Below, in pieces: positions 1-64,000 of a DNA stretch of 64,000 nt. The position numbers and the translations under genes are program-made. Location: assembly GCA_964016885.1 (NCBI GenBank), contig OZ024744.1, positions 67,394,001-67,458,000 on the forward strand, written 5' to 3'. The first letter of the stretch is position 1; each line of letters starts with the position of its first letter. The notes under the pieces were generated by a model. The model was not told where the DNA came from. It did no database searches and worked only from the letters and a program-made list of their open reading frames with translations. This DNA is from Eledone cirrhosa (lineage: Eukaryota).

Positions 1-3000
1 ACTACACAACAACCCAAAAGTTCACACCACCTCCACACATACAAATCACTCGCATCACACAGAAAACGTACACGACACTAAAACAAAAATTCCCCAAAGA
101 CATCGGAGACTTCCGACAAACACTCTCCAGGAGGATTTATAAGGACATCCTTCCGGAGGAAGCCACAAGCAGTGAAAAAGATGGAGAAACCATCCTTCCT
201 CTACCAGAAGTAAGGTAAGTGGTCTTTCCCATCTTTTCCACTCCATTTCAACATTACCTCACTCAGAATAGGCAGCATAAATGCGCTTGGCTTGGGGTCG
301 TCATGGAAGCAGGGCCACCTGCTCTACGACCTCAGGTCACTAAACATAGATGTAGTGACCATCAGCGAGACCAGAATCTCCGAAGCACGGGCCTTCGCAC
401 CGATCTTCGGTGGCTACGATGTGTACGCATCTCCCAGCCGCCCTGGATCGGGGGGAGGAGTTGCTGTGCTTTTTCGGACGTGACCAGCGGAGACTGGCAA
501 GCTTTCAGGTTAGTGGCCGTCTATGCCCCGACAGGAGCAGGGTGGCCTGATTTCTTCCGGCGTCTGGAAACCTTTCTTGGAACGTCCCGCTCTTTAGTGT
601 TAGTGGGCGACTGGAACGGGATCTTAGATGCACGCTGGGACTATGTGGGATTAGCGGATAGGGGTGGAGGGTGCAAGAGCCTCACCAGACTGCTCAGGCG
701 TTTTGAACTGTCTGACAGGTGCCGATTGGATTTCCTGAATGTGCCAATTTGGACTTGGACAAATCGCATAGGGTCATCCAGATCATATCTAGATAGAGTA
801 TTTTGTAGGGAAATAGATAGCTCTAGCATAGGCTGTCCACAATTCAAGATAGTCAGCTACACGGACCACAAATTCGTAATCTGTGTGCTTGACTTAGATA
901 GGCTTAATAGACGAGGACCCGGCTACTGGAAGCTAAACGCGTCCTTACCAGCACGCAAGGCCTACAGTGACTGGATTAGCGAACTAGTTAGCGGGCGTTG
1001 ACGGGGGCCATCGTCAGCAACAAGTGGTGGGTTGCTCTGAAAAGAGCGATTAGAATAGAGTCCATTAGGTTTAGTAAGGCTTTAGCAATAGAGAAAAATA
1101 GAGCAGAGGGAGAATTAGTTAGAAAATTAGATGAGGCGCTTAGCAAAGGCATCGCGACCGACGTACTTGCGGCGAAATTGGCCCTTGACCAAAATCTTCA
1201 ATGCAAAGCACGAAGGCTGCGTTGTCAGAGCTAGGGTGCGTGCTCTCAGACACGAGGGGATGAAAGCCGTTCAATGGGCCCGAGTGGCGGAGGCGCGTCG
1301 TGGCAACAAAGCCACGATCCGGTCTTTGGTGGACCACGACGGGCGCATGCTACTCGATCCCGGGCAAATGTGTGAAGCTTTCCAGCGACACTTCGCCCAG
1401 CTGTTCAGGGACAGCGGCGGGCCGAATCGAGGGATGGACTTTAGTGTCTACCTCGAAGGACTGCCGCGGTTCTCGGCCACTGAGGCGGAGTGTTGCGAAA
1501 AGCTGATAACAGCCGCTGAAGTACGGGAGGCAATGACTGGCTGCACAAGGGGTAAATCGCCTGGTTTGGATGGTCTGCCCTATGAACTTTACGTACAGAT
1601 GCCAAACTTGTTCGGAGGCCTCTTGGCGGATGTCTACTGCAACTGGCAACAGAACGGGAGAATTCCCAGCTCTGTGAGCCGAGGAGCTGTGGGGCTGCTG
1701 AGAAAGGATCCGAACAAGGGGGATAACATAGATAATTTCAGGCCCATTACTCTGCTAAACACAGAGTTCAATATTTTGGCCAAGGTGCTAGCAAAGAGAT
1801 TGGCGCTTGTCGTTGGTGGTCTGGTGGGAGAGGCAGAGACGTGCGCTATTCCCGACAGATCCATCCACGACAACCTCCACCTTATGCGATACATCATAGA
1901 GAGGGTAGCTAGGGAACGTGGCACGGGTGGGTCCTACCTAGCGGCAGTCATGAGGGCGGCTGGCTTTGGGCCCGTCTTCAGAGGCTGGATCGCTGCCATG
2001 CACAGCGACATCTGCTCTGTGGTGAGAGTGAACGGTCACCTTTCGGAACCGTTCAACATCATGCGCTCGGTCCGCCAAGGATGTCCCCTCTCTTCCCTCT
2101 TTTACGTATTGGCTCACGAGCTATTACTGCACAATATGGACACGTTGAGGGGGGTCTCGCGCGAACTAGGATGCGGAAGATCCGTGTCAGCATATGCCGA
2201 CGATGTCACCGTAGTGGTGTCGAACGCCAAACACATCGAGGCGATCGGCACTACACTAAGAGGTATACGAAGCGGTGACAGGAGCAATGATCAACCAGGA
2301 AAAGTAAGTGGGCCTGCAGCTCGGCACCTGGAGAGGCAGGTCCATGCCGTCCAACAGCGTCGTCGGGCGCTGGACGGACGGACCGGTTAAATTGCTAGGG
2401 GTCTGGTTCGGTCCGGACCTCCAGACGGACAAAATCTGGGACAAGCTGACGAGCAGGGTGGCTTCTCTCACCCAGAAATGGGCGGAGAGGAAGCTATCCC
2501 TGAAAGGTCGAGCGGAGGTGGCTAATGCGTACATCGCGTCCGTCATCTACTACCGCCTGACCGTCATACCTTGTCCTAAGCCCCGCCTGACTGCGCTGGA
2601 GCGTTTGCTCTTTCGCTTCTTTTGTGGAAGGGACGCGCTCCGATGGTGAGGCGGTCCATCTGCTGTCAACACCCGCTACGTGGAAGGCTGGGCATGCCGT
2701 GGCTTATGATGCGCAGACACGCGCTCAGGCTACGACATCTCCACCTCTTCCTCGACGGTGATCAGGTGTGGTCGCCGTTTGCTAGACACGTTTTTCCCGA
2801 GCTCGTCCCCTTGACGGAGCTGCAGTCCTGGGTCAAGCGAAGACCGAGAGGGAGCGCTTGGAGACTGGAATGTTTTCAGGCGCTCACAGCCCTCGACCAA
2901 TCGGGCAATGTGATCGGTGGAAACTCCACCTTGGCGTTCTATAGAGGATTAGTGGAGGGGAAGAGTGAAGACGTACTTGGAGAAACTCTAGGCGTCGACG

Positions 3001-3805
3001 AAAATCAACTAGCCAATCTCTTCGGAAGGACTTTCGGGCCGGGGCCTATGGACAACTTCCAGAAATCCCTGGCCTGGCAATGCTACCGAGGAGCTTTGCC
3101 AGTTCGGGATAAACTCTACAGGCATGGAGGTGCCGTCAGCCGGGCATGTCCGAGATGCGCACAGGGCGACGAAACCGTCCTGCACGCACTCGTCCAGTGT
3201 CCGAGCATTGCTGACTTGTGGGTTTATGTCGAACACCTGCTGTCACGTGTAGAACGGATCCGGCTATCAGCTGAGTCCATCGTGAGGATTGCCCCGCCCC
3301 CTTCCTTTAGCCGGGAAGGGCAGGCAGTTTTTATCTCTCTGGTGGCCATGGCGAAAGAGATAGTATGGTGGACACGTTTGAAAGGGCTGAAGACGAGCAC
3401 TTACCTCTTCGGTGATGCCCTGATTAACTTTTTCAAATTTCATTTGAAAAGGAAAATCAGGGTAGAGAGGGAAGTGCTCTCTTCCCACCATTTTGTTGAA
3501 AGATGGGTGAGAGAAGCAAGTATGGCCCGAATAAATGGGCCTTCTCTGAGTATGTGTCTGTAAATTAAAGGTGGAAAACTGGGAGAGGGCACTTGCCCTG
3601 GTGGTCAGGGCCACTGTGGTCTTTTAATGGGCTTTCTCCACAAATGTCCCTTGGAAGTCTCCCCCCTATTGGGGAATTTTTCTTTGTTATTTTATTTCAA
3701 CCTCTGTTTTTTTACACGCAGAAATGCCCATTTGTACCGTCCTGTATTGTCCTGTACTGTCCTTAATGTCTACTTTATGTGAACCCTTGTGGTTAATAAA
3801 GAAAA

Positions 3806-3845
<40 letters not shown>
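1..3845 (+). mobile_element. Tx1-clade non-LTR retrotransposon, subfamily A copy 1 (5' end outside window; ORF2 frameshifted)
   Basis: ORF fragments 219-3563 carry APE motifs (ISET, VYAP, GDWN, SYLDR, TDH, GYWKLN), RT motifs (KSPGLDG, NFRPITLLN, VRQGCPLS, AYADD) and a C-terminal CPRC..ETVLH..C finger; AATAAA at 3795 then (ATT)n 3807-3845. Confidence 0.93.
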
Positions 3846-4056
3846 GACGAAAGTGGATGTACGTTTTTTGAGGCTCCGTGAGTGAGCAGTTTTTGAGGAT
3901 TAGTTGTGGAGAATTGTTTATTTTTTGTACCGCTGAGGCATTGTGAGACATTAATTTGTGTCCTGTGAAGGAGTAGCTCATAATGTTTGGGCCTTTTGGC
4001 CCAAATATTTGAACTTTGTTTTGAAAAAGAATAATAATTTTTTTTCTCAAAAAAAC

Positions 4057-5919
4057 ATGGCGGAGCCGCGCCCCCTAGAGGCGGGTCTGCTGTCGTGCAG
4101 CGGCGACTTGAGCGTTGAGAGGAGAGGTGAGGCGAGGAGCGCCACCAGCACGAGTGTGAGCAGCGACAGTGCCAGCACCGGCGGGCCGAGCGGCGCGGAG
4201 GGTGGTAGCAGCGACAACACCAGCACCAACAAGCCGAACAGCGCGGAGGGTGGTAGTGGCGAGAGCACCAACAAGGCCAACAGCACAGAAGGTAACCACG
4301 ACACAGGGGAGAACAACAACAGCAATAGCAGCAGCAACACCAACAAGAACAACAACAGTGACAACACCAACAAGAACACTTTCGCTGCTGTGGCAGCGGC
4401 TAAAAGGAGACCATGCTGCAGCATCGACTTAACCAACAGAGAGGAAAAGTTGGCCCAGGCCTGGAAAATCATAAATCAAGAGCAGACCTGGGCAAACTTA
4501 ACTGTCCCGGCAGAGGCCATTGAGGCAGTGGAGAGAAGAACGGTGCATTTCAGATGCATCTCAGTAGAGACAAGGAGGGCAGCGATAATCGCCCAAGCTG
4601 ACATAGAAGCCGCACTGAAATACATCAGAGAGGACACAGACTTCATAGAGGGGGGCAGGCAATACGGCACCGTTTCGGTGCTGTTCAAGTCTGAAGCCCT
4701 CGCTGTGAAGCATTCAATGACCCCTTGCAAAACCAGCAAGGTCATAATGTACCCCTCCCACATGGGAAAGCGAATGGCACGTGTGCGCATTCCCAGGATT
4801 CCACCAGGACTTGATATGTGGTGGCTCCTGGGTTGCGTAATCGTGGAAGGAACGGATACAGTCCCGGTAGAGGCAACGAGAACTGCCAGGGACGACTGGT
4901 CCGGGGTTGATCTGGAGATACTGCTCCAAATCAGACCCGAAAACGTAAAAACAATCCCGGACCACATCCGCCTCCAAAACGGGAGGGTGTTGCATATAAT
5001 GACTGAGGGCAAAAGGCCGCATTGTTTCCTTTGTGGGGAAACGACACACTTGCGAGCCTTCTGCCCTCAACTGCCGAAAAGCGCAAGGGGTCGAAAGATT
5101 CCACTGCTGGCGACGCCGGGACAAGGACCACCAGCAACACCGTCAACAATGGAACCACCAAAATTGCACACCCAGGGGGGAAACGGGGAAAGCTCTCCCA
5201 TTCCCCCTCCCCCCCAAAATACACACACGAACAAGAACATAAACACTCACTCAGACACAAACACGCTCACAGCCACAGACCCCTCATCCTCCAGCAGTGA
5301 AGATGAGGGAAAACCAAAGTCCCCCAAAATACAAAAAACAAAACACAAAAAAAAAAGAAATCCACAAAGCACAAACACCCCCACAAAAAAAAATACACAC
5401 ACCACCCACACAAACATTTTCCCCACAGCATCACCAACACAACCACCAAAATCCCCCAAACGCAAACAAGCTAAACAGACACAAGAACAAATAGACACAC
5501 AAACATCAGAAACTACAGACACCCCACCCACAACAAACGCAGACACAATAGAAACAACACTAACAAAGCTATCACCACCACAATCACACGAACAAATAAA
5601 ACCCGAGCAACAAAACATTAAAAACTTCGTGCTTGCCAGAAGGGCCAACAAGGAATTGATGGCCCATGTAGCACGAAGCACAAACATCGAAAAAGACGGG
5701 GAAACATTTGAAGCGAGCACATTTCGCGTACCAGATAATTTGCTTCTGATGCGAATGTCGCTCGCTTCATACAAAGAAATTCGAAAGAGCTTTCCTCGGG
5801 ATGTGGGAACCCCGAACGTAAAACCCACGTCAAGACTATTAAAGGGGTTCCCAAAAGAAACCCCACAAACCATGGAGGTCGAACCACCCGACCTTCACAA
5901 GACCCCGGAAGGTAAGTAA
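4057..5919 (+). CDS. Tx1 ORF1 protein (Gag-like RNA-binding protein with CCHC zinc knuckle), 620 aa from first ATG
   Basis: Open frame; ATG at 4057 in AACATGG context; knuckle CFLCGETTHLRAFC (CX2CX4HX4C); S/N/T-rich low-complexity linkers; ends G-K-stop. Confidence 0.9.
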   Translation: MAEPRPLEAGLLSCSGDLSVERRGEARSATSTSVSSDSASTGGPSGAEGGSSDNTSTNKPNSAEGGSGESTNKANSTEGNHDTGENNNSNSSSNTNKNNNSDNTNKNTFAAVAAAKRRPCCSIDLTNREEKLAQAWKIINQEQTWANLTVPAEAIEAVERRTVHFRCISVETRRAAIIAQADIEAALKYIREDTDFIEGGRQYGTVSVLFKSEALAVKHSMTPCKTSKVIMYPSHMGKRMARVRIPRIPPGLDMWWLLGCVIVEGTDTVPVEATRTARDDWSGVDLEILLQIRPENVKTIPDHIRLQNGRVLHIMTEGKRPHCFLCGETTHLRAFCPQLPKSARGRKIPLLATPGQGPPATPSTMEPPKLHTQGGNGESSPIPPPPQNTHTNKNINTHSDTNTLTATDPSSSSSEDEGKPKSPKIQKTKHKKKRNPQSTNTPTKKNTHTTHTNIFPTASPTQPPKSPKRKQAKQTQEQIDTQTSETTDTPPTTNADTIETTLTKLSPPQSHEQIKPEQQNIKNFVLARRANKELMAHVARSTNIEKDGETFEASTFRVPDNLLLMRMSLASYKEIRKSFPRDVGTPNVKPTSRLLKGFPKETPQTMEVEPPDLHKTPEGK

Positions 5920-5948
5920 ACCTTTCCTCTCCCATTCATCCTGCCAGC

Positions 5949-8900
5949 ATGGCCATAAGAGTAGGAAGTTTAAATGTTCGTGGCCTGGGGTCGCCCTGGA
6001 AGCAAGGTCACTTGCTCAACGACCTCAGGTCACTAGGAATGGATGTAATTGCCATCAGCGAGACCAGAATTTCCGACACACGCGCACTGGCGCCGATTTT
6101 CGACGATTATCAGATCTTTGCATCTGTTAGTCGGCCGGGAATGGGAGGTGGAGTGGCTGTGCTGTTTAGGAAATGTCTGGATCTCGAGGTAAGGTCAATC
6201 TTCCGGGATCCTGACGGAAAGTTGGTGGTCCTGGACGTGAGCAATAGCGAAGGTGGTGCCTTTAGACTGGTGGCCGTCTACGCCCCTACTGGGGCCGGTC
6301 GGCCGGACTTCTTTAGGCGCCTGGAAAACTTTCTGCTTACGTCTCGCCCTTTACTGTTAATAGGGGATTGGAATGGCATCTTAGAAGCACGCTGGGATTG
6401 TGTGGGAGTATCTGATAGGAGCGGGGGGTGCAAAAGCCTCAAGTACCTGATCAGCCAGTTTCAACTGTCTGACAGGTACCGACTAGATTTCCCTAATGCG
6501 CCAGTATGGACCTGGACCAATCGCATAGGGTCATCTAGATCGTACATAGATAGGATTTTCATTAGGAAAAGAGATAGAAATAGTGTAGGATGTCCACATT
6601 TTAAAACGGTTGCCTATTCAGATCACAAGCTTGTGATCTGTATGGTCGACCTAGATAAGACACGTAGGTTAGGACCTAGCTACTGGAAGCTAAACATATC
6701 GTTTCCGGCACGTAAAGCTTACAGGGACCGGGTCAACAACTTAGTTAAGCAAAAGTTGACAGGGGGGGTTGTCAACAACAGGTGGTGGGGGGCACTCAAA
6801 AGAGAGATTAGAGCAACCTCGATAGGATTTAGCAAAGAAGTAGCAATAGAGAAAAATAGAAAAGAGGAGGGGCTGATAGCTAAGTTAGACGAGGCTATTT
6901 GTAGTGGCATTGCAACAGACGTGCTAGCGGCGAGAATGGCACTAGACCATTTCTTCAATGCGAAACACGAAGGTTGCATTGTCAGAGCTAAGGCGCGTGC
7001 TCTGAGGAACGAGGGAACCAAAGCTGCCCGATGGGCTCGCTTTGCAGAGACGCAGCGTGGAAATAAAACCACAATTCGGTCTTTGACGGATCGAGATGGA
7101 CACGAACTGAGCGATTCCAAGCAGATGTGTGAGGCCTTTCGCCAGCACTTTGCTCGATTGTTCGGGAGGATGGGTGAGTCGGAGATGGCGGCGGACTTCA
7201 GTCCCTACCTCGACGGCTTGCCACGCCTCTCGACGGCCGACGCTGAGCGCTGCGAAGAGCCGATAACATCAGCCGAAATTCAGGACGCCCTTGTCGGCTG
7301 CTCGAGTCGCAAGTCACCCGGTTTGGATGGTCTGCCCTACGAGCTTTACGTAAATATGCCAGACTTGTTCTCCGATCTCCTCGAAGCGCTCTACTGCAAC
7401 TGGCAGCAGAACGGGAGCATTCCCAGTTCTGTGAGCCGTGGCGTAGTGACGCTGATAAGGAAAGACGAGAACAAGAGGGACACACTAGATAATTTCAGGC
7501 CCATAACCCTGCTCAACACAGAGTTTAAGATTTTGGCCAAGGTGTTAGCGAAAAGGTTGGCGCTTGTCGTCAAAGATTTGGTTGGGGAGGCGCAAACTTG
7601 CGCAATCCCGACCAGGTCCATACACGACAACCTCCACCTCATGCGATACATCATAGAGAGGGTTGGGTGCAAACCTGGCTTCGGTGGGGCTCTGATCAAT
7701 TTAGATCAATCGAAAGCATTCGATAGGGTCGACCATCGGTACTTGGAGGCTGTCCTCGAGGCGGCTGGCTTCGGCCCCGTCTTCAGAAGCTGGATCGCTG
7801 CAATGTACAGCGGCATCCGCTCGGTGGTCAAAGTTAATGGCCACCTCTCGGAACCGTTTCAGATCTCTCGATCGGTCCGTCAAGGGTGCCCTCTCTCCTC
7901 ACTTCTGTACGTATTGACTCTTGAGCCTCTACTGCGGAAGCTGGAGTTGTTGCAGGGCATCCCGCTCGAACCGGGACGTAGAAAGGCTGCGTCCGCTTAT
8001 GCGGACGACATCACCGTGATGGTGTCGGACACCTCGGAAATCGAGGTGATCCGCACCCATTTGGAGGAATATGAAAGGTTGACGGGAGCAAAACTTAACC
8101 CGGAAAAGTCGGTGGGCTTGCAGCTCGGCACCTGGAGAGGCAAGTCCATGCCGTCCAACAGCGTCGTTGGGCGCTGGACAGACGGACCGGTAAAGTTGCT
8201 CGGGGTTTGGTTCGGACCAGACCTCCAGGTGGATAAGAATTGGGACGAGGTGACGAGCAGGATAGCCAACCTCACCCAGAAATGGGCTGAGAGAAAGCTA
8301 TCACTGAAAGGGCGGGCGGAGGTGGCGAACGCGTACATCGCGTCCGTCATCTACTACCGCCTGACCGTCGTGCCTTGCCCCCGTCCACGCCTCGCCAATT
8401 TGGAACGGCTCCTTTTCAAATTTTTGTGGAGGGGACGGGTCCCGTTGGTGAGGCGGTCCATCTGCTGCCAGCACCCTCTTCGTGGAGGGCTGGGCATGCC
8501 GTGGCTAATGATGCGCAGACATGCGCTGAGGCTGCGACATCTCCAGATATTTTGCCTAAACGGTGAACAGGTGTGGTCGCCGTTTGTTAGACGGGCCTTT
8601 CCGCAGCTCATCTCTTTGACTGAGCTGCAGTCCTGGGTCAAGAAGAGACCGAGACTGGGCGACTGGCATCTGGAATGTTGCCAGGCGCTCACTGCACTCT
8701 GCAAGGTGGGCAATGCGGTCAGTGGAACTTCCACTCAAGATTTCTATAGAGGATTAGTGGAGGGCAAGTGCGATGACGTACTAGGAGAGGCTCTGGGCGT
8801 CAACGAAGTAGAACTGACCAGTATGTTCCGGAGGACTTTCGAGCCGGGGACGATGGATAACTTCCAGAAATCCCTCGCTTGGCAGTGCTACCGGGGGGCG

Positions 8901-9368
8901 CTGCCGGTTCGGGATAAACTCTACAGGCACGGAAGTGCTGTCAGACGAACCTGCCCGAGATGCGCGCAGAGCGACGAAACCGTTCTGCACGCACTCGTCC
9001 AGTGTCCGTGCATTGCTGACTTGTGGGGTTATGTCGAACAGCTATTGTCGCGTGTAGAACGGATCCGGCTATCGTCCGAGTCCATAGTGAAGATTGACCC
9101 GCCGCCTTCTTTTGGTCAGGAAGGGCAGGCAATTTTCCTCTGCCTGGTGGCAGTAGCGAAAGAGGTTGCATGGTGGACCAGGTTGAAAGGACTGAAGACA
9201 GACACTTTTCTCTTCGGCCAATCCCTCATCAACTTCTTCAAGTTTCACTTGGAAAGGAAGGTGAGGGTGGAGAGAGAAGTGCTGCCCCCCAGTACATTTA
9301 CTGAAAGGTGGGTGAATGTGGCGAGAATGGCCCGCGTGAGTGGGCCTACTCTGATCATGCGCCTGTAG
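5949..9368 (+). CDS. Tx1 ORF2: APE endonuclease + reverse transcriptase + C-terminal Zn finger
   Basis: Uninterrupted 1139 aa with SLNVRG, SET, YAP, GDWN, SDH (APE); LDQSKAFDRVDH, QGCPLS, YADD (RT); CPRC...H...C. Confidence 0.97.
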   Translation: MAIRVGSLNVRGLGSPWKQGHLLNDLRSLGMDVIAISETRISDTRALAPIFDDYQIFASVSRPGMGGGVAVLFRKCLDLEVRSIFRDPDGKLVVLDVSNSEGGAFRLVAVYAPTGAGRPDFFRRLENFLLTSRPLLLIGDWNGILEARWDCVGVSDRSGGCKSLKYLISQFQLSDRYRLDFPNAPVWTWTNRIGSSRSYIDRIFIRKRDRNSVGCPHFKTVAYSDHKLVICMVDLDKTRRLGPSYWKLNISFPARKAYRDRVNNLVKQKLTGGVVNNRWWGALKREIRATSIGFSKEVAIEKNRKEEGLIAKLDEAICSGIATDVLAARMALDHFFNAKHEGCIVRAKARALRNEGTKAARWARFAETQRGNKTTIRSLTDRDGHELSDSKQMCEAFRQHFARLFGRMGESEMAADFSPYLDGLPRLSTADAERCEEPITSAEIQDALVGCSSRKSPGLDGLPYELYVNMPDLFSDLLEALYCNWQQNGSIPSSVSRGVVTLIRKDENKRDTLDNFRPITLLNTEFKILAKVLAKRLALVVKDLVGEAQTCAIPTRSIHDNLHLMRYIIERVGCKPGFGGALINLDQSKAFDRVDHRYLEAVLEAAGFGPVFRSWIAAMYSGIRSVVKVNGHLSEPFQISRSVRQGCPLSSLLYVLTLEPLLRKLELLQGIPLEPGRRKAASAYADDITVMVSDTSEIEVIRTHLEEYERLTGAKLNPEKSVGLQLGTWRGKSMPSNSVVGRWTDGPVKLLGVWFGPDLQVDKNWDEVTSRIANLTQKWAERKLSLKGRAEVANAYIASVIYYRLTVVPCPRPRLANLERLLFKFLWRGRVPLVRRSICCQHPLRGGLGMPWLMMRRHALRLRHLQIFCLNGEQVWSPFVRRAFPQLISLTELQSWVKKRPRLGDWHLECCQALTALCKVGNAVSGTSTQDFYRGLVEGKCDDVLGEALGVNEVELTSMFRRTFEPGTMDNFQKSLAWQCYRGALPVRDKLYRHGSAVRRTCPRCAQSDETVLHALVQCPCIADLWGYVEQLLSRVERIRLSSESIVKIDPPPSFGQEGQAIFLCLVAVAKEVAWWTRLKGLKTDTFLFGQSLINFFKFHLERKVRVEREVLPPSTFTERWVNVARMARVSGPTLIMRL

Positions 9369-9625
9369 GCTGGTGAATTCGAGAAGGAGAGGGGTGCCCT
9401 TCCCGGGTGCCCTAGGAGCGTCGGGTGGCTCAGGACTGGTGGGGTGCTTGAGTCAACCCTGGGTGGTGATCCCTCTTATTGGGGAACTTTCATTGTTGTA
9501 TTTTTATTGTTATTTTGTTTTTGTTTTTTTGTTATTTATACTTACTCGATCTCTATGTAAACCCCCACTGTCCCTGTCTATTGTGTTGTCCCCTATATGT
9601 CGGCCCTTGTGGCCAATAAATGAAA

Positions 9626-9663
<38 letters not shown>

Positions 9664-9675
9664 GTTGTTGTTGTT

Positions 9676-12600
9676 TGAATGTGAAGCCACGCTTCTTATC
9701 GCCTCCAGTTTTTTCAACAGTTTACCTCGTTTTCAACCGTTCTAAACCTTTTATTCAAGTTTTAAACTTGACAAAAGTTTAGAAGAAGTGACCCACCTAA
9801 TACAGGGGTTCACTCGTAAATAATACGGCACCCCTTTACGGGGCATCGTATTATGTAAAGATATTATTTGACAAAAAAAAATGTATTTCAACATGGATAA
9901 CACAAGAATGAGAGAGAGAGAGCGCTGTTAGACAACACAGAGAGAGGGAGACTTTGTCAACATATCAACAAGACAGCGTTTAGCGAAGGTAAGCATAAAA
10001 GAAAATATTACGAAGGAAAAGAGGAACAATATCATTTTCAATGATATCGTTACAGATTTAAAATTACCAAATATTTCTAACACAAACAACACCAACAATA
10101 ACACCAACAACAACACCATCAATATCAACAGCAACAACAAAAATAACAGCGGTAAGGTCGGGAACGACAATAACAATGACAATAACAACAGCCACAACAA
10201 CAATAATAGTAGGAACAGTATCAACAAAAACAACAATAATAACAGCAGCCACAATAACAGTAACAACAGCAACAGTATCAACAAAAACAACAACAACAAC
10301 AGCAACAACTGTACCAACGAAAACATCAACAATGACATCGATACCTGTAACAGCGATCTCAGCACCACCAGTAAGACCAGTAGCGGCAGCAATAGTGGTG
10401 CTGCTGAAACGGGACCACTTCTTTTGCAGTTGTGGCCCGAAATATCGAAACAGTGTTAGTCACAGAGGAGGAGATGGCAGTCGCAAGGACCATGGTGACA
10501 AGAAACGCTAATAGAGTTTCCCTGAAATTTCCACCTGATTTTTTCAAGGACCAGCAGCTACGGACAGTGACTTACCGCACCGTAAGCAAAATGTCACATC
10601 GGGTGGAGAGAGCCACGGATGCTCAAATCCAAAATACCTTGGGGGGCGTCTGGGCGCGCAAAACCCACATTACCCGAGGCAGAAAGTACGCCACAGTAGA
10701 CGTATTTTTCGCCACCCCCCAAGAGACGAAGTCTCACTCTTTGGAAACCCTAAAGAGTGAGGAGATAGTCTTGGTGCCCTCCTACTGCGGCGGAAAATTG
10801 TGAGGGTTAAAGTGACCCAGGTCCCACCCGATGTGCCCATACATTGGCTGGCCTCGTCTGTACTGGCTGGAATCGAGGAGAAGACCACCATACCGCAAAT
10901 ACAGAGAATGGGAAGAGAGAACTGGTCAGGAATAGGCATGCAAATGCTAATACAGACTGACCAGGAGTGCATCGAGGCCATCCCAGACATCATAGACCTC
11001 GAAGAAGGGCTCTAACTCCCTATAAGCGTGGAAGGAAGGCGCCCAAAGTGCTATCTCTGTGGGCAGAAGGGTCACCTCAGGGCCTTCTGCCCGCAGAAGT
11101 CAGCCAAGAAGAAGGCCCCCTCCTTCCGACGCTTGATCCGCTAATACCAAGAGCAGGGCAGGCAACAGAGGCAGAAGACCCCTCCATGGTGAGTAGGAGG
11201 GCAACGTCCGTGGCACCCATACCAAGGCCACGGACAACTAAAGCAGCGGCAGCAGTGGCGGCAACATCAATCGTCGCAGTAGCCACATCGGCAGCAAAAT
11301 CGCCGGAGCGGGCTCCACTACCACCACCAATGGAGCTCATACCCATCCCAGACGCCACGGAAGCTGACATGGAGTATGAGGCGGGAGGGAATTGGCAAAC
11401 GATCTGCCACAAAAAAACAAAGGAGGAAAAACTCCTTAGCTTCACCCCCCAAAAGGTGAAGGCAGACAAAGAGGGGCAAAGGTTGCAAGGAGACTAGCAG
11501 CAACACCACCACCATCACCATCACCACCACAAGCATCACCACCAACAACAACCACACCACCACCAGCATCACCAAAAAGACCAACATCGCAAACACAACA
11601 AAACACACACACCCAACAGCAACAACAAGAAAACAGCAACAAAATCACCCCTCCTCCCAAAAAGTACACAGCCATAAACATGGCAAATAAAGAACTCAGC
11701 ATACAGACATCACAGAAAAAAACTACTACACCCAACCAACACCAAGAACTCTCCCGACAAACATAAGCATCATTGAAATCAAAATAGAACAGTACAAACT
11801 TTTAAAACAAAAATTCCCCAACGCAGTTGGAGACTTCAGAGGGTGGGTTACCAAGAGGATATACACTGACATTCTCTTGGAAACACCCATGATCAGCCAA
11901 AGGGACGGTTCTACTGTCCCTTCACCACACGATCAAGGTAAGTGACCCTTTCTCACTTGCCCCGTTTCTCATCCAACATGGCCGTACTTAGAATAGGCAG
12001 TATAAATGTACGTGGCCTGGAGTCATCCTGGAAGCAGGGTCACCTGCTCAACGACCTCAGGTCACTAAACATAGATGTGGTGGCCATCAGCGAGAAAAGA
12101 ATATCCGAAGCACGAGTCTTCGCACCGATCTTCGGCGGCTACGATGTATACGCATCTCCCAACCGTCCAGGATCGGGGGAAGGGGTGGCAGTGCTTTTTC
12201 GGAGAGGCTTGGATCTCGCCATACGTCTTCCTAGACCCAGAAGGTAAGTCGGTGGTGCTGGACGTGACCGGCAGCGAAGGCAATGCTTTTAGGCTAGTAG
12301 CCGTCTACGCCCTAAAAGGGGCAGGACGAACATATTTCTTCAGACGTCTAGAGACCTTTCAAGGAACGTCCCGCTCTTTAGTGGGCGACTGGAACGGTAT
12401 CTTAGATGCACGCTGGTATCATGTGGGGCTAGTAGACAGGACAGGAGGGTGCAAGAGCCTCAACAACCAGCTCAGACGTTTTGAACTGTCTGACAGGTAT
12501 AGACTGGATTATCCTAATGTGACAATGTGGACATGGACAAACAGCATCGGGTCATCCAGATCGTATTTAGATAGGGTATTCTGTAGGGAAACAGATAAGG

Positions 12601-13720
12601 CTAGTGTAGGTTGTCCACAATTTAAAGTAGTCGACTACACGGACCACAAATTTGTGATCAGTGAAGTTGACTTAGATAGACTCCATAGGCAAGGACCCGA
12701 CTACTGGAAGCTGAACGCGTCGTTCCTGGCGCGCAAAGCTTACAGAGACCGGATTAGCGAATTAGTTAAGCGTGTGTTGACGGGTGCGATCGTCAACAAC
12801 AGGTGGTGGTTTACCCTGTAAATGGCTATTTGAGTAGAATCGATAAGGTTTAGCAAAGGAGTAGTGATAGAGGAAAATAGAGTAGAGGGAGAGTTAGTTA
12901 GAAAGTGAGAAGAGGCGTTTAGGACAGGCATCGCAACCGACGTGCTTGCGGCGAGATTGGCACTCGAGCCAATTCTTCAACGCAAAGCATGAAGGCTGCG
13001 TTGTCAGAGCTAGAGCGCGTTGTCAGAGCTAGACACGAGGGGACGAAAGCCATTCAATGGGCCCGGGTGGTGGAGGCGTGACGTGGCAACAAGTCCACAA
13101 TTCGGTTTTTGCCTGATCAAAACAGGGGTATGTTGTTCGAACCCGAGCAGATGTGTGCGGCTTTTCAACAGCACTTTGCTCGATTGTTAAGGAGCAGCGG
13201 CCCGAATCGGAGTATGGACTTCGGTGCATACCTCGACGGACTGCTGCAGCTCTCGACGACTGCAGCGCAGTGCTGCGAAAGGCTGATGACAGCCAATGAA
13301 ATACGGGAAACGATGTCTGACTGCACGAGGGGTAAATCGCCAGGTTTGGATGGTCTGCCCTACGAGCTTTATGCATATATGCCAGACTTGTTCGGCGATC
13401 TCTTGGCAGATGTCTACTGCAACTGGCAGCAAAACGGGAGCATTCCCAGTTTTGTGAGCCGGGGAGCCGTGGTGCTGTTGAAAAAAGACCCGAACAAGGG
13501 GGGTGTTATAGACAACTTCAGGCCCATAACTCTGCTGAACGCAGAGTTTAAGATTCTGTCCAAGGTGTTAGCAAAGAGATCGGCGCTTGTCGTCGGTAAT
13601 CTGGTGGGAGAGGCGCAGATGCGCCATTCCTGACAGATCAATCCACGACAACCTCCATCACATGCGATACGTCGTAGAGAGGGTGGTTAAGGAACCTGGC
13701 ACGGGTGGGGCCCTGATCAA
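9676..13720 (+). mobile_element. Tx1 subfamily A copy 2 (decayed ORF1 ~9893-11945; ORF2 from 11978, broken off inside RT)
   Basis: Knuckle CYLCGQKGHLRAFC near 11048; ORF2 starts MAVLRIGSINVRG; stops and frameshifts; ends at GGALIN where a PLE begins. Confidence 0.92.
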
Positions 13721-15560
13721 CTATGTGCTATGGAGTTAATTATGGATCGAGAGTGGTTTGAGTTATAACTAATGTAGGCTAGATTCTCGTTATTTTTATG
13801 GAAGGGATCTATTAGTCCTATGTTTAGGTTGAGTGTTACATCTAAGAAGTTTGCTTTTTTAGAGTTAAGTTCGAAAGTGATACCTAGGCCTAGTTTGTTG
13901 AAGAAGACTCTTTGTTTTCCCGTAATCTTTCCATGTTTTGATTATTTAAGTTTTTAGCTAAAAGGAGTGTGTCGTCTCTATAAATTCCTTCTTCGAGGTT
14001 ATTAAATTCCTTATGTAAGTTATGCGCTATATTTATTCCAATTATGTCTGTTACCTGTGCTGAGTCGCTAGATCCCATTGTGATATCGAAGCTATCTGTC
14101 TGTTTTTTCGTTCCCAGTAACTATTTTCGAATCTAATGATAGTTCTAGCAGCTAGTATTATTCTAATTTCATCAGAGGTTAGGTCCGACTTTTTCTGGGC
14201 AAAGGCTAGTGCTTTATCTAGGGTGACTGGGGAGATGGAAGAGTAGTAGTCGTGGATGTCAAACTGTACGAAGCTGGATGTTTCCCTACTGTCTATTTTG
14301 CTAAACCAATCTATTGCTTCGTTAGTGTTATCCCTTAGCTTAATTACTAGTTTGTCCTTGATTTGTGATATTACTCTATCTAGTATATACTTGCTAATTC
14401 TACCTATATCCGACTTCGATGGGCATATTAATCTAATTGTGGGGTCTGTTTCGAAATAATTTTTATGATCTTTTAGGTTAAATGTGGGGTTACAAGGGGT
14501 TAGAGGCTCGGTTCTATAAGATATTTTCAGTTTTTTTTACTATGCTAAGTCCTTCCTTATTAATGCTACGAGTGTAGATTCTGTAGTTGTCCTGTATTTG
14601 TTGTGTAGTTCACGGTGTATAAAGTTATTATATGTGTTAAGGCTCATGGTGTATACGTTTGATATTTTGTCCGCTTTTACTATAATACCGTTGGTGTTGC
14701 GTAGTGGTGCATTGATGTCGTTTTGCAGTTTGTTGTAACCTGTACGTTTTTTTTTTATTTGGTTCCACTTATTATGTTCATGAGGTCGAGTTCAAAGGCA
14801 TTGAGCTGGGGGTTATTCTCTGGATTTTTGCAGGATTTGAATCCGTATTTTTCGCTAGTAAATTCCTCTGTGTTATTAGCGTGTCCTTTATCGGATTCGA
14901 CGGATGAAGTCATAAGTACGCTGTATCATGCCGAGTGTATAGTCCCTGTTTGTAGGTATAGGTATGTTTTTTAAGGACATGCCTATGTGGTGCTTTTCCA
15001 TGTTAGTGCCGTGCGTTAAGGTTGTTGCTCAACCTAGTGGGAGCTGGGTATATGGGATAACAAGTTATCGTTATAGGTAATCCAGTTAGAGGTTGTGAGT
15101 ACTCTGCGTCGTGGATAGTTTTAACGTACGGCGTTGTTTGACTCAACAAGAGGTTCCCATAGTTAGGTAGCGAGTTCGCGAGAATTCCTATGCAGGTTAT
15201 TCTTGGAATAACAATAGTGAAATATTGAAGAATAACATGGTCGGCTGTACAAAAAGGTTTTATTTCTAGTATTAACAATTGTTTCATTGAGCAAGTCAGT
15301 CTAAAGGCCCATAATCACTCGAAGTTGCGTCCCTCGACCTTAAATACAGTGTTTACCTCTGATCAAATCATCAAACTGGGGGTTTTACATATGACAATAG
15401 TATTATATATTGATACAACGGAGAACAAAACAATAACATCAATAATAAAAAAAATAACATCAATAATATGTAAGTATGTATGTATGTATAGAGTGAGAAA
15501 TGAAATTTCGTTTCATTCTATTCCATTTATCAATAATATGATTATATATATATTATATAT
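13721..15560 (-). mobile_element. Penelope-like element remnant (RT part plus upstream pLTR with decayed hammerhead)
   Basis: Minus-strand PLE RT motifs (IRLICPSKSDIG, FVQFDIHDYY, MGSSDSAQ, GIYRDD); 13721-13820 matches 38563-38658; pLTR tail 15050-15230 matches 38810-38970 and 39810-39972. Confidence 0.85.
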
Positions 15561-15623
15561 GTTTATATACATATACTATATATATTAATACATGTATACA
15601 CCCTCCCCACACATATATATATA

Positions 15624-15667
<44 letters not shown>

Positions 15668-15719
15668 TGTGTGTGTATATACATGTATAAATATATATAG
15701 TATATGTATATAAACATAC

Positions 15720-17848
15720 ACAACAAAAAATACAGACACCACTAACGCAAACATTTCTCCAATAACATCAACACCAACATCGACACCACCCCCACAATCC
15801 CCGAAACACAAACAACCTAAACAAACACAAGAACAAATAAACACACAGACACGTGAAATTGCAGACACCACACGTACAACAAACACAGACATACCCGAAA
15901 CAACACCAACAAAACTATCACCACCACAGTCACCAAAACGAAAACAAATAAAACCACACCAACAAAATATTAAAAACTTCGTGCAGAGGGCCAAAGATAA
16001 ATTGATGGCCCTCTTAGCACGAACTGAGGACATTGAAACAGAGAGGGAGATCTTTGAATTGAGCACATTTTGCGTGCCAGAAGATTTGTTTCTGGTGCGA
16101 ATGTCGCTGGATCCCTACAAAGAAATTCAAGAGAGCTTTCCTCAAGACGTGGGAACCCAGAACGTGAAACCCACATCGACTTTTAAAGGGGTTCCCAAAA
16201 GAAACCCCACCAACCGTGGAGGTCGAACCACGCGACCTTCACAAGACTCCGGGAGGTAAGTAAACCTTCCATCTCTCTTTTAGCTTGCCAACATGGCCAT
16301 ATTAAGAGTAGGAACTTTAAATGTTAGTGGCCTGGGCTCACCCTGGAAGCAGGGTCGCCTGCTCAATGACCTCAGATCTCTGGAAATGGATGTGATTGCC
16401 ATCAGCGAGACCAGGATTTCCGACACGCACGCACTAGCTCCCATTTTCGACGACTATCAGATCTTCGCATATGTTAGCAGGCCGAGAATGGGAGGTGGGG
16501 TGGCAGTGCTGTTTGGGAAAGGCCTGGATCTCGTGGTAAGGTCGATCTTCCGGGACCATGACGGTAAGATGGTGGTCCTGGGTGTGAGCAGTAGCGAATG
16601 TGGAGCCTTTAGACTACTGGCCGTCTACGCCCCTACTGGGGACGGACGATCGGACTTCTTTAGGCACCTGGAAACCTTTCTGGGTACGTCTCGCCCTTTA
16701 TTGTTAGCGGGGGACTGGAACGGCATCTTAGACGCACGCTGAGACTGTGTGGGAGTAGCTGATAGGAGCGGGGGGTGCAAAAGCCTCAATCACCTAATCA
16801 GCCAGTTCCAACTGTCTGACAGGTACCGACTAGATTTCCGCATAAGGTCATCTAGATCGTATATAGACAGGATCTTCATTAGGAAAATAGATAGAAATAG
16901 TGTAGCTGCCCACTTTTTAAAACGGTCGCCTATTCAAATCACACATTTGTGATCTGTATAGTCGACCTAGATAAAACGCTTAGGTTAGGACCGGGTTACT
17001 GGAAGCTGAACATGTAATTTCCGGCACGTAAGGCTTACAGGGATCGAGTCAACAATTTAGTTAAGCAAAGGTTGACAGGGGGATCGTCAACAACAGATGG
17101 TGGGGGCTCTCAAAAGGGAGATTAGAGTAACTTTGACAGAGTTTAGCAAAGAACTAGCGTTAGAGAAAAATAGAAAGGAGGGGCAGCTGGTAGATAAGTT
17201 AGACGAGGCTATTTGTAGTGGCATTACAACAGACGTGCTAGCGACGAGAATGGCATTAGACCATTTCTTCAATGCGAAACACGAAGATTGCATTGCCAGA
17301 GCTAAGGCGCGTGCGCTGAGAAACGAGGGTACCAAAGCTGTTCGATGGGCCCGCGTGGCAGAGGCGCAGCGTGGTAATAAAACCACAATTCGTTCTTTGG
17401 CGGACCGAGACGGACACGAGATAAGTGATTTCAAGCGGATGTGAGGCCTTTCGCCAGCACTTTTCTCAGTTGTTCGAGGTGAGAGGCGGGTCAGAGACAG
17501 TAGCGAATTTCAGTCCCTACCTCGATGGCTTGCCGTGCATCTCGACGGTCGACGCTGAGCGCTGCGAAAGGCCGATTACTTCAGCCTAAATTTAGGACGC
17601 CTTGTTGGCTGCATGAGGCGCAAGTCACCCGGTTTGGATGGCCTGTCCAACGAGCTTTACGTAAATATGCCAGACTTGCTCTCCGATCTCCTCGAAGCGC
17701 TCTACTGCAACTGGCACCAGAATGGGAGTATTCCCAGTTCTGTGAGCGGAGAATTAGTGACGCTGATAAGGAAAGACGAGAACAAGTGGGATACATTAGA
17801 CAACTTCAGGCCCAAAACCCTGCTCAACACAGAGTTTAAGATGTTGGC
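15720..17848 (+). mobile_element. Tx1 subfamily B copy 2 (ORF1 C-terminus plus ORF2 APE and start of RT; decayed)
   Basis: Colinear with 5380-7540; ORF2 ATG at 16293; premature stops. Confidence 0.92.
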
Positions 17849-17849
17849 A

Positions 17850-18359
17850 CTACGTTCCCGTGCCTTGGCTGTCGTGTCTGTTCTTGCGGGCATCGAGGAT
17901 AGAACAACCATTCTGCAGGTACAGAAGTTGGGAAGAGAAGACTGGTCCGGTATTGGAATGGAGATGCGCATCCAATCTGACCAGGACTGCATCAGCGCTA
18001 TTCCCGGCGATAATAGACCTCGGGAAAGAATCCCAACTTCCCATATGTGTGGGAGGAAGGCGCTCAAAGTGCTTCAACTGTGGATTGAAATCTCATCTCA
18101 GGGCTTTCTGCCCACAGAAGATAACAAAGGCGAAGGAACCCCTCCTCCCAACGCCGGAAACGCTGCCATCAGAAACAGAGCAGTCAGCGAAAAAGTCGGG
18201 AGCTTCTACAGAGAGCACGAGGACAACGTCCGTGGCACCCACATCAAAGCGACGGACAACAAAAACAACGGCGACAACTGCAACAACAGAAACAGTTGCA
18301 CTATCCTCACCTGTGCCAAGAATGGCAGACTAAGCACCACAACCATCACCACCACCACC

Positions 18360-18391
<32 letters not shown>

Positions 18392-21102
18392 CGAATGAGA
18401 GGGTAGAACTCATACCCCTCCCCGACCTCTCACAGTCGGACATGGAGTATGAAGCGGCAGAGGAGTGGAAAACGGTTGAAAAAAAAAAAGCAAAAATGCA
18501 AAAACTGCACAGCTTCGCCCTCCAAAAGCAAGGGCAAAGAAAGAGGAGTAAAGGCTGCAAGGAGACTTGCAACAACATACCACCATCACCATCACCACCA
18601 CAAACATCACCACCAACAACAAATACACCACGCCATCATCACAACAAACACCAACATCGCAAACACAACAAAGCACACACACCCAACAGCAACAATAAGA
18701 AAACAGCAACAAAATCAAATCTCCTCCAAAAAAGTACACAGCCATAAACATCGCAGATAAAGGATTAATGGAAGATATAAAGCAGCACAGAGACATTTCA
18801 GACATAAATTACCACACCCCACCAACACCAAGAAAATTACCAAAAATTATTGACATTGTCGAAATTAAACTGGAAGTTTATAAACAGTCAAAACAAAAAT
18901 TCCCCAACGCAGTGCCGACCACCTCAAAACCATCACGGTGATGTCCACATAAGCCAACACACTCAGGGGCACTCTCCAAAAGAATATACACAGATATCAT
19001 CTTGGAAACACCCATGACCAGCCAAAAGGACGGTTCTACTGTCCCTTCCCCACACAATCAAGGTAAGTGATCCTTTTTCACTTACTCCGTTCCTCACCCA
19101 GCATGGCCGTACTCAGAATAAGCAGTGTAAATGTACGTGGCCTGGGATCATCTTGGAAGCAGGGTCACCTGCTCAAAGACCTCAGGTCACTAAACATAGA
19201 TGAAGCACGAGCCTTCGCACCGATCTTCGGCGGCTACGATGTATATATGCATCTCCCAGCCACCCGGGATCGGGGGAGGCGGTTGCTGTGATTTTTCGGA
19301 GTGGCTTGGATCTCGCCATACGGGCCTTCTTCCTGGACCCAGAAGGTAAGTCGGTGGTACTGGGACAACTTCAGGCCCATAACTATGCTAAACGCAGAGT
19401 TCAAAATTTTGGCCAAGGTGTTAACAAAGAGATTGGCGCTTGTCGTCGGTGATCTGGTGGGAGAGGCGCAGACATGCGCCATTCCAGACAGATCCATCCA
19501 CGACAACCTCCATCTCATGCGATACATCATAGAGAGAGTGGTTAAGGAACCTGGCACGGGTGGGGCCCCGATCAACTTGGATCGATCTAAAGCATTTGAT
19601 AGGATCGACCATCGGTACCTGGCTGCGGTCTTCCAGGCGGCCGGCTTCGGTACCGTTTTTAGGGGCTAGATCGCTGCGATGCATAGTGACATCCACTCGA
19701 TTGTGGGGATGAATGGTCACCTGTCGCAGTCGTTCAGCATCATCCTCTCGGTCCACCAAGGTTGTCCCTTCTCGTCCCTGTTGTACGTACTGACCCTCGA
19801 GCCGTTACTTCACAAATTGGAGACGATGAGGAGGATCCCACGCGAACTGGGATGCGGGAGATTCGTGTCAGTTTACGCCGACGACGTCACCGTGGTGGTG
19901 TCGAGCACCAAACACGTCCAGATGCTCGGAACTGCTCTCAAGGAATACGAAGTGGTGACAGGGGCAAATATAAAGGGCCGATTAAATTGCTCGGGGTCTG
20001 GTTCGGACCGGACCTCCAGATGGAGAAAAACTGGAGCGAGGTGATGAGCAGGGTGGCCTCTCTCAACCAGAAATGGGCTGAGTGGAGGCTGTCTCTGAAA
20101 GGTCGGGTGGATGTGGAGAATGCGTACATCGCGTCCGTCATCTACAACCGCCTGACTGTCGTACCTTGCCCCCACCCAACTCTGACCAAAATGGAGCGCC
20201 TTCTCTTCTGCTTTTTGAGGAAGTGGCGTGCTCCCATGTTCAGACGATCCCTCTGCTGTCAGCACCCGTTGCGTGGAGGACTGGGCATGCCATGGCTGAT
20301 GATGCGCAAACATGCGCTGAGGCTGCGACCTCTGTTGCTTCCTTGACGGTGAACATGTGTGGTCGCCGTTTTCCTGGCGCGCTTTTCCCCAGCTCGTGTC
20401 CTTGACGGAACTGCAGTCCGAGGGATAGCGCTTGGAAGCTGGAATGTCTCCAAGCACTCACCGCCCTCTGCCAGCTGGGCATAGTATCGGTGGAACATCC
20501 CCCTCGGCGTTCTATAGAAGGCTAGTGGAGGGGGAAAGTGACGACGTTCCCGGGGAGACCCTTGGCGTCGAAGACGATCATCTGTTCGCTCTCATCGAAA
20601 GAACTTTCAGCCTGGGACCTATGGACAACTTCCAGAAATGCCTGGCCTGTCAGTGCTATCGGGAAGCGTTGCCGGTTCGGGATAAGCTCTACAAGCCTGG
20701 AGGTGCTGTCAGCCTAACCTGTCCGAGAGATGCGCGCAGGGCGACGAAACCGTCGTGCACGCACTCGTTCTGTGCCCGAGAATTGCTAACTTGTGGAGCT
20801 ATTCGAACAGTTGCTGTCGCGTGTAGGACGGATCCGGTTATCGACTGAGTCCATTGTGGAGATAACCCCACCATACTCCTTTAAAGAGGAGGAAGGGCAA
20901 GCAGTTTTCATCTGCTTGGTGGCCATGGCGAAACTGATTGTGTGGTGGACAAGGTTGAAAGGGTTGTAGACGGACACTTTCCTCTCTGGCCAATCCCAGA
21001 TTAACTTTTTCAAGTTTCACTTGAAGAAGAAAATCAGAGTGGAGAGGCAAGGTCTGTCTTCTAGTAAGTTTGTTGAAAGGTGGCTGAAAGTGGTGAGTCT
21101 GG
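17850..21102 (+). mobile_element. Tx1 subfamily A copy 3 (5'-truncated; internal ORF2 deletion at ~19362)
   Basis: Colinear with 10830-12260, then jumps from DPEGKSVV to DNFRPIT; RT and C-terminal finger remnants to ~21100. Confidence 0.9.
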
Positions 21103-23300
21103 CTGCAAGCCCACCGACTTTTCCGGATTAAGTTTCGCTCCCTTCATCCTTTCATATTCCTCCAATAAGGTGCCGACCACCTCAACACCATCACGGTGAT
21201 ATCCACATAAGCCAACACAACCTTTCCACATCCCGGTTCGAGTCGGATACCCTGCAACAGCTCTAGTTTCCGCACCCATGACGGACCGATTGGGAGATCT
21301 GAAACGGTTCCGAAAGGTGGCTATTGGTTTTGAACACCGTGCAGATGCTGTTGTGCAGAATCCAGCTGCGTTAAGGGCAGCTTCCAGGTATTGATGGTCG
21401 ACCCTATCGAAAGCTTTCGTTTGATCTAAATTGATCAGAACCCCACCAAAGACAGGTTTACACCCTACCCTCTCTATGATGTATCGCATCAGGTGGAGGT
21501 TGTCGTGTATAGACCTGGTCGGGATTGTGCAGGTTTGCGCCTTCCCAACCAAATCCTCGACGACAAGCGCCAACCTCTTCGTTAACATTTTGGTCAAAAC
21601 CTTTAAACTCTGTGTTGAGCAGAGTTATGGGCCTGAAATTATCTAAAGTATTCCTCTTTTTCTCGTCTTTCCTCATTAGCGTCACTACGCCCCAGCTCAC
21701 AGAACTGGGAATACTCCCGTTCTGCTGCCAGTTGCAGTAGAGCACTTCAAGGAGATCGGAGAACAAGTCTGGCATGTCTACGTAAAGCTCGTTGAGCAGA
21801 CCATCCAAACCGGGTGACTTGCGCCTCCCGAATTTTGGCTGAAGTTATCGGCCTTTCGCTCTATCAGCAGTGTTTTGGCCCCTTCACTTTGAAAGTGCAG
21901 GGGCCAAAAATCTCTCCCTCTTTCTCATTGTTTTGTCTTTATGTTACAAGGACTATAAATATTTTTGTTGGTCCTTCTTAGTAACACGAAGTTAGGTGTT
22001 TCTAGCATGTTCTCACTGTTGTAGGGCATGAGTTGCGGTTGTGTCGATGTTGTTGGTGGTGGTTGTCTTTTGTTGACGGCGTTAGTGTTGTTCTATGTGT
22101 GTCTTTGTTTGCTGAGGGAGTGTTTTGAGTGCTTTGATGGTGTGTGAATGTTGGTCTCTGTGTGTGTGTGTTTGAAAGAGGAGAAGAAGGAGAGCTTTAT
22201 TGGGTGATCTCCCGTGGTGGCTGGTGTTGTCTTCGATGTTGTTGTTTGCAGTTCTCTCACTATTGCTTCTGCTGTTGCTGGTGTAGCTGTTGATCTTGTT
22301 TGCGGCTGCTGTTGTTGTTGAGGTTGTTTTGGTTTTAGCAGCAATGGAGTACTGTCTTCAGATGAGGAGAAGAGGCCTTAAAGTGTTTTTTTTTTCTCCG
22401 CACAAGTGACAGCGAGGTCTAAGGTGTCGGGAAGGGATCTATCTAGTCGTGTTTTAAGTAAAGCTCTATTTCCATACTGGTCCCGAACCAGAGTTCCTTC
22501 CGGGTGTGCTTTCCATCTAGGATGGACAATTTATTTTTTTGCAATCTAAGACGCTGACCATAATCCACCACGTGTTATACCCTGGTCGGATGCTAGGAAC
22601 CTTTATCCTTACTGTCCTTCTTCCTTGGTAGGAAGGGTACAGTATTGATTGGCCCGTTCGGACGGAGACCACAGAGTGTTTTCACGGCCCGATCTTTGCT
22701 CTTAAAGAGCACTAAAATGGTCGCTTATTGTTTTGTCCTGCCAATGCGTTCTATGTCAGGCATGATGTCTTTCAGTGCTCTTTCGCAATAATCATGTGGT
22801 GCTACTTGTGGGCGTCTGAATTTGCTATCCACTTTTCTGTACGTCAAAGTTGTTCTGTTCAATGCCACCAACACCTCGGGTGGAGCTATTATGTCTAACC
22901 TCCTTCATTTTTTGGTGCTTCATAAAAGCGGCCATTTGTGCCAAATATACATCTTTGCTTTTTAAGTTCATCGTAATCATTTGTTTGCGCTAGCTGCAAA
23001 TGTGTTGTTCTTGTCAATGTTTGTTGTTGTTTATTGTTGTCGTGGTGGTGTTGGTGGTGGCGTCAGTGTTTTTATTTGTGTCGTTGTTGCTTTTGATTCA
23101 ATATGTACTATTTGTTGTGGAAAGTGCTGTGGTAGATTTGAAAATGTTATATTGGGCCTTAAGCACACGCCGTGACAGTTTCCACTGTTGTGGCCGCTGC
23201 TGCTGTTTCTGCCGCCGTTGCTGCTGCTGCTGCTGCTGTTGCTGCTGCGCTGTTGCTGCTGTGGTTCTTTCAGGACAGCAAAAATTAGCAATAACTTATA
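21102..23300 (-). mobile_element. Inverted Tx1 remnants: RT fragment (21102-21860) and ORF1 of a third subfamily (21860-23300)
   Basis: ORFs 21061-21597 and 21458-21808 match ORF2 RT; minus strand 22700-22960 translates to ..RTTLTYRKVD..ERALKDI..ATILVLFKS, alignable to ORF1 RRTVHFRCIS..EAALKYI..GTVSVLFKS. Confidence 0.8.
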
Positions 23301-23305
23301 ACATA

Positions 23306-24289
23306 CTAGCAGTAAAGCCCCGCGTTGCTCGGGGTCGCTCAGTAGCTGTGTTAAAGTTACAATGTTAAGTTTCTTTCTTGGCTTAAAAACTGTAGTGTCT
23401 ACTGTGCAGACTTGCATGTGGTGTTTTTGATTAATATTCCCTCAACCAACAATATGCCTTATGAAGTTAAGAAAACATAACGATAACCCGAATGTTATAA
23501 CAAAAGAGGATGCTGGGGATAGAAACTGCACTGGTTATTTATTAACAAAGATCGAAAATGTAAACACTGCAACGCAGAGAAAAAGATTAGCGTAACCAAA
23601 TTATCAGTTATGTCTGTCTGCACGCCTATATCACCTCTCTGCACGACTGTATGTCTGCACGCCTATATCACCTCTCTGCACGACTGTCTGTCTGCACGCC
23701 TATATCACCTCTCTGCACGACTGTCTGTCTGCACGCCTATATCACCTCTCTGCACGACTGTCTGTCTGCACGCGTATATCACCTCTCTGCACGACTGTCT
23801 GTCTGCACGACTGTCTGTCTGCACGCCTAACGACGAAATATTTGCTTGTTTTACGTAGTCTTTAAATAGACTTGTTTTCAAGTAAAAATATTGTTTTAAA
23901 ATGCTTTTAAATGGAAATGAAGCAAAACGGAAGCCTAGTGTTCGAACTGATGAATTTTGCAGGTCAATATTTTGCTGGCTCGACAACTGTTCGTGTATTG
24001 TGTTAATGTCATTTTAAACGCTGAGAAAGCCAGCGTAAAATTTTACGTAAGACGCTCAATGTAAACAGAACAAAGGGAAATAACTGATAACTTACGCTCA
24101 AAAATCGATACATTATATTCGATTTCGTCACATAGGGTGGGTCAATTTGAAATATTTTTTTCCGATGTCTTCGCTAGGGCTCAATGTACAAGTATAGCAA
24201 TTTCGGTGCAATTCCGTGAGAGATTCTAAGAGGAGATGTGTGCCAAAAATCGATAGACAGACAGACAACCACAGTTTTATATATATAGA
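23306..24289 (-). mobile_element. Non-autonomous Helitron
   Basis: Minus strand starts A|TCTATATATATAAAA with a (CTGT)n stretch and ends CCCCG-agcaacg-CGGGG hairpin + 8 nt + CTAG|T; no TSD. Confidence 0.85.
23611..23830. repeat. 37-bp minisatellite (~5.5 copies) inside the Helitron
   Basis: Unit gtctgcacgcctatatcacctctctgcacgactgtct; period 37 (23621 to 23658). Confidence 0.93.
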
Positions 24290-24351
24290 TAAATAATGAG
24301 GCTTACGGGAGCGAGAAAAAAGATGTCCGACCACACCAATAACCAATATTG

Positions 24352-24690
24352 ATAATGGTTTCTGATTTAGGCACAAGGCCAGCATTTGGGGGGGCAATTA
24401 AATCGATCACAGTGGGTTACTGGTATTTTATTTTATCAACCTTGTAAGGATGAAAGGCAAAGTTAACCTCAGTGGGATTTGAACTCAGAACGTAAAGGAA
24501 TGTAGAGCATCAGACACCATGCCTTGAAGCATGGTGTCTGATGCTCTACTGATACTGGCAATCCACCGCTAATAATATAATTGTTTCTACTTTTGGCACA
24601 AAGCCAGTAATTACCCAGTGTATTACTGGTACTTTATTGTATCGACCCCGTAAGGATGAAAGGCAAAGTTAGCTTCGGCGGGATTAATAT
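24352..24690 (-). mobile_element. Two tandem copies of SINE family 1 (tRNA-like head, GCCTTTCATCCTTACGGGGTCGATAAA central domain, ATT tail)
   Basis: B-box GAGTTCAAATCC and shared central domain recurring at more than 15 places in the window. Confidence 0.85.
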
Positions 24691-25149
24691 TAACCGCTAA
24701 TAATAATAAGAATAGAATAGAATAGAATAATTGTTTCTAAATATAATAATATAATATAATAACCTATGTGTGTTGGTTAACTAGATCGATATCACATATA
24801 AAAGGGGGAGAGAAAGAAAGATGTGGCATATGGGTTGAAGGAGACGTGTGCACACCGAGGGGAGTTTCGGACAAAAAGTGAGAAAAATGTAAGTAATAGA
24901 AAGTTATACTGGCGTGAGCAAATTCGAACACATGCACACGCGTGCGCACCTAACTGTCGTCTGCTGAGCGTTTGAATGAATTTATATTCTACGAATAGAA
25001 AAGACATATATGAAAGTATATATTTCTTTTCTTGTCAAATCACTGCATTACGAGGAATTACAAAGCACAAGAGGAAATGCTTCGGAGCGTTGGCGTTGGG
25101 TTGTGGTGCCTGCATAAGACGAAAACATGACGCATTTGTTCCACTTCAG

Positions 25150-25545
25150 TATCAAGATCAGGGTCTTTGGATCAAAAACGACTGATCTAGAGGGATTCTG
25201 AGGAAAGGGGTGACAGGTTTGGTAATGCGTGTGAGATGTGACGAAGAAAAATATTTGGAGTCTATAAGTTTATAGTAAAGTTTATAGTAAAGTGGGTGTT
25301 GTTAATAAAAAAGATAATATCTAACAAGCTGAGATAGATTTAGGAGATAGAGGACGTGAATGGTCGTGGACATTGTGAATGAAGAAAATGTAAAGAATGA
25401 GCTGCTCTCTAACGAATGAGGTCGGATATAACCATCGAAGAAATGGGCGTATATTGCTTGGGTTGTTGATCCAAAGAACCTGGGTGGAAAATAAGACATT
25501 CGATATGGCCTGCTAACAAATTGGTATAACTAGGGCCCATGTTTA
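25150..25545 (-). mobile_element. Highly decayed PLE RT fragment
   Basis: Minus strand MGPSYTNLLAGHIE (PLE RT motif MGPSYANLF) followed by LLDI..YKLIDS..SSSH-like remnants. Confidence 0.55.
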
Positions 25546-25872
25546 AACACATCAGTACTCTTCATACAAACAAATGTTCAAGCCTCCTTAAACTCCTGAT
25601 AGTGTCGTGGGGACGCCGTTCTGACAACGGGGTGTCTTGGGCCTTTTCAACCTGGCGGAGGAGCACATATCTCTCCAGGTCGGGACACAGACGATGTCTT
25701 TTCAGAGTAAGTGTTAAAGCAGTTTATATATCAGCTCCTGTAAATTCGTCAGAAGGAGCATAAGAAAAATGACACACCATAGAAGAGAGCAAGGTTAGAT
25801 ATATATATTTTTTATACATAATTAATTCATTCGTATGTTCTTTATTGTTTTATGTACATAATAATTGTTTAT

Positions 25873-26200
25873 GTGAAGGCACATGGCTTAGTTGGTAGAG
25901 CATTTGGGCTTGCAATTGAGAGGTTGTGAGTTCGATTCTCGTACCAGGCTTTGTATTGTGTTCTTGAGCAAAACACTTTATTTCATGTTGCTCCACTTTA
26001 TTCAGCTGTAGAAATGAGTTGCGACGTCACTGGTGCCAAGCTGTATCGGTCATTGCCTTTCCCTTGGACATCATCCGTGGCGTGGAGAGGGGAGAGACTG
26101 GTATGTATGGGTGACTACTGGTCTTCCACAAAACAAACCTTGCCCAGGCTTGTGCCTCGGAGGGAAACTTTCAAGGTGCAAAACCATGGTCATTCATGAG
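25873..26200 (+). mobile_element. SINE family 2 (tRNA-derived head)
   Basis: A-box TGGCTTAGTTGG, B-box GTTCGATTC, then GTGTTCTTGAGCAAAACACTT; other copies at 27730-28790(-), 32050-32625 and 35105-35250(-). Confidence 0.85.
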
Positions 26201-26224
26201 TCGTGTGGGGCCTTCAATTGTTTA

Positions 26225-26425
26225 TACTTTAAACACAAAGCCAGCAATTTGAAAGGGAGAGGGGAAAGTCGATTAAATCGACCCCAGTGCATTACTAGTG
26301 CTTTATTTTATCGACCCCGTAAGGATGAAAGGGTAAGCTAACCTCGGCGGGATTTGAACTCAGAACGTAAAGGGCCACGAATCATGGTGTCCGACGCTCT
26401 ACCATTACTGTCAATCCACCACCCT
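26225..26425 (-). mobile_element. SINE family 1 copy
   Basis: Same central domain and B-box as 24352-24690. Confidence 0.8.
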
Positions 26426-27119
26426 TATATAGATAATAATAATTTACTTCACAACACTTTCAGAAGATGTTCAAACAGAATATTAAGGCGCGAAAATTAA
26501 TCTATTTTCTGAAAAGTAGATGGCTAAGATAATTTTGAACGGACATTAAAAGAGCAGAAGCTTTTGAATTGTTCGAGGCAGTGACCATTTTAAAAGTTAG
26601 ATTTATTGGTGAATTCTTCAAGACTATTTATTAAGGAAGTCTTCAAGACAGTGCGCATTCTAATAGCAGCTAAATTAGAATAGAACGGAAACAATTTAGA
26701 AGGAAGATAACAACAGCATAAGGTTCGTGTCATTTCAATTTAACCTGTCAGCCAGATTTCTGCCACTTTCTTTCTATGCTTGAGGGTGGAAGTATCTTGG
26801 CAAGGATCCAAAATGTTCGGTTACAGTTTGAGAGATGAGAGCATTTCTAAGCTGTGTGGTGCATGAAATCATCTAGTTAACATATTTTGGTTCATTACTT
26901 TATGTAGAAAATGTTACACTATACTAAACTGGTGGAGGATAGATATAGGATTTTGTAAGTAAGCAAAAATTTATTTTAGGGACACATTTTCAGTAAAGGC
27001 ATATTTTGTGTCTTTTCTGTAAGATAATTTCCAGACAATTTAAAACAGCAGAACTCAGAGGTGAAATATGTAAATTAGTCTTTATGTTGAATATAGATAT
27101 CAGGAACATATATATCTTT

Positions 27120-27278
27120 CTATCTAGGGCGGGTAAAATTTCAGAGATTCGTGGACGAGTTCTATCCAGTCGTCTCTGTCCTTCAGCATTGCCGTTAAGT
27201 ACAGCATCTCCCATCAACATATATCATCCTTGGTCTCCCTCTTCCAGTGTATCCCTGTAGGGGGCTTCCACAGGACCA
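27120..27278 (-). mobile_element. 3' end of an RTE/RTEX-like LINE (second copy at 40055-40270)
   Basis: Homologous to 40055-40230, which encodes VLLWEPLHGHTGSGRQRLTY..MRDRDRWRELV; both abut (TA)n. Confidence 0.7.
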
Positions 27279-27729
27279 CAAATATATACACATATATATA
27301 TATATATACCTTAGTCTTTTCTCTATAAATGTCCTATTAAAATCACAACTTTTTGCTTAATTGGTCGTGGCTATCACATCCATACTCTGAACTGACTCAA
27401 TGAGTCTATGTATTTGATCGCTTGCTACAAACACCAGTCAAATCACCCCAAATTCCTTATTCTATTGTCTAAAAAAAAAGATAAATAAATAAATTGAATA
27501 ATGTAAAGTTAGATACACTATGCCTAGAAAATGACGGGTTAGTCACGGTTGAAATGATGGTAAATGATTAATCATTGACATATAACAGCCGATCGACGTG
27601 CCGACCAAGACCAATTGTAAGAATATTTCAGAGAAGATGTCTGTCCACAAAACAAAAAGAATATCGAAAATGTAGCAGCAACCCAGTTCCAAATAAATAA
27701 GGGTAAAAGTAAAGACACTCCCCCCCCCC

Positions 27730-28231
27730 CCTTCGGTTACGAATGACCATGGGATTTGCACCTTGAATGTTCCCCTCCGAGAGGCAAGTCTGGGCAAGGT
27801 TGTTTGAGGAAGACCAGTAGTCGTCCATGCATACCAGTCTCTCCCCTCTACACGCTACTGATGTTATCCAAGGGAAAGGTAATGGCCGATACAGCTTAGC
27901 AGCAGTGATGCCATGACTAAAATATACAGTAAATATACACTATGTATATACTATATATACGCATAGAGTTACTGTCCTTGCCATTCTGAGTTCAAATCCC
28001 GCCGAGGTTAACTTTGCCTTTCATCCTTTCGGGGTCGATAAAATAAAGTACCAGTAATACACTGGGTAATTGCTGGCCTTGAGCCAAATGTAGAAACAAT
28101 TATATATATATATACACTATATATAATGTTATCCAAGAGAAAGGTAATGGCCGATACAGCTTGGTACCAGTGATGTCGTAACTAATATATACATTTTATA
28201 TACAGTACATATACACTATATATATATACTA

Positions 28232-28265
<34 letters not shown>

Positions 28266-28790
28266 TTGTTAGTCTAGAATTAGCCGTCGAAACAGCTTGA
28301 GCTCAGCCGTCGGGGTCCTACTCGTTCCTATTACCCACTCTACTACCCTAAGTATTGAGTACTTTGGTGCGTTATGGTCCACCTGGTTCCTTACCACATT
28401 TCCTTCGTTATACTATATATTATATATATACACCATATATGATGTTGTCCAAGAGAAAGGCAATGGCCGATACAGCTTGGTACCAGTGATGTCGTAACTA
28501 GTATATACATTATATCTAAGTACATATACACTATGTATATACTATATATTATATATTATATAACACCATATATATAGACATCATATATGATGTTGTCCAA
28601 AGGAAAGGCAATGGTTGATACAGCTTGGTACCAGTGACGTCGCAACTCATTTCTACAGCTGAGTAAACTGGAGCAACGTGAAATAAAGTGTCTTGCTCAA
28701 GAACACAATACAAAAGCCCAGAACGAGAATCGAACGCACAACCTCGTGATTATAAGCCCGACACTCTAACCACTAATCCATGCGCCTTCA
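27730..28790 (-). mobile_element. SINE family 2 copy with internal reiteration and nested insertions
   Basis: Body at 27730-27920, head at 28650-28790; a ~60-bp internal segment occurs four times; SINE family 1 (27960-28100) and a PLE tail (28270-28410) lie between. Confidence 0.75.
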
Positions 28791-29304
28791 CACGAAATAA
28801 ATATAGACACTACAAAACGCCAAAAACTTACATCGAAGCACATATAAATAATTCTTCCTGCTCAAATCTTTATATCCATAACGATCTTCATATTAGGTAT
28901 TAAGTTAGCTAAAAAGTATCAACCAGCATACCCAAATTCAACAGCATGTCCACAAACAAAATACAGAGGACATTGACCATCAAAGCTAATGCAGACCTGT
29001 CAACTCTCCCCATACATCACTCTTCATCTTTCATATGTACGCCATAGACAGCATCCTCACGGGTGACTTACAGACCTGTCAACTCTCACCGTCCGACAGA
29101 GAGATCTCCCACCAACTTTGAGGTGGGTGAGAAATGTCTTCTCTTGTGAAAATGGGTATAGCTTTCATTATATAAAATCTCCCCATTTTTGCCTCATTTC
29201 TCCCCGTTTTGGGGCACTTTATTTCATGATAACTCCTATTTGGATTTTTAGAGGTCGGTAGGTTTGTAAATGGATACTACATAACTAAAGCAAAAGAGAA
29301 TTTA

Positions 29305-29570
29305 CCGGTCGCTTTCCGACAGGTTTGCGGTCGTTCCCCTGGCAGTGGAAACTTCTGGTGTCCTCGGCCCCAGGGCTACCTCCTTACTCCTACCTCCTTA
29401 CTCCTACCTCCTTAAGCTGGCCAGCCGCAGGTGTGAGCCCCGTGAGTTGGAGTGGCTTTTCCAGCGCGTCTATCTTGCCGTCCTCCGGGGAAACGCCTTC
29501 TCCATTCTGTCCGCCGGGGCTGTGGGTGGGCCCCATCGCGTACCAATACATTAGTTAAATACCATTCTTT
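29305..29570 (+). mobile_element. 5'-truncated 3' end of the CRE-like element
   Basis: Near-identical to 56835-57093 (VETSGVLGPRATS..LRGNAFSILSAG). Confidence 0.9.
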
Positions 29571-29829
29571 CATCGTTACAATTTATCAGCGTAAAATACG
29601 CTTTTATTGATATAAAACACTTTACCACATAATACAAGAAACGATGTTACAACTCTTACACAGACACCTCATAATCTTAATTAGGCTGTGAGGAGACAGA
29701 ATAAACCAAACAACGACGGTGGCTTGGTGACATACATACACTTATAAAATGAAGTATTCAGTTACATAGATGCTACATAAGACACTCATATAGTTAAAAT
29801 TGTAACAAGCAATACGAAAGGTTTTAATA

Positions 29830-30470
29830 TAATTGTTTCTACTTTTGGGCACAAGGCCTGCAATTACCCCCACACTATACCGATACTGCCAATCCACCGC
29901 GGTTTTTGATAATGGTTCCTGATTTAGGCACAAGACCAACAATTTTAGGGCGGGGGAAAGTCGATTACGTCGACCCCAGTGCATTTCTGGTGCTTTATTT
30001 TATCGACCCCTTAAGGATGAAAGGCAAAGGTAACCTCAGCCGGATTTGAACTCAGATCGTAAAGGGCCGTAACTCTATGCAGCAAAGTATAGTGTCCAAC
30101 GCTCTACCGATACTGCCAATCCACCGCTCTAAAGGCTTTTATATAATAAAAAAATATCTCACCAACCAACTCATTAGATTACACACCGTAATTACACAAC
30201 CTAAAAGACTTCCAAATACCCTGAAGAGGAGACACTTTAGTAAGTACAACAAATATTGGTACCAACAACAATTTTTATAACACAAAAAGAAATAATTGTT
30301 TCTACTTTAGGCACAAGGCCAGCAATTAACCAGTACATTACTGGTACTTTATTTTATCGACCCCGTAAGGATGAAAGGCAAAGTTAACCTCGGCGGGATT
30401 TGAACTCAGACTGTAAAGGGACGTAACTATGCTAGAAAGCATGGCGTCCAACCCTCTACCGATACTGCCA
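29830..30470 (-). mobile_element. Cluster of three SINE family 1 copies
   Basis: Repeated ttgtttctact..ggcacaaggcc 3' ends and central domain at ~29830, ~29910 and ~30293. Confidence 0.8.
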
Positions 30471-30789
30471 AAAAGAAATAATATAGGATCGTGACTAAAT
30501 TATCTCTACATTGTAAATAACCCAATCATTAATAATACTCATATGTCTCACCAAGCTAGCTACAGTTATTTCCCTCTCGAGGGAGACTTCAGGTTTTGCT
30601 AACACACTGAGCTACCACAATCATGAGGCAAACAATCCTTCAACTTACTATTATCATCACAACACAACATATCAAAAGAATAAAACAAACCTTTTTTTTT
30701 TAAAAGACCTTAGTGGATCCATTCACATCAAAAGACTGAATTATAGAATTCCATTGCACAATAATCTCCATCATTGATGTTGCAGTAAA

Positions 30790-30806
30790 TATATATATAT
30801 ATATAT

Positions 30807-30878
<72 letters not shown>

Positions 30879-30906
30879 GTATATTTATGTATGTGTGTGT
30901 GTGTAC

Positions 30907-30956
<50 letters not shown>

Positions 30957-30982
30957 TTATATATATACACATATATATACAC

Positions 30983-31050
<68 letters not shown>

Positions 31051-31095
31051 TTATATATATATACATACACATACATATATACTCACACATACACA
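30790..31095. repeat. Compound (TA)n/(TG)n/(CA)n microsatellite
   Basis: Direct inspection. Confidence 0.97.
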
Positions 31096-31419
31096 TTCAC
31101 AACTGGAACTAGACAAATAGGTTTTAAAAACAACATATACTACATTTGAAGTTGACCATGTGTAACAGAAATAAAGCTCAGCTTCAAGCAACTAAACAAA
31201 GAACTACAAACACAATAATAGGATAACACAAAATTAGCCAACATTTGTATCTAGTGTAGGTCCCTAAACAAACAGCTAAACAGTCTACAAAACAACTAAC
31301 AGCATCAGCAACTCTGACATGACATCACACAGTAACAACCTTAAATACTATATGGCATTCTTAAGCAAAGAAAGTCACTGATCAAACAGTTTCTATTGAT
31401 CAATCAATCAGAACGAATA

Positions 31420-31830
31420 CTTCTTCCTAATGTCATTCTTATTCTTTGAAGGGTCATTGGGGCTGAGTCCTCAAGTATGCCTTCTAATGGGTCCTGTCAG
31501 AAGCAACTGTCTCCAAATGATCCGGCTGGATCCCTAAGCGAGACCATGGATGTTATCCAACCATCTTGTTCAGGGTCTACCCCCGGGGTCTCCTGCCCAT
31601 AAAATCTGTCCGGTGATACTTATTTTTAGACATTCTAACCACATGCCTGTAATATCAGTGCTGTGATCTCTCAATTTGAAGAAGTAGCGGCTCTATTTGG
31701 AGCGACTCTATCGAGTAACCTTACTCCAAAGATTCTAGAGAGAAACTTCATTTCAACTGCTTGAATTCGCGATCATATTATTTCAGTCATTACCCAAGAT
31801 TCATAGGTAAAAGGTCCGCACGAATACCTA
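31420..31830 (-). mobile_element. Decayed RTE-clade LINE 3' fragment
   Basis: Minus strand YESWVMTE..RIQAVEMKFL and RRPRG.P.TRWLD; related to 53175-53462. Confidence 0.7.
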
Positions 31831-32371
31831 GGCCACTGCATTAAATCCTTCTTCAATCACCAGAAAACAGTTAAGGAAATCCCAAACTCAAAAGCCTTTG
31901 AGCACACATCTAGAACATTTAGATCTCTTGGAATCAATTGCACTGCTTAATATAGTGAACAGTTTATTCTATTACGGCCTAATTTCGAGAATTTGGAGAA
32001 ATTGGGTAAATAAACGTAACAAAACTTCAATGAGACCACCATCACTAACCCCATCAGCTTCCTATGGATAGCACTCCACTGGTTACGATGACGAGTATTC
32101 CAATTGATTCGATTAACGGAACAGCCTGCTCGTGAATTTAACGTGCAAGTGACTGAGCATTCCACAGACACGCGTACCCACAACATAGTTGTCTGGGAGG
32201 TTCAGTGTGACACAAAATGTGACAAGGCTGGCCTCTCGAATTACAAATACAACTCATTTTTACCAGCTGAGTGGACTGGAACAACGTGAAATAAAGTGTC
32301 TTGCTCGAAAACACAATGCGCAGCCAGGAATCGAACTCACGACCTTACAATTGTGAGCCGAATATCTTAAC

Positions 32372-32593
32372 GTGAAGGCGTGTGGCTGAGTTGTTAGAGA
32401 ATTGGATTCGCAATCGTGAGGTTGTGAGTTCGATTCCTGGACCGGGCGATGCGTTATGTCCTTGAGCAAGACTCTTTATTTCCCGTTGCTCCTTCTACCT
32501 GGAATTGCGACCGATAGATAGTATTAACAATTGGAAAGACCAATGGAAACATTGTTTCCTCGGTCCGATATGACGAAAGTCGATCGACTGTCG
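32372..32593 (+). mobile_element. SINE family 2 head with an atypical body, inserted into an oppositely oriented SINE with a 10-bp TSD
   Basis: ATATCTTAAC at 32362-32371 and 32594-32603; the host SINE resumes after the second copy. Confidence 0.8.
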
Positions 32594-33029
32594 ATATCTT
32601 AACCACAAAGCCACGCACCTTCATCCCCTATGCACACCCTTAAACACACTAGAAAGATTCATCTATGACATCATTAACCTTCACGTTTTTCTTTAAAACT
32701 ATAAACATAGATTCACTCATAAACCTTAAAGAAAGAATACTTGAGTTTCAACAATATAACATTTTTATATTCACCATTTTAACAACTATTCTTCGGATAT
32801 ATTTTGCCACAAAATACACTGTACCATCATATAAAACAACCTAAGTCTAAATCAACGAGTGGATATCTAGATGGTCATTACACCTGCTAGAAATAACAAC
32901 CAAACATCCCTTCAAATTACATACAGCATCCAAAACTTCATTATCCTATGTTTGAAATCTGAATGGGATTCTCATTACTGGAATGCCATTGATCATAGGC
33001 CTATTTAATCAATGTTGATCTTATGCTAA

Positions 33030-33350
33030 ACAATAATTGTTTCTACTTTTGGCACAGGGCCAGTAATTACCCAGTACATTACTGGTACTTTATTTTATCT
33101 ATCTCGTAAGGATGAAAGGCAAAGTTAATCTTGGCGCGATTTGAACTCAGATCGTAAAGGGTCATAACTATGCTCGAAAGCAAGGCGTCCGACCCTCTAC
33201 CAATACTGCCAATACACTGCCAAACAACAATAATGGTTTCTGATTTAGGCACAAGGCCAACAATTTGTAGAGAGGGAGGAAAGCCAACCCCGGTACGTAC
33301 GTGACTGGTACGTTATTTTATCGAAACCGGAAGGATGAAGGACAAGGTTC

Positions 33351-33384
<34 letters not shown>

Positions 33385-33500
33385 ATGGTTTCTGATTTAG
33401 GCACAGGGCCAATTTAGGAGTGAGGGAGCAAAGTCGGTTAAATCGACCTCATTAGGTGACTGGTGCTTTATTTCATCGACCCCGTAAGGATGAAAGGCAA

Positions 33501-33570
<70 letters not shown>
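33030..33570 (-). mobile_element. Chain of three SINE family 1 copies interleaved with (TAG)n microsatellites
   Basis: 3' ends at ~33033, ~33230 and ~33385; (TAG)n at 33351-33384 and 33510-33566. Confidence 0.8.
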
Positions 33571-33571
<1 letters not shown>

Positions 33572-34471
33572 AAGAATATAAGAAAAAAGACGGAAAAAGG
33601 CATAGTGAAAGAAACAAAAAATATAAAAAAGAATAACGAAGATATTCTTCTATAAAATAAAAGAAAACACCTGGCAACGTTCAATGGAATCTTGTTAAAG
33701 CGACATCAACTTGAACAGCTCATCATTCTATAGAAATTATAGATAGAAGAGGGCAGCCAAGTACTTGGCTTATCCATACGCTTGTTCAAGTTGATGATAA
33801 CAATGATGAAGGGAAAATGTTTCCTTCCATTAAAATAGATTGCTTACCATGACACTACTAGAGATATTAATTCAGAATTCCATCAGTTTGGCGAAATAAA
33901 GTAGTTGATTATGAATATATCTTAACTGTGAAGGAGAGCATTTCTTTCTTTCTTTCTTTCTTTTTTTTTTCGTGAGATACTGAGTTATAAATAGGACTAA
34001 CAAAAAACAACAACCTTGCATTATGTTTAAGTAGTGGAGACAAAGAAGTCTGCCAAATAGTTAGGGCGTCGACTTTCCGGCTGAAAAGTTGGCAGTTCGA
34101 ATCTTATTACCAGCAGACTGGAAAATATTTGAGAAGTGGAAAAGATTAATTTTTTTGTTCTCAGAAATCCTGAAGTGGTTAAATCTTACGTCTTATGATT
34201 CCCCTTGCTTTAAGTGTTTCGGTCGCTAACACCACATTATTCACATAGACAGACGGATCCACTTGAGGAAACGATCAAATCCATTCTTCCCATGGTCAAA
34301 CATTGAAAATAGAAAGATATATATAAAAAAAATGGTCAAAATATCATGTAACCTGTATCCAAATAGATCTTGTCCAGAAGAGTGATGATATAAAACAAAA
34401 ACCCATGATAGTCAAGGAGATAACGCTGAAGCCCAAAGCAATTATTCTGTCAAACATACTTGTCTTATTTC

Positions 34472-34906
34472 AGGCAGTATCGGTAGAGAGTCAGACGCCA
34501 TGCTTTGCAGCATTGAGTTACGGTCCTTTACAGTCTGAGTTCAAATCCCGCCGAGGTTAACTTTGCCTTTCATCCATACGGGGGTCGATAAAATAAAGTA
34601 CCAGTAATACACTAGGGTATTTGCTGGCCTTGTACCAAATGTAGAAACAATTATTATGATATTCAAAGGGCAGTTGATTGACAGAATCAGTAGAGCGTCA
34701 GACGCCATGCTTTTCAGCATAGAGTTACGCCCATTTATAGTCTGAGTTCAGATCCCTCCGAGGTTAGCTTTGCCTTTTATCCTTACGGGGTCGATAAAAT
34801 AAAGTACCTGTAAAGCACTGGGGATCCCTTTAATCGACCCCCCCCCCCCCAAAAAAAAAAAAAAAAATTGCTGGCCTTGTGCCTAAATCAGAAACCATTA
34901 TTATTA
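34472..34906 (+). mobile_element. Two tandem SINE family 1 copies, each ending in an ATT tail
   Basis: B-box, central domain and GGCCTTGT..GAAAC.ATTATT ends at ~34655 and ~34905. Confidence 0.85.
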
Positions 34907-36044
34907 TATCCAACTTATGTGTTACTTACGTAGACGTAGCATGGCTAAATGATTAAGGAATTCGCTTCGCAATTATTAGGTCCCGTGTTCGGTCGCACAG
35001 GGTGGTGAGTTCGGTCACACCTATGCAGGTTTAGCTGGCCTCCTCCAGGGTATATCTCGTTGGAGGTGTCTTGGGTGATTTAATGATAGGGTCCCTAGTC
35101 CTATCATCTCATTTCTACAGCTGAGTAAGCTGGAACAACGTGAAATAAAGTATCTTGCTCAAGGAAACAACACATCACCCGGTCAGAGAATCGAACTCAC
35201 AACATTTCGATTGCAAGCCCAATGCTCTAACCACTAAGCCATGCACCTTAGGTATTTGCTATTTACCATAGACTCGGTTCGACCAATATTTTGTGAAGTG
35301 CATGGAAGCTGTCTGGAAGCTCGTCGAAAGGACTGTATCCGTAATTCAAAGAGTTAGCATTGTCACACACTGTGTCACGCTGCATCTCCCTGAGAATAAC
35401 ATTAAGGTTACACATGTCTAGGCGGCGTATTGACAGAATCGTTAGAACGTCTGATAGAATGTTTTATGGTATTTGTTCTGGCTCTCTGCTCTCTGAGTTC
35501 AAATCCCGCCGAGGTTATCTTTGCTTTTCATCCATTCATGGTCGATAAAAAATTAAAAAATTACTAGTCTACTGGGTCGTCGATTCTTCCTCTATATCTC
35601 TTTCTCTCACACTCTCTATCCTTTTCTGGAAGAAATCTACTGTGTTCAGGCCTGGAGAGGCATACAATGTTATTTCATTAATCTATATATTTATATATAG
35701 ATTGTTGATCCTTGTTAATTGTTCATGAAATAAACATACTTTAATAAATCGTATTCTCATTTATAGTCAGCAGTCGTATTGAAATGTAAACAGTTTATGT
35801 ATTTATGATGTATTTATTTAAGAGTGGTGGAGTGACAGAATCCGTAGTGTGAGGGGGAGAATTCCATTGCGGTATTTGTCCTGGTTCCTTACATTCTGAG
35901 TTCAAATCCCGCCAGGGTCAACTTTGCTTTTCATCTCTCCGGAGTCAATAGCATAAAGCAGCAGTAAAGTACTGGCGTTGATTTTATCAACTTTGTACTT
36001 TTACTAAATTTGCTGGCCTTGTGCCTAACATTGAAATCACTACG

Positions 36045-36110
<66 letters not shown>

Positions 36111-36130
36111 TTCTTATGTAATCTGAGTTA

Positions 36131-36522
36131 TCGAATATAAATAACAATATTCGATTCGTTCGCAATTATGCAAACAAGCCTAATTTTAAAGCCATGTCAG
36201 TAGAATGACCCCCATCATTCTTGCTGTTGTGTTGGCATGTAAACAGAACTGCAGACACTAATGTTTCTGGGCGATTACCCTTCATCAGTACAGTATACTG
36301 CTTTCCTGCCAACTGTCAGAGCTACTGAAAATATATGATATTTTCTTAAATATACAGTGACTGATCGGCCTGATTTGAATATTAGCAGACTGGCTGATCA
36401 GTCAGATCTGCATATTAGCATGCCAACACACGATCAAAAATGGCGAGGTCATTCTACTGATATGCCTTAAAGAGGCTGTTTGCACAATTGTAAACGAATC
36501 GAATATTGTTATTAATATTCGA
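36131..36522. repeat. Fold-back element (~105-bp inverted arms 36131-36239 and 36419-36522) enclosing the hammerhead, between (TA)n tracts
   Basis: Arms are imperfect reverse complements. Confidence 0.8.
36248..36294 (-). ncRNA. Type I hammerhead ribozyme
   Basis: ACTGTA-CTGATGA-aGGG taatcg CCCa-GAAAC attagt GTC-TGCAGT: 6-bp stem I, intact core, GUC cleavage triplet. Confidence 0.8.
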
Positions 36523-36570
36523 AAAACACAAATTGCATTTATTGTATTCAGCCATGTAGAGCGATAAACT

Positions 36571-36645
<75 letters not shown>

Positions 36646-36650
<5 letters not shown>

Positions 36651-38969
36651 TGAAAAGTGGAGAATAACATGGTCAACAGTAAAAAAAGGGGATTTATTTG
36701 CAGTCTAGCAATTCTTTCACTGATAGAGATGTCTAAAAATTGCTGAACACTAAAGGCAGTGCCACTCAATTTTAAATACGATCTTAACTCTATTAGATCT
36801 TCAGAAACTGTTAAAAAAATATATATGTAACCGGCAAATTTACAAATTCAAATTACATCATCAATAATAATATTAATAATAAAGATATAGAAAGAAAAGG
36901 AGGAAGAAAGTGAGATAGATACATTAAAGAAAGAAAGGAAAGGAAGGAGAAATAAGAAGAAGGAAAAATAAAAAGAGAAAGAAGAAAAGGAGAAATTATT
37001 ATAGATAGAAATATAAAGAGAGGAAGATATATAGAAGATGATATCAGATAAAGGAGAGACAAACATAAGTAAAAATAACGTAGGATAGAGAGAAGAATAG
37101 AGGGACAAATAGATGAATAAACGTTAATACACGAATGAATGTAAATAAAAATAAAAATAGATATATAAAAAATATATGAAAAAATGGTGAAAATATGATA
37201 ATGTTAAATATATTTATGTGTGTATTGGTTATTTTAATAAATAAATAAATTAATTAGTTTTAAGTTATATTATATGATAAAATAAAATGACAGAGTTGAA
37301 ATAAATTTAGGGAGAGAAATATTAAGATAAAGAGTAAAAAATAGAGATATATAAAATAAGAATGTAAATATAAGAGGTTTTGATAGATGATGACAATTAT
37401 AGTTATAATTATAATTATATGATGATGATGTTGATAATGTGATATCATAATATATCAAAGTGGTACACTCTGGGTTATTGAATAGATAAGATGGAATTAA
37501 GCTGGTCTAAAGTTCTCTAATTTAGTCGCCGATTTATGTCGACAAAAAATAGTTTTTTTCAATTTTACTGTTAAGAAGAATCTTGTTGTAATTTAAAATT
37601 TGAAAAAGTTCCATATTACAGAGACCACAGTGGGACATACCAATTTGATAGCTTTGTCCAGCTGATTTTATATTCCATGTTTGCATCTTTGAGTTACCAG
37701 ATTTTATTGGCGAGAGTCGTTGTCTTTGAGAGATTCCTGTTAGTCATAGTGTCTGTGTACGTACCACCTTTTCTTAAACTCCCCAGCTGTGGAACCAATG
37801 TAATGCCATGCTAAGCTACCTGAATTTATAGTACATAGGTATACTATATTTGTCTGTAGGCATCTATTTTGTAAAGGGCATTTGTCAGGTAGATGGCAGT
37901 TACATTTGGATGCTTTTCTATGCGCCGGTTCTTCTATATGGTTTTGTCGGTTGCTATGTATGGGCTGAGAATTGGGTTTGTTGATGTATTGTGGTGATGT
38001 GCTCTGACGTGTGTTTGGTTGTGATGATGTTATATGCTTATGTTTTGTATTAGGTGCTACGGTACTTATTTGCGTGCCACTTGTATTATAAATTCTTTTA
38101 TAGTTAATTTTATGTATGTGCGATTCTATGTTGTTGGCAGTGGAGTATGATAGTTTGATGGTGTTTCTATTAAAGATTTTATGATATTTATGAATTTTAG
38201 GGAAATGTTTGTCAACTAATTTGAAGAAAGTGTAAGGTCGCTTAGTTTTTATAGAGGAGTTAAACATTGGATTGAACCATAAGTAGTTTCTATTTCTGCA
38301 TCTTCTATAGTTATTAGCGGTATTAGTATTCTGTTCCTTTAATTTACGTGCTTGTTGCCAATTTTCATGTTTAGTCCTAGGTTTGTTGTTTCTATAGGTG
38401 TGGATGGTTCTATTAATATTAAGTGTGTTGTTATTTTTTGTATCTGGTATGGATTTGAGTCTCTCTTTATGGCCTGCCTTAAGTAAAGCTATGTTGTAGT
38501 AGTTAGCGTGTTCATTAAAAATGTCTATGTTAGAAGATAGGCGCGAGATTCAAAGGGATATACTATGTGCTATGGAGTTAATTATGGATCGAGGATGATT
38601 AGAGTTATAATCATTGTAGATAAATTTTCATTATTTTTATGGAAGGGTTCTATTAGTCTTGAGTTAAAACATCGTATTTAAAATTGACTGGCACTGCCTT
38701 TAGTGTTCAGCAATTTTTAGACATCTCTATCAGTGAAACAATTGTTAGACTGCAAATAAATCCCTTTTTTGTACTGTTGACCATGTTATTGTCCACTATT
38801 TCAATTTTATTACTCCGAGATAAACTTATATAGGAATACAAGTGAAATCATAAACTCGTCATCTACGTAAACCTCTTGTTGAGTCAAGCAACGCCGTACG
38901 CTAAAACTATCCATAATAAGAAGTATTCACATCCTTTAATTGGATTACCTATAACGATATTTTGTTATC

Positions 38970-38972
<3 letters not shown>
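36646..38972 (-). mobile_element. 5'-truncated PLE (RT thumb + GIY-YIG) with inverted pLTR at its 5' side; possibly Naiad-type
   Basis: ORF 37740-38267: IFNRNTIKLSYS, CNC..CPL..C, IVY..YIG.T..FKKRW..H; inverted repeat 36646-36790 / 38661-38808; (TA)n on both flanks. Confidence 0.88.
36701..36810 (-). ncRNA. Hammerhead ribozyme with 79-nt stem II domain (stem III mutated in this copy)
   Basis: CAGTTT-CTGAAGA-[ctaatagag...ctctatcag]-GAAA..-AGACTG; the inverted copy at 38735-38752 has intact GAAACAATTGTT-AGACTG. Confidence 0.65.
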
Positions 38973-39008
<36 letters not shown>

Positions 39009-39351
39009 TTTGTTGGTTCACCACTGGATAGAACTGGTCATTCCGTATGGTCAATCTCGATGTAATATTATGGAGAGCACTCAACGTAATGCAACTCACC
39101 CGTCTTCGTTTGTGTAGTTGGTGGTGCGAGTACGGAGTTAATTATTATAAAATAACAGGAGGCTGGACTGGTGTAAATCCTTGAAAGGTTTATTATACTA
39201 TGATCACTTCAATGACCGGGTTCAGTATGAATCCGGTGACATCATAAGCTATTCAAAATATAACAAAGGAATATAACAGATAAAATCCATGGGGCTAAAA
39301 ATCAAAGACAAGAGGACGAACGACTATTTAGCAATAAGGGTTTTATTTAAA

Positions 39352-39462
39352 GTACTGACAATTGTTTCGTTGATCAGATGTGTCTAGAGTTCGCTAATCA
39401 CTCTGTGCTGCGTCAATCGATCTCCAATACATTGTTTATAACTGTTCAACTCATCAGAGCAC
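39352..39462 (-). ncRNA. Type I hammerhead ribozyme with 82-nt stem II domain (PLE pLTR remnant 39008-39972)
   Basis: GTGCT-CTGATGA-GTTGA...TCAAC-GAAAC AATT GTC-AGTAC; palindromic stem III; decayed homolog at 15268-15378. Confidence 0.8.
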
Positions 39463-39970
39463 ATAGAAATGAAAATAATTTACTTGAGGCAAGACTTATA
39501 TAGAAAAGTAGCGTAACACCAAAACAATAACATCAATAATAAAATCACTAATAAAATAGCGTTTAAATAAAACAATAAACATCAATAGTAAAACATGTAT
39601 GGTAAATAGATGGAGAAGTTACAGATGTAAATCAATAAAATCGGATAGGGTACATTAAAGAGTAATAGTACTAATAAGAAGATGAGGAGATGGAGAATAC
39701 AAAGAAATAAAAAAAATAAAAAAATAATAAAATAAAGGAATAAAGGGGTCAGATAGTGTACATAGAATTAGATTTTAGTAGATTTTGAGAAAATGTTAAA
39801 TATTATTACTCCAAGTATAACCTGCATAGTAATTACCGCGGACTCGCTACATAGCTATGAAAACATCTTGTTGAGTCAAACAAAGCCGTACGTTAAAACT
39901 ATCCACGACCCGGAGTACTCTAAGTGGATTACACCTAACTGGATTACCTATAACGATAACTTGTTATCCC

Positions 39971-40004
<34 letters not shown>

Positions 40005-40326
40005 GTTAAATATATGTTATATATATGTTATATATATGTTATATATGTTATATCTCTCTAGGACGGGTAAAATTCCCGAGATCCATGGACGAGTTCTCTC
40101 CAGCGGTCTCTGTCCCTCATTATCGCTGCCATGTCCTGCGTCTCCAACAGACCAGTGTCTGTCCTTAGGGCATAAGCATACGTTAACCTTTGTCTTCCAC
40201 TTCCAGTGTGTCCATGTAGGGGCTCCCACAGGAGCACTGAGTGCAATGTCAACTCTGGATGTCGGTGAGCATGTCCAGCTAACCTCAGTCTCCTCTGTGT
40301 TACTTTTGAGCTGACTTTTGTTATAT

Positions 40327-40795
40327 ATATGGTGAACTAACTGTTGTGTAACCACTTCTACCTAACTCGTCCCATGGACTGAGTGCTCTACCACTACGGA
40401 TATTACCTTCCAGTGTTCCACCACTATATATATATAGGTAGAAGTGGTTACACAACAGTTAGTTCACCATACCGAGAACAATTGTTTCACCTTAGCGGAT
40501 CCTCAGCTCGTAATGGACATGGTTATAGGGCTATCTGATATTATTTACGAAGTTTCTAAAAACAGTGGGAGGGTGGCATGAATCCTTGTGAATGTAATTG
40601 AGTTTTTCGTTTAGCTTATGGAAGGGTCTGTGGGTGTGTGTGCGAAGGCCTAAATTAATGTCTAAGAAATCTACGCTAGAGATCTACTGTTATCCTAAGT
40701 CCTAACTCATTGAAGGTAGAAGCTAAGTCTTTTTTAAACCGGTCGAGGTCGTGACCACTTTTATGACTCGATAAAGTCAGTCCATTGTCGCGGTA
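40327..40795 (-). mobile_element. Internally deleted PLE with hammerhead at 40467-40516
   Basis: Minus strand VDFLDINL..PFHK..YIHKDSCHP; CGAG-CTGAGGA-tCCgctaaGGt-GAAAC AATT GTT-CTCG; short inverted tail copy 40327-40364 / 40434-40471. Confidence 0.75.
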
Positions 40796-40869
40796 TATAT
40801 ATATAAGGAAAAGCAATTGAAAATGCAACTGGAGTCGATTAAGAATATTTATTTTAAAATATTCATTTA

Positions 40870-40913
40870 TTTACTTTACCGGTTTCACAGTTCTTATGAT
40901 TTTCAAAAGTAAA
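40870..40913 (-). ncRNA. Hammerhead-like motif with variant core (TTGAAAA)
   Basis: TTTACTT-TTGAAAA-tCAtaagaacTGt-GAAAC CG GTA-AAGTAAA: 7-bp stem I, palindromic stem III. Confidence 0.55.
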
Positions 40914-41277
40914 ATTGAGATGGAGGGTTTGTGTTTCTGTTGTGGTTTGTCTCGCATCTGGTTCGTGTTCAAAAGTTCTTTATGTTTTATGCGGAAAAGT
41001 GGTTCAAAATTGCTTTTTTTAAACTAATTTGGTTGGTTGATGACTGTCACGTGAATAAGTACATCAAATTTCACGCCAGTTCACGTTCGACAATTAGAAC
41101 CTTGAACTGATCAATAGCGAGACGTGCGTCGCTACTCAATAAACATAATGAAGATATAACAAATCGTCCTTTTTATTATTATTATTACACTCTGCTTAAT
41201 TATACACCTCTATACTTACTGGAAACTATGTATCGTGTGCTCACTCTGGTGGACCTACAGTAACTGAACATTACAAC

Positions 41278-41315
<38 letters not shown>

Positions 41316-41319
<4 letters not shown>

Positions 41320-41937
41320 AAGAACACAAGAGCGTCTACAACATCAAAAGATTTTTATTGGCTTACAATGTTTCTTCCTTACGTAACCGTAGGATTCGTC
41401 AGAGCTATAAAAGGGGTTTGATTGGTGTTATGGACTCTACCAACCAAACATTCAAGAACAAAGAGTAAAGAGAGTAAAGAGCAAAAGTAGGGGACGATAA
41501 GTCTAATCCTAGATGGGGTTGGGATGTTCTTGAGTGATATAGGTAGGTAGTCTTTAGTTAGCATGCTGCCAATCAATTATAATCATACACACAAGGTGGA
41601 CAGGTTATAAGGATTTAGCTCAACCGGGGGGAGCCGTAGAAATACTTAGGTTAATAGGAGTTAGGTATTGTATACCCGTGTCCCATTAAGGTATTGGCAG
41701 CATAATAATTAGCTCTATGCTTTGGAGCAGAGCCGTATATATGAAAAAGAACACAAGAGCGTCTACAACATCAAAAGATTTTTATTGGCTTACAATGTTT
41801 CTTCCTTACGTAACCGTAGCATTCGTCAGAGCTATAAAAGGGGTTTGATTGGTGTTATGGACTCTACCAACCAAACATTCAAGAACAAAGAGTAAAGAGA
41901 GTAAAGAGCAAAAGTAGGGGACGATAAGTCTAATCCT
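41316..41937 (-). mobile_element. Non-coding 195-bp direct repeats (41316-41510, 41743-41937; period 427), each with a hammerhead (retrozyme or PLE pLTR-like)
   Basis: Repeats nearly identical; GCT-CTGACGA-aTCCTAC ggttac GTAaGGAa-GAAAC att GTA-AGC at 41361-41405 and 41788-41832. Confidence 0.8.
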
Positions 41938-44557
41938 CAGATTCTGCGTCACCATGCACATGCACTCTCATGTTAGTAGTCAGGTTTAGTTTCTGGACAT
42001 ACTCCCATAGGTAGGAAGACTTGATGCATGCGTTAACTTCGTCAGCTCTAGTGCCTCTAGTGATTACAGGAAGAGTCTGCCGAAAATCGCCAGCCATCAG
42101 TACTGTCGCTCCAACCATTACGTGTGAATTTCGACGCAAGTCCTTGAGAGTTCAGTCTAGAGCCTCAAACGCTGCCTTGTGACTCATTGTAGCCTCGTCC
42201 CAAATGATTAAACAGCACTTAGAAAGAAGGTATCCTTTAGAGTCTCCACGATTTATTCTGCAGGTAGGATTCTCCTTCTTTGCAAGGTCTATAGGCAACT
42301 GGAATGCGGAGTGTGCCGTACGACCGCTATGTAACAGTGTCGCTGCAATACCACTTGAGGCGACCGCTAAAGCAATCTGCCTGTCTTTCCGCAGCTTCGC
42401 AAGCAGTAGGTTTATGAGAAAGGTATTTTCTGTTCCGCCTGGAGCATCCAAGAAGAATAGCCGTCCCTCATTTGAAATGACACTGCCAAGAATTCTGTTA
42501 TACGCCCGTCTCTGCTCAGACAAAAGTCTGGGTTCATCTTGAGTAACCTTATCTGTCAATTCCTCGATGTTGTAATTCAACTCAAGCATGAACTCCACAT
42601 CTAAAGCACCGTCTTTATGTACAGGTTGTTGCAAACTGCCTGAATTCTAATACACCGCCAACCCCAACAGATCTTAGACGTGTATCCATGTCAATGAGGG
42701 CCTCATTGTATACATTGGCGTTGTAATGAAAGTCAGCCGCTGGTGCGCTTGCTCGTACTCTACGCAGGATGTCCTCTGACATGCTGTCCTTATGCGTTTC
42801 CCATAGCTTATGTGGCTCACCGACATTGCAGAACAGTAACATATTGCAAAACAAACGACGCATTTCTCGTGGTATTTTACATTCAGCAGCTTTTGTCAAT
42901 GCCATGTTCAGGTGGTCATCGTCCTCGAGTAACCCGCGCTTCACGCAAGCCTCCCTGTAAGCGGAAAAAATGTAGCCGTCTGAAAGTCTGAGGTCTGCAA
43001 ATGACTTGGGTCCTTTGATTCGATGGAGCAGCATTCTAAAAAAAAAATGCATTCCTGTTGCTTCGGATGAACGTTGTACACACGTCCAATGGCATTACTT
43101 TTGAATACACCTGCCCAATTCTCAACTGCCTCCCCCTGTCGCCGCGATGCCAATTTTTGTTCGACCAAGTGAAGTAGGTTGGTACCTCGACGTAAAAGAG
43201 GATAAGTGCAAACTCATCGACAGACCAAAGCTTAAAAAATGCTGTAAGAGTGGTCTCTGGTGGCTGTTGTGCAGCAAGTATGGCGTTCTCCTCCGTGAAA
43301 TAAACACGCTGTCCATTCTGTAAGTGAACATCCAAGTTAACAACTGTAGGAGAGCATTTGTGAATCTCAAGTCCAAAAATACGTCAAGCCGCCATATTGG
43401 ACGAAATGTACCTTCCCATCACGTATTGATTAATTTCGTCTGTCGGTTGCACGAGGCCCACCACCGCCATGTCGCCGCCTTTGTTGATGTATTTGCAAAT
43501 GTATTTAATGCTTTTGACAGATGTGCAGCACTCCACGTTGATGTGAGTATTGAAAATTTTAGCAAGCAAAGGGCTATAGCAAGAGGGGCCTCTATATATT
43601 AAACGTTTATTAGAAGAGGGGGAAATAACTAACGCCAGTATTAGAATAGGGGGTTCGCAATGTACGGGTTTTATTTCTTTTGTTAGAAAACAGTGACCTT
43701 TTTCGGTTTGGCATTTCGTAAAATTCTACTGCAGAATCGATTTCATAAAACGGTACTGTATGATCGTTATAGAAGTATTTAAATTTAATATAGAGCAACT
43801 GTAATGAAAAATGAAAATGAAACGTACTGTATTAACAGCAAAATAACGTTGTCTTTGATATGTTATTTTAAATAAGACAATGAATATTAAAAAAAAAATT
43901 AAATTAATTAACTCGACAACCAAAGGGCTTATAGATCCCATTCATTAAGTTTACAATGAATATAAAAAAAAACTGAATTAATTAACTCGGCAACCAAACG
44001 GCTTATAGATCCCATTCATTAAGTTTACATGCATGTATTCTTTAAACTTTTCATTTGACTTTGAAAAATACTACTTACTGTTAGTGGGGGTTAACATGTA
44101 TTAGAATTAAAATAAAAATGATATCGGAAAAAACGTAGCTGAGAAGACGCCTCCCTTCTTCGCAATTTAAGGGTTTTATTTCTTTTGATGGAAAACAGTG
44201 ACCGTTTTCGGTTTGGCATTTCGTAAAATGGTACTGCAGAATCGATTTCATAAAACGGTGCTGTATGTTAACAGCGAAAGAACGTTGATGAGTTTAAAAA
44301 TTTGTATGAAATTGTAAATAACTCAGCCAAGTATTAGAACAGGGGGAAATAACTCACCGAACGCGATAGCAAATAGACCGTTTGGGGGCCCTGGGGACGA
44401 CATTTTTCAAGTTAGAGATTTGCAACCTCGTCTATTTGCTTCCTTAGCACTTTTTACATAGGTGTGTAAATTTCATGTCCGTCCTACCACGTCTACTACC
44501 ATTTAACCGTGCACATCTGAATTTCAACCACCACCCATTTCACAAATATATATTAGA
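41938..44557 (-). mobile_element. Internally deleted Helitron with RepHel pseudogene (41938-43570)
   Basis: HINVE.C.SVKSIKYICKYINKG.D, GRYISS, VHL.NGQRVYF, FFLDAPGGT, ASSGIAATLL..GRTAHS.F, IIWDEATM, GDFRQTLPV, LTTNMR (Pif1-type helicase); 5' TC terminus at 44557. Confidence 0.92.
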
Positions 44558-45382
44558 CTAGCCGCTGAGCCCGGTTGCACCCGGGGCCACTTTTTATTAA
44601 GTTAATAATTTGAAAAATATTATTGACAGTTTATTATAAAGAAGCAGTTTCAGGAAAAAAAAATAGAAATATGCACTTGGGGCTGGACAGCGTACAATGA
44701 GAAGTGGAGCGACGTGAAAAGCGTTGTTTATTAACAGCGAAATAGCTATGTCGATGATATGCAATTTGAAAAATACTACTTACTGTTAGTGGTGGTTAAC
44801 ATGTATTAGAATTAAAATTAAAACACGCGTCCCTTCTTCGCAATTTAAGGGTTTTATTTCTTTTGATGGAAAACAGTGACCGTACTGCAGAATCGATTTC
44901 ATAAAACCGTACTGTATGATCGTTAAATGTAGAAGGATGATAGTTTATTAACAGCGAAATAGCAATGTCGATTATGTGCAAGTTTAAAAATGCATATTAT
45001 GAAGGTTTGTATGATAGTTTACACTTTTTCCTGAAACTGCTTCTTTATAATAAACTTTCAATAATATTTTTCAAATTATTGGTACTGTATGTTAACAGCG
45101 AAAGAACGTTGATGAGTTTAAAAATGTGTATGAAATTGTAAATAACTCAGCCAAGTATTAGAACAGGGGCAAATAACTCACCGAACGCGATAGTAAATAG
45201 ACCGTTTGGGGACCCTAGGGACCACATTTTTCAAGTTAGAGATTTGAAACCTCGTCTATTTGCTTTCTTGGCACTTTGTACATAGGTGTGTAAAATTTCA
45301 TGTCCGTCCGACCACGTCTATTACCATTTAACCGTGCACATCTGAATTTCAAGCACCACCCATTTCACAAATATATATTAGA
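44558..45382 (-). mobile_element. Non-autonomous Helitron unit in tandem with the previous one
   Basis: 5' A|TCTAATATATA at 45382; 3' CCCGG(g)tgcaaCCGGG hairpin + CTAG at 44558-44561; 45081-45382 duplicates 44257-44557. Confidence 0.88.
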
Positions 45383-45481
45383 TTAAGGTAAAAGACTAAT
45401 TGCCAGCGTTATCATTTATATTCTATCTCCAAACTTGCATTGTTCTGGCCTTCTAACTTCAAACGTTAATATATAAATATA

Positions 45482-45836
45482 CAATGATATTAAATAAATG
45501 GAAACTATATTTATAAAACCATATTTATTCTATTATATATATTTCAAGGGTACCTAAAAACTTTGGTACGCTTTCATCAGTTAAAATACAAAGAGTGTTT
45601 TATAAATTTTGACATAGCCAAGGAAAATCATACCTTATAAGTTAAATATTCCCTGGGAATACCAGGGAATATTCTACTTTTAAGTTATGATTTTCCTTGG
45701 CTATGTCAAAATTTATAAAACACTCTTTGTATTTTATCTGATGAAAGCGTACCAAAGTTTTTAGGTACCCTTGAAATATATAAAATAGAATAAATATGGT
45801 TTTATAAATGTAGTTTCCATTTATTTAATATCATTG
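45482..45836. repeat. Near-perfect 355-bp palindrome made of two hammerhead-bearing pLTR ends
   Basis: Arms ~175 bp with a 5-nt loop at 45657-45661; each arm has CTGATGA-AAGCGTACC..GGTACCCTT-GAAA; homologous to 51255-51351. Confidence 0.9.
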
Positions 45837-45928
45837 AATATTTACTCCAGAAAACTGTTGAGTGCTCTGAATCAGTTATAAACATTTATATTTGTTGGAT
45901 TTCCAACAAATTAAATATCCCTTCTACT

Positions 45929-45959
<31 letters not shown>

Positions 45960-45969
45960 AAATATATGT

Positions 45970-46580
45970 ATGTCAGGTCACCGGTTGGTGTTACTGGTAA
46001 CATGTATCCCAGTACAACCTGTCATGTGGTCGGGTCGTTGGCGACTAAACTGGCAACCCCACCAAGGTTTCTTGATGAGGAGGGTAACTTTGGACATCCT
46101 GCAGGACTAAAAACAAAACCTGTCAAAATGGTAAAGGAGCTCTTAAGAGTCAATGGCCATCCAAAATCACCGGGAGAGATGACCCCTTAGCCTTTGTCAA
46201 GGCAGAATTCTAGGAGAAGGAAAACTCTGATATAACACCTGCAACCCTGATGGTATCCAATGATGTTGACTTGTTCTTCTTTTTGGTAAATATCATCTTG
46301 GTTAAGAGAGTGGGACTGGCTTTGTGCAGTGCCTTTGCTCACTATAAAAGCTTCACGGCACAGGCATTGCTTTATATCTGGAGAGATATCTGCACTTGTC
46401 GCCACATGGTACCATGGGCCCAGCATTATGTGTCAATAATTGTCACAAGTGTAGTGTTTGTACCAGAGATTTCAAGTCACTGGCTGAACTAAAAAGTCAC
46501 ACTCGTTCAAGGCATCGGTAGGGGTTCTCCTACATGGATATAAAGTAGTGGCCGTACTCGAAAACGAGTTGGCAGCCACC
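45970..46580 (+). mobile_element. RTE-derived non-autonomous element (5' UTR joined to 3' end)
   Basis: 3' part encodes CSVCTRDFKSLAELKSHTRSRH* (C2H2-type terminus) then ACTCG-aaaa-CGAGT hairpin and (AT)n; GGAGAAGGAAAACTCTG motif typical of RTE 5' UTRs. Confidence 0.55.
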
Positions 46581-46696
46581 ATATATATATATATATATAT
46601 AAAGATTTACATATACATAAAGTCATAGATATATATGTTGCAACCGGTCACGTTGTGGCTCAATGAAGAATTAATAAATTAAATAATCAGAGCAAT

Positions 46697-47387
46697 ATAT
46701 CATAAATCATGTCCTTAGAATTATTAGATAAAATATATACCATTTCGTCTCCCAATTAGCATAATTAACCATATAAAAAATCAATTAGACCAGGCTATAA
46801 GAATAATGGCTCCTATGAAAAAATTTCCGACAAATAACCGAAAGCGGCCTCTTCGCGGTGGCCCCAATAGGGTATTTATCCAACATTTCAACAGCATGTA
46901 GAAACTGACTAAGTATACCGTCAACCATACACAATTAGGTGTAAAATCAAACTTAGAAGAAATGTGTACATACCGTAATTAAATCTCTACCATGGTTTCG
47001 TCCGTATTTTTAGACATCCAATTATCAGGATATCCGGAGTAACAGACTCATCAGGAGAAAATTCACAAATTAGACATTTAATTTTCCAAAGTGATCGCGC
47101 CAAAAATAGATTCAAAAATGGCTAAGAATCGTGACGTGGCAGTGCTCAAGTTACACCTAATTGTGTATGGTTGACGGTATATTTAGTCAGTTTCTACATG
47201 CTGTTGAAATGTTGGATAAAATTGGGGTCAACCGCGAAGAAGCCGCTTTCGGTTATTTGTCGAAAATTTCTTCATAGGAGCCATTATTCTTATAGCCTGG
47301 TCTAATTGATTTTTTATATGGTTAATTATGCTAATTGGGAGACGAAATGGTATATATTTTATCTAATAATTCTAAGGACATGATTTA

Positions 47388-47394
<7 letters not shown>
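46697..47394. repeat. Fold-back element (~245-bp inverted arms 46697-46944 and 47151-47394) enclosing a hammerhead
   Basis: Arms are reverse complements; right end abuts (TA)n. Confidence 0.9.
46984..47058 (-). ncRNA. Type I hammerhead ribozyme with extended stem II
   Basis: TCTC-CTGATGA-GTCTGT...ACGGAC-GAAAC CATG GTA-GAGA; palindromic stem III, GUA triplet. Confidence 0.82.
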
Positions 47395-47424
<30 letters not shown>

Positions 47425-47803
47425 AAAAGAATCAGAACCCCGACGGCAGAGCTCAAGCCGTTTCGACAGCTATTTCTGGAATAAATTAAATTTTCAGCGT
47501 GGTGTCGATATAGCCGATCACTCCAAGGGGTAATTCCATATATGGGCATGCGATAGTAAGGCATTTCTGAAGGTCGTAATTATCAAATGGAGTGGTCGAA
47601 GTTCTTTGTGAACAGTTAAAACTTTCATATATATATATATATTTATTTATTTATTTTTACCCCATAACCTTACGTTCTGCTTCGGTGTGTATATTTTTCC
47701 GTTATTTATTTTTATTTCTTGTCTTTATTTTATTATACTTCAGCTTCGCTTTCAATTCTAATAGCCATTGTTTTTAAATTCATATCTTGCGTACATATTA
47801 AAT

Positions 47804-47876
47804 TTTCATTCTGATGAGCGATTTCAGACGTCTCTGTTGAGCTCCTCTGTCTTCGTGAAACCTTTGGTAAATGGAA
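47804..47876 (+). ncRNA. Type I hammerhead ribozyme
   Basis: TTTCATT-CTGATGA-GCGA...TCGT-GAAACC ttt GGTA-AATGGAA: 7-bp stem I, GUA triplet. Confidence 0.82.
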
Positions 47877-47963
47877 TAATTGTCTTATGTTGTTTATTAC
47901 ATAATTAAATAGCTCTGTAGCATACATAGAGCAGTCTTTCCTTTACGCTTCCTACGGAAATAC

Positions 47964-48001
<38 letters not shown>

Positions 48002-48095
48002 TATATATAAAAATTAGGGGTGTCATGTCCGAGACATGCGCCATATCCACCGTAGAATAAGCTCAAAGATTCCAATGAATAGATCCGAGCATTTT

Positions 48096-48619
48096 ATATC
48101 AACTAGAAATTGATTGACATATATATATATCTAAAATAAACACATGAAACAATCACAGGGGATAATTTGTAAAGTGTGTAAGCACACACAACTAGGCAGG
48201 TAACTAATTAAATCATTTCGGACTCGGCTGCTATTTCTAGCTGTCGATAATCCTATTCACGCCACTGGGATGACGCTGGTACGATGTGTGTAGCTTTAAA
48301 AATGCAACACGTGCGACGGGTCATTCGCAGATTTGCATTTGCTGTGTAAACAGATAGTTAAATCTTCTTGTTGAAAATCCGAAATTTGACTACGGTGAGT
48401 TTACGGATTAATGGTGAAATATATTTCTTTAATGAAATATATACAAGGAAGATTAATCATTTTAAAATGTATCTATATTTGAAGTTCTAGTTAAACTTTA
48501 ATTAGTTACCTACCTAGCTGTGTGTGCTTACACACTTTACAAATTATCCCCTGTGATTGTTTCATGTGTTTATTTATAGATATATATATATATATGTCAA
48601 TCAATTTCTAGTTGATATA
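48096..48619. repeat. Fold-back or MITE-like element (~118-bp inverted arms 48096-48212 and 48497-48619)
   Basis: Arms are reverse complements, including an internal (TA)n; no hammerhead core found. Confidence 0.8.
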
Positions 48620-48639
48620 TATGTATATTTATATATATT

Positions 48640-51232
48640 TGTTTTGCGAGGTTTTTGATATGAAATCGTGTGTCGAAACAAATATTGTTATACTTGGGGA
48701 GAGTCATGTTGTTGTAATAATTTTGCCAGAAATAATAACAGAACACACTCATTGTTTAATGATATGGATCGACATCCTAAAGCCAAGCAGACGCACTGCC
48801 AACAACTTCCAGGCGTCTAAAAATGACACACCATCCTTGTATGGGCTCCGCAAAGACCATAAGACAGTCGACGACCCGACAACAGGACCACCAACAAGAC
48901 CTGAATGCGGAGCCAATATCGCAAGCAACTACAGGATCTCCTACTTCCTCTCAATGGTTATACGCCCCATAATCAAGATGTCCCCAGATGTATGTGACAG
49001 TACAGAGGACCTCCTCAGCTGAATCAATGAGTGCAACAAAAACAAAAACCTATCTAACTGCATAATAGGCAGTATGGATGTGGTATCACTATACCCATCC
49101 ATTAACATTGATTTTTCTGTGGGAAAATGTGTGGAGATAATCATTGAGATTGAGGTGGAGTTCTGCGACGTCGACACAGATGAACTGGGCCTCCTACTTA
49201 GACTTACCTATGACACCGAGTACCTAGATAACCATGACCTTAGCCGTTTCTGCCCCAGTAGACCCATAAGAGGTAGACCCCCCTACCATAACCTCAATTG
49301 CAAAAAGGACTCCCATGGGAAGGTGGATTGGGTGAACCAAAGCCATACGCCCCCCCCCCCCCCCAAAAAAAAACAATGATCAAGTAAGAAAAATGGTCGC
49401 TCATGCAATAGGGGCTAGTATTCAAATTCAACGAAAATATCTACACCCAAAGTGAGAGAGCAGCGATTGGCGTCAGCATAGCTGGTATCGTTGCCAACCT
49501 TTTTATGGTATGGTGGGAAAGGAGACTCAAAGATCTCCTTGATGAAAGCTCCATAGAGCTCATCATGTACTCTCGTTACGTAGACGACATTAATATAGTA
49601 ATAAGGACACCCCCATAAGAGAGTACTAACAAATATGATTTAGAATGTGGCACAATGGAAAGCATCCAGAAGATACCTAACTCCATACACCAGAGTATAA
49701 CTGTAACTATCGACTACCCTTCCAAACATCCTAACAATAGACTACCTGTATTAGACACGGAACTCTGGATTAACACTATAGACGAGAGAGCCCAAATTCT
49801 CCACTCTCACTACGTTAACCCTTGGCCTCCAAAAACCTGATACTCAAAAACTCAGCAATGTCCAGTAGTGCTAATATTCTCATCTCAGAATTGGTACGAG
49901 TGATGAAGAACGTGTCCCGCATGTGCGACCCAACAGAAATGGAAAGACACATCCAACACTTCATCAACCGCATGCAGTTCTCTGGCTACAACCAAAGAGA
50001 TAGAATCAGAGTATACAAAGGAGCCACAGAGAAGTATAAGACCCTCATAGAACTGGACATAAAAGGAAGTTGCCCATTATACAGGAGCAAATCATGGAAT
50101 AGCTTAGATAGGGAAACATAAGATAGGGAAAGCCACCTCATGGTACGACAACCAGAGATACCAGAGTGTCATGTTCGTGGACGCTACCCCTGGAGGGAAA
50201 TTAGCTAACCAATGTAGAAAGGCCCTGAGAATGACCCACTTCAAGATTAAAGTGGTAGAAAAGCCGGGGCTACCATACAATTCCTCATCAGCAAAACATA
50301 CCCTTTTAAGAAAACCCACCGTACAAATAGGAAATGTGTTATATGTAAAGTAAACCCCCAGATAAACTGTAAAACTAGAAATGTAGACTATAGTATAAGG
50401 TGTACAGAGGGTAGTTTCAGAAACATGGCAACAACATACATAGCCGAGACAGCTAGAAGCATAGGAGAAAGGATAGACCAACACTGGGGGAATTAAAAGG
50501 ACGAAAAAAACGGTTCAGTACTATACGAACACGCCAGACAACAAAATGACGGTAACATAGACAACATAGAAATTAAAATAATATCTAATCACAGAAATGA
50601 CCCAGCGGGTAGGCAAATCAAAGAGGCAAGAGGCAAGCGAAATAGAGCTTAGAAGGCCAAAGCTAAACAGAAAAATGAATGGAACAACAACACCCAAACA
50701 AACAATACTGACTTAAGAGAAATATAAAAATAAATAAATAAATAAATATATACACAAGCACAATAACAACAAACACATATATACACAAGCACAATAACAA
50801 CAAACACATATAAACACACACTAGTAAACTAAGATAGAATACAATAACCAAAACACAGTCACCCAAACGTTAACACACACACCAAACACTATACACACAC
50901 GAAAACGCATGCGCAGAGAAGACAAACATGAATAAATAAATAAACAGATAAAATAAAAATGGCGTAGGCATACAATACAACAGGAGGAACATAATAGTAC
51001 CACTGATGATGTTGCAGATGTGCAACGAAAGAACTTTATTAGACTATATATATGTGTTTATATCTGTATTTTTAACCGTTGGTCAGTCAATGATAAACAT
51101 TGAGGACCAAATGAATTAACTGTGGAGATATAAAAGATACAGAAGCGAAAACTAACCAAACAGTGAGTGTGTTCTGTTATTATTTCTGGTAATATTATTA
51201 CAACAATATGACCCTCCCCAAGTATAACAATA
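48640..51232 (+). mobile_element. Decayed PLE of a second clade (RT + GIY-YIG) with inverted terminal copy
   Basis: LYGLRKDHK..GPPTRP.CGA, IGSMDVVSLYPSI, RYVDD, DYPSKH..LPVLD, FVDATPGGKLA, YIAETARSIGER; inverted repeat 48683-48757 / 51158-51232; CTGATGA-tGTTGCA gatg TGCAAC-GAAA at 51003-51030. Confidence 0.88.
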
Positions 51233-51290
51233 AATATATATATATATCAATAATATTAATAAATGGAAAATATCTTTATAAAACCATAAT

Positions 51291-51351
51291 TATTTTATTA
51301 TACGTATTTCAAGGGAACTAATATTTAAGTACGCCTTCATCAGATAAAATA
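51291..51351 (-). ncRNA. Type I hammerhead ribozyme
   Basis: TATTTTAT-CTGATGA-AGGCGTACT..AGTTCCCTT-GAAA TACGTA TA-ATAAAATA: 8-bp stem I, palindromic stem III, AUA triplet. Confidence 0.75.
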
Positions 51352-52441
51352 TAATAATTGGTGTTAAGATAGTGACATATCTTCATGTGAACTTAATGTT
51401 ATAAGTTCAGTGAGGATAGTGAATAGAGATGTACAAATGTTCAACACTCAAGGGAAATATGCTAATAAGGATAACGTTAAAATTGAGATGAGCCGTTAAG
51501 TTTAGACGCTACATAAATTCTAAATACTTATTTAAATTTTTTTTAAGGGTTTGCTATTAAATTTGAAAAAATTATTGTAGAGTTATTTTAGAATTATTTA
51601 TACATATATGCACCCAAAAGTTTAGAAAAAATGATATAATTATACTTATTTATTTATTTAATTTTTTTAAATATATATTTTAAGAATATGGATGTATTTA
51701 TAATATTTAGATGAGAATTATAATGTATTGTATTAAATTATAAACTATTAATTCATTAAAGCAATTACAACAATATATGTGAATGAAATATACGAGTGGA
51801 TAATTTTTCAATTAAACAGCACCCACCGGAAATATACGAGTGGATATATTTTTTCGCATATATTTTAATATTATGAGTGTAGTTATAAATATAATATATT
51901 GTAGTATAAGACATTATTATATATCAAAATAAATATTTATTTATTACATAAATGATGACGTATTTAAGTATACATAGAATTATAAATGAGCGTAAGATAG
52001 ATCAAGCAATAATATATATGCATTTTATACATATACTTTAAGAATGTGAAAGTAATTATATTTTTAAGTAACTATGTATAGTATTATGCATAATCTATTA
52101 TTGCATATGGTTAGTAATATAATATTTAAACATTTATGCAAGTTGAAATGTAAGCGAAGAAAATTCTAAAGGAATGTTTACGATGGATATTTAATAATAT
52201 ATTTAATAATATATTGTTTCATTTAATGTTTAACCTAATAATTAATTATAATTTATATTATCTGAGTTCAAATCACGCCGAGGTTAACTTTGCCTTTCAT
52301 CCTTACGGGGTCGATAAAATAAAGTACCAGTAATGAACTGGGTAATTGCTGGCCTTGTGCCAAAAGTAGAAACAATTATAATATAAGTAGAAAATTCATA
52401 TAAGATTTCAGAACACCATATAGTAAATATGGTTTTGATAA

Positions 52442-52969
52442 TAGTAATCCTCGCTACATCGCAAATTTTTCGTTAGAACATATCTCTTTTCTTATCGCGG
52501 TACGTCTGAGTAAAAAGTGTTTAAAATTTAAACTTATTAAATAAGTTTCGATATGATTGAAGTGTAAGAGTAAGTGTAAGGCTTTAACTATAAAAATGTT
52601 TCTATTCTTCATTCCATTACTGTTTTACTGATTGTGTTTTTCTCTAATCTACTACAACCCCTTCTTAGATTGACGGGAGATGTGCAGTGTATTACCAAGT
52701 GGCTACCGTGGCTGGTAATGGTCGTCATTGGTAACTAGTGGTACGATCGTTGGTGGTAGTTTCTATACGATCGTTACTGGCTGTTTTTGGTGTTTAAATA
52801 CAAAAGTGTGTTTTAATCAATTTATATGTACTTAAAGCATGTAGGAGGGGCATTTTAGTGCTTAAATTACGATAACAACGGTTGCCTTTATGGTCTCTGT
52901 ATATCGCGGATTTTCATTTATCGCGGTTGGTGCTGGAATATCCCCCGCGATAAACGGGGGATTGCTGTA
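52442..52969. mobile_element. Decayed Tigger/pogo-like MITE
   Basis: Right end reads TA-CAGCAATCCCCCGTTTATCGCGG on the minus strand; left end TAGTAATCCTCGCTACATCGC is a degenerate match. Confidence 0.5.
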
Positions 52970-53174
52970 TTTGTGATGTGCCGCTGATTGTCGGACTTGG
53001 TGGTGAGTTAATGGTCGTTATTGTTTTTGTCACCCCCGTTCTTTTTTTCATTTTCTCACTCGAATCGTATATTTTGGTGCGTTGTATTTGTGAGGTTCCT
53101 AGCATTAGTTAATCGTATTTGTTGTATGTGTTCATATTTGTGTTTATATTTTCAGATAAAAAGCTGTCGATATT

Positions 53175-53462
53175 GTCTCTCGAATTGAGAGGCCACAGTT
53201 CTGATACTATGGGCATGTAGTTAGAATGTCTCAGGAAAGAATCACTGGACAGATTTTACAGGGAAAACCAGCCAGCAAGAGACCCAGAGGTAGACCCTGA
53301 ACAAGATTGTTGGATTATATCCATGAGCTTGGCTAGTCTCACCTGGGGAACCAGCTGAATCAGTTGGAGATGGTTGTCTCTGACAGGACCTGCTGGAAGG
53401 AGTGTTTGAGAACTCTGCCCCTAACGACTCTCAAAGAAATAAGTGGGCAAAGAAGAAGAGAG
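53175..53462 (+). mobile_element. 5'-truncated RTE-clade LINE with 17-bp TSD
   Basis: YYGHVVRM..KRPRGRP.TR.LDYI; AAAAAGCTGTCGATATT at 53158-53174 and 53463-53479. Confidence 0.85.
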
Positions 53463-53759
53463 AAAAAGCTGTCGATATTTTTGTTTAGACTGAGGTATGT
53501 AAATAAAGTAAATGGTTCAGGTAGAGTTACCAAATTTGTGACAGAAAATTTCAGAGTTAAGGAAACATATCTGTACAAAAGATCCTACAGCTCACAATTA
53601 ATTATGATCACCTACAAAAATTGAACAAACCAACAACAATCACAAGAGATTGACACTCCAAATTCACTATTTTCCTTTTACTTTGCTCCACTTTTCAAAT
53701 TAAATGACACGACGGTTCAGTTATATTCAAATATTGTAAGCGCGTCCATTGAGAATATC

Positions 53760-56700
53760 GTCTTTGACAAACTGCTCAGTTGCTCGCATGTGTGCGTGCT
53801 GAATTCTGTGTCTTTCCGCTGGGAACAACCCCTGGTCCCCCCCCCCTCTTTTTTTGTGTACATCCATCCATTCACTCATTCATTTACTGCCATTCTACCT
53901 TCCCGTGTCTCCTCCTCCATGCAGCCCCTTTTCGCTCTCGTTTTCTAGCACCTCCATATATATAGGTGAGATATGCTGCCCTCTTACCAGCACTTTCCCT
54001 TCCAACTACACACACCAGCCACCCACCCCTGATGCCGCTCGGTGCCCCAGTCCCCGGCCCCACGCCCCATCCCCCACCCCTCCAAATCGACACCTGCAGC
54101 ACTTGCGGCAATACTAACAAACGGAAGAGGGGCCGGAACTGTTTGGGGTGCGGCTGCTTCCACCACCTCACCTGCGTTGGCTTGACTCGTCGAGCTTCGA
54201 ATGCCCTCGCAGCGTGGAGGTGCAGGAGCTGCCTCTTCCCCACGTCTTCCCAGCCACGGCCGTCTCGCACACCACCAGATGGGACAGCGAGCTTGCCTGA
54301 CGCCCGAGCCTCGCTGGTCAACATCGCTCGGCTCAGGCGGCTCCGGAAGCTCCCACTCAGGATCCCGAGAGCGGCACGGGTGCCGGTAGCCGATGCCCTC
54401 ACTTGCTCGATTGAGAGCGCCCTGGACTCCAATCAAGCCAGTGACTGGGAGCGGCTGTTCTATTTCGCCTCACTTGCCCTCGGCCTCCCCAGCTCTGGCG
54501 CTGACCGGGGCGGCCGGTCAGCAGCAGCCTTCGTCAAGGCCAATGTATCGTCATTTGGGCGAGCGCCCATTCCAAGCGTACCCAGGGACGCCACACACCC
54601 CACCCTCAGGTACCCCCTATCCTCCACCCCCGAGGCCAGCGCCAAGCGTTTGCGTGACCAGGTAAACGCAAAGCTTATCGTGGGTGATGTCTCGGCCGCA
54701 GTCAGAGTTGTTGCCTCAGAGGACACTGTCCTCCAACCCACCGAGGAGATCCTGGCTGCTCTTCGACTCAAACACCCTGAACCACCCACTGATCTCAGAT
54801 CCATACCCCCATCCGACCCCACCAGCTCCTTGTGGCTACTGATGCAGATATTATGTCCGCCATCAGGTCCTTCCCAGCTAGCAGCTGCGGAGGTGTTGAT
54901 GGTCTCCGACCAGGCCACCTCAAGGAGTTGACATCCCCCTCTCCGCTGAGGCCGGGTACTGCCTTCTGAGTGCAATTGTGGCGCTCACCAATAGGCTCAT
55001 TCATGGTGCCCTCGCCCCTTACTCCCGAGGCCTCTTTTTTTCGGCCAGCCTCACTGCTCTCAGGAAGAAAGAGGGTGGCATACGCCCCATTGCTGTGGGC
55101 AATGTCTTCCGGAGGCTGGCTGTCAAGGTGATCTGCAAGTCCGTCACACACGAACTGGGTGAGGAGTTTAGTCCGGTGCAACTGGGTGTCGGCGTGTCCG
55201 GTGGCTGTGAGGGATCCTCTCATGCAATCAGGCAGTTCTTCAGCAGCTGCCCATCGGTACCGGCATCCAGGGACTCCAGGCACCTCATTGTTAAGCTTGA
55301 CATGAGGAATGCCTTCAACTCTTTACGCCGGGATCATCTGCTCGAGGCCTGCCTCAGCCGAGCCCCCTCTGCCTACCCGCTGGCCTACCTGACATATGGA
55401 GCCCCGAACATGCTCCTAGCTGCTGATACGGTCATACCCTCGGCTACTGGGATCCAACAGGGCGACCCTTTGGGACCCCTCCTCTTCGCCCTTGGTATTG
55501 ACCACATCGCCCGGAGTATCACGGCCCCTCTCAACGTTTGGTATCTGGATGATGCTACGTTGGGTGGGCCCGTACGGACGGTCTGCCAAGACCTTCAATC
55601 GGTGATTCCTGCCCTGGCGGGAATCGGCCTCCAGGTCAACTCGGCTAAGTCGGAGGTGGTGAACGTCAGCCTCGTTGCTGTGAGCTTTGCAGCCTCCGTC
55701 TTGGACGTGCGGTCCGTTCTCCGCCATGTTCAGGTGACCCCCAAAGAGGATGTCCTCATCCTCGGGTCACCGATCCACCCGCCGGCCATCCGCTCCACCA
55801 TCAGGTCCAGGCTTCAACAGCTCCAGACTCTCACGAGCCGACTGGGCTTGATTGACGGTCACCCAGCTCTCTTTCTGCTGCGGAACTGCTTCGCCATGCC
55901 TAAGATCCTCTATACACTCCGCAGCGCTCCGTGCTACACCCAGACATCTCTCCTCGCTGATCGCGATACTTGTATCCGAGAAGCAGCCGAGGGGATATGC
56001 AACGTCAAGTTTGACGACATAGGGTGGCAACAGGCCACTTTACCGGTCAGGTATGGCGGCCTAGGCCTCCGGTCCCCGATCTCACTAGCTTTGCCGGCGT
56101 ATCTTTCGTCGGTAACCTCGTGCCGCGTCCTCGTCAGCAGGGTTCTTCAAAACACAACAGAACCCTCTGTGTTCAGAGAACGCGAGGCCACCTGTGAGAC
56201 GTGGGCCCGGCTGGGACTTAGCCCAGTAGACGTCCCTCCTCCTCCTCCTCCTCCTCCCCCTATTGACGTTAAGTCCCCCCCCCACCGCACTTGGGATGCC
56301 ATCCAGTGCAGCCTTGTCTCAGACAGGCTCACGCGCCAGCTCGACCAGCACCGCCTTGCTTGTTTTCGTGCGGCCTCCAAACCCCACAGTGGTGCCTGGC
56401 TCCATGCCCTGCCCTCCTTCTCCACTGGCACGCAGCTAGACAACCATAGCCTGCGAATCGGCGTTTCCCTGAGGCTCGGTCTCCGGATCTGCCAGCCACA
56501 CCAATGTCGCTGCGGTTCCACCGTGAACTCTTTCGGCCTCCACCCGCTTTCCTGTCGCCACAGTGTCGGCCGCATTCCACGCCATACTGCCCTTAACGAG
56601 GTCATTAAGCATGGCTTGGACGCTGCAGGCCTCCCGTCCCAGCTCGAGCCGGTGGAGCTGGATCGAGGGGACGGCAAAAGGCCAGATGGCATGACCATCT

Positions 56701-57139
56701 TCCCGTTCCGCGGTGGCAAGCCCCTTGTCTGGGATGCCCCTTGCACCGACACTTTCTGTAGCCCCAACTTGGTGCAGTCTGCGACTGACCCAGGTTCTGC
56801 TGCACGTCGGGGTAAGGGGGCCAAACTCCTCAAATACCGGTCGCCATCCGACAGGTTTGCGGTCGTTCTCCTGGCAGTGGAAACTTCTGGTGTCCTCGGC
56901 CCCAGGGCTACCTCCCTACTCACCACCATAGGCGCTGAGCTGGCCAGCCGTAGGTGTGAGCCCCGCGAGTTGGAGTCGCTTTTCCAGCGCGTCTCCCTTG
57001 CCGTCCTCCGGGGAAATGCCTTCTCCATTCTGTCCGCCGGGGCTGTGGGTGGGCCCCATCGCGTACCATTACATTAGTTAAATACCATTCTTTCATTTCT
57101 TAACATTATTAAACCATTCTAAGTATTAAAAAAAAAAAA
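53760..57139 (+). mobile_element. Near full-length CRE-clade (RLE-type) non-LTR retrotransposon
   Basis: One long coding region with RT, CCHC finger and PD..D nuclease, short 3' UTR, poly(A) 57128-57139; 5' boundary uncertain. Confidence 0.88.
53966..57077 (+). pseudogene. CRE-like polyprotein: PHD finger + RT + CCHC + restriction-like endonuclease, two frameshifts (~54831, ~54938)
   Basis: CSTC..CLGC..H..C..WRCRSC; SCGGVDGLRPGHL in the middle frame; GIRPIAVG, KLDMRNAFNS, QQGDPLGPLLF, WYLDD; CRCG..H.LSC, RH..LN, KRPDG, VETSG. Confidence 0.88.
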
Positions 57140-58006
57140 TGACTTATATAAATTCATTCAATTATCACACGAGAATCCGAGTTATAGAAGACATCCAACG
57201 AGACACGTGGACTAGCAACAATACAACCAGATTCGTAAAATCAATATAACCAGTCAATATGGAAACTTTTAAGACAACAGATTCAGATTTACAAATCCAT
57301 GCAACCATATCAACTAGTGGTGTAAACTGATATTTAAAAAAAAGAAAATGATAAGTCCCTATAATCGGTCTTTCAATGTAAGCCGGAAAACTAAACCACA
57401 AACTGAAACAAAAGAAAGTAAACTGATTACACCAACTTGGTGATCAGATCAGACAACACTCAGCCTCTTATTGCACATTGATTTATCAGGAAATAATCAT
57501 TATTTTATTAGTATTTACCTACAAGAGTCTCAAATACTGGAGTGAGATAGAAAATATTATACTGTAGCCTTATGTTACTTATATGCTATATAGTGTTACT
57601 TCCATCAATCTATCTATTTTTTTATTTATAGATTGAGCGGAATCATTATCACTTGTTCATGGAATAAACATATTTTGACAAATGGATTTTATTCTCATTT
57701 ATTTAACCTATAAATAATAATAAAAAAATAGACAAATACAGTATTAAAATAGCTGGTATTTTGATGGTTCTTTTCTAGATGTGTATTATGCTCAAGAAAC
57801 TGTATGAAAGTATCTTTTCTCAGCCAAAGAGAGAAGTCAACAAAAGTGTGTCCAAAAATAGTCTAACTGACAAAGCCCTTCCCTCACTAACCTAGCTCAC
57901 ATCGTTCACATACCACTTGTAATTTATGGGCGCTCTACAGTAGTGGTTCCAAAAGTTTCTTTTTTTTCTCTTTATTTTTTATGTTTACTCACGGCACACT
58001 TTAGAA

Positions 58007-58328
58007 GAGGCGTGTGCAACATATTCCATTGGCGGGCCACTTTTGAACATTGGAACAACTATTAGGGCCATTAATATTTATTAAGCACTATTCCAAAGAT
58101 TCACCATAACTTCTTTCCATAACATGGAACTGGGAAATTATAACACACATAATCCTATCCAGTGAAGCCCTTTAGAATAGGTCAACTAACAGAAAATTGT
58201 GTTACGGTTATGAAGAAAAATTCTAAATAAGCCTACAAGGTAAAAATTGAAAACGGGTCATCGCAGGCCACTCTGATTGGTCTGGTGGGCTGGATTGTGA
58301 CCCGCGAACCACCTGTTGCCCGCCTCTG
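58007..58328. mobile_element. hAT (Charlie-like) MITE with 8-bp TSD
   Basis: CTTTAGAA at 57999-58006 and 58329-58336; ends GAGGCGTGTGCAAC / GTTGCCCGCCTCTG. Confidence 0.7.
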
Positions 58329-58868
58329 CTTTAGAACAAGTAAAAATATTTTGGTATACTTTGTACTTAAATTTGAAATTTATTAAAGTGTCGTATGTAT
58401 TTATAAGATAAAATATAAATATAAATAATAACTAAAGCTACAGAAAATGTATTTATACTTCCTTCTTTAGTCAATAAATGTAGCAAAGTTATCAATGTGT
58501 TTGGTGTTTGGTGTTGGTGGCGGGTGGAAGCAATGATTTCATTCTTAGTTTAGTTGTTTCTCCACTTTGACAGTTATATATGAACTTTATTACGAATTTT
58601 AATTTGTATTTTTCACATTTTGTATTAGAATCTTGCTCTTTCACAGTGCATCTAATTACATCTCGTGGTGCATCAGTGCTCCTTGGCAGAGAAAGATAAT
58701 TAATCGCGTACATTCAAAATTATTTCTATCACTAGTGTGTGACACTACATGTGTTGTTTTATTCTTATCTCCCTTCTCGCCCCTCTCTCCCTTTCTCTCT
58801 CTCTAACTCTCTCCCTCACTCTTTCCCCTCTCTCTCTAAACCTCTTTCTCTCGCCCTAACTCTCTCCC

Positions 58869-58905
<37 letters not shown>

Positions 58906-59061
58906 ATAATATAATATAACACTAACAGAGTACCAATCAAAACTAACGGGGTGTGTAGTGAAATAATATTTAATTTAATAATTCCTTGATAACAACATTC
59001 TATGTAAAGTCGCTTAAGTCATCAGGCTTTCTTTGACCATCGTTAAATCTTCAATCCATCT

Positions 59062-59138
59062 TTTCTTCTTCTTCTTCTTCTTCTTCTTCTTCTTCTTCTT
59101 CTTCTTCTTCTTCTTCTTCTTCTTCTTCTTCTTCTTCT
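59062..59138. repeat. (TTC)n microsatellite; (CT)n-rich tract at 58768-58903
   Basis: Direct inspection. Confidence 0.95.
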
Positions 59139-59139
59139 C

Positions 59140-59387
59140 TGCCACCGTCGTTTACTTCCTTATATTGTCCCCAACGTCATGGGCTCTTGTGGCCAATAAA
59201 AGTAAATTCATTATTATTGCCTCGGTGGATTGGCAGTAGCATAGAGTTACACCCCTTTACGGTCTGAGTTCAAATCCCACCGAGGTTAACTTTGCCTTTC
59301 ATCCTTACGTGGTCGATAAAATAAAGTACCAGTAATGCACTGGAATAATTGCTGGCCTTGTGCCAAAAGTAGAAACAATTATTATTG
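59140..59387 (+). mobile_element. Short Tx1 3'-end fragment (59140-59218) followed directly by a SINE family 1 copy
   Basis: TTGTCCCC..CTTGTGGCCAATAAA..ATTATTATT matches 9586-9636; SINE 59222-59387 ends in ATTATTATT. Confidence 0.7.
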
Positions 59388-59729
59388 ACTCCGGCTATTT
59401 TACGTTTTAAATTAATTACCCAACTGAAGTTACGTTTGTCTTTCATCCTTCCGGAGTTGATAAAATATACTGCTAGGGGTCAAAGTTCGGTGAAAGGGGC
59501 GAGGGGGCGAGATACAGAAGGTAGCCAAAGGGGTTAGCGTATCATGAATATAAAATAAACAAAATACAATAACTGACTACCAACTTAATCATTGACCCAG
59601 TGTGTGTGTCCGTGAAACATATACACATACACCTGGTCTGAACACAAAGGAACCAAACTCCCTCTGTCTCTGACTCTGTCTTTTCCGTGCTCTCCCCATC
59701 TCTCACTATTATGAGAAACTGGGGGACCA

Positions 59730-60115
59730 CGTGCTAACTGCCCCGCGGCGGCCCTGGAGGACTGGCCACCTCACGGCCCTGGTGGACAGAATAAAGAAGG
59801 CGTTTCCACCGAGGGTGGTGAGGGAGACGCGCTGGAAGAGCCATTCCAGATCGCGAGACTCGCACCTGCGGGTAGCCAACGCTGTGCCGAGGGAGGTGGC
59901 TCTAGGGCCAAGGACACAAGAGGTGTTCTGGTGAGGGGATTGATTGTAGATATATATGGGTGGAGTTGAAGATTACTGCAACTGTAAACCATGTATTTCC
60001 TGAGTCGATGTTGTCTTTCATTTTGAGTAGGTTTTATTCAGTGTGAAAGATGGTTGTGCCGATGGTGCTGAGTAGGGAGGTGGCCCTAGGGCTAAGAACA
60101 CCAGAAGTTTCCACT
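59730..60115 (-). mobile_element. Older fragments of the CRE-like 3' region
   Basis: 59730-59935 and 60060-60115 are diverged reverse complements of 56875-57060. Confidence 0.7.
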
Positions 60116-60202
60116 TATATACTTAGATAAGTTTAATCAAGTAACCCCTCCCCCTCCCCACCAAACAATTGCGGGCCTTGAACCAACCAACATTAGAAAG
60201 AA

Positions 60203-60390
60203 TTGGTGGATTGGCAGTATCAGTAGAGGGTCGGACGCCATGCTTTCCGGTATAGTTACGTCCCTTTACGATCTGAGTTCAAATCCCGCCGAGGTTGACT
60301 TTGCCTTGCATCCTTACGGGGTCGATAAAATAAACTACCAGTAGTGCACTCGGTAATTGTTGGCCTTGTGCCTAAAGTAGAAACAATTAT
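60203..60390 (+). mobile_element. SINE family 1 copy (others at 35420-35580, 35822-36040, 52260-52380)
   Basis: TGGCAGTATCAGTAG A-box-like head, GAGTTCAAATCC B-box, central domain and 3' end. Confidence 0.85.
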
Positions 60391-61095
60391 TTTTAACATC
60401 ACAGAAGAAAAAAATGATAATGTAGTCAAGCAGTTTGCTTCGCAATTTAAATTATTGATCTAATTTTACATTCACTTAAGCCAATTACAATAATTTTCTT
60501 TCATATTTTTAAAAACTATTATCTAACATATATCCGCAGATTACGTGACCCGAAGGCATTACTTCTACAACTTTGTTTATTATTACAAAAGCAATGGAGA
60601 GATTCGTATGAATTTTATAATGGATAACACTCCGTATTTATACTATGAATAATTCATTATCAAATACTTCGTTCGCTTTAAAGCCGACAAGGTGTAATCA
60701 GAGTCATAACTAAGAAAAATAGCACCAATGACAAGCTGTGAAATTGTACCCCTGCCCAGCACTGTATTTTAACCTATGAGCCTAATAATTTATATAAATG
60801 GTTAAAAGATCCAGCCACCATAGTGTTCTCACCCATGATAATAAGAGATATATCATACATCTGAAGGAGTTTCTTTTTTCACTCTCCAAGGAAACTTATT
60901 TCACTTTAATAGAACGTGCTCCTAGTCCAAGTGGTGCCCCCTTTATGTGGCACCTATGGCACGTGCCATGCTTGCGATGCCCTGGTTACGCCTCTGGATG
61001 TGATTAGAGAAAGATTTTGACTGCTATTTTTTCTAGCATGTTTTTTCTATCATATTAAACACACACACACCAATATATATATATATATATATACA

Positions 61096-63842
61096 TAACG
61101 AAGGAGGTGTGGTAAGGAACCAGATGGACCATAACGCACCAGAGTACTCAATATTTAGGGTAGTAGAGTGGGTAATAGGAAAATGTTCAACCCCGACGGC
61201 AGAGCTCAAGCCGTTTCGACGGCTATTTCTGGACTAATAAACATTTTTAGCAGGGTACTAAATAGCCGAACTTTTCAAGGGGTAATTCCTTATATGGAAA
61301 GATTGTAGTTGTCAAAAGGATTGGTCAAAATTTCTTGTAAACACAATTAAATCTTTCATAGCGGTGAGTGGGGGGGGGGGCTGAACTTGCCTGTAGAACA
61401 ATGAGGGAGTGGGTGGAGCCGGTCAAGCATTGAAAGGGAATTCTATACAAGAAAATTTTAAGGAGTGTTTATGAAATTAGGCTTGTAAGGAAGCAGGCGA
61501 AAAAGGATTCAGGAGGAATTTGAGAGTGGGACGTTATAGAATTAAAAAGTTAATAAATTGAGATTAAAAGATAATAAATAAAAAATATATAATAAAAATA
61601 ATAAAATTAAATAGTAAAAAGTAATCAAAATTCTCTAGAGTCTAAAGCAGCTGCTATATTTTTAGTTGGTATTGTGTTTTCGGCCAATGCTATATATAAT
61701 TTACTGGGGTGGGGGTACTGCGGCTACAAAAACCCGATGGGCTGCCTCGAAGTAGGCGAAAGAGGAAAAAGAAAAAGGAAGAGGAGAGGGAGTGGAAGGA
61801 AGTGATAAGAAGAGATAAAGGGAAGAAGAAAAGAAAAAGAAAAAGAAAAGTACATCTACCTATGTATGCTGGTGTTTCCCCTCTCTTGTTCGGCAAGTGG
61901 GGGAAAAGAAGGATGTTGCAGCCATGGCTACCCACCCGGGTCATGAGGGGGTTTGAGGGCGAGGTAAGTCCTACGCAATCGGTGTTTACATGCAGTTACA
62001 ATTTCGTCTTTTTTTGTTTAAGAGTTGATCGTTGATGAACAGCATTTGTAATGTTTCCTCCGAGCATAAGTTACACAAACGTCCCTAACCCGAGTCAATT
62101 TCCTGGACGTTATCCTCAACCTTGAAAATGATCTGCACTACCCATACAGGAAACCAAACGACAACCCCCACTACATCCACCGCCGCTCTAACCATCCTAG
62201 AAACATCACCAATAACCTAGTTAAAAACATCTCCCTCCGCATATCTCGTTTGTCCACTAATGAGCAGATATTCGATGAACATGCGCCTCATTACAACCAG
62301 GGCCTCAAGCGAAGCGGCTTCCGGGAGGAAATCTCCTTTTATCCAGCTTCCCTTAACGGAACCAGCAGGCGACGCCGCTGCTCACGCCACATAACGTGGT
62401 TCAATCCTCCCCACAATGCCGAGGTGCAACACCAATCGGGAAAATCTTCTTTAGGCTCCTCAAAAAACATTTCTCACCACAACACCGCTACCACAACATA
62501 ATCAACAAAAACACCATCAAGCTATCCTACAGCACCACACCCAACTTGGCACAAAACATCGCCTCCTCAAACAACAAGAAACTTAACCTCCATGGAAGAA
62601 ACAACCTAGACATTAGTGGAGAGCCGACCAGGAGGTGTAACTGCCCTGATAGATCTACGTGCCCCCTCAACAACAGATGCCGAGAACGTAACGTGATCTA
62701 CCAATGCAACGTGAGGACGGAAACCTCCAACAAAGCCTATATAGGATTAACCGCTGTGACTTTAAGACCCGGCTCTACCAATACCGGCATACGTTACGAA
62801 ACCCGACCCGGCGACATGCCACTACACTTTCGGGCCACATCTAGGACCTCCAAGATAATAACATAACATACAATCTTACTTGTAGCTTACAGTCCAGGGC
62901 TAACTCCTACACGGGAGGACGCCGTACGTGTAACTTATGCTCGGGGGGGGAAGCATTACAAATGCTGTTTACGAAGAACCAACTCCTAAACAAAAAAGAC
63001 GAAATTGTAACTGCATGTAAACACCGATTGCGTAGGACTTACCTCGCCCTCAAACCCCCTCATGACCCGGGTGGGTAGACAATGGCTGCAACACCCTTCT
63101 TTTGCCCGCTTGCCGAACAAGATAGGGGAAACACCAGCATACATAGGAAAATGTACTTCTTTTCTTTTTCTTTTTCTTTTTCTTTTTCTTTTTCTTTTTC
63201 TTTTTCTTTTTCTTTTTCTTTTCCTTATCCCTTTATCTCTTCTTATCACTTCCTTCCACTCCCTCTCCTCTTCCTTTTTCTTTTTCTTCTTTCGCCTACC
63301 TTGAGGCAGCCCATCGGGATTTTGTAGCCCCAGTAAATTATATATAGCATTGGCCGAAAACGCAATACCAACTAAAAATATAGCAGCTGCTTTAGACTCT
63401 AGAGAATTTTGATTACTTTTTACTATTTAATTTTATTATTTTTATTATATAATTTTTATTTATTATCTTTTAATCTCAATTTATTAACTTTTTAATTCTA
63501 TAACGTCCCACTCTCAAATTCCTCCTGAATCCTTTTTCGCCTGCTTCCTTACAAGCCTAATTTCATAAACACTCCTTAAAATTTGCTGTATGGAATTCAC
63601 TTTCAACGCTTGACCGGCTCCACCCACACCCTCATTGTTCTACAGGCAAGTTGAGCCACCCCCACCCACCCACCCACTGCCACGAAAGATTTAATTGTGT
63701 TTACAAGAAATTTTGACCAATCCTTTTGACAACTACAATCTTCCCAGTTCGGCTATTTAGTACGACGCTAAAAATTCTAATTTAGTCCAGAAATAGTCGT
63801 CGAAACGGCTTGAGCTCTGCCGTCGGGGTTAAACATTTTCCT
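61096..63842 (+). mobile_element. 5'-truncated PLE (RT thumb + GIY-YIG, 62093-63030) with ~900-bp inverted pLTR; possibly Naiad-type
   Basis: VNFLDV.LNL..YPYRKPN..YIH..SNHP, WFNPP, CNC..CPL..C, VIY..YIG, CNLC, CKH; 61178-62085 is the reverse complement of ~62915-63842; (TA)n flanks. Confidence 0.92.
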
Positions 63843-64000
63843 ATATATATATATATATATATATACCAATGTGTCGAAGAATTGTTAATTCTAATTCAAA
63901 TTATTATGAATTTGTTGAATGTAATAAGATAATTAGCTTTTAATTGTTTTGTAATTTCATAATATAGTAGATCCATCTACTTATATATTATATATATATA

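Follow-up and report, generated by a model that had tools for sequence, protein, structure and literature searches.

Conservation of a U1-complementary splice-donor motif at the ORF1 end of L1/Tx1-like LINEs in Eledone cirrhosa and its possible use in removing ORF2

LINEs are regarded as intronless bicistronic RNAs, in which the ORF1:ORF2 ratio is set by translation. A spliced subgenomic gag RNA was described for the Ty1/Copia element EVD of Arabidopsis (PMC5580714). In EVD, a conserved U1-type donor lies close to where the structural gene ends, as in the elements presented here, the spliced RNA yields the structural protein alone, much as an ORF1-only mRNA is predicted here, and U1 at the donor also prevents premature termination (PMC5580714). 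However, Copia is an LTR element with a single ORF, in which a short intron is linked to early termination, whereas the element considered here is a LINE with two ORFs, and the intron predicted for it comprises the entire 3.45 kb ORF2 up to the ORF2 stop. Human L1, also an L1-clade element, contains several internal donors, among them a conserved one in the 5' UTR; the events described in two papers begin in the 5' UTR and give SpIREs or ORF2-only RNA, and this splicing was interpreted as inhibitory, the retention of the donor being ascribed to a RUNX3 site (PMC5860796; PMC2896524). Unlike in human L1, the donor reported here is placed on the ORF1 stop, and a search for spliced retrocopies gave none. 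The major donors of HIV-1 and foamy virus suppress a poly(A) site, that of HIV-1 acting on the 5' LTR signal from 195 nt downstream, and in these viruses, as here, a U1 site and poly(A) signals lie no more than a few hundred nt apart on a retroelement RNA (PMC3694450). The retroviral signals lie in LTRs, whereas those considered here lie in an A-rich ORF1, where such suppression is hypothetical. The Tx1-clade elements Kibi and Koshi are, similarly, animal APE-RT LINEs that target a microsatellite, although the target repeat is a different one, and splice signals are not mentioned in the excerpt at hand (PMC4494074); the targets here are (ATT)n and, for sister subfamilies, (CTAT)n-like.

The window, a stretch of 64,000 nucleotides from E. 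cirrhosa, contains several copies of an L1/Tx1-like LINE, all features of which are given here on the forward strand. Copy 2 (3846–9663), a full-length element of the young subfamily B, was inserted into copy 1, within its (ATT)n tail. Its ORF1 (4057–5919) encodes a 620-aa, RRM/CCHC-type gag-like protein with the C-terminus E-G-K-stop, for which Atlas matches to CCHC/RRM clusters (0.90–0.93) and no Pfam matches were obtained. A pyrimidine-rich spacer (5920–5948) leads to the AUG of ORF2 (5949–9368; 1139 aa), which contains an APE endonuclease, RT, and zf-RVT (Pfam PF03372, PF00078, PF13966) and in the PDB is closer to L1 ORF2p (E 4e-57) than to R2 (5e-22); AATAAA and the (ATT)n tail occupy 9615–9663. 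With APE, RT, a C-terminal zinc finger, a separate ORF1, and AATAAA followed by a simple-repeat tail, the element is an L1-clade non-LTR retrotransposon. Copies form head-to-tail arrays with a 5.84 kb unit, and (ATT)n was found directly 5' of 39 of 40 B copies, the remaining one being unreadable; such a target-sequence preference is a feature of the Tx1 clade. The Tx1 label itself is provisional, being taken over from the first description of the locus and from known features of the clade, and searches for named Tx1 sequences as comparison returned none. A-to-G changes that occur in copy 2 alone are clustered at 3872–4776 and are ADAR-like, and the copy looks like a retrotransposed ADAR-hyperedited RNA. 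An Rfam search of the window gave no match.

At its ORF1 end, copy 2 contains AAG|GTAAGT (5909–5917; GT at 5912, phase 1), which pairs with 9 of 11 bases at the U1 5' end. An earlier note on this DNA reported RAGGTAAGT followed by a pyrimidine-rich spacer at five ORF1/ORF2 junctions, and both observations were confirmed: the other motifs are located at 212–220 in copy 1 (subfamily A1, phase 2), 11935–11943 in copy 3 and 19060–19068 in copy 5 (both subfamily C, phase 1), and 16253–16261 in copy 4 (subfamily B3, phase 1 from homology to B). ORF2 starts 37–40 nt downstream at each junction; the start of copy 1 is mutated (ATT at 253–255). The window contains 10 matches to RAGGTAAGT vs. 1.16 expected. 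Two of them, at 12241 and 19343 within the endonuclease (D-P-E-G-K-S), are codon coincidences, missing from the intact copy 2 and strictly matched in 2 of 13 representatives. Of 90 consecutive copies of the lineage, 85 carry G|GTA(A/G)GT where ORF1 ends, vs. 17 of 1500 control windows (3/900 in ORF1 and 14/600 in ORF2). The motif is retained in 13/13 subfamilies, in phases 0, 1, and 2, a count that is not one of independent cases, as the subfamilies are related and the phases of B3 and I were assigned by homology.

The constraint on the motif appears to act at the level of nucleotides. ORF1 cores are about 26–45% identical between lineages, and blastn gives no alignment between the ORF1 DNA of the copy 1 and copy 2 lineages, as was claimed before. 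Three ORF1 frames run over the motif (R-stop, G-K-stop, and E|V with a later stop). The earlier statement that every ORF1 ends in G-K-stop has to be corrected, since the subfamily of copy 1 ends in V-R-stop (AGG TAA, stop at 216–218); TGG, taken for a mutation of copy 1, is what this subfamily normally has, the frame being found in 12/12 and 15/16 scorable copies of two branches. The ORF1 stop shifts (+1, +5, +36) while the motif persists, and no variation occurs at the non-coding +5 G and +6 T, next to a spacer that ranges from 25 to about 52 nt; in ORF2, only 30 of 166 four-fold columns are invariant. Variation of the motif consists of A/G at +4, occurring even inside one subfamily, and remains compatible with a donor. 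The motif is not a coding by-product, and its persistence in three ORF1 frames gives the proposal of a conserved U1-binding 5' splice site firmer support than the earlier note could provide. A hairpin forms around the donor in many subfamilies, but composition accounts for it (p<0.05 in 1/15 by tract shuffle and 2/15 by exon shuffle).

The donor is complementary, with its GT, to the U1 5' end of the same genome, as expected of a U2-type 5' splice site. The genome has 42 U1 matches, with the canonical 5' end in 3 of 3 that were read, and the U1 pairing score is at least 7.5 of 11 in 87 of 90 copies. Distant metagenome relatives (ORF2 23–32% identical) were represented by 67 loci. Among the 21 that were read, including 18 at the ORF2 start, a strong donor on the ORF1 stop was found only in L147, so that relatives of this kind do not generally share the donor. 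When a 40%-identical relative was used as the query, most of the sequences retrieved belonged to subfamily B, and no clearly deeper lineage was apparent.

An acceptor-like sequence coincides with the ORF2 stop, where pyrimidines are followed by YTRTAG|G. In copy 2, this candidate acceptor (9345–9376) has its AG at 9367–9368, with a putative exon from 9369 and a stop in the donor's frame at 9374–9376; the predicted retained intron, comprising the spacer and ORF2, is 5912–9368. By an ad hoc score, the AG of the ORF2 stop takes rank 1 to 23 among about 260 AGs in the nine scored TAG subfamilies, and this acceptor was chosen after about four candidates had been viewed. In 8 of 10 subfamilies, the candidate acceptor is followed within three codons by a stop in the frame of the donor, vs. 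3/20 for the other frames (background 10%); such a stop is present in all three lineages and absent in E2 and E3. Four-fold sites toward the end of ORF2 are not unusually conserved (0.68 vs. 0.62, top 27%), with no extra synonymous conservation at the acceptor. The candidate 3' UTR acceptor suggested previously for subfamily A (3701–3721, in copy 1) does exist as a sequence, ending at 3720–3721, but only in the A/D branch, being absent from B, C, and the CTAT-tailed subfamilies. In this branch the ORF2 stop is TAA and the 3' UTR contains the T-tract/CGCAG acceptor, while C retains TAG and has CGCAC instead. The 3' UTR site fits as a replacement of the lost TAG acceptor, a swap that counts as a single event.

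Taken as a whole, these data favor, with a probability of roughly one half, the reading that the ORF1-end splice site is used for a copia-like removal of ORF2, giving an ORF1-only mRNA. The spacer and ORF2 would be excised as one intron, either in certain cells or to a regulated extent, with the acceptor probably on the ORF2 stop itself and, in the A/D branch without TAG, in the 3' UTR. In the spliced mRNA, ORF1 would end 0–3 codons from its normal C-terminus, and the element's own poly(A) signal would be used. ORF2p would come from unspliced RNA only, probably by termination-reinitiation, and only unspliced RNA would template new insertions; an excess of ORF1p is the purpose we infer for the ORF1-only mRNA. 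Also in favor of splicing, strict donors are present in 9 of 12 5' UTR types, with about 0.1 each by shuffle, and a YAG lies 2–5 nt upstream of the ORF1 AUG in 5 of 6 CTAT types; in the CTAT-tailed subfamilies, this YAG and the 5' UTR donor would flank ORF1 in the manner of an exon. A fuller and more tentative formulation, to which we give slightly less than an even chance, is that the lineage is a three-exon gene, with an ORF1 exon and the entire ORF2, from ORF1 stop to ORF2 stop, as a retained intron, that the downstream stop of the ORF1-only mRNA tracks the donor frame across lineages, and that only unspliced RNA retrotransposes, which would be a retrovirus-like strategy of spliced and unspliced RNAs in a non-LTR element.

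Retrocopies spliced at the ORF1 donor were found in none of B, A, C, E/G, or F, as would be expected if cis-preference holds. Among the RNA data listed, none contained the element. In run X4 (RNA-like, library not on record, rare variants dropped), contigs 5868–6443 and 9305–9615 are unbroken across both predicted sites, and no X4 joint was among the joints listed, a listing from which 565 joints are left out. The earlier idea of an ORF1-only mRNA is supported as regards a matching candidate acceptor, found on the ORF2 stop with frame-matched stops, and not as regards a spliced product, which appeared neither in retrocopies nor in X4; for splicing into neighboring elements or host exons, nothing was found in support. 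The X4 contig depths (20.5, 196.6, 191.4, and 21.4 over 3998–6443, and 348.5 at the 3' end) do not indicate ORF1-only RNA; they are symmetric around the A-rich tract 5325–5393, contig depth cannot rank gene parts, and we infer that they fit oligo-dT capture of fragments. The contig start at 9305, considered as an acceptor at 9308, is explained by 629 sibling copies diverging at 9335, and the break at 5897/5868 by 305 copies of the sibling B3.

U1 might also bind and rarely splice, the ORF1-end site suppressing poly(A) signals that lie upstream of it, within the A-rich tail of ORF1, and a second site guarding the 5' part, so that full-length RNA results. This is the main alternative, though clearly less likely than splicing. 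Precedents are known from PMC3694450 and PMC5580714, and 11 of 13 representatives have AATAAA or ATTAAA in the region of ORF1, for the most part 200–760 nt upstream of the endonuclease start, with 0–3 in ORF2; the A-rich ORF1 of copy 2 has hexamers at 5595, 5617, and 5838. The second site is a donor-like CC|GTGAGT in the 5' UTR of copy 2 (3875–3883; GT at 3878). The 5' UTR donors of the B type have no acceptor upstream of the AUG, which also favors binding over splicing, as does the absence of both spliced retrocopies and X4 junctions. Retrocopies spliced at the 5' UTR donor were likewise not found (G 0 vs. 456 unspliced; none in E1 or H; B 40/40 unspliced). However, binding alone predicts neither the frame-matched stops behind the ORF2 TAG nor the A/D acceptor swap, and the donor is kept in C and I, both without ORF1 hexamers. 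Nor does it predict the YAG upstream of the ORF1 AUG.

That the motif is inherited baggage or a translation signal unrelated to U1, formed by the stop context and a leader for ORF2 reinitiation, appears improbable. One ancestral AGG-TAR-GT end explains part of the pattern, synonymous sites are unsaturated, the identical 9-mer arises in the endonuclease by codon chance, and subfamily G, in which ORF2 has no AUG and the stop overlaps ATA, points to reinitiation. Against this stand the persistence of the motif when the stop moves, the fixed +5 G and +6 T despite the variable spacer, and the recurrence of a second U1 match among divergent 5' UTRs. Far less probable still is the removal of a 40–60 nt mini-intron fusing ORF1 to ORF2: the first AG, in the endonuclease L-R codons, gives an in-frame fusion in phase-2 subfamilies but is out of frame in phase-1 ones, subfamily G has no in-frame acceptor upstream of the N-x-R-G motif, many of the acceptors would be AAG or GAG and the introns 39–59 nt long, and X4 bridges the spacer unspliced.

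The removal of one gene by splicing is known from other retroelements; no description of such splicing at a LINE ORF1 end was found in a search of the literature on Tx1, LINEs, and splicing that covered few subscription journals. With at least 337 near-identical copies of the young subfamily, the question is testable by one RT-PCR. If splice signals are indeed kept on ORF boundaries in three frames, then the LINE life cycle would make use of the spliceosome, or of U1 alone, in convergence on copia and retroviruses.

A U1-type 5' splice-site motif (RAGGTAAGT, below the donor) stands at the end of ORF1 in the LINEs of the window. The five junctions at which the earlier note placed it (212, 5909, 11935, 16253 and 19060) are correct, as is its enrichment (10 matches in the window versus 1.16 expected). 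Among the first 90 of the 100 endonuclease-pattern matches listed on contig C1, sampled for copies, GTA(A/G)GT precedes the endonuclease Gly by 43-72 nt in 85; control windows contain it in 3/900 cases in ORF1 and 14/600 in ORF2. The five copies without it comprise three single-base donor variants, one deletion, and one truncation. The U1 genes of the genome have a canonical 5' end. The motif is not a coding effect. Donor phase was scored where 150 or more codons upstream are open. By our own subfamily labels, phase 2 (R-stop) applies to A1 (12/12), A2 (15/16), E (7/8), E2 (3/3), F (14/15), D (2/3), and H (4/7); phase 1 (G-K-stop) to B (3/3), B2 (2/2), and C (2/2); and phase 0 to G (11/11), where the stop follows 36 nt further downstream; B3 and I were unscorable and their phases set by homology. 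Because phases differ by subfamily, the ORF1 stop of copy 1, earlier described as mutated, is the normal R-stop of A1 and A2. Across the same subfamilies, only 30/166 four-fold ORF2 columns are invariant. Synonymous variation among young copies had been proposed as a check: the motif is indeed kept in 29/30 B loci, but these copies are too similar to discriminate. Constraint on the U1-complementary site is very probably real. The motif is mostly missing in distant metagenomic relatives (present in 1/18) and is therefore a feature of the present lineage. In the one exception (L147:1880-2030; 26% ORF2 identity), a strong donor overlaps the end of ORF1 (G-E-stop).

In the left 21 kb of the window, from a 3.0-Gb genome, APE-RT LINEs of the L1 clade, for which Tx1 is a putative label, follow one another head to tail; the array terminates in inverted ORF2 and ORF1 fragments (21102-22900, minus strand). 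The endonuclease-start pattern has 11,871 genomic matches versus 760 for a control pattern. The copies were grouped into 13 subfamilies and three main lineages (B/B3; A/C/D; CTAT-tailed E, F, G, H, and I), with ORF2 DNA identity of 67-95% among subfamilies; ORF1 cores are ~26-45% identical between lineages and ORF1 DNA does not align. Copy 2 (3846-9663; ORF1 4057-5919, ORF2 5949-9368) is an intact member of subfamily B, which is young. A genome search found the 22-nt ORF1 end of B in 337 copies, many of them arrayed at a spacing of 5.84 kb, and (ATT)n immediately 5' in 39/40. Of 40 B copies whose endonuclease start is intact, 39 are complete at the 5' end and the 40th was unreadable. There are two tail/target types, (ATT)n in A, B, C, and D and (CTAT/TCTG)n-like in E-I (window 3807-3845 and 9628-9663; loci L109-L126), each of which forms mixed head-to-tail arrays with a period of ~5.8 kb. 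A1 and A2 (L063 versus L114 and L062) share ORF2 (95% identical) and the terminal ~45 nt of ORF1, yet their 5' UTRs and the rest of ORF1 differ, which points to an exchange of ORF1 with a boundary shortly before the donor.

Copy 2 differs from another copy by 34 G-for-A changes within its first 930 nt (3872-4776); 29 are private to it, with no other private substitution, and 40 other copies have 0-1 such changes. The 5' neighbour is biased (U/A 30/144 versus C/G 5/171, p 3e-7; 35 sites, a few being shared variants). This pattern fits ADAR-hyperedited RNA reverse-transcribed into the genome; a literature search for such retrotransposition found nothing. Elsewhere in the window, a GC-rich, frameshifted LINE-like element (53966-57077) has an RT and a C-terminal cysteine/histidine and nuclease-like motif. 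A long inverted repeat pair (61175-62076/62928-63844), whose arms match at 85% over 957 nt, is probably a DNA transposon and contains the two remaining motif matches (61961 and 63037).

The mechanism we favour, at a probability of roughly one half (0.52), is that the spacer and ORF2 would be spliced out from the ORF1-end donor, with the AG of the ORF2 stop, or a 3' UTR site in A and D, as candidate acceptor. The likeness to copia gag splicing is in the mode of working; the present LINE is not a member of the copia family. The ORF2 stop is TAG, behind a pyrimidine-rich run, in 10/13 representatives. By an ad hoc score among ~260 AGs (E1 unscored), its AG ranks 1 in G, 1-3 in H, 4 in B3, 5 in B, 7 in I, 8 in E2, 11 in F, 17 in E3, and 23 in C. 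A stop follows within three codons in the donor's own frame in 8/10 subfamilies versus 3/20 other frames (background 10%; 5/8 C stretches scored, one C-like copy missed by the pattern). B and C, with phase-1 donors, have phase-1 stops. Phase-2 stops (TGA; TAA in H) likewise go with the phase-2 CTAT lineage, except in E2 and E3, which have lost them. Owing to common descent, the counts come down to matches in three lineages, of which perhaps two are independent. The 3' UTR candidate acceptor that the earlier note proposed is present in A and D, which carry the T-tract/CGCAG site and have changed the ORF2 stop to TAA, but not in C, which keeps TAG and reads CGCAC in 4/4 copies read there. In CTAT-tailed subfamilies (L109-L126) the stop reads TAG|GT, an acceptor followed at once by a donor-like GT. 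Such abutment is the arrangement of recursive splice sites. Upstream, 9/12 5' UTR types have a strict donor within their first 100 nt (~0.1 each by shuffle) and 5/6 CTAT types a YAG 2-5 nt ahead of the ORF1 AUG; ORF1 is therefore bracketed like an exon. The common 5' UTR layout is donor, U-rich run, GC-cored hairpin, and A-rich leader (3878-4056 and other 5' UTRs). In arrays, the 5' donor lies ~60-130 nt downstream of the preceding element's AATAAA, a position that might favour read-through.

Genome pattern searches, each covering part of the possible acceptors, found no spliced retrocopy at the ORF1 donor: in B, no match had the +1 base altered, the sole variants being point changes at +2 (2, both B3) or +3 (2); in A, 70 matches, all point changes or deletions; and none in C (5 matches), E/G (9), or F (0). 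Spliced retrocopies at the 5' UTR donor were not found either. ORF2-less spliced RNA would be a poor retrotransposition template; 5' UTR-spliced RNA would not, unless both introns were removed together. Contigs from X4, an RNA-like run (library not on record; depth uneven, unlike DNA-like X1 and X2), cross both predicted splice sites of copy 2 unspliced, and no X4 joint was among those listed, a further 565 being unlisted. Two contig breaks resembling splice sites were rejected, as sibling subfamilies account for them. Synonymous sites near the end of ORF2 show no more than ordinary conservation.

A mini-intron fusing ORF1 to ORF2 is highly improbable, being out of frame in B, C, and G. In G (L112, L117-L119, and L124), ATA replaces the ORF2 AUG in 11/11 sampled copies and the ORF1 stop overlaps it; despite the missing AUG, the subfamily numbers at least 456 copies in which a 5' end is present. 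The replaced AUG and the overlapping stop suggest that ORF2 is made by reinitiation on unspliced RNA. L1 ORF2 translation can be AUG-independent. It is also unlikely that the motif is baggage or a translation signal. A somewhat stronger, still doubtful candidate is U1 binding without splicing, suppressing poly(A) signals in ORF1: in 11/13 representatives the A-rich ORF1 has poly(A) hexamers ahead of the donor, and ORF2 has few. In HIV-1, the donor suppresses a poly(A) signal that lies 195 nt upstream of it (excerpt of PMC3694450), and in EVD the splicing and U1 suppression roles coexist (excerpt of PMC5580714). By analogy, removal of ORF2 by splicing and U1 suppression of poly(A) signals can be compatible in one site.
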